Source: Candidatus Aenigmatarchaeota archaeon (GTDB lineage Archaea > Aenigmatarchaeota > Aenigmatarchaeia > QMZP01). Taken from it: a stretch of 21,730 nucleotides of DNA. The stretch covers positions 1-21,730 of the forward strand of contig JAWCLA010000010.1 of the NCBI GenBank assembly GCA_039091855.1, read 5' to 3'. The notes below the pieces were generated by a model. The model made no database searches. It saw only the letters and a program-made list of their open reading frames with translations, and was not told where the DNA came from. The translations under genes were made by a program, and so were the position numbers. Below, in pieces: positions 1 through 21,730 of this stretch; the first letter of the stretch is position 1; each line of letters opens with the position of its first letter.

Positions 1-185
1 GTAGAGTTAGCTATAAAAACAGGTAGTAGAGCAGTAGGTATATATATAACTCATTTATTTTACTCAATTTTTGAGAAAGCCTTCATTAAGGCAGGACTTC
101 TGAATGAAGCCAAAAAACTCGAACAGAAAGAATTGGACAGAATGTTTGTTCCTGATATACCACTTGTACCAAGAACTGGTTATGG

Positions 186-560
186 TTAAGCCAATTGGAA
201 AACCAGCCTTTCTTTTGGCTGGATTTCTTTTCTCTTTACCTCTCCTTCACGAAGCTCTATCGCGTACTTCGCGGGCCTTTCAGGGTAGTAAATCTTCCAC
301 GTGGATTTGCGAAATGAAATTGGCTTAGCGTTCTCGTGGAGCCCGACAACCATCTTTCTTGAGTCGAGAAAAACTATGTCTATCGGGAACCTCATAAGGG
401 GCATCCATATCCCGTGCTTCCCTGCCTTTGGAAAAACAATAACAAGCGCGCTTCCTTTGGGAAGGGATTTCCTTAACATAAGGCCGCGAGCCCTTTGGAA
501 AAAACCACTTGCGATTTCAACCTTGTCGGCTATGAGGGTTTTTCCCTTAAATATTTTCAC
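186..560 (-). CDS. DUF192 family protein
   Basis: 124 aa, GTG start; motifs EIA..FFQRARGLM, IWM..MRFPIDIVFLD and AKYAIEL match DUF192. Confidence 0.85.
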   Translation of the reverse strand: MKIFKGKTLIADKVEIASGFFQRARGLMLRKSLPKGSALVIVFPKAGKHGIWMPLMRFPIDIVFLDSRKMVVGLHENAKPISFRKSTWKIYYPERPAKYAIELREGEVKRKEIQPKERLVFQLA

Positions 561-575
561 GCAATCACTTTTATA

Positions 576-2720
576 TCAAATTTGATTCTTTATCTCCCTT
601 GCGACTTTGGGCCCCATTATCCTCTCCAAGCTTTCAAGAGGAATCTTCCTCAAATCCTCAAGTTTTCGCAAGCCGTTGTTGTATAGTATTCTTGCCCTCA
701 CTCTTCCTATTCCCTTGAGCACTATGAGAGGAAGAAGCTCTTCCCTTATTCCATATTGAACTCTCAGTCTCGTTTTCCTTACTTCCTTCATTGTTTTTTT
801 GAGGTCAAGTAGCAGGGCAAGCTCGTTGGCTGAATAAAGCAGCCAGTCCGCATTGGAAAGACGTGAACGGAGTTCTCCCGGAGTTACTCCGAAGTAATCG
901 AGAATTGCATCCTCCCCTGTTTCCTCTATCCATTCTTGGAAAAGCCAGGCTGTCTTTATTGAGCGTATGTAATCGTCATACTCTATGTCCCAAGGGTTTG
1001 GCGGCTTTGCCGTCAGGAACGGCTCGTTCTCTTCAACGAGCTCGTTTATCCTCTTCATGTCAGCCTTCCTTACGTTAAGAAGTGGTAGCATCTCAATGGT
1101 GTTTGAAATCATATGAAGTATCCCAAAGGTGTTGGTTTCCCTTTCCTCTGCCAGCTGCATATTTTTTATCAGGTGATGCGCCGTGAGAGGGTCTATGTAA
1201 AGCTCAGAAACCCTCCTGCCGATTTTTGTGGCTTTTAGATTTTCCTCCATTTCCGATGCCTTCTCAAAGTTTCCAGAAGAGCTTTCTATGAAGTTTATAC
1301 TTTTTAGCAGAGAAACAACCTTTGACAAAATTCTTTCAAGCTCTGAAAGGTCCTTGTATTGGTGAGCATAAAAAGTCTTTGAGAAAAAGTCAAGAAGTGA
1401 TTTTTCACTAGTTGTCAGTCCTGATGCCACCAGACCGAGAACGTGCATTCTCAATACCGGCTCGACACCGAGTTTTGAGTAGATTTTCTCGGGCTCGCCT
1501 TTTATGTAGGTTTCCCATAGGTGTTTTGCTTCTGACTCGCTCTTGGCTATGAGAATTCCCTGCCCCTCTGTGTCCCATCTTGGCCTGCCCGCCCTTCCCA
1601 ACATCTGGTGGACTTCAAGGACTGGGATGTAATCCATTCCCCCAAAAATGCTGTATCTTTTCGTGTCCCTTATTATGACTCTCCAAGCGGGCAGGTTTAT
1701 TCCAGCTGCAAGGGTTGGAGTTGCCGCAATGACCTTTATCAACCCGTCCCTGAAAGAGTTCTCTATTATTGACCTCTGCTGGTTTGTAAGGCCTGCATGG
1801 TGGAAGGCTGTCCCGTTTTTTATGCAGTTTGCCAATCTTTCGCACTGCTTTGTCGGGTGCTCGAGCACATTCAGTATTTTGCCAGAAATTTCCGAAAGGG
1901 ATTTTGTCTCCTCTTTCGTCAGGTATGCTTTGGTAAACTCGCTGATTTTTTCAGCGGCAGACTCGGCGTTCTTCCTTGTTGAAATGAAAACAAGTGCCTG
2001 CTTTTTCCTTTTGAGGGAATCCTCTATCAGTTTTATTAGCTCTGGCTCATCACCGTAAAGGTTTATTTCCTTTTTCGGAAGGAAGTTTATCTTGTTCTTG
2101 TGGCAAACTCCTGTGTAAAGCTTTACGGGCCTGTAATCTGACTTCACTGGCTCTGCGTTTAGCCATTCGGCAAGTTCCTGGTAGTTATTTATTGTTGCTG
2201 AAAGCCCTAGTATTTTAGGGCTGGATGCTTGAATGAGCTTAGCAAGGGTTATCTCAAGCGTTGGTCCCCTTTCAACAGAGTCAAGAAGGTGTATCTCATC
2301 GGCAACAACAAGTCCTATTGAATCAATCCATGTTATCCCATGACGAAGAAGAGAGTCCATCTTCTCAGAAGTTACTATAATTAAATCGCATCTTGAGAGC
2401 CAGGGATCTGCGTTATCATAGTCACCAATGCTTATCCCTACTTTTATCCCAAGCTTCTCATACTTGTTCTTGAACTCTTCGTACTTCTCATTTGCAAGCG
2501 CCCTCAGGGGAACTATGTAAACTGCCTTTTTGCCCTCGTTTATTATTGTGTTGAGTGCTGCCATTTCAGCGACAAGCGTCTTTCCTGAGGCAGTGGGAGC
2601 TGCTATTACCATGTTTTTTCCTGACAGCAAACCCGCTTCCAGCGCAGCCTTTTGTACAGGATTCGGCTCCTTCAGTCCGGAAATCTCCAAAACATTCTTT
2701 AAGATATCTTCATTTGGCAT
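576..2720 (-). CDS. hel308: Ski2-like SF2 DNA helicase Hel308/Hjm
   Basis: APTASGKT Walker A, DEIH, LSAT, FHHAGL, TPTLAAGINLPA, QMLGRAGRP and C-terminal HhH (LKGIGRVRARILY). Confidence 0.95.
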   Translation of the reverse strand: MPNEDILKNVLEISGLKEPNPVQKAALEAGLLSGKNMVIAAPTASGKTLVAEMAALNTIINEGKKAVYIVPLRALANEKYEEFKNKYEKLGIKVGISIGDYDNADPWLSRCDLIIVTSEKMDSLLRHGITWIDSIGLVVADEIHLLDSVERGPTLEITLAKLIQASSPKILGLSATINNYQELAEWLNAEPVKSDYRPVKLYTGVCHKNKINFLPKKEINLYGDEPELIKLIEDSLKRKKQALVFISTRKNAESAAEKISEFTKAYLTKEETKSLSEISGKILNVLEHPTKQCERLANCIKNGTAFHHAGLTNQQRSIIENSFRDGLIKVIAATPTLAAGINLPAWRVIIRDTKRYSIFGGMDYIPVLEVHQMLGRAGRPRWDTEGQGILIAKSESEAKHLWETYIKGEPEKIYSKLGVEPVLRMHVLGLVASGLTTSEKSLLDFFSKTFYAHQYKDLSELERILSKVVSLLKSINFIESSSGNFEKASEMEENLKATKIGRRVSELYIDPLTAHHLIKNMQLAEERETNTFGILHMISNTIEMLPLLNVRKADMKRINELVEENEPFLTAKPPNPWDIEYDDYIRSIKTAWLFQEWIEETGEDAILDYFGVTPGELRSRLSNADWLLYSANELALLLDLKKTMKEVRKTRLRVQYGIREELLPLIVLKGIGRVRARILYNNGLRKLEDLRKIPLESLERIMGPKVAREIKNQI

Positions 2721-2782
2721 AGAATAAATTGATATGGAAACATTATATAATTAATGAAGTATAAACTAGCACTGGTACTGTT

Positions 2783-3055
2783 ATGAAGGAATGTGTTCGT
2801 GTTTTTGTTTCAGGGATTGTGCAGGGGGTTTTCTACCGCTCTTGGACAGAGCAGACTGCCAGAGGGCTCGGGATTTCCGGGTGGGTAAGAAACCTGCCTG
2901 ACGGAAGGGTCGAGGCAGTTTTTGAGGGAGAAAAATCCAAAATAGAGAGAATGATTGAGTTGTGCAGAAAAGGTCCTCCAAGGGCAAGGGTGGATAAGGT
3001 GGAAGTGAAAAAAGAAATGCCTTCTGGTATTGAGGGGTTTGAAGTGAGGTATTGA
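2783..3055 (+). CDS. acyP: Acylphosphatase
   Basis: VSGIVQGVFYR, GWVRNLPDGRVE and GPPRARV signatures; 90 aa. Confidence 0.96.
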   Translation: MKECVRVFVSGIVQGVFYRSWTEQTARGLGISGWVRNLPDGRVEAVFEGEKSKIERMIELCRKGPPRARVDKVEVKKEMPSGIEGFEVRY

Positions 3056-3227
3056 CAATTTTTTGGGCTTCATGTATATTTTTTCAAAAAAATGCAAAAG
3101 GCTTTTATTTATGAACCTGTAAATATTCTCTATGGACAATTCATATCTTTTGGCGGTGCCTGCTTCTTTGATGTTGTTAGTTATCTCTGTGCTACTCATT
3201 TAGGAGCCATAAACTTATTTTGGTGGT

Positions 3228-3533
3228 TTGATGCGTTCTTCATACCATTCCAGGAGTGAAGATATGTTTAGTTCAGGATGTATTATATCATACCCTTTGA
3301 ATGGGGAAGGTTTTTTGGAAGATGAAATTCCTTTCGGAAGCTGTTGGTACAGGATTCACAGAAAGCGGCTGAAGTTTTACGAAAAGGGTGCTGAGTTTGG
3401 AAACAAAACTTCAGAGGACCTGAAAAAAATTCCCAAAGGTTCAAAGAGGTTCAGGGTGAATTTTTGCCACAAATCCTTCTCAAGCCATTACGAAATTGTT
3501 TTTATTGACAAAGATGGAAATAGTATAGAATAG
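3228..3533 (+). CDS. Hypothetical protein (start uncertain)
   Basis: Open frame ending 7 nt before leuS on the same strand; no recognisable motif. Confidence 0.5.
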
Positions 3534-3540
3534 GTGTATT

Positions 3541-6204
3541 ATGAAAGGGATAAATTTTGCGGAGATTGAGGCAAAATGGCAGAAAAAATGGGCAGAGTCA
3601 GGCATATTCAAGTCAAAGGAAGAGCCAAATAAAAAGAAATTCTACGTTCTGGAGATGTTTCCCTATCCTTCGGGAAGCGGGCTTCATATGGGACACGTCA
3701 GGAACTATGCGATGGGTGACGCGGTCGCGAGGTTCAGGAGGATGCAGGGTTACAATGTGCTTTTTCCTATGGGATATGACGCGCTTGGCCTGCCGGCAGA
3801 GAATGCCGCAATAAAGGAGAAATCTCACCCGAGGGTTTTCACGCTGAAGGCGATAGAGAGGATAAAAAAGCAGCAGAAGGAGCTCGGCTCAAGTTATGAC
3901 TGGGACAGGGAGATAGCAACCTGTTATCCCGAGTATTACAAGTGGAACCAATGGTTCTTCCTGAAATTTCTGGAGAAAGGACTGGCTTACAGGAAGAAAG
4001 CCCCAATAAACTGGTGTCCGAAGTGTGGGACTGTTTTGGCGAACGAGCAGGTTGAAAATGGAAGGTGTTGGAGATGCGAATCAAAGGTTGAGGTCAAGTC
4101 CCTTGAGCAGTGGTTCCTTAAGATAACTGATTATGCAGAGGAGTTGCTGGGAGATTTGAAAAAACTTGACTGGCCGGAAAACGTCAAGATTATGCAGGAG
4201 AACTGGATAGGAAGGAGTGAGGGAACTCTTGTTTATTTCCCAATAAAGGGCTCAAAGGAGAAGATTCCTATCTTCACCACAAGGCCTGACACTCTTTATG
4301 GTGTTACATTTATGGTTTACGCCCCTGAGCACCCAATGGTTATGGAGCTTGTCAAGGGAACAAGGTATGAGAATGAAGTGAAGAAATTCGTGAGAAAGGT
4401 TGTGATAGAGGAGAGGTTTACAAGAACAGCAGAAGATAAGGAGAAGGAAGGGCTTTACATAGGAAAGAAGGCGATAAACCCGCTTACAAAAGAGGAGATT
4501 CCTATTTACATAGCGAACTTCGTTCTTCTTGATTACGGAACAGGTGCTATAATGGGAGTCCCTGCACACGACCAAAGGGACTTTGAGTTCGCGAAGAAAT
4601 ACAAGATACCAATAAAGGTTGTGATAAAGCCTCATCACTATAGCTTGGGACCGAAGGAAATGAGCAGGGCTTACACCGAAAACGGAGTCCTGGTAAACTC
4701 GGGGAAATTTTCAGGAATGAGCAACACTACTGCAATTGATGAGATAACAAAATATCTGGAAAGGAAAGGTTTTGGTAAGAGGACAGTCCAGTACAAGATA
4801 AGGGACTGGCTCATATCAAGGCAGAGATATTGGGGAACACCCATTCCTGTTATTTACTGCAACAAATGCGGGATTGTCCCTGTTCCTGAAAGGGATTTGC
4901 CTGTATTGCTTCCGGAGAACGTGGAATTTACAGGGAAAGGAAACCCGCTTGCCAACACGCCTTCCTTCGTGAACACGAAATGCCCAAAATGTGGAGGAAA
5001 GGCAAGAAGGGAAACTGACACAATGGACACTTTTGTGGATTCTTCCTGGTATTTCTTCAGGTATACCAGCCCGAAATATGACAAGGGCCCTTTCGACCCA
5101 AAAAAAGCCGAATACTGGATGCCTGTTGACCAGTACATAGGCGGGGTTGAGCATGCCATTCTTCACCTGCTTTATTCAAGATTCTTCACAAAGGTTATTA
5201 GGGATTTGGGCCTCACAAAAATCTCCGAGCCGTTCTATAGGCTTTTCACGCAGGGAATGGTAATAAAGGACGGGGCGAAGATGAGCAAATCCCTTGGTAA
5301 TGTGGTGAGCCAGGAGGAGATTGCAAGAAAATATGGCATAGACACCGCAAGGGTTTACCTGCTTTTCCTTGCGTCGCCAGAGAAGGAGCTGGAATGGAGC
5401 GATGAGGGAGTTGTTGGGGCGTTTAGGTTCCTTAACAGGGTTTTCTCGCTTGCAGAGCCTGTAAAGGGAAGGAACAATATGACAAATGCCGACAGGATGA
5501 TGGTCAGCAAGATGCACAAAACAATAAAGGAAGTCACGGGATTTATGGAAGGTTTCAGGTTCAATCTTGCGATAGGCTCACTTATGGGTTTTGCAAACGA
5601 ACTCTCAAGATACAGGGAAGATCCAAACAAGGAAGTTTTCAGGGAGGCGCTTGAAAATCTTCTTATTATGCTCTCGCCTTTTGCCCCGCACACAGCAGAG
5701 GAGCTTTGGGAAAAGACAGGACACAGGGATTTTGTTTCAGTCCATAAATGGCCTGAGCCAAATGAAAGCCTAATAGATCCTAAGCTGGATATGATGGAAA
5801 ATCTCGTTGGGCAGACAAGGGAGGACATAAAAAATGTTATCAGGCTTGTTGGAAAAAAGCCCGAGAAAATAAGAATATACGTAAGCCCTTTATGGAAGTA
5901 CGAGGTTTACAATGAGATTCTTGCTCTTGTGAAAACGCCTGAGAAAATCGTGCCGACTGTTATGAAAAAATACGGGAAAAATTATGGCAGCCACGCAATG
6001 AAGTTCGCGCAGAGCCTTGCGAAGAACGCCGCGCTTTTGAGAGGAGCTCTTTCACAAGAGGAGGAGTTTGCGGCTTTGGAGGAGTCGGTTTCCTCAATGG
6101 AAAGGGAGTTTGGATGTAGGATAGAGGTTCTGAAGGCGGACACTGAAAGGTGTGAGAAGGCCCTAAGGGCCGAGCCTGGGAAACCTGGGATTGAAGTTAT
6201 TTAA
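3541..6204 (+). CDS. leuS: Leucyl-tRNA synthetase (bacterial-type core, archaeal-type C-terminal domain)
   Basis: MFPYPSG..LHMGH, FTTRPDT and [15 protein letters not shown] (CP1 editing domain), [20 protein letters not shown]; ends [15 protein letters not shown]. Confidence 0.97.
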
Positions 6205-6225
6205 GATTCCTGCACAATTCTAATT

Positions 6226-6540
6226 ATGCCATTCCTATTGATACTTGGTATTTTGGACCTGATTGCGGGCATATCACTCGCCATTTCGGGGTTTGTTCCC
6301 CTCACAGCAGTAAGCCTGATTCTGGGAATAGGGATAATCCTGACTTTCAAGGGCATAATATCCTATCTTCTGGCGGCTGGTAACGGGTTCTATTTTGATA
6401 TTCTCGGAATCTTGGACATAATCTCTGGAATATTCCTCATTATCGCTTTCTATGGGACAGCACTAGGCTTTGCAGTATGGTTTGGGGTAGCTATGATACT
6501 GAAAGCTCTGTGGTCAATACTGATGTTTATAGTGAGGTAG
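6226..6540 (+). CDS. Small four-helix membrane protein
   Basis: 104 aa with four hydrophobic segments; internal repeat ILGILDLIAGI / ILGILDIISGI. Confidence 0.8.
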   Translation: MPFLLILGILDLIAGISLAISGFVPLTAVSLILGIGIILTFKGIISYLLAAGNGFYFDILGILDIISGIFLIIAFYGTALGFAVWFGVAMILKALWSILMFIVR

Positions 6541-6884
6541 AGTTCATTTAAGAAATAATACCTGTATAACAAACTTATTAGGATTATGTTGATATCTATC
6601 ACTGATAACAATGGTTTCCATTGTATACCAGGGTTATGTTGTTAATCCTCTCGTTTATATAGTACACAGCAACGCTGTTCAGTGTCTGGGTTGATATGAG
6701 AGTATTGAGTGTACCACTGTTAGAATTAGTCCTGAACTTAATGTTGTTCCACGAGTTGGCTCCTGTTATTCCATATTCACTTGTATTCTGGAAGGTTTTC
6801 TGTTTGTATATACATATAATAATAAGCGAATCCGTGGGACTTGTTGGAAGCATATGCTCTTTATGGAACATGGTTTCGAGGGAT

Positions 6885-8957
6885 TTATGCACAAGCCCCA
6901 TCAACGCAGCCGTTGGGGCATTTATACCACTCATTAAAAACATAACCGTTATTAGAACAATAATATTCTATTAGTGAACCAGTCTCGGGACTACAATTAT
7001 CTGTATATGTTTTATAATAGTTTTCTAGTGATGCTGTAGTGTATAATACTCCATATGTTGTCCCTTTTACATAATAGTCCTTCCCGCCGTCTGAGTCATT
7101 GCAAATAAGTTGCTGGCAGTCCTGCGGGCAGTTGCACACATTTTCCAGTTGGCTGCATATTCCATCGCCGCATCTTATGCAGGTTCCTATGGGCGAGCCT
7201 GCGACCATTCCTGTTTCCACACAAGCTCCGTTCTGTACAATCCTCGTGTCCATTCCCGACATCCATTCAGTAAGACCTTCGCAGCAATGCTCTGGATATT
7301 CCTTATAAACCTGTGAAAATCTCTCGCCTTCATTTGCACAGGTTTTAGATGGGCTTTCGCATTTGAATTCTGCATATTCATTCTCTCCATCAATTAGTGT
7401 ATAAGCATATCCTCCGCATGAACTCTTCCATGTTAGCTTTTTGCCTTTTTCACCTGAAACATCAGCTATACAGGTTCCTATTCCGGAACATCCAAATTCG
7501 CCATCTTCATTGTAACAATTTTGCATTTCATTAGAATTGATAAAAACGCATTTTACTTGTTCTTTGACAATCAATGATCTTTCAGAGCATTCATTCCAAA
7601 CCTTGAATGTGTTAACCCCGCACTTGATAAGGTTGGCTGATGTTGCAGTTGGCGTGTTGCACCTGCCGAGGCAGGATTCCTCTGCATATTTTCTCCATAC
7701 TTCTGCAGGCTTGCAGGAGGTCTCTCCTCCCTCATAAAATTCCTTCCCGTCATGACACTGCCAATAAGCGTTTCTGTAATAATATTGTTTTGTTTGTGAT
7801 GGACAAGGATAAAACTCGCAGTTTTTGTTCGGATCTCTGCCCACTGTTGTCCCATCTGGACATACCTTTATGTCTTCTGGACAACCCTTGCTTGATTTTG
7901 CCCATTGGCAACTGCCTTTAGTAGCTGTTTTGTCCATAACACACTTACAAGTAAAACCATACTTATCTGCATTATAACAGTCCTTCCATTCGCAGGTTGT
8001 TGGAACAGGATTCTCATTAACAACGCTCTGGCATACCTCCCCCGAGCAGCCTCCTCTTACACAGTCAGAATCGCTTGAGCAGGGACCGTAAGTGGAGAAG
8101 CCGCAGAACTCCTCCTTTGGAAGGCAACACATACCGCCTTCCTTGCAGAAGTAATTGGGAGAGGCATAATAGCCCTCTTTGCATTGGTAGGAAATCCTTG
8201 TGCTGGCTGCCGTGGTTTCTGTGGCTATTACCATCCCTGTTGTTTCTGCCTGTCCGATACTTTCTGCGCCACCCGCTATGGATGGTAATATGCAGTAACC
8301 GCCTGCATCTTCGCAAACTTTCTGCGGCTTTGGCTTGCAGAACCCGTTCTCGCATCCATATTCACAGTATTCCTTCTTTTCCTGCTTGTTGCCGCAGGAG
8401 TCAAACCAGTAAACATGGTCGCCATAGCACCTGTATTCGGCATGGGACTTGCACTCACCGAGGCACTTCTCTCCTGAGCAGCCGTACTTGCAATACTCCT
8501 TCTTTTCCTGCTTGTTGCCGCAGGAGTCAAACCAATATATGTGTCCTGAATCGCATTTGTAATAGCTGTGACTTTCACAAATGGGTTGTGGCTTTGGTTT
8601 TTCCACAACCTTTCCTTCGCTTCCGACCTTGTATGCACACTCTATTACCCTTTCCTTCCAGTCTATCCAGGCAACAGCAAAGAATCCTGTTTCTGTGTCA
8701 TTTACAATAATCCTGTAAAACTCCTTCTCGTCAATGTAGGGATTGTCACAATCCTTCCTTATCTGGTCTATTATGTTCTTTGACTGCTCTGCTGTGAAAT
8801 GTGTTATCTTTATCTCAGCATTTGGGTGCTCTTCAAGGAACTGCTTTATAATCGGGTTTGACCTTGCCAAAGATGAAGGATCTATTCCCGTGCATCCAGA
8901 GAGGGAAATAACTAAAAGAATTGGCAAAATCAATAAAGCAGATTTTTTTGAGTTCAT
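6885..8957 (-). CDS. Cys-rich multidomain surface lipoprotein
   Basis: Basic N-terminus, hydrophobic stretch and lipobox-like LSGC; two WFDSCGNKQEKKEYC repeats; eight-cysteine-cluster-like domain (FCGFSTYGPC..DSDC..GGCSGEVC...CEW..C); CPEDIKVCPDG module; C-terminal CNDSDGG..YYVKG...CPNGCVDGAC domain. Confidence 0.85.
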   Translation of the reverse strand: MNSKKSALLILPILLVISLSGCTGIDPSSLARSNPIIKQFLEEHPNAEIKITHFTAEQSKNIIDQIRKDCDNPYIDEKEFYRIIVNDTETGFFAVAWIDWKERVIECAYKVGSEGKVVEKPKPQPICESHSYYKCDSGHIYWFDSCGNKQEKKEYCKYGCSGEKCLGECKSHAEYRCYGDHVYWFDSCGNKQEKKEYCEYGCENGFCKPKPQKVCEDAGGYCILPSIAGGAESIGQAETTGMVIATETTAASTRISYQCKEGYYASPNYFCKEGGMCCLPKEEFCGFSTYGPCSSDSDCVRGGCSGEVCQSVVNENPVPTTCEWKDCYNADKYGFTCKCVMDKTATKGSCQWAKSSKGCPEDIKVCPDGTTVGRDPNKNCEFYPCPSQTKQYYYRNAYWQCHDGKEFYEGGETSCKPAEVWRKYAEESCLGRCNTPTATSANLIKCGVNTFKVWNECSERSLIVKEQVKCVFINSNEMQNCYNEDGEFGCSGIGTCIADVSGEKGKKLTWKSSCGGYAYTLIDGENEYAEFKCESPSKTCANEGERFSQVYKEYPEHCCEGLTEWMSGMDTRIVQNGACVETGMVAGSPIGTCIRCGDGICSQLENVCNCPQDCQQLICNDSDGGKDYYVKGTTYGVLYTTASLENYYKTYTDNCSPETGSLIEYYCSNNGYVFNEWYKCPNGCVDGACA
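8371..8534. repeat. Exact 38-bp intragenic direct repeat (126-nt period)
   Basis: TCCTTCTTTTCCTGCTTGTTGCCGCAGGAGTCAAACCA at 8371-8408 and 8497-8534, within a 42-aa module duplication. Confidence 0.9.
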
Positions 8958-9009
8958 TATAAAATTATTTGTTGGTAGGTATATATATATTTCCTTTCAA
9001 ACCTATGTT

Positions 9010-10314
9010 ATGAACCTGAGGGATGTTTACGAGTATTATTCAAGGGATGACATACAAAAATTCTTTGTCGAGTTCTCAAAAAACAGGGAAGTGGTTGGCG
9101 TCTTCAGGAACGGCTCGTACAGCACAAGGCCAGGCACTCTCGTTTACCCGCAGGACATTCTTGCGATGGTTAAAGAAGGTTCTCTTGAGTTTCACTGCTC
9201 TATAGAGAGATGGTCGCAGCCGATGAGCCTGAGATCGGACAATTATGATTCGCTCAGGACAGGTTGGGACGTGGTTCTGGATTTGGACTGCGAGATATTT
9301 GAGCACGGGAAAATCGCTGCAAATGTTCTTTGCTGGGCGCTTGAAAAGCACGGCGTAAAGGGATACTCTCTTAAATTCACGGGTGGGACAGGGTTTCACA
9401 TAGGAATACCCTGGGAGGCCTTTCCAAAGACAATAGACTACAAGCCTGCTGTAAATATGTTTCCTGATCTTCCAAGGCAGGTTGGGCTTTACCTCAAAGA
9501 ATATGTCAGGGAGAAACTGGAAAGGGAACTGCTCAAGAATTATGGGATAGAGAAACTGGCAGAAGAGGTGAAAAAGCCCCTTGGCGAGATAAGCGGAGAA
9601 TCCTCTCCACTGGACCCTTTCAAAGTTGTTGACATTGACACCGTTCTCATCTCTCCGAGGCACCTGTTCAGGATGCCATACTCGCTGAACAAGAACACCT
9701 TTTTTGTTTCTCTTCCAATAAGGAGAGATGAGCTTGAAGATTTCAAAAGAGAGCACGCTGACCCTCTCACTCACATAATAAAAGTTAAGGAAAGGTTTCT
9801 CGATTCGGGCGAGCCCGACGAGGCTCAGCTCCTTGTTGGAGAGGCAGTTGAGTGGTGGGCAAAAACAAAGAGAAAGGAGGCTGCAAAAAAGGAATACAGG
9901 GAAAGGATAACAGAGGCTGTGCCTAAGGAGCTCTTCCCTCCATGCATCCAGAAAATACTTCAGGGCATTCCTGACGGGAAGAAGAGGTCCGTTTTCATTC
10001 TTTCCACGTTTTTGAGGTCTGTGAAATGGAATTGGCAGGACATAGAAAGGGAGATAATGGAGTGGAATTTGAGGAACAAGCCTCCGCTCAGGGAAAACTA
10101 CATAAGGGGACAGTTAAGGTGGCACAGGACGCAAAACAGGGAAATACTTCCTCCTGGTTGCTCCAATCCGGGATGGTATGAGTCATTTGGGGTATGCAGT
10201 CCTGACTATTTCTGTGGTGGAGCCGCAAAAACAGTGAAGAACCCTGTGAACTATCCTTGGAGAAAAATTAAGGAAGGGGCAGGCAAGAAATCAGGGCATA
10301 AGAGAAGGCGTTGA
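9010..10314 (+). CDS. Fused PriS-PriL DNA primase
   Basis: Likely start is ATG 9010, since the longer frame overlaps the lipoprotein gene. PriS motifs GWDVVLDLD, KFTGGTGFHI and RHLFRMPYSLN, followed by a PriL C-terminal Fe-S domain FPPCI...PPGC...C...C...KNPVNY. Confidence 0.9.
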   Translation: MNLRDVYEYYSRDDIQKFFVEFSKNREVVGVFRNGSYSTRPGTLVYPQDILAMVKEGSLEFHCSIERWSQPMSLRSDNYDSLRTGWDVVLDLDCEIFEHGKIAANVLCWALEKHGVKGYSLKFTGGTGFHIGIPWEAFPKTIDYKPAVNMFPDLPRQVGLYLKEYVREKLERELLKNYGIEKLAEEVKKPLGEISGESSPLDPFKVVDIDTVLISPRHLFRMPYSLNKNTFFVSLPIRRDELEDFKREHADPLTHIIKVKERFLDSGEPDEAQLLVGEAVEWWAKTKRKEAAKKEYRERITEAVPKELFPPCIQKILQGIPDGKKRSVFILSTFLRSVKWNWQDIEREIMEWNLRNKPPLRENYIRGQLRWHRTQNREILPPGCSNPGWYESFGVCSPDYFCGGAAKTVKNPVNYPWRKIKEGAGKKSGHKRRR

Positions 10315-10340
10315 CTTAAAAACTCTTTTTCCAATTATTT

Positions 10341-10889
10341 ATGGGCAGTGATGTTATGCTAACCTTTGACACTCTCAGCAGGATAGCGAGGGAGGAAAAG
10401 TCTTCTGCCAGTCTCACAAAGCTTCCCGAAGGCTTCTTTGACGAGGTTATTCAGTACCTAAATAATAAGAAGCGGGCATCGGAAGTTAAGGATGAGTCCT
10501 GGGAAGCTGAAAGTGCAAATATGGTCTTGAACGACATACTGAGGGCGAGGGAGAGGAAAATCCTGTTGTCAGCCATTTTGTTTTTGGATTCTGGCACGGA
10601 GCCTGCAAACCTTACCCCGGAGGAAAGGTCATTTTTCAGCAAGGCTACCGAAATGATTGCGAATTTCAGGAACGAGAGGAAAAAACTTCTGGAACAAGGA
10701 AGGAACAGAAAGTCTGTTGTGGCATTTCTTGAGGATGTCCCTGAGTTTGTTGGGAGCGATATGAAAAATTACGGACCCTTCTCAAAGGGCGATGTTGCAA
10801 GCCTTCCCGAGGACGTTTCAGAGGTTTTGGTAGAAAGAGGTGCTGCAAGATTTGTTGAGCCTCAAACCACATCAAAGAAACCTATTTAA
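10341..10889 (+). CDS. GINS subunit (Gins51/Gins15 type)
   Basis: LTKLPEGFF, RERKI and NLTPEERSFF in the helical A domain; C-terminal B domain FLEDVPEFVGSDMKNYGPF.KGDV.SLP; follows the primase as in the conserved archaeal cluster. Confidence 0.88.
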   Translation: MGSDVMLTFDTLSRIAREEKSSASLTKLPEGFFDEVIQYLNNKKRASEVKDESWEAESANMVLNDILRARERKILLSAILFLDSGTEPANLTPEERSFFSKATEMIANFRNERKKLLEQGRNRKSVVAFLEDVPEFVGSDMKNYGPFSKGDVASLPEDVSEVLVERGAARFVEPQTTSKKPI

Positions 10890-10946
10890 ATATTCCTTTC
10901 AGAATAGATTAATCTGTGAATAGTTTGAAAACGCAAAGGGATTTTT

Positions 10947-11234
10947 ATGAGATTTCCAAAAACCATAAACACATACTGCCCATATTGTCGCAGGCACACA
11001 GAACATAATGTGAAGCAGGCAAAGAAGAAAACAAGGGGTACAGCGAGACCCATGTCTGCATCCAACAGACAAAAGGACAGGCTGAAAAGAGGTTATGGGG
11101 GACATGGAAAGTTTTCAAAGCCCGCTGTTTCCAAAAAGCCAACACAGAAGGTTGACCTCAGGTTGAAGTGTGGAAACTGTGGCAAATCGCACACGAAGAA
11201 AGGTTTTAGGATAAAGAAGTTCGAGTTGGTTTGA
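10947..11234 (+). CDS. rpl44e: 50S ribosomal protein L44e
   Basis: PK..NTYCPYCRRHTEH, KKPTQKVDLRLKC..CGK. Confidence 0.97.
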   Translation: MRFPKTINTYCPYCRRHTEHNVKQAKKKTRGTARPMSASNRQKDRLKRGYGGHGKFSKPAVSKKPTQKVDLRLKCGNCGKSHTKKGFRIKKFELV

Positions 11235-11235
11235 T

Positions 11236-11790
11236 ATGGCTTACAAAAAAATAATTGGAAGAGAGCCCTATGATAGGGAAGGACTCAAGACAATCTCGGA
11301 GATACTTTTGTCAGGAGGCGAGATTCCTCAGGTTTACAAAGGCAGGGAATACGTATTAAAAATAATAGGCGGTGTTCCCCAATGGTATGATGCTGAAAAA
11401 AACGAGATAGCGCCCTGCAGGATACAGAACGGCATTTACTCAAAGTATGACACAAACCAGGACGAGTTCTGGAATGTTTTCAGGCAGGCAACTAGCAATG
11501 CCAGAAACTCACAAAATCGCTACAAAAAATATGAGGAAAAGAAGAGGGAAAGCGAAATATTGAGAAAGAGAGAACTTCTCCTATCGCTCAGGGATTCTGG
11601 CTCTCTTGGGATGATTTTTGAAAAGGAGATTGACGCCCTTAAGATTTACGGAAGCCTCAAGGGAAAAAAACAACTTTTAAGAAAATATGGAAAGGGGTTT
11701 TCTGAAATTCTTGAGGGCATTGAAAGAGATGTAAATGAAATAAGGAAAAACCCAAGAGAATACGGGATAAGGATAACAAAAAAGAAGTGA
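11236..11790 (+). CDS. Hypothetical basic protein between rpl44e and rps27e
   Basis: 184 aa; starts 1 nt after the rpl44e stop and ends 4 nt before rps27e; no recognised motif. Confidence 0.75.
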
Positions 11791-11794
11791 GGAT

Positions 11795-12001
11795 ATGACA
11801 TCAAAATTCCTTAAGGTAAAGTGCAATAAGTGCAAGAACGAGCAGATGGTTTTCGAGAAGGCATCTACAGTTGTAAAGTGCCTTGTTTGTGGTGAGGTTC
11901 TTGCAGAACCTACAGGGGGAAAGGCAAAGCTTAACGTTAAGGTAATTACAGAGAAGGGAAAGTCTCAAAAATCAAAAAAGAAAGATAATGAAGAGGAATA
12001 A
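11795..12001 (+). CDS. rps27e: 30S ribosomal protein S27e
   Basis: [32 protein letters not shown]. Confidence 0.97.
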
Positions 12002-12047
12002 GTCAATTTCTGAAAAGGATATATTATATAATATTGCATAGATATGT

Positions 12048-12809
12048 ATGAAAAAATCACAAGGTCCGAACGGGGGAGAGCTTGTTATTTGCAGGATAAC
12101 AAGGATAAACCCTAATTCTGCCTTTGCCGAACTAGTGGAGTATGGAAAAACAGGCATGATTCATGTGTCTGAGGTGGCATCAAGGTGGGTACGAGACATT
12201 CGCGAGTTCATAAAGGAAAACCAGTATGTTGTGTGCAGGGTTATGGAGGTTGACAGGGATCACATATCGCTATCAATAAAAAGGGTTAGACAGGAAGAAG
12301 CAAGCAGCAAGCTGAACGAGTTCAAGAGGGAAAACAAGGCTGAGAAGCTTCTTGAGATTGCCGCAAAGGGAATAAAAAAGTCCCTTGAGCAGGCATACCA
12401 GGAAGTTGGGTTCAAGCTGCAGGACGAGTTCGGGTCGCTCTCAAAGGCTTTCGAAATCGCTTGGAAAAACCCGGAGCTTCTTAGAGCCAAGGGAATTCCG
12501 TCTGATTGGATAAAGCCTCTTGTTGAAACAGCCAAAAGGAGCTATTCTGAAAAAACCTATGAAATAAGGGCAGAGCTTAACATAATAAGCTACAGCCCTG
12601 ATGGTGTTGAAATCATAAAAAGGGCTTTGTTGAAGGCGGCAACTGAAAACGGGGTTGAGGTAAAATACATCTCAACTCCAAAATATATGGTTATTTCGAG
12701 GGGAAAGAATTACAAGGAAATAAAAGCTGTTTTGGAGAAAGCTGTTAAATCAATAGCAGATGATATAACTAAGCAGAAAGGGGAGTGCACATACAGCATT
12801 CTTGAATAA
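12048..12809 (+). CDS. eif2a: Translation initiation factor aIF2 alpha
   Basis: S1 domain GELVIC.I, GMIHVSEVASRWVRDIR, HISLSIKRV; C-terminal SPDGVE.IK and YISTPKY. Confidence 0.95.
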   Translation: MKKSQGPNGGELVICRITRINPNSAFAELVEYGKTGMIHVSEVASRWVRDIREFIKENQYVVCRVMEVDRDHISLSIKRVRQEEASSKLNEFKRENKAEKLLEIAAKGIKKSLEQAYQEVGFKLQDEFGSLSKAFEIAWKNPELLRAKGIPSDWIKPLVETAKRSYSEKTYEIRAELNIISYSPDGVEIIKRALLKAATENGVEVKYISTPKYMVISRGKNYKEIKAVLEKAVKSIADDITKQKGECTYSILE

Positions 12810-12841
12810 GCTCTAATTTTGGATAAAGGGAAAAGGATAAT

Positions 12842-14176
12842 ATGGTGCTTGACAGCCTTGGAGACTCATTGAAGCAGGCTTTCAGGAAGATAGCAGGACT
12901 CGGAATTGTGGACAGGCGGGCAGTTGATGTAATTGTGAGGGATATACAGCGAGCGCTTCTTCAGGCTGACGTTGACGTGAGCCTCGTTGCAGAGCTTTCC
13001 GGAAAAATAAGGAAAAGTGTTCTTGAGTCAAAGCCGCCTGCCGGCCTGACTTTAAGGGAGTATTTCATAAAAATCCTTTACGAGGAGATTGTTAGATTTC
13101 TCGGAGCAGAGGGAGGCGAGATTCAGCTGAAGCCACAGAAAATCCTGCTCATAGGGTTGTTTGGCTGTGGAAAAACCACAACCGCTGGAAAGCTCGGCAG
13201 GTGGTTCAAGGTAAGGGGAATGAGTGTTGGGCTTGTTGCCTGCGACACCCACAGGCCTGCCGCACAGGAACAGCTGAGGCAAATAGGAAATAATCTTGAC
13301 ATAAAGGTTTATTCAGAAGGGAAAAATCCAGAGGAGATTGCAAAAAAAGCAATCAGTATGGCAAGGGAGGATGTGCTGATATTTGATTCTGCTGGAAGGG
13401 ACGCTCTTGACAGGGAGCTTGCGAAGGAGCTCGAAAACCTCGGAAAGATCATAGACCCACAGGAAGTCATTCTTGTTATTCCAGCTGACATAGGGCAGGC
13501 TGCAAGGAAACAGGCAGAGGAATTTAACAGACTTGTTGGAATAACTGGTATTATCGTGACAAAGCTTGACGGGACAGCAAAAGGTGGTGGGGCGCTTGCA
13601 GCGTCAGTTGCATCAGGTGCAAGGGTAAAGTTTATAGGTGTTGGTGAAAAGCCTGAGGATTTTGAGATGTATGACCCAAAGAGGTTTGTGTCAAGGCTTA
13701 TCGGCTATGGGGATTTGCAGGGGCTCCTGGAAAAGGCAAGGGAAACGGGAATAACCGAGGAATCAGCAAAGAAAATCGTTGAGGGAAGGTTCACGCTGAA
13801 CGATTTCATAGAGCAGGTTTCGGCAATGCAGAAGATGGGCCCGCTGAGCAAAATAGCCGAGATGATTCCCGGGATTTCTGGGCTAAAAATACCGAAGGAT
13901 ATGCTTGATGTTGAGCAGGAGAAAATGAAGAAATGGGTACACATAATAAACTCGATGACGCCTGCTGAGAGGGAGGATCCTGAAATAATAAAGCATTCAA
14001 GGATTGTTAGAATAGCAAGGGGGGCAGGAGTGAAGGAGCAGGACGTGAGGGAGGTTCTCAAATACTACAAGCAGGTTCAGAAGTTTATGAAAATCGCGAA
14101 GGGTGGTAAAGGCCTTAAGAGGGGACCTCTCGCAAGGATGATGAGGCAGATGGGACTAAATTTAGACAAGGAATGA
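12842..14176 (+). CDS. srp54: Signal recognition particle protein SRP54
   Basis: DIQRALLQADV, GLFGCGKTTT, DTHRPAA, DSAGR, TKLDGTAKGGGAL; M domain KMGPL..I.EMIPG and SRIVRIARGAG. Confidence 0.97.
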   Translation: MVLDSLGDSLKQAFRKIAGLGIVDRRAVDVIVRDIQRALLQADVDVSLVAELSGKIRKSVLESKPPAGLTLREYFIKILYEEIVRFLGAEGGEIQLKPQKILLIGLFGCGKTTTAGKLGRWFKVRGMSVGLVACDTHRPAAQEQLRQIGNNLDIKVYSEGKNPEEIAKKAISMAREDVLIFDSAGRDALDRELAKELENLGKIIDPQEVILVIPADIGQAARKQAEEFNRLVGITGIIVTKLDGTAKGGGALAASVASGARVKFIGVGEKPEDFEMYDPKRFVSRLIGYGDLQGLLEKARETGITEESAKKIVEGRFTLNDFIEQVSAMQKMGPLSKIAEMIPGISGLKIPKDMLDVEQEKMKKWVHIINSMTPAEREDPEIIKHSRIVRIARGAGVKEQDVREVLKYYKQVQKFMKIAKGGKGLKRGPLARMMRQMGLNLDKE

Positions 14177-14316
14177 CGGATTTGAGAGAGTGGGTTAAAT
14201 CTAACAGGTTTTAATATAACTGTCTTCAATATGTAAAATAGCAAAATTGTAAGTTAATGGGAACTTACATAGATTTAATAAAGTCCTCTTCGGATGGTTA
14301 AGCAATTGTATGGTTA

Positions 14317-14448
14317 ATGATGAGTATGGCCAAATTCAAGTGCGAGAAATGTGGATGGATAGGAAAGCCTATATTCATGGAGCCTGCAACAAGGCTTTGC
14401 CCGAACTGCAGGGGGGTGAACCTCAAGAAGATTAAAGAAAAGGAATAG
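14317..14448 (+). CDS. Small zinc-ribbon microprotein (43 aa; start may be ATG 14326)
   Basis: Manual translation MMSMAKFKCEKCGWIGKPIFMEPATRLCPNCRGVNLKKIKEKE, with two CxxC knuckles. Confidence 0.75.
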   Translation: MMSMAKFKCEKCGWIGKPIFMEPATRLCPNCRGVNLKKIKEKE

Positions 14449-14517
14449 TTCACTTTGAAGCTTCTTGGGGTTATTTTTATATGCACAGTTTACATAGTTC
14501 AGCTAAAGTTCAGGTGG

Positions 14518-14661
14518 GTAAAGTCTTTGGGATCTCAACCCTTTCTTGGAAAGGGCTGAAATTATATGAACCAATTGCACTGTTATAGTAAAGTCTTTGG
14601 GATCTCAACCCTTTCTTGGAAAGGGCTGACGGGGGTTCGGCCCTTTTTTCAAAAGGGCTGA
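14518..14661. repeat. Two exact 42-bp direct repeats plus a third degenerate hairpin, directly upstream of tRNA-Gly
   Basis: GTAAAGTCTTTGGGATCTCAACCCTTTCTTGGAAAGGGCTGA at 14518-14559 and 14588-14629; then TCGGCCCTTTT-TTC-AAAAGGGCTGA at 14637-14661. Confidence 0.9.
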
Positions 14662-14663
14662 TT

Positions 14664-14821
14664 GCGTGGGTAGTCTAATGGTAGGACGTCACCCTGCCAA
14701 CTCAGGGCAGCTCGGTGGCAATGCGGGTTCGATAAAAGCGAAGTCGGAACTGAAGCTGGAAGGTGTCATCTGACGCCTTCTGTCGGAAATCCGCCTTCCA
14801 TCGAAACTCCCGCCCTACGCA
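14664..14821 (+). tRNA. tRNA-Gly(GCC) with two introns (37/38: 14700-14712; 59/60: 14734-14807)
   Basis: Acceptor GCGTGGG/CCTACGC, D stem GTCT/GGAC, anticodon stem TCACC/GGTGG, loop CT-GCC-A|C, T stem GCGGG/CCCGC, discriminator A; splice helices CTGC/GCAG and TTCG/CGAA each followed by a 3-nt bulge. Confidence 0.9.
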
Positions 14822-14912
14822 TTTCCCAAATTCTTTGGTGATTAACCGAACTTATTTATAAGAACAGAAATCCAATAATATCACATAAAACTCAAAAAAT
14901 CCCGGAGTTCCC

Positions 14913-15359
14913 ATGGCAAATGAAAAACAGCCCCTAAATGATATATCTCTTCCCGCTGCTCCTGAGGCTCCAAGAAGGCAATCTGCCCCTGCTTATGCCA
15001 CAAAGGAGTCGGGAGAGAGTTTTCCACCGCTTTTTATAAAGATTGACAAATACAAGGAGCTCGTACAAAACCTGCAAAGGCTCAAGAGCTATGCTCTTAA
15101 CTTGAGGGATGCTCTTGACGCGCTGAGTGACATAGAGAAGGAGCTCAAGACAGGAATACAACTGACGCAGAAAGCCCTTGACGACTTCAACGCGATAATT
15201 GCCCTGTTGGATGCAAAGCTTGTAAGGCTTTCAGAAGGCGAGGAGGGGGGAGAAGTTGAAACTGCAGAACCGCCCGAAAGAATGGACGACTACATAAAAA
15301 GCGTTTATGACCAGATAGACAAAATCAGGAGCGAGTTGAGGACCATAACCTCTTCCTGA
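14913..15359 (+). CDS. Hypothetical coiled-coil protein (PLFIKIDKY motif)
   Basis: 148 aa; Pro-rich N-terminus followed by heptad-like helices. Confidence 0.8.
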   Translation: MANEKQPLNDISLPAAPEAPRRQSAPAYATKESGESFPPLFIKIDKYKELVQNLQRLKSYALNLRDALDALSDIEKELKTGIQLTQKALDDFNAIIALLDAKLVRLSEGEEGGEVETAEPPERMDDYIKSVYDQIDKIRSELRTITSS

Positions 15360-15431
15360 CTGTTTTTATGAAATCATAGCAGCGCTCTTTCTTAAATGCT
15401 TATAATACCCTTTATTTAATTCTAATATCGT

Positions 15432-15700
15432 GCGGAGGTAGCGAAGTGGACAAACGCGCGGGACTCAAGAGCCTAGGGAAGGCTTCATAGCTCCTTCGGC
15501 TAGTCCGAAGGTGGCGAAGCCACCTTCCCCGTCAACAATAGCAAGGCGAAAGAGCCATCCCGTGGCTTAGTGCCTTCGTCGGTTCGAAAGCCAAGCCTTT
15601 TCCAGGAGCTTCCGCTTCCACAAAAGGCTAGGGTTTACCCAAAAGTTAAACACAATTAACTGTTAAAGCGATTGACTTTGCGAATATCCGGCCCTCCGCA
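15432..15700 (+). tRNA. tRNA-Leu(CAA) with two introns (37/38: 15470-15556; 59/60: 15589-15686)
   Basis: Acceptor GCGGAGG/CCTCCGC, anticodon stem CGGGA/TCCCG, loop CT-CAA-G|A, long variable arm GGC-TTAGT-GCC, T stem GTCGG/CCGGC, discriminator A, followed by a T-tract; lies upstream of rpl18e as in many archaea. Confidence 0.92.
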
Positions 15701-15781
15701 CCTTTTTAAAGTTTAAATATACAGACTGCCAAAAGTAAACGTAATTTATTAACTATGTAATAATGGGTTTAGGAGAATGCT

Positions 15782-16135
15782 ATGAAACTAAGAGAAAAAA
15801 ACCCATTGCTAAGGGAAACAATAGAGAAGCTGCACAAGGCAGGCGTGGAAAAGCCACTCTGGAAGGCCGTGGCTAAGGGTATGAACAGGCCGAGAAGCAG
15901 GAGGCTTGAGGTAAACCTGAAAAGGCTTAACAAGCTTGCTTCAGACAAAGAAATCGTTGTGGTGCCGGGAGTTGTGCTTGGAGATGGAAACATAGAAAAA
16001 AGGCTCACCGTGGCTGCATTGAAGTTCTCCTCCGATGCGAGGAAAAAAATAGAGAGGGCTGGCGGAAAATGCTTATCAATAGAGGAGCTTTTCGAAAGCA
16101 ATCCTGACACGTCAAAAGTAAGGATAGTTGGTTGA
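15782..16135 (+). CDS. rpl18e: 50S ribosomal protein L18e
   Basis: PLWKAVA...RPRSRRLEVNL, VVPGVVLGDG, VAALKFSSDA..KIE.AGG. Confidence 0.97.
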   Translation: MKLREKNPLLRETIEKLHKAGVEKPLWKAVAKGMNRPRSRRLEVNLKRLNKLASDKEIVVVPGVVLGDGNIEKRLTVAALKFSSDARKKIERAGGKCLSIEELFESNPDTSKVRIVG

Positions 16136-16136
16136 T

Positions 16137-16550
16137 ATGGACAGGGTGTTTTTTGATGCTGAAAACCAGATTGCAGGGAGGCTTGCCTCAAGGGCGGCAA
16201 AGGAAGCGCTAAAAGGCAAGATGGTTATTGTAGTGAATGCCGAGAAGGCAATAATATCGGGCAACCCGAAATTTGTGATAAAGAGGTATTATGAGATGGT
16301 AAGCAGGGGAGACCCTTACCACGGGCCTTTCTATCCGAAAATGCCTGACAGGATTCTCAGGAGAATCATAAGAGGTATGTTACCTTGGAAAAAGCCAAGG
16401 GGGAAGCAGGCATTCAGAAGGATAAAGGTTTTTGTCTCCGTTCCCGATGAACTTTCAAAGGAGAATTTCCAAAGGATTGAGTCCAAAATGCCTGCAAAAT
16501 TCATAACAATTGGTGAGCTTTCGGAAAGGATTGGTGGGAGAAAGATATGA
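16137..16550 (+). CDS. rpl13: 50S ribosomal protein L13
   Basis: DAENQIAGRLAS, VVNAEKAIISG, GPFYPKMPDRILRRIIRGMLP; ATG 16137 just after the rpl18e stop. Confidence 0.96.
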   Translation: MDRVFFDAENQIAGRLASRAAKEALKGKMVIVVNAEKAIISGNPKFVIKRYYEMVSRGDPYHGPFYPKMPDRILRRIIRGMLPWKKPRGKQAFRRIKVFVSVPDELSKENFQRIESKMPAKFITIGELSERIGGRKI

Positions 16551-17119
16551 GCGAAAAAAAGCCAAAACCGGAAAAGAAGCATTCTCAGAAGAAAAAAGAG
16601 CCTTTGCAGGAAAAGGAAAGGGTAAAGAAGCTCATAGAAGAGAAAATGGAAAAGATAAGGAAGCAGGAGCTTGCAAAGAAGGAGGAAAAGCCAAAGGAAG
16701 CAAAGCCAAAACCTCTTCCCCAAACGGTTTTTGTAACAGGAAAGAGAAAGAATGCTGTTGCGAGGGGATTTTTCAGGCCGGGAAAGGGAATAATAAGGGT
16801 AAATTCTGTCCCGCTGGAACTTTTACAGCCGGAGATGCTGAGGTTGAGAATAATGGAACCGCTCATGCTCATAGGTGATGCCTGGAAGGGGTTTGACGCA
16901 AAAATAACGGTAAAGGGTGGTGGTCCGTCCGGGCAGGCGGAGGCAGTCAGGATGGTTATTGCAAGGGGGCTTTCCGAGGTTCTTGGGGAGGATGTAAGAA
17001 AAACATTTTTATCTTATGACAGGAATTTGTTAGTATATGACCCGAGAAGGACGGAACCGCACAAGCCGCCTCATTCTTCTTGGGGACCTAGGAGATACAA
17101 ACAGCGCTCGAAGAGGTAA
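16547..17119 (+). CDS. rps9: 30S ribosomal protein S9 with Lys/Glu-rich N-terminal extension
   Basis: TGKRKNAVAR, VKGGGPSGQAEAVR, YDRNLLVYDPRRTEPHKP, QRSKR; start overlaps the rpl13 stop (ATGA). Confidence 0.96.
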   Translation: MSEKKPKPEKKHSQKKKEPLQEKERVKKLIEEKMEKIRKQELAKKEEKPKEAKPKPLPQTVFVTGKRKNAVARGFFRPGKGIIRVNSVPLELLQPEMLRLRIMEPLMLIGDAWKGFDAKITVKGGGPSGQAEAVRMVIARGLSEVLGEDVRKTFLSYDRNLLVYDPRRTEPHKPPHSSWGPRRYKQRSKR

Positions 17120-17121
17120 AG

Positions 17122-17222
17122 GGGATTAGCATGGAATCCGTAATATCAATTAAAGTTTTTGGGGTAAGGCTTAGACCTTTTGTGGAAGCGGTAGCTCCTG
17201 TAAAAAGGGATTAGCATGGAAT
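17122..17222 (+). repeat. 16-bp direct repeat of the rps10 start region
   Basis: GGGATTAGCATGGAAT at 17122-17137 and 17207-17222. Confidence 0.85.
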
Positions 17223-17551
17223 ACGCTCGAATTAAGCTTGCTGGAAGAAACATAGAGGAATTGAACCAGATATGCGAGGAGATAAAGGAGATAGCAAAGA
17301 GGCACGGAGTTTCCATACGCGGGCCTATGCCATTGCCTACAAAGAAACTGAGAGTGACAACATTGAAGACACCCTGCGGTGACGGAACAGGGCACGGAAA
17401 CGCGACATGGGACAGGTGGGAGATGAGGATTCACAGGAGGATTGTGGACATAGGAGCGAACGAGAGGGCATTGAGGCAGGTGGTAAGAATCCCGATACCG
17501 GAAGGCGTTAAGATAGACATAGAGCTTAAGGAAAAGTACGAGCATCACTGA
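17216..17551 (+). CDS. rps10: 30S ribosomal protein S10
   Basis: [24 protein letters not shown]...[12 protein letters not shown]. Confidence 0.97.
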
Positions 17552-17622
17552 TTCTTATAAGAAGAAATAATTCTGTCACTCAAAAACTAAAAATTAGTGA
17601 ATCGCTTATCGTACGAGTCCGA

Positions 17623-17638
17623 CAGAAATTTTTATAAA
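17623..17638 (+). promoter_or_regulatory. Putative BRE and TATA box
   Basis: CAGAAA-TT-TTTATAAA about 22-30 nt upstream of the ATG at 17660 and the structured region. Confidence 0.55.
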
Positions 17639-17668
17639 TGGTTGTGAGAAATATTTTTTATGCAAAAA

Positions 17669-17963
17669 ACTGCTGTCCATAGGTCCGTTTATGTAATTGG
17701 ACTCATGGCAGTGGTTAATCGATTTATCCCAACATTCCCTATTAAGTGCGGATGCACATGGGAGTAAGTTGGGATGATTCCGTTCTTCTTTTTGCCAAAA
17801 GCGGATGACCGACATCCTATCTCCGGCTTGAATTCCATTGGATTAATTCTAACCGAAGGTCCGGGAATGCAGAATCTAAGCCCATGGAGCGCAATCCATT
17901 CTGTGTTTCCGGCTTCGACTCTGGCCGGATAAAAGATATTCTGCTCCCGGACCTACCCAGCCC
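17669..17963 (+). ncRNA. Unassigned highly structured RNA (~295 nt)
   Basis: Many helices, e.g. ACTGCTGT/ATGGCAGT, ATCCCAAC/GTTGGGAT, AGGTCCGGGA/TCCCGGACCT, GCAGAAT/ATTCTGC, TCCGGCT/GGCCGGA; G-U wobble pattern favours the + strand. Confidence 0.55.
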
Positions 17964-18029
17964 AAAAAAATAACTTAACTTTTGTTCGAATGGGTTTAAA
18001 TTGTTTTTCAATGGCAAAAAGGTGATGGT

Positions 18030-18206
18030 GTGGAAAGAAAGATGGAAAGGGAGCGGAATAATAGGTTGGTTTCAGAAGCTGAACTGCCAAACGAGTATGA
18101 AATAAAGAGCGATTATTGTTATTGTGTGGTTTGCTACATCAGGGATATTTGTATAAGGGATGGGTACAGGTGCTTTGTAAAAAACCTTGAATGGGAGGTT
18201 GAGTAA
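18030..18206 (+). CDS. Cys-rich microprotein 1 (58 aa from GTG, 54 aa from ATG 18042)
   Basis: SD-like GGTGA at 18021-18025; ...DYCYCVVCYIRDICIRDGYRCFVKNLEWEVE; stop abuts the next ATG. Confidence 0.6.
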   Translation: MERKMERERNNRLVSEAELPNEYEIKSDYCYCVVCYIRDICIRDGYRCFVKNLEWEVE

Positions 18207-18347
18207 ATGCCTGGAATAAGGATTAATGGAAGGAGGTTTGACATAACCTGCACGCCTGAGGACTGCTATCTGTGCTCACATCTTTCTATTTGCAGGCTTG
18301 GGGTTTCGACTTTGTGCACCGATTCGTGTATAATCAGAAAGATGTGA
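18207..18347 (+). CDS. Cys-rich microprotein 2 (46 aa)
   Basis: SD GGAGGT upstream; MPGIRINGRRFDITCTPEDCYLCSHLSICRLGVSTLCTDSCIIRKM; ends 2 nt from the convergent pfdA stop. Confidence 0.65.
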   Translation: MPGIRINGRRFDITCTPEDCYLCSHLSICRLGVSTLCTDSCIIRKM

Positions 18348-18349
18348 AA

Positions 18350-18772
18350 TTATTTCTTTTCCTTTGAAAGCCTTTCTATTTCCAGAATCAGGCTGTTCAG
18401 CCTCGCTGCTGTGTCATTTATCTCCTTCTGGAGCTCTTCGGTTATCTTATTCAGCTCTTCCCTTTTCTCCTCTATCAGGGTTTTTGCCGATTCTATGTCC
18501 CTTTCCAGGTAAACCCCTGCCCCCACGTCAACAAGAAGCCTTCCTGTTTCGGAAAGCCTTGCATAAGAGAAAACGCCGCTTCCTATTGGGACAAGGATGT
18601 CGTTTCCTTCCTTTGCTTTTTCTATATCCTTCAGGGCTTCCATTGTTGTTTCCAGCTCCAAGTGTTTCCTGTCAATGATTGCAGCCTCCTGCCCGAGCTG
18701 CTCAAAATGCTTCTCAACAAGCTGGTAAAGTATGACCTTTTCCTGCAACTCCTTTTCCTTGTTTTCAGTCAT
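18350..18772 (-). CDS. pfdA: Prefoldin alpha subunit
   Basis: Coiled coils flanking ILVPIGSGVF and LLVDVGAGVYLER. Confidence 0.95.
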   Translation of the reverse strand: MTENKEKELQEKVILYQLVEKHFEQLGQEAAIIDRKHLELETTMEALKDIEKAKEGNDILVPIGSGVFSYARLSETGRLLVDVGAGVYLERDIESAKTLIEEKREELNKITEELQKEINDTAARLNSLILEIERLSKEKK

Positions 18773-18802
18773 AATGAACTTCTTGGTTTCGTGGTTTATA
18801 AG

Positions 18803-19144
18803 CTAAAGCATCTTCAGCCTGCCCGTAACCCTGTCTATCCTCTCTTCTTCTGCTGGACCTATGCCAACCGCTGTTATAGTTCCGGGTTTGAGGTGCGTCC
18901 TGCCGGCATCCCTTATAAGTGAGCAGGGAAGCTTAAGTGACTTGGCTTTCCTGTGGACTTCAAGAAGCTCGTTCAGGCTTTCAACCTTTACTACTACCTT
19001 TTTTGAGCCTTCCCTCTCCCACTCCTCCCTGACCGACGGGCTGGATTTTTTGTAAGAGTCAACAGAGGCGTGGGCAACCTGAACTGCAAGCTTCCCCTTG
19101 TCAAGCTTCAGGTCCTTCCTGACAGCAATAACCTGCTTGTACAT
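18803..19144 (-). CDS. pth2: Peptidyl-tRNA hydrolase 2
   Basis: KQVIAVRKDL..KGKLAVQVAHAS, KKVVVKV, IRDAGRT, TAVGIGP, TGRLKML. Confidence 0.97.
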   Translation of the reverse strand: MYKQVIAVRKDLKLDKGKLAVQVAHASVDSYKKSSPSVREEWEREGSKKVVVKVESLNELLEVHRKAKSLKLPCSLIRDAGRTHLKPGTITAVGIGPAEEERIDRVTGRLKML

Positions 19145-19367
19145 TAATCAGAATTTGTTTCAGGTTAATAAATACGATGTCCATCGTTCACAACTTACTT
19201 GTGGATGAGTGAATAGCGCTTGGATATAGACCTAAATTATTATAAACTATTTATTTTGGTTTTAATTTTTTGCACTGAGAGAGAGAAATCAAATAAACCG
19301 AAAAACAAATAAAAATAAGGCTTGGGGAAACCTCCCCTTCTAAAAACCTAAAAGAATGACTACGGAA

Positions 19368-19802
19368 TTACACAGCTGTTCCTGTCAGCCTTCCTGTTGC
19401 CACTCTGTCAAGCGTGCTGCCTGCAACCCTGTATGTTACTTTTACTTCTTCTGAAAAGCTTGCTCCACTGCTTTTTTCGGTGCATGGTGTAAGTGCAAAC
19501 GAATATGTAGATCCTGGTGATATAGGTTGTGAGCCGGTCCATTCGCTACAACTTGTTGAACTGACATTTGATACGGTTATGTCTTGCCCGACACCATTTC
19601 TTAGGACGATGGTGAATGTGGTTCCTGAATATTGCCAGTCTGCCGGTGCTTGAAGCTCACCAAATCCTGTTGCTGCCCTTCCTGTGTAAGTCGAGGGATT
19701 GAAAACACCCAGGGCAAAAAGCGCTGCAGCCACTATTATCACTATCAGTATTGCCCATCCGTATGTCATTAAATATTCCATTGCTGACTGTGCTTTCTTC
19801 AT
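19368..19802 (-). CDS. Type IV pilin-like protein with class III signal peptide
   Basis: MKKA|QSAMEYLMTYGWAILIVIIVAAALFALGVFNP, then a Ser/Thr-rich beta domain with two Cys. Confidence 0.88.
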   Translation of the reverse strand: MKKAQSAMEYLMTYGWAILIVIIVAAALFALGVFNPSTYTGRAATGFGELQAPADWQYSGTTFTIVLRNGVGQDITVSNVSSTSCSEWTGSQPISPGSTYSFALTPCTEKSSGASFSEEVKVTYRVAGSTLDRVATGRLTGTAV

Positions 19803-19840
19803 ATTATCCTTTAATTATTGGCTTAACCGCTATATAAATA

Positions 19841-20794
19841 TTACTTTGGAAGGAGGCTCCCGAACATTGAGTTTATCACAAATCCTGTAAGGAAATATAT
19901 GGCAAGAGCTGTCACAAGGAGTACGGGAATGTATTTTACCCCATCCCTTTCCTTTCCGGAGCTTATGAGCCCTATTATAAGTCCGCCGAAAAATGTTGTT
20001 ATAACTATTGCTATTATGGAGAAGATGAAAAGGAATTCCTGGGATATCCCGAGGCCGAATTTCATATGAAGAGGGACTTTTGATGTTATGTCTTCTGGTA
20101 TTGCCATGCTTGTGCCGAGCTTTGATATAGTTCCAACGAGGAAGGTTGAAAGTGCGTACAGCACTGGTGCTCCTATGCAGCCGGCAAACCCTATGAATAT
20201 TGCGTACATCATTATGTTTGCCCTTACCTCCTTCTTTATTGCCTCCTTCCTTCTTATGTCTATTGCAGTTTCCTCAAAAAGCGAAACAAGCTGCCCCCCT
20301 GCCCTTATTCCCTTTGTCACAAGGTTAACCGTTGTCTCAAGGACATCGGATTTTATAGTCCTTGTCATTTCCTTCATGCTCTCCTGAAGGGACTTTCCTG
20401 TCATCATCTCCTTCCCTGCGTTCTTTATTGCCTCTGAGAGGGGACCGAATTCCTTTCTTGCGGATAGCATAAGCGCCCTGCTTGGTATGAAGCCTGCCTT
20501 TATGTTTGCGGCGACAAGCTGTAAAGCGTCGGGAAGTATGTTTTCAACGAACCTTGTCCTTCTTTCAACAGCAAGGTATAGAAGCCCGTGGAAAAAACCG
20601 AACACCCCCACAAAAATCGCTGGAAAAACTATCCAGAAATATTTGTATGCAACAATACCTATAAGCAGGCTTATGGAAAGGCTCACCATAAGGGAGGTGT
20701 AAAAGAAATGGCTCGGGGATTTCCTGCTTCCCGAGAATGTTATGAGTTCCTGGACCTTTTCCTTGTATGCCCGAGGCATAAGCTTGTAAAGCAT
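19841..20794 (-). CDS. Pilus assembly membrane platform protein (TadC / type II secretion F domain)
   Basis: ENILPDALQLVAANIKAG, EFGPLSEAI, GGQLVSLFEETA.D, several TM helices; lies between two pilins. Confidence 0.88.
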   Translation of the reverse strand: MLYKLMPRAYKEKVQELITFSGSRKSPSHFFYTSLMVSLSISLLIGIVAYKYFWIVFPAIFVGVFGFFHGLLYLAVERRTRFVENILPDALQLVAANIKAGFIPSRALMLSARKEFGPLSEAIKNAGKEMMTGKSLQESMKEMTRTIKSDVLETTVNLVTKGIRAGGQLVSLFEETAIDIRRKEAIKKEVRANIMMYAIFIGFAGCIGAPVLYALSTFLVGTISKLGTSMAIPEDITSKVPLHMKFGLGISQEFLFIFSIIAIVITTFFGGLIIGLISSGKERDGVKYIPVLLVTALAIYFLTGFVINSMFGSLLPK

Positions 20795-21040
20795 AATTTA
20801 TTATTTGTTGTGCCAGTAAATAAAGAAATTCTCTATATGGCTGTTAAGAAATTAACTTTGGAAATCCAGGAATGATTGGAGATCTGCGACCAGAAATGAA
20901 AAGTCGGTTGACTCTGCTGTTTCAGGCCAACCTCCAAGCCCTTCTCTCAAAATCCAGAATTAAGCTTCCGGGACCTCTATATGGATTTATATGAAATTAC
21001 TGAAAAGGTAAAAGAGTAAGGAAGGAAAATCCTGTTGACT

Positions 21041-21084
21041 TCCAATAAATCACCCCGCCATAAATGGCGGAATTATTTATTGGA
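21041..21084. repeat. 44-nt imperfect palindrome
   Basis: TCCAATAAAT/ATTTATTGGA enclosing CCGCCAT/ATGGCGG. Confidence 0.7.
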
Positions 21085-21157
21085 CTGCAGAACGGCTTTT
21101 TAGAAAACATAAGCAGTTGTTGCTAATTTATCAGAAAATCAGGGTTTAAGTTGATTT

Positions 21158-21583
21158 TTAGCCCATTCCCCTGATGTTGTAGGAATAAAGAAGGTCTTGC
21201 ACTCCCGGGCATTCCTTTGACTGTATTGTTGCCTGATCCAAGTCAGAGCCCACGTTATTCATTGTGAATGTCCTTATGTCTCCTGCTGTCACATTTTCCA
21301 GCATAGTTGGATACTTTACTACAGTGCCGTTTTTGTATGTAAGTATTCCGTAAAAGCTGAGTGGAACCTTCCCGTTATTGAAAATTATTAAGTTAAGGGT
21401 ATGTGTTACTTGGTCGTATGTGCCTCCCTGTATGTAGGCACTTGCCTCTGAGCAGAACTGTATCTGGACTCTCTGTCTTGTTGCAAAATTAGTTGTCCAG
21501 GTTGCCAATATGCCCGCTATTATCATTGTGAATGCTATAAGCATTATAACAGCAATAAGCGGGGATATTCCTTTTCTTGCCAT
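21158..21583 (-). CDS. Archaeal pilin/archaellin-like protein with class III signal peptide
   Basis: MARKG|ISPLIAVIMLIAFTMIIAGILATW; LIIFNNGKVPL; two Cys. Confidence 0.88.
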   Translation of the reverse strand: MARKGISPLIAVIMLIAFTMIIAGILATWTTNFATRQRVQIQFCSEASAYIQGGTYDQVTHTLNLIIFNNGKVPLSFYGILTYKNGTVVKYPTMLENVTAGDIRTFTMNNVGSDLDQATIQSKECPGVQDLLYSYNIRGMG

Positions 21584-21730
21584 AATTTCCTTTTAATTTA
21601 TTGTCTTGCCTTGCTTATAAACTTAACATCTTAGGCTTTGCCAATTTAACTCTGGAAATCTGAGGCATTAGGGATACTTACTGCTCAGATTTACTCGAAT
21701 CCTCACCAACTAACCAGGAAATCCCAGAGA

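Follow-up and report, generated by a model that had tools for sequence, protein, structure and literature searches.

Two-intron tRNA-Gly and tRNA-Leu genes in an Aenigmatarchaeota genome whose identified tRNA genes are all interrupted

The tRNA-Gly(GCC) and tRNA-Leu(CAA) genes in a 21,730-nt stretch of contig JAWCLA010000010.1 from a Candidatus Aenigmatarchaeota archaeon (assembly GCA_039091855.1; the whole stretch is hereafter the window) are each interrupted at the anticodon loop and again in the T loop. Judged from their sequences and those of their relatives, both are very probably working genes whose two introns would be removed by protein enzymes. Gly and Leu are not special in this respect: every tRNA gene found in the genome is built likewise.

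Gene structures and the register of the splicing motif

Both genes (Table 1) have perfect acceptor stems of 7 bp and form full cloverleaves once the inserts are removed, and ARAGORN recognises the sequences spliced by coordinate as a 71-nt tRNA-Gly(gcc) and an 84-nt tRNA-Leu(caa). The exons of each gene follow one another in order on a single strand, over 158 nt in Gly and 269 nt in Leu, and neither gene is split or permuted. A first-pass annotation had proposed intron lengths of 13, 74, 87 and 98 nt, pairing of TTCG (54-57) with an intronic CGAA between 3-nt bulges, and the sequences of the two spliced T loops. Direct reading and a script reproduce the lengths exactly, the pairing is 4/4 in both genes with CGAA at n-5..n-2 of the intron, and the spliced T loops of Gly and Leu match the prediction. 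The bulges, 3 nt each, consist of A58-T59-i1 and A-C-T60 in Gly and of A58-A59-i1 and T-A-T60 in Leu. In archaeal bulge-helix-bulge (BHB) motifs, each splice site lies after the second bulge nucleotide, which agrees with the 7-nt loops obtained here.

Table 1. Features of the two tRNA loci and associated repeats (positions in the window)
Feature	Position	Strand	Description
Hairpin repeat array	14511..14662	+	ends 2 nt before tRNA-Gly
tRNA-Gly(GCC), whole gene	14664-14821	+	direct reading and script parse; introns of 13 and 74 nt
Gly exon 1 (1-37)	14664..14699	+	acceptor 5′ strand, D arm, anticodon stem 5′ strand, loop to A37
Gly intron 1, at 37/38	14700..14712	+	13 nt; bulge-helix-loop form
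Gly exon 2 (38 to 59)	14713..14733	+	anticodon stem 3′ strand, variable region, T stem 5′ strand, TTCGAT
Gly intron 2, at 59/60 in T loop	14734..14807	+	74 nt; 3′ end ...CGAA-AC
Gly exon 3	14808..14821	+	T60, T stem 3′ strand, acceptor 3′ strand, discriminator A; no CCA encoded
TATA-like box TTATAATA	15400..15407	+	putative, picked out by eye; ~29 nt upstream of tRNA-Leu
tRNA-Leu(CAA), whole gene	15432-15700	+	direct reading and script parse; introns of 87 and 98 nt
Leu exon 1 (1-37)	15432..15469	+	direct reading and script parse
Leu intron 1, at 37/38	15470..15556	+	87 nt; central helix 3/4
Leu exon 2 (38 to 59)	15557..15588	+	anticodon stem 3′ strand, long variable arm, T stem 5′ strand, TTCGAA
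Leu intron 2, at 59/60	15589..15686	+	98 nt; 3′ end ...CGAA-TA
Leu exon 3	15687..15700	+	T60, T stem 3′ strand, acceptor 3′ strand, discriminator A
Intergenic copy of the Leu T-loop intron module	17140..17215	-	5′ two-thirds of the module; between S9 and S10 genes

Within the window, the central helix is complete (4/4) in both T-loop introns and in the 37/38 intron of Gly, where CTGC (32-35) pairs with an intronic GCAG and the hairpin loop contains the 5′ splice site; it reaches 3/4 in the 37/38 intron of Leu. On the exon side, the T stem or anticodon stem directly abuts the 3′ bulge in all four introns and forms the outer helix (h). The strict hBHBh′ form, with h′ directly after the 5′ bulge, occurs in none of the four. 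The earlier statement that the introns lack an outer helix on their side of the motif holds approximately: in a constrained fold the Gly T intron closes with a helix offset by 3/2 unpaired nt. Constrained folding gives a closing helix offset by 0/3 nt in Leu intron 1, whereas the Leu T intron forms a local hairpin after 4 unpaired nt. The four introns are relaxed hBH or bulge-helix-loop (BHL) forms of the kind described for ARMAN-2 (PMC3239211).

The same register holds across the genome. The central helix pairs 4/4 in 18/25 T-loop introns and at least 3/4 in all 25, compared with 0/25 pairing 4/4 when the register is shifted by ±1 to 3 nt and with 2.4% of 1690 other 4-mers from the same introns—pairing that is far above chance. 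For the 37/38 introns, 12/22 pair 4/4 against a background of 2.1%. In both loops the boundaries were fixed by the 7-nt-loop rule, independently of helix pairing; the corresponding counts for D-loop and anticodon-stem introns are not independent, because boundaries there were chosen partly by helix score. Motif-constrained folds of the 25 T-loop introns lie 0-5.2 kcal/mol above the free optimum, and a strict intron-side outer helix is present in only 4/25, neither T-loop intron of the window being among them.

On this basis, each gene would give rise to a precursor transcript with introns at the canonical 37/38 position and at 59/60 in the T loop. The outer helix at each site would be the arm's own stem, and loop nucleotides 32-35 or 54-57 would pair with four nucleotides near the intron 3′ end, placing the two splice sites two nucleotides 3′ of the central helix on either strand, with the intron side of the motif relaxed to hBH or bulge-helix-loop. 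The cutting enzyme is likely to be the three-unit epsilon-type EndA encoded in the genome; RtcB would then join the exons, and CCA would be added after exon joining. The contrary idea that the T-loop inserts are retained in the mature tRNA as expansion segments is barely conceivable: a tRNA elbow requires pairing between the T loop and the D loop and would be disrupted by inserts of 14-189 nt, the inserts show the register of a splicing motif, and insert-free orthologs have a normal 7-nt T loop.

Interrupted tRNA genes across the genome and in relatives

From these two genes, the first-pass annotation had extrapolated to a genome-wide intron invasion that standard scanners may miss, and the 689-kb assembly (84% complete) bears out both expectations. 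All 28 complete tRNA genes found are interrupted and 25/28 carry a 59/60 intron; the total of 56 introns comprises 25 at 59/60, 22 at 37/38, 7 in the D loop and 2 in the anticodon stem. After in silico splicing, ARAGORN calls the expected anticodon in 28/28 genes. Because all found genes are interrupted, standard tRNA finders detect almost none of them: across the whole assembly, the Rfam model RF00005 returns 0 matches above its gathering score and only fragments at E<=10, and ARAGORN returns one call by default, a mis-parse, and four calls when introns are allowed. Within the window, no tRNA is reported by ARAGORN or by Rfam at gathering score. Automated pipelines would list this organism as being without tRNAs, and the same would apply, less strongly, to its whole order (1-47 RF00005 matches per genome in relatives); tRNAs missed in this way would distort completeness and auxotrophy calls for DPANN genomes. 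G030, from another family of the order, likewise yields just one RF00005 match, below the threshold.

The census itself was built up from a loose finder that gave 1099 candidates, mostly noise, to which scoring was added; scanning for the T-loop motif alone gave too much noise to be of use. No further complete tRNA gene was recovered by BLAST with the 33 tRNAs of a relative (G005) or by an independent finder that starts from the 5′ motif together with acceptor pairing, both searches returning only the same 28 genes and one fragment. Two fragments are known: contig C3 carries a Pro-like 5′ part that enters a stretch of N, and contig C21 opens with the 3′ part of a second Ala gene. Of these, BLAST with the G005 tRNAs re-found the latter only. 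About 17 expected anticodons, including those of Cys and His, are missing among the 28 complete genes found, and 'all tRNA genes' is to be read as all those found, because the assembly is 84% complete and its contigs break at intron-like repeats.

Intact copies of the same isoacceptors elsewhere, combined with a lack of spliced products, had been named at the outset as the observation that would turn the two loci into insertion-disrupted pseudogenes; neither such copies nor any other intact tRNA gene was found in the assembly. The inserts do carry the same hairpin modules as intergenic repeats, and functional copies might lie elsewhere, e.g. in the unassembled 16% of an incomplete assembly. 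Yet there is no intact gene among the 28 found, each of which is interrupted, the inserts sit in the exact register of the splicing motif, the exons are highly conserved in same-genus orthologs with divergent introns, stems split by introns show paired changes, and variant sites avoid the exons. Disruption by hairpin-repeat insertion is, in light of these observations, very unlikely.

Comparison with relatives provides the details behind several of these points. Between the genome and its same-genus relative G003, tRNA exons are 95.8-100% identical and introns differ; Gly(GCC) exon 1 is identical, and the TATA-like motif recurs upstream of the tRNA-Leu ortholog. Three other genomes retain the Leu(CAA) introns at 37/38 and 59/60, with paired changes in the anticodon stem (CGGGA/TCCCG, CAGGA/TCCTG, CTGGA/TCCAG) and T stem (GTCGG/CCGGC, GGCGG/CCGCC), and Leu intron 2 is homologous to the Leu(CAA) T-loop intron in another genus. 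Eight T-loop introns face an uninterrupted T arm in G003, which equals the predicted spliced product exactly in 4/8 cases (Ile, Asp, Gln-TTG and Lys-TTT) and departs from it by one or two loop substitutions in the other 4/8.

Metagenome contigs likewise contain both genes with their introns: record 7 of X1 spans 14635-15372 with 1 difference, and record 16 of X2 spans 15489-15777. The best-matching metagenome may be the very sample from which the assembly derives. Within the two genes all 7 variant sites are intronic, with one more in the tRNA-Leu 3′ flank. Leu intron 2 holds five and the Leu exons none, and an A>G variant at 14709 in Gly intron 1 retains the pair as T-G. No intron-less allele of either gene is present in the metagenome DNA contigs, an absence that says little because such contigs drop rare variants. 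The same contigs bear on whether repeat elements were mis-joined into the tRNA genes during metagenome assembly. Related repeats break contigs or contain runs of N and show high summed contig depth—54-168 for the array upstream of tRNA-Gly against ~4.6 in adjoining genes—which speaks for such an artefact. It is nonetheless extremely improbable, given that contigs of other runs cover both genes with introns, that orthologous interrupted genes occur in separately assembled relatives and that mis-joins would not give such a precise register.

Splicing endonuclease and ligase

Introns of this kind had been taken at first pass to need a broad-specificity endonuclease, and the EndA encoded here is a candidate. 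It is a 408-aa protein of the three-unit epsilon type (alphaN, alpha, betaC; ~400 aa) that aligns end to end with the ARMAN-2 enzyme (residues 16-408 to residues 18-387 of PDB 4fz2, E 1.5e-97) and has two matches each to the Pfam N- and C-domains in a single frame. The catalytic Tyr, His and Lys are kept (FRIY, WIHS, and SVKK against SVRK), those of ARMAN-2 being given as Y236, H251 and K282 in PMC3488258. The specificity loop (ASL) is present as well, but ARMAN-2 Lys161 is aligned with an Arg (GVYRQERG against GTYKVSEH), a point against, so that broad specificity of the 408-aa enzyme is only putative. Its closest relatives are titled Aenigmatarchaeota (54-81% identity), with Micrarchaeota proteins at 39-43%, and the lineage accordingly resembles Aenigmatarchaeota more than the groups named at first pass. 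A candidate ligase is also encoded (RtcB, 561 bits).

The genome additionally encodes a second EndA paralog, an alpha-like protein of 198 aa without the catalytic Lys, encoded immediately downstream of tRNA-Phe. Its Tyr and His are retained, but Ala stands where four solved EndAs have Lys. Among 30 relatives, epsilon-type EndA is found in 28 and a weak alpha-like match in 20; one genome, G005, has only an alpha-like EndA gene together with a near-normal tRNA set, a single contrast.

The co-occurrence of both paralogs here and in relatives, the location next to tRNA-Phe and the partly retained active site would suit a division of labour in which the genes are real and spliced but the epsilon-type EndA does not act alone at the relaxed T-loop sites, the alpha-like paralog serving as a structural or specificity partner. 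We consider this unlikely. The epsilon enzyme of ARMAN-2 by itself cuts a 59/60 intron in vitro, namely that of pre-tRNA-Cys (PMC3488258), and the example of G005 suggests, because an alpha-like EndA is its only one and its tRNA set is near-normal, that the alpha-like protein serves ordinary sites. The distribution in 28/30 relatives also widens the range of epsilon-type EndA, which a 2018 paper places only in ARMAN-1/-2 and Mancarchaeum (PMC5829648). No literature linking Aenigmatarchaeota with a splicing endonuclease was found in a search whose range stopped short of subscription journals and bioRxiv supplements, and among the matches listed for Aenigmarchaeota tRNA introns none was on point by its title or the start of its abstract.

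Intron families, intron gain and known systems

Many introns are related to one another and to sequences outside tRNA genes. Among the 47 introns at 59/60 and 37/38, 15 have a match at E<=1e-3 in a further intron or at a locus elsewhere, including Gln(TTG)/Lys(TTT) at 97.5% over 40 nt, Ser(GGA)/Gly(TCC) at 84% over 87 nt and, across positions, the 37/38 intron of Arg(TCT) and the 59/60 intron of Gln(CTG) at 90% over 40 nt. Homologous introns in different tRNA genes, as expected of transposing or copied introns, are therefore present. Leu intron 2 forms one family with the Gly(TCC) and Ser(GGA) introns in the T loop; the intergenic copy of Leu intron 2 is bordered by a direct repeat of ~22 nt. 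Hairpin modules are common to introns and intergenic repeats: the unit of the array upstream of tRNA-Gly also forms the end of the tRNA-Ile(GAT) intron at 37/38, and further arrays of it lie on contigs C7, C6 and C19. A hairpin within Gly intron 2, GGAAGGTG/CGCCTTC, is repeated in multiple copies in the same-genus genome, where most of 17 matches hit query positions 57-151, in or overlapping the intron. A reading of this GAAGGCG-loop-CGCCTTC hairpin as a K-loop was rejected by eye because it has only one GA.

Intron positions differ even between congeneric genomes. Of 34 intron sites in 17 ortholog pairs, G003 shares only 20; the remaining 14 are specific to the genome analysed here and 5 are specific to G003 (20/39 shared overall). 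Given that the intron families are also intergenic and differ between the two genomes, the state of the tRNA introns appears to be the product of recent, continuing gain. We tentatively propose, as a possibility that falls somewhat short of probable, a burst driven by small hairpin elements that would copy themselves into the same relative place of D, anticodon and T loops, just before the loop end, each bringing its own 3′ YGRR plus two nucleotides to complete the motif and leaving related copies in intergenic arrays. No target-site duplication is visible at the eight T-loop sites facing an uninterrupted T arm in G003. The abstract of an Asgard preprint reports that no general route for tRNA intron arrival was found; the present pair of genomes constitutes a sharp natural experiment on this question and, if the proposed burst is true, would allow a direct test of how archaeal tRNA introns arrive.

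The two-intron tRNA genes described here are an extreme case of a kind known from Thermoproteales and ARMAN-2. For multi-intron tRNA genes and intron transposition in Thermoproteales, PMC3239211 cites Sugahara 2008 and Fujishima 2010. As in that group, a single gene can contain several non-canonically placed introns, motifs are relaxed and unrelated tRNA genes have similar introns; unlike there, where (alpha-beta)2 EndA is used, the sites here concentrate on three loop positions and intron modules also occur in intergenic repeat arrays. With a multi-intron system of a different phylum, the genome shares ~2 intervening sequences per gene, many of them overlooked in annotation, as well as repeated recent gains and positions competent for a BHB; what sets it apart are introns up to 97.5% identical over 40 nt across genes and positions that match intergenic elements.

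The comparison with ARMAN-2 (Candidatus Micrarchaeum acidiphilum) draws on PMC3239211 and PMC3488258. Shared traits are a T-loop intron at 59/60 with a relaxed hBH motif, as in pre-tRNA-Cys, a three-unit EndA of ~400 aa, an ultrasmall DPANN genome and tRNAs missed by standard tools; tRNA-Pro(GGG) of ARMAN-2 has introns at 53/54 and 59/60 (PMC3239211). There, 56% of 43 tRNA genes are disrupted, and the maximum among 55 archaea is 87% (PMC3239211), compared with 28/28 of those found here at 2.0 introns per gene. Unlike in ARMAN-2, 59/60 is the commonest site (25/28 genes), Arg replaces the loop Lys161 and a second, Lys-less alpha-like EndA is present. The split and permuted tRNA genes of Nanoarchaeum and Caldivirga (mentioned in PMC3239211) employ the same endonuclease motif, whereas nothing is split or permuted here.

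Two further features of the introns deserve mention. The Met intron contains a C-box-like word, which prompted the thought of box C/D guide RNAs inside the introns. Sense-strand runs of 5-7 T occur in 11/56 introns; in archaeal genes, T runs could end polymerase transcription early, which would speak against working genes, but none of the 11 is among the window's four introns.

Interrupted tRNA genes in the window and across the genome

Both tRNA genes of the window, tRNA-Gly(GCC) and tRNA-Leu(CAA), are confirmed to contain two introns each, and a scripted parse matched exactly the lengths of 13 and 74 nt (Gly) and 87 and 98 nt (Leu) that the first-pass annotation had given. In the Gly gene, the acceptor stem has 7 bp, one of them G-U, the D arm is normal, the anticodon is GCC and the T stem reads GCGGG/CCCGC; in the Leu gene, the acceptor stem is perfect and the variable arm long. 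As anticipated, standard scanners miss these genes: ARAGORN called no tRNA in the window and Rfam at gathering score gave no match there, and ARAGORN called both genes once they were spliced in silico at these coordinates, as a 71-nt Gly(gcc) and an 84-nt Leu(caa). DNA contigs from other sequencing runs also contain both genes with their introns, and all seven variant sites within the genes are intronic (one preserving a helix pair as T-G), although the best-matching run may be the source sample, so that this agreement is not independent support. Between the two genes lies a 148-aa ORF that matches no Pfam family; it is syntenic and conserved in the same-genus relative G003.

The failure of scanners extends to the whole source genome (689,355 bp, 38 contigs, 42% G+C, rated 84% complete), where the Rfam tRNA family RF00005 has no match above gathering score and ARAGORN makes one call, a mis-parse, or four with introns allowed. 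A gene finder that used the T stem, TTCRA and acceptor pairing as anchors, followed by a scored cloverleaf parse, yielded 19 clean tRNA genes; a further nine, with introns in the D loop or anticodon stem, needed manual parsing. All 28 complete genes are interrupted, by 56 introns in total (median 72 nt, range 11-208): 25 at position 59/60 in the T arm, 22 at 37/38, seven in the D loop and two at 28/29 or 29/30, the D-loop and stem boundaries being chosen partly by helix score, so that register counts there are not independent. Neither BLAST with 33 tRNAs from G005, a relative of the same family, nor a 5′-half-anchored finder, which recovered all 28, revealed an additional complete gene. Of two gene fragments, one is at a run of N and the other at the end of a contig, and about 17 expected anticodons, including those for Cys and His, are absent from a set that is incomplete because contigs break at intron-like repeats. 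The proposed genome-wide intron invasion thus holds for every complete tRNA gene found in this 84%-complete assembly, and the earlier interpretation is supported overall, with splicing itself predicted from sequence.

As a separate observation, tRNA-Ala(GGC) has the G3-U70 identity pair, and its anticodon loop, TCGGCAT, has C instead of the almost invariant U at position 33.

Features of the window and of the source genome (C numbers, contigs of this genome, the window being C2; L002, a stretch of it)
Feature	Position	Strand	Remarks
tRNA-Gly(GCC)	window 14664-14821		by eye and script; inserts 14700-14712 (13 nt), 14734-14807 (74 nt)
tRNA-Leu(CAA)	window 15432-15700		by eye and script; inserts 15470-15556 (87 nt), 15589-15686 (98 nt)
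148-aa ORF	window 14913-15359	+	
Repeat array	window 14511-14662	+	ends 2 nt before tRNA-Gly
Further arrays of same repeat	C7:5789-5944, C6:4641-4832, C19:7465-7560		
Leu T-loop intron module copy	window 17140-17215	-	between S9 and S10 genes
Direct repeat around module copy	window 17113-17222	-	~22 nt, ATTCCATGCTAATCCC..TTTAC
198-aa alpha-like EndA	C12:5287-5883 (L002:1204-1800)		directly downstream of tRNA-Phe
tRNA-Ala(GGC)	C7:9101-9390		
Second, partial Ala gene	C21:1-160		start of contig
Locus of Asp(GTC) 37/38 intron	C18:10354-10716		
tRNA-Met(CAT)	C11:12051-12349		168-nt 37/38 intron

Splicing motif and endonuclease

In both T loops of the window, TTCG (54-57) pairs with an intronic CGAA (positions n-5 to n-2), leaving three unpaired nucleotides per strand. 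T-loop introns are the canonical 37/38 layout transferred to the T arm, with the arm's own stem as the outer helix and a central helix formed by four loop nucleotides and the 3′ end of the intron. Predicted splicing cuts fall after the second bulge nucleotide, a rule that yields mature loops of 7 nt. With boundaries fixed by this 7-nt-loop rule alone, independent of helix pairing, the central helix is fully paired (4/4) in 18 of 25 T-loop introns and at least 3/4 paired in all 25; register shifts of ±1 to 3 nt give 4/4 pairing in none, and only 2.4% of 1690 other 4-mers within these introns reach it. Together with the 37/38 introns (4/4 in 12/22 vs a background of 2.1%), this places the register beyond chance. 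The intron-side outer helix of the T-loop introns is strict in 4/25, replaced by an offset closing helix in 6/25 or by a local hairpin beginning at most 2 nt from the 5′ bulge in 13/25, with neither form in two (Thr-CGT, 14 nt; Lys-CTT, 43 nt). Since the T-loop introns of the window have an offset closing helix (Gly) and a hairpin after 4 nt (Leu), neither of them strict, the label 'relaxed motif' given earlier is fair.

Such introns had been taken to need a broad-specificity endonuclease, and a gene of this predicted type is present. The genome encodes RtcB and two tRNA-splicing endonucleases (EndA). The larger, of 408 aa, gives an end-to-end alignment with PDB 4fz2 (E 1.5e-97; identity of the structure and residue numbering from PMC3488258, in excerpt), in which the catalytic Tyr, His and Lys are conserved and an Arg is aligned with Lys161 in the specificity loop. 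The 198-aa alpha-like protein keeps Tyr and His and has Ala at the catalytic Lys position of four solved EndAs. In the genome_contigs database, most of the nearest relatives of the 408-aa EndA (54-81% identity) carry the title Candidatus Aenigmatarchaeota and some only 'archaeon' or Nanoarchaeota; Micrarchaeota-titled proteins are 39-43% identical. Among 30 same-order relatives searched, 28 have a strong epsilon-type match (RF00005 counts of 1 to 30) and 20 a weak alpha-like one. G005, whose sole match to the epsilon-type query is weak and alpha-like, has a near-normal tRNA set (47 RF00005 matches, mostly intronless and 71-75 nt), which is one contrast among related genomes and not a statistical test. 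G012 (80% complete, 22 RF00005 matches) gave no match with the 408-aa query. In G030, from another family of the order and 90% complete, RF00005 has a single sub-threshold match, so that the extreme state may have more than one origin.

Interrupted tRNA genes of this kind are already known, and the present genome is an extreme case. It has relaxed 59/60 introns and an epsilon-type EndA in common with ARMAN-2, whose epsilon2 EndA cuts such an intron; the 28/28 found here compare with 56% disrupted tRNA genes in ARMAN-2 and a quoted maximum of 87% among 55 archaea (PMC3239211, PMC3488258, both in excerpt). In some Asgard families, tRNA genes have 2.2 intervening sequences on average (preprint 10.64898/2026.10.13.758758, abstract). 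Our literature search found no publication tying Aenigmatarchaeota to epsilon-type EndA or such tRNA genes. New, then, are the lineage, the interruption of every tRNA gene found, the dominance of 59/60, the turnover of intron sites within one genus and the modules common to introns and intergenic repeats.

Intron turnover and shared modules

G003 has the same locus order (SRP54, tRNA-Gly, 148-aa ORF, tRNA-Leu, L18e), and its tRNA-Gly(GCC) exons differ at one of 71 nt; its introns lie at 29/30 and 53/54, and those of the relative G014 at 29/30 and 59/60. A hairpin of the G003 29/30 intron matches the Gly T-loop intron of the window. In each of G003, G014 and G010, Leu(CAA) retains introns at 37/38 and 59/60, and its anticodon and T stems show paired changes; its T-loop intron in the present genome is homologous to that of G010, and that of G003 is not alignable.

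The spliced tRNAs were placed on the whole G003 assembly with a spliced aligner (positions ±3 nt), which left 17 ortholog pairs whose exons are 95.8-100% identical and whose anticodons are equal after splicing. Eleven rows were left out: three without a match, three spurious, three with another isoacceptor or no clean anticodon (Pro-GGG, Ser-GGA, Gln-CTG) and two at only 89% identity (Trp, Ser-CGA). Of 34 introns in the paired genes, 20 are shared and 14 absent from G003, which has five of its own; for T-loop introns, seven of 15 are shared and eight are not. At eight compared sites (seven of these eight, Gly-GCC being left out, plus Trp), the G003 T arm is uninterrupted, identical to the predicted spliced form in four and differing from it by one or two loop substitutions in the other four, and no target duplication is visible. 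In G003 Gly-GCC, the T loop and 3′ strand are continuous and the T arm is interrupted at 53/54.

Of the 47 introns in T loops or at 37/38, 15 have a match (E<=1e-3) in another intron or at an outside locus. Examples are Gln(TTG) with Lys(TTT), both introns absent from G003 (97.5% over 40 nt counted from the intron start), Ser(GGA) with Gly(TCC) (84% over 87 nt), and the Arg(TCT) 37/38 intron with the Gln(CTG) 59/60 intron (90% over 40 nt). Modules also occur outside tRNA genes, including a solo copy of an intron-related module on C33 and a Leu module copy whose flanking direct repeat resembles an insertion footprint. In tRNA-Ile(GAT), the 37/38 intron ends with the hairpin unit of a composite array (42-nt hairpin unit, 28-nt linker, second hairpin GCCCTTTTTTCAAAAGGGC) that immediately precedes tRNA-Gly and at other loci stands upstream of promoters of protein genes. 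The matches between introns and the modules common to introns and non-tRNA loci fit a copying of elements between sites. A CRISPR identity of the array was ruled out, because the linker is identical across different arrays.

Introns also appear to lengthen through internal tandem duplication. The Asp(GTC) 37/38 intron has three copies of a ~69-nt unit, and a unit present once in the partial Ala gene occurs twice in the Ala(GGC) T-loop intron. Sense-strand runs of 5-7 T in 11/56 introns (e.g. C36:2470-2730, C37:23671-23831, C1:28195-28535) always form one arm of an A/T-rich hairpin; if they were read as archaeal terminators, the precursor would end before the last exon. The tRNA-Met(CAT) intron contains GTGATGA, a C-box-like word, and a 24-51-nt segment of it recurs at 10 or more intergenic places on C33, C4, C13 and C6.

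Follow-up and report, generated by a model that had tools for sequence, protein, structure and literature searches.

The 87-nt intron at position 37/38 of a tRNA-Leu(CAA) gene contains what looks like a second complete splice site, which raises the question whether an archaeal intron can hold another protein-spliced intron entirely within itself and whether this inner segment is removed first. The gene is located in a window of 21,730 nucleotides (the whole stretch of DNA that was analyzed), which is contig C2 of the Candidatus Aenigmatarchaeota genome G000 (689 kb, 38 contigs).

Using default settings, ARAGORN found no tRNA (0) in the window, and no Rfam match (0) reached the gathering score there. 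After removal of the insert in the T-loop, ARAGORN identified tRNA-Leu(caa) with an 87-nt intron. The acceptor stem (15432-38/15693-99) and the T stem (15578-82/15688-92) could be read from the window sequence. The three exons are matched by two metagenomic alleles, one without introns (L048) and one in which the T-loop intron is the sole intron (L043), and therefore both intron boundaries are secure. The sequence of the locus was also present in hot-spring metagenome runs, and no RNA run was listed among the runs containing it. The coordinates of all features are given in Table 1.

The splice motif of the 87-nt host intron is of a relaxed type and consists of CTC 15464-66 paired with GAG 15552-54, an A-A mismatch and the helix GCCT 15471-74/AGGC 15544-47, which is offset by 3 nt. 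The 98-nt T-loop intron has a TTCG/CGAA central helix with the bulges AAA and TAT and is without an inner helix. The orthologues use the same 59/60 site for their T-loop introns.

Table 1. Features of the tRNA-Leu(CAA) locus (positions in the window)
Feature	Position	Strand	Remarks
tRNA-Leu(CAA) gene, two introns	15432..15700	+	exons 15432-15469, 15557-15588, 15687-15700; discriminator A at 15700
Host intron, position 37/38, 87 nt	15470..15556	+	relaxed splice motif
Strict hBHBh' motif	15476..15529	+	outer helix 15476-82/15523-29, central helix 15483-86/15516-19
Candidate inner intron, 33 nt	15489..15521	+	predicted from the motif; cut after second base of each bulge
First local hairpin of tandem fold	15470..15501	+	15470-73/15498-501, 15475-79/15492-96, 15482-84/15489-91
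Competing hairpin, 9-bp stem, GAA loop	15507..15527	+	part of the minimum-energy fold; member of dispersed repeat family
Repeat-unit tail, CCGTCA ... CAAGGCGAA	15528..15550	+	86% identity over 44 nt (hairpin + tail) to G001:C95:2140-2183
Second intron, T-loop 59/60, 98 nt	15589..15686	+	boundary ambiguous by 1 nt

Within the host intron, a strict hBHBh' motif could be identified. The outer helix GGGAAGG/CCTTCCC comprises 7 and the central helix CTTC/GAAG 4 Watson-Crick pairs, and the two bulges ATA (15487-89) and CCA (15520-22) are 3 nt long each. The inner helix GCT/GGC (15490-92/15513-15), the last pair of which is G-U, continues above a bulged T at 15512 into 7 further bp (15493-99/15505-11) with a loop at 15500-04. 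The intron 15489-15521 was independently recovered by a custom BHB scanner with a length of 33 nt and a score of 36. In a preliminary description of the locus, this strict BHB, a weaker motif for the host intron and a hairpin competing with the BHB had been proposed. Every coordinate of the BHB proved correct, both by reading the sequence and with the scanner, the host motif has the CTC/GAG helix, the mismatch and the offset GCCT/AGGC helix as described, and the competing hairpin is likewise present.

Archaeal EndA cuts after the second base of each bulge. This rule agrees with the strict-BHB orthologues in G010 and G014, for which the spliced product equals the intron-free allele. The canonical tRNA intron at 37/38 is said to be a strict hBHBh', as reportedly laid out by Marck and Grosjean in 2003. 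According to the text of PMC7714728, a strict BHB is defined by a 4-bp helix, two 3-nt bulges and flanking helices. In the inner motif, the two 3-nt bulges lie on opposite strands with exactly 4 bp between them, and the flanking helices exceed the minimum of 2 bp on both sides (7 bp outside, 3 + 7 bp inside). The motif shares with the canonical intron a stem and 7-nt-loop context and a place equivalent to 37/38 of an anticodon arm, whereas its host helix is a 7-bp intron hairpin instead of the anticodon stem and it has no functional exons. The segment lies wholly inside the intron 15470-15556, interrupts no exon, and its removal restores no functional RNA; the mature tRNA-Leu is identical with or without the inner cut.

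Next, the rarity of the motif was analyzed. In dinucleotide shuffles of the 87-nt intron, a score of 36 was reached in 0 of 3,000 sequences, and a BHB of any score (helices ≥3 bp) occurred in 87 of 3,000. When only the two 7-nt junction strands were permuted, all four pairs were obtained in 0.45% of the trials, or in 0.2% if only Watson-Crick pairs were accepted. Genome-wide, 23 BHB hits with a score of at least 36 and a length of up to 80 nt were found in 1.38 Mb (both strands), several of which represent one repeated element. The nested motif is more than composition alone gives. The fairest chance control is less favorable and uses neighboring copies of the hairpin repeat to which the competing hairpin belongs (see below), taken in pairs from other parts of the genome. 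A BHB is formed by slippage in 4 of 30 such pairs, one of them scoring 41, and the base rate for such a sequence is therefore a few percent and not 0.1%. At looser thresholds, nested BHBs were not enriched in the 50 introns of 28 tRNA genes (4,012 nt), with 15 observed compared to 13.4 ± 5.1 in 100 shuffles. The nested motif of tRNA-Leu(CAA) was the best of these 15.

These numbers bear on the explanation that the geometry arose by chance and is never used, so that the 87 nt would be removed in one step via the relaxed outer motif by a broad-specificity endonuclease and the intron would fold locally into two hairpins, of which one would be a copy of the repeat, either selfish or structural. 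The lack of enrichment and the slippage BHBs in 4 of 30 tandem repeat pairs agree with it, whereas the junction permutation (p about 0.002-0.005) argues against it. Contigs from four hot-spring DNA runs contained neither the joint nor an indel across the motif. The sole variant within the motif, A>G at 15479 in contigs of two runs, keeps a G-U pair both in the outer helix of the BHB and in the rival first hairpin and does not discriminate between the two.

For the comparison with related sequences, 22 distinct tRNA-Leu(CAA) orthologues were analyzed, derived from 6 related genomes, 14 metagenomic loci (2 truncated) and 2 further species representatives. The 37/38 intron is absent in two of the 22 and has a length of 15 to 121 nt in the others. 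The GGAAGG...CCTTCC module was found only in G001 and G002, both of the same genus, while the introns of two further members of this genus, G003 (46 nt) and G004 (15 nt), are without it. The nested arrangement is absent from 20 of the 22 orthologues, G003 and G004 included. No such nested motif was found in L050, in which tandem hairpins are present.

In G001, the 7+4+3/3 geometry and the length of 33 nt are the same as in G000. Of the 11 pairs of the outer and central helices, 8 are identical, none is broken and 3 show changes on both sides, 2 of these in the central helix. For the 9 pairs of the competing hairpin, these numbers are 7 unchanged, 1 compensatory and 1 broken. All pairs were counted on a gap-free alignment, and apparently broken pairs in the inner hairpin are an indel artefact. 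With two informative sequences, the covariation alone is perhaps worth a p of 0.05-0.1. For G001, the structure of lowest energy (−32.7 kcal/mol) is the nested fold, including the central helix and the 3′ bulge, and a slipped register is impossible there. A strict register that is kept with compensatory pairs and is of minimum energy in G001 speaks against a geometry that is never used. G002 was considered as further support and not counted, as only 3 of the 4 central pairs can form there, in a register shifted by 2 nt, and the BHB fold lies 4.7 kcal/mol above the minimum at 37°C.

An allele lacking exactly 15489-15521 was not found among the 22 distinct orthologues, and neither the 67 retrieved loci nor the genome contain the predicted 15488/15522 junction. 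The precise presence or absence of the segment among relatives, which the preliminary description had put forward as a check, was thus not seen. TGATGA-like boxes were detected in the 37/38 introns of the tRNA-Leu(CAA) loci L058 (G003), L040, L042, L046, L054 and L061, and these introns may encode box C/D guide RNAs. In other archaea, the tRNA-Trp intron encodes a box C/D guide RNA.

The structure predictions revealed two competing folds of the host intron. In the tandem-hairpin fold, the first local hairpin competes with the outer splice motif, as the pairing 15470-73/15498-501 replaces GCCT/AGGC, and 15461-65 pairs with 15502-06 and not in the anticodon stem. For the anticodon arm with the intron in G000, the energies at 37°C were −41.0 kcal/mol for the tandem-hairpin fold and −40.0 kcal/mol for the BHB fold. 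In the isolated arm, the probability of the BHB decreased from 0.046 at 37°C to 0.035 at 60°C and 0.012 at 75°C. In the full precursor of 271 nt, the pair probability of the competing hairpin ranged from 0.99 (37°C) to 0.82 (80°C) and that of the BHB pairs between 0.006 and 0.086 (37-80°C). The competing hairpin therefore dominates the predicted ensemble, an outcome that the preliminary description had itself named as speaking against the inner BHB, and both the minimum-energy fold and the ensemble fit an intron of two local hairpins that is removed in one step. The same full-precursor model gives the anticodon stem a probability of only 0.014-0.04 and the T stem of 0.40-0.03; since the anticodon stem is indispensable, this model cannot be trusted to exclude anything.

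When the outer motif was enforced, the probabilities at 37°C were 0.003 for the competing hairpin and 0.13 for the strict BHB, and those at 55°C were 0.03 and 0.10, respectively, an order which reverses at 70-80°C (0.23-0.39 compared to 0.04-0.01). In G000, the best nested fold has a slipped register in which the central helix comprises 6 bp; it is 0.8 kcal/mol better than the strict one. After removal of the 33 nt in silico, the minimum-energy fold consists of the anticodon stem, CTC/GAG, a 3-nt 3′ bulge and GCCT/AGGC, and a clean 7-bp stem with a 7-nt loop is left in G000 and in G001. Before excision, the model gives the outer motif a probability of 0.25 in the arm and about 0.01 in the full precursor. 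As modeled, either the nested fold or excision of the 33 nt permits the formation of the anticodon stem together with the relaxed outer motif, and only after this excision are they predicted to be the minimum-energy fold. The tandem fold leaves both unformed, which weighs against an unused inner geometry, and because of this some refolding is needed in any case. Being local, the tandem hairpins would be expected to fold earlier than the nested structure while the RNA is transcribed.

The two folds are nearly isoenergetic, and in the model their balance shifts with temperature. This would suit another purpose of the segment, namely a temperature-sensitive switch timing the maturation of tRNA-Leu, or the release of a 33-nt (circular) RNA, as excised archaeal introns are circularised according to the text of PMC7714728. 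Such a purpose is the least probable of the explanations considered here, given that the 33 nt differ considerably between G000 and G001 (31 of 54 positions identical over the module), that no Rfam match was found and that the module is missing from the genus members G003 and G004.

Based on the structure predictions and the one congener, we tentatively favor a nested, possibly gated excision in two steps as a plausible reading. The 87-nt intron would be a bistable RNA made of GAAGG...CCTTC hairpin modules from a dispersed repeat. Local folding would give the two tandem hairpins. In the alternative fold, the 5′ arm of the first module would be paired with the second module's 3′ arm and the two arms between them with each other, and the 7-nt strands left over would form a 4-bp helix between two 3-nt bulges and thus an exact BHB. 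The nested fold or the loss of the 33 nt would allow the anticodon stem and the relaxed outer motif to form. The splicing endonuclease would most likely cut at the inner motif in those molecules that adopt the nested fold, and a fraction of the precursor would thus mature stepwise, losing first the 33 nt and then the remaining 54 nt, to yield an unchanged mature tRNA.

The stepwise, conformation-gated splicing proposed in the preliminary description is compatible with everything computed here, whereas the dominance of the competing hairpin in the predicted ensemble and the lack of a relative with the precise deletion do not favor it. The use of the outer motif alone, with the inner geometry due to chance, is nearly as likely as the two-step excision. 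A further-reaching version, in which the inner BHB intron is spliced first, its removal or the nested fold lets the outer motif and the anticodon stem form, and the whole represents a protein-spliced archaeal counterpart of a twintron and a selected folding gate in part of this Aenigmatarchaeota genus, appears rather unlikely.

The motif probably originated from a repeat dispersed over the genome. The repeat unit in G000 consists of AAGGCGAA, 8-9 nt, a hairpin GAAG...GAA...CTTC and then TCCGTCA, and about 50 copies (97 strand readings) with covarying stems were found. The copies often form intergenic tandem arrays with a period of 68-82. These arrays terminate 4-8 nt ahead of start codons, which places AAGGCGAA at the position of a Shine-Dalgarno sequence. 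Copies of the repeat are located at C4:8880-9360, C12:15116-15281 and C13:8950-9050 and on C33, C36 and C38 of G000, as well as at 15507-15550 and 14759-14779 of the window. No match to the arrays was found in Rfam at E ≤ 1.

Members of the repeat family share a stem of 7-9 bp starting with GAAG and ending with CTTC, a GAA-type loop and the 3′ tail TCCGTCA ... CAAGGCGAA. The stretch 15507-15550 shows all of these traits and matches many loci of the genus, with BLAST copies in G000, G001, G003 and G004, and a copy in G001 (C95) immediately precedes a start codon. A copy of the dispersed repeat thus makes up the right half of the BHB motif. The conservation of the competing hairpin as a repeat unit, with stems that covary across dozens of loci, fits an inner geometry without any use in splicing. 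The repeat unit straddles the putative 3′ cut site of the inner intron and does not end there.

A BLAST search of the intron against its own genome gave copies of the hairpin part only; neither the 33 nt nor the left half of the intron occurs a second time. Other tRNA introns of G000 contain repeat hairpins as well, once in reverse orientation (tRNA-Met). Between the otherwise near-identical alleles of G002 (L060) and L041, the T-loop intron differs by a clean indel of ~35 nt, which corresponds to a single GAAGGCG..CGCCTTC hairpin located in the apical loop of the intron hairpin. This is direct evidence that the hairpin element moves as DNA. The record of BHB-like motifs around hairpin inserts in T-loop introns is mixed, as such a motif was found in L053 (strict, outer helix of 9 bp) and G004 (3 of 4 central pairs) and none in L041.

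The 7 x 7-nt junction of the nested motif follows from the architecture of the repeat, as it is composed of 4 upper-stem bases and the 3-nt loop, and only the 4-bp staggered helix is extra. Repeat membership, the boundaries of the units and the indel suggest that the intron became longer as repeat hairpins were added to it at the DNA level. Judged by the sequences, the BHB is a property of how two repeat hairpins pair with each other, and the inner motif was more likely built from repeat hairpins than inserted as an intron. It would most likely have come from repeat hairpins colonizing the intron and less likely have been a free-standing intron once, and it may since have been selected for helping the outer site to form.

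The preliminary description had also read the locus as a record of one intron inserting into another, that is, a free-standing 33-nt BHB intron would have entered the loop of a 7-bp hairpin in an older intron. This history is improbable and the weakest part of that description, since the boundaries of the repeat do not match those of the inner intron and hairpins insert as DNA. The clean 7-bp stem and 7-nt loop that remain in G000 and G001, the BHB-like motifs of L053 and G004 and the transposition of introns between tRNA sites in Thermoproteales would be in line with it. It is opposed by the lack of an orthologue without exactly this segment and of a second genomic copy, by the repeat unit crossing the 3′ cut site and by repeat inserts that are without a BHB in L041 and reversed in tRNA-Met.

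For the Thermoproteales, intron transposition was reported by Fujishima et al. (2010), as described in the text of PMC4090602. Similar modules in introns of different tRNAs and positions, suggesting a spread at the DNA level, are common to both systems. The spreading unit found here differs in being a hairpin repeat with abundant further copies in intergenic arrays and with ends that miss the BHB cut sites.

For the identification of the enzymes that could act on the inner motif, the genome G000 was searched for splicing endonucleases. Two ORFs with PF01974 hits were found, a 408-aa ORF with two catalytic-domain hits (C19:129-1355, as L063) and an alpha-like ORF of 198 aa (C12; L062:1204-1800). 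The 408-aa endonuclease aligns over its full length with PDB 4fz2 (E 1.5e-97), which is the apo form of the ARMAN-2 epsilon2 enzyme (text of PMC12397907). The epsilon2 type has a broad specificity according to the text of PMC5829648 and was described in a 2018 paper as known only from Micrarchaeum and relatives. By sequence similarity, G000 encodes an epsilon2-like endonuclease outside the Micrarchaeota. Furthermore, an RtcB ligase is encoded (561 bits), and the host thus has both a splicing endonuclease and the ligase.

An enzyme of the broad-specificity type fits a genome of multiply interrupted tRNA genes. In the 28 tRNA genes of G000, which were obtained with a custom search for acceptor and T-arm sequences, a T-loop (59/60) insert was found in 25 and a further intron near the anticodon also in 25. 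In comparison, unaided ARAGORN with introns allowed found only 4 tRNAs in the whole genome, and no tRNA above the Rfam cut-off was found there. The isotypes given by ARAGORN after in-silico splicing are partly unreliable ('Stop tta', 'Phe aaa') and were used only for intron counts. Many other introns of G000, for example the T-loop introns, have relaxed motifs without an inner helix, and their splicing from such motifs is in favor of a removal of the 87 nt by the outer motif alone.

In the nested pre-tRNAs of Crenarchaeota studied by Sugahara et al. and Tocchini-Valentini et al., each intron reportedly interrupts the mature tRNA sequence. These pre-tRNAs with multiple nested introns (Sugahara 2007 and Tocchini-Valentini 2009, as cited in the texts of PMC3978253 and PMC3728597) demonstrate that ordered, nested BHB splicing is already known. 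They contain several BHB introns each, and the last motif can form only once the others have been removed, which results in an ordered splicing. In contrast to these experimentally studied cases, the inner candidate of tRNA-Leu(CAA) lies wholly inside another intron, its removal is needless for the mature sequence and its splicing is predicted only. In the open-access literature, no report of a BHB intron wholly inside another intron was found, only nested introns that each interrupt the tRNA body.

Introns within introns are known as twintrons from Euglena plastids, where they are group II/III introns, self-splicing ribozymes of which the inner one must leave first. The arrangement and the sequential removal are similar to those proposed here, whereas the self-splicing mechanism is unrelated. 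A BHB outside the exon context of tRNA or rRNA was described for the 5′ UTR intron of HVO_1309 in Haloferax, which was discovered by circRNA-seq and confirmed in vitro, and archaeal endonucleases cut BHB motifs in tRNA, rRNA and 5′ UTR alike (both according to the text of PMC7714728). The inner motif of tRNA-Leu(CAA) would be a comparable target of the same endonuclease, with the difference that the cleavage is predicted only.

If the inner motif is cut, it would be the first case found in open-access text of a protein-spliced archaeal intron entirely within another one. The endonuclease would then act on whatever BHB an RNA offers, and splice sites could evolve in the interior of introns. Repeat hairpins that colonize introns would be raw material for new BHB introns, which bears on intron gain in archaea. 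If it is not cut, the locus is a warning that tandem repeat hairpins yield perfect-looking BHBs by slippage. In either case, the setting deserves attention, with a 0.7-Mb genome, nearly all tRNA genes multiply interrupted and an epsilon2-like endonuclease outside the Micrarchaeota.

A second multiply interrupted tRNA gene of the window is tRNA-Gly(GCC) at 14664-14821. Direct repeats and hairpins are located just upstream of it (14540-14663), and on the minus strand this element contains a strict BHB-like motif at 14617-14644 with a score of 41. The same upstream element was also found beside tRNA genes on C6:4650-4850 and C7:5775-5872.

In the T-loop intron of tRNA-Leu(CAA), a core (window 15593-15644) is formed by the stem CCTTTT...AAAAGG followed by a CTAGGGTTTACCCAAAAG-like sequence. 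This core is common to several tRNAs and to other families of the order. Copies in G000 were found at C19:8448-8515, at C1:10622-10688 and at about 17130-17240 of the window (minus strand), one of them outside any recognizable tRNA. The core may be an embedded small RNA or the core of a mobile intron.
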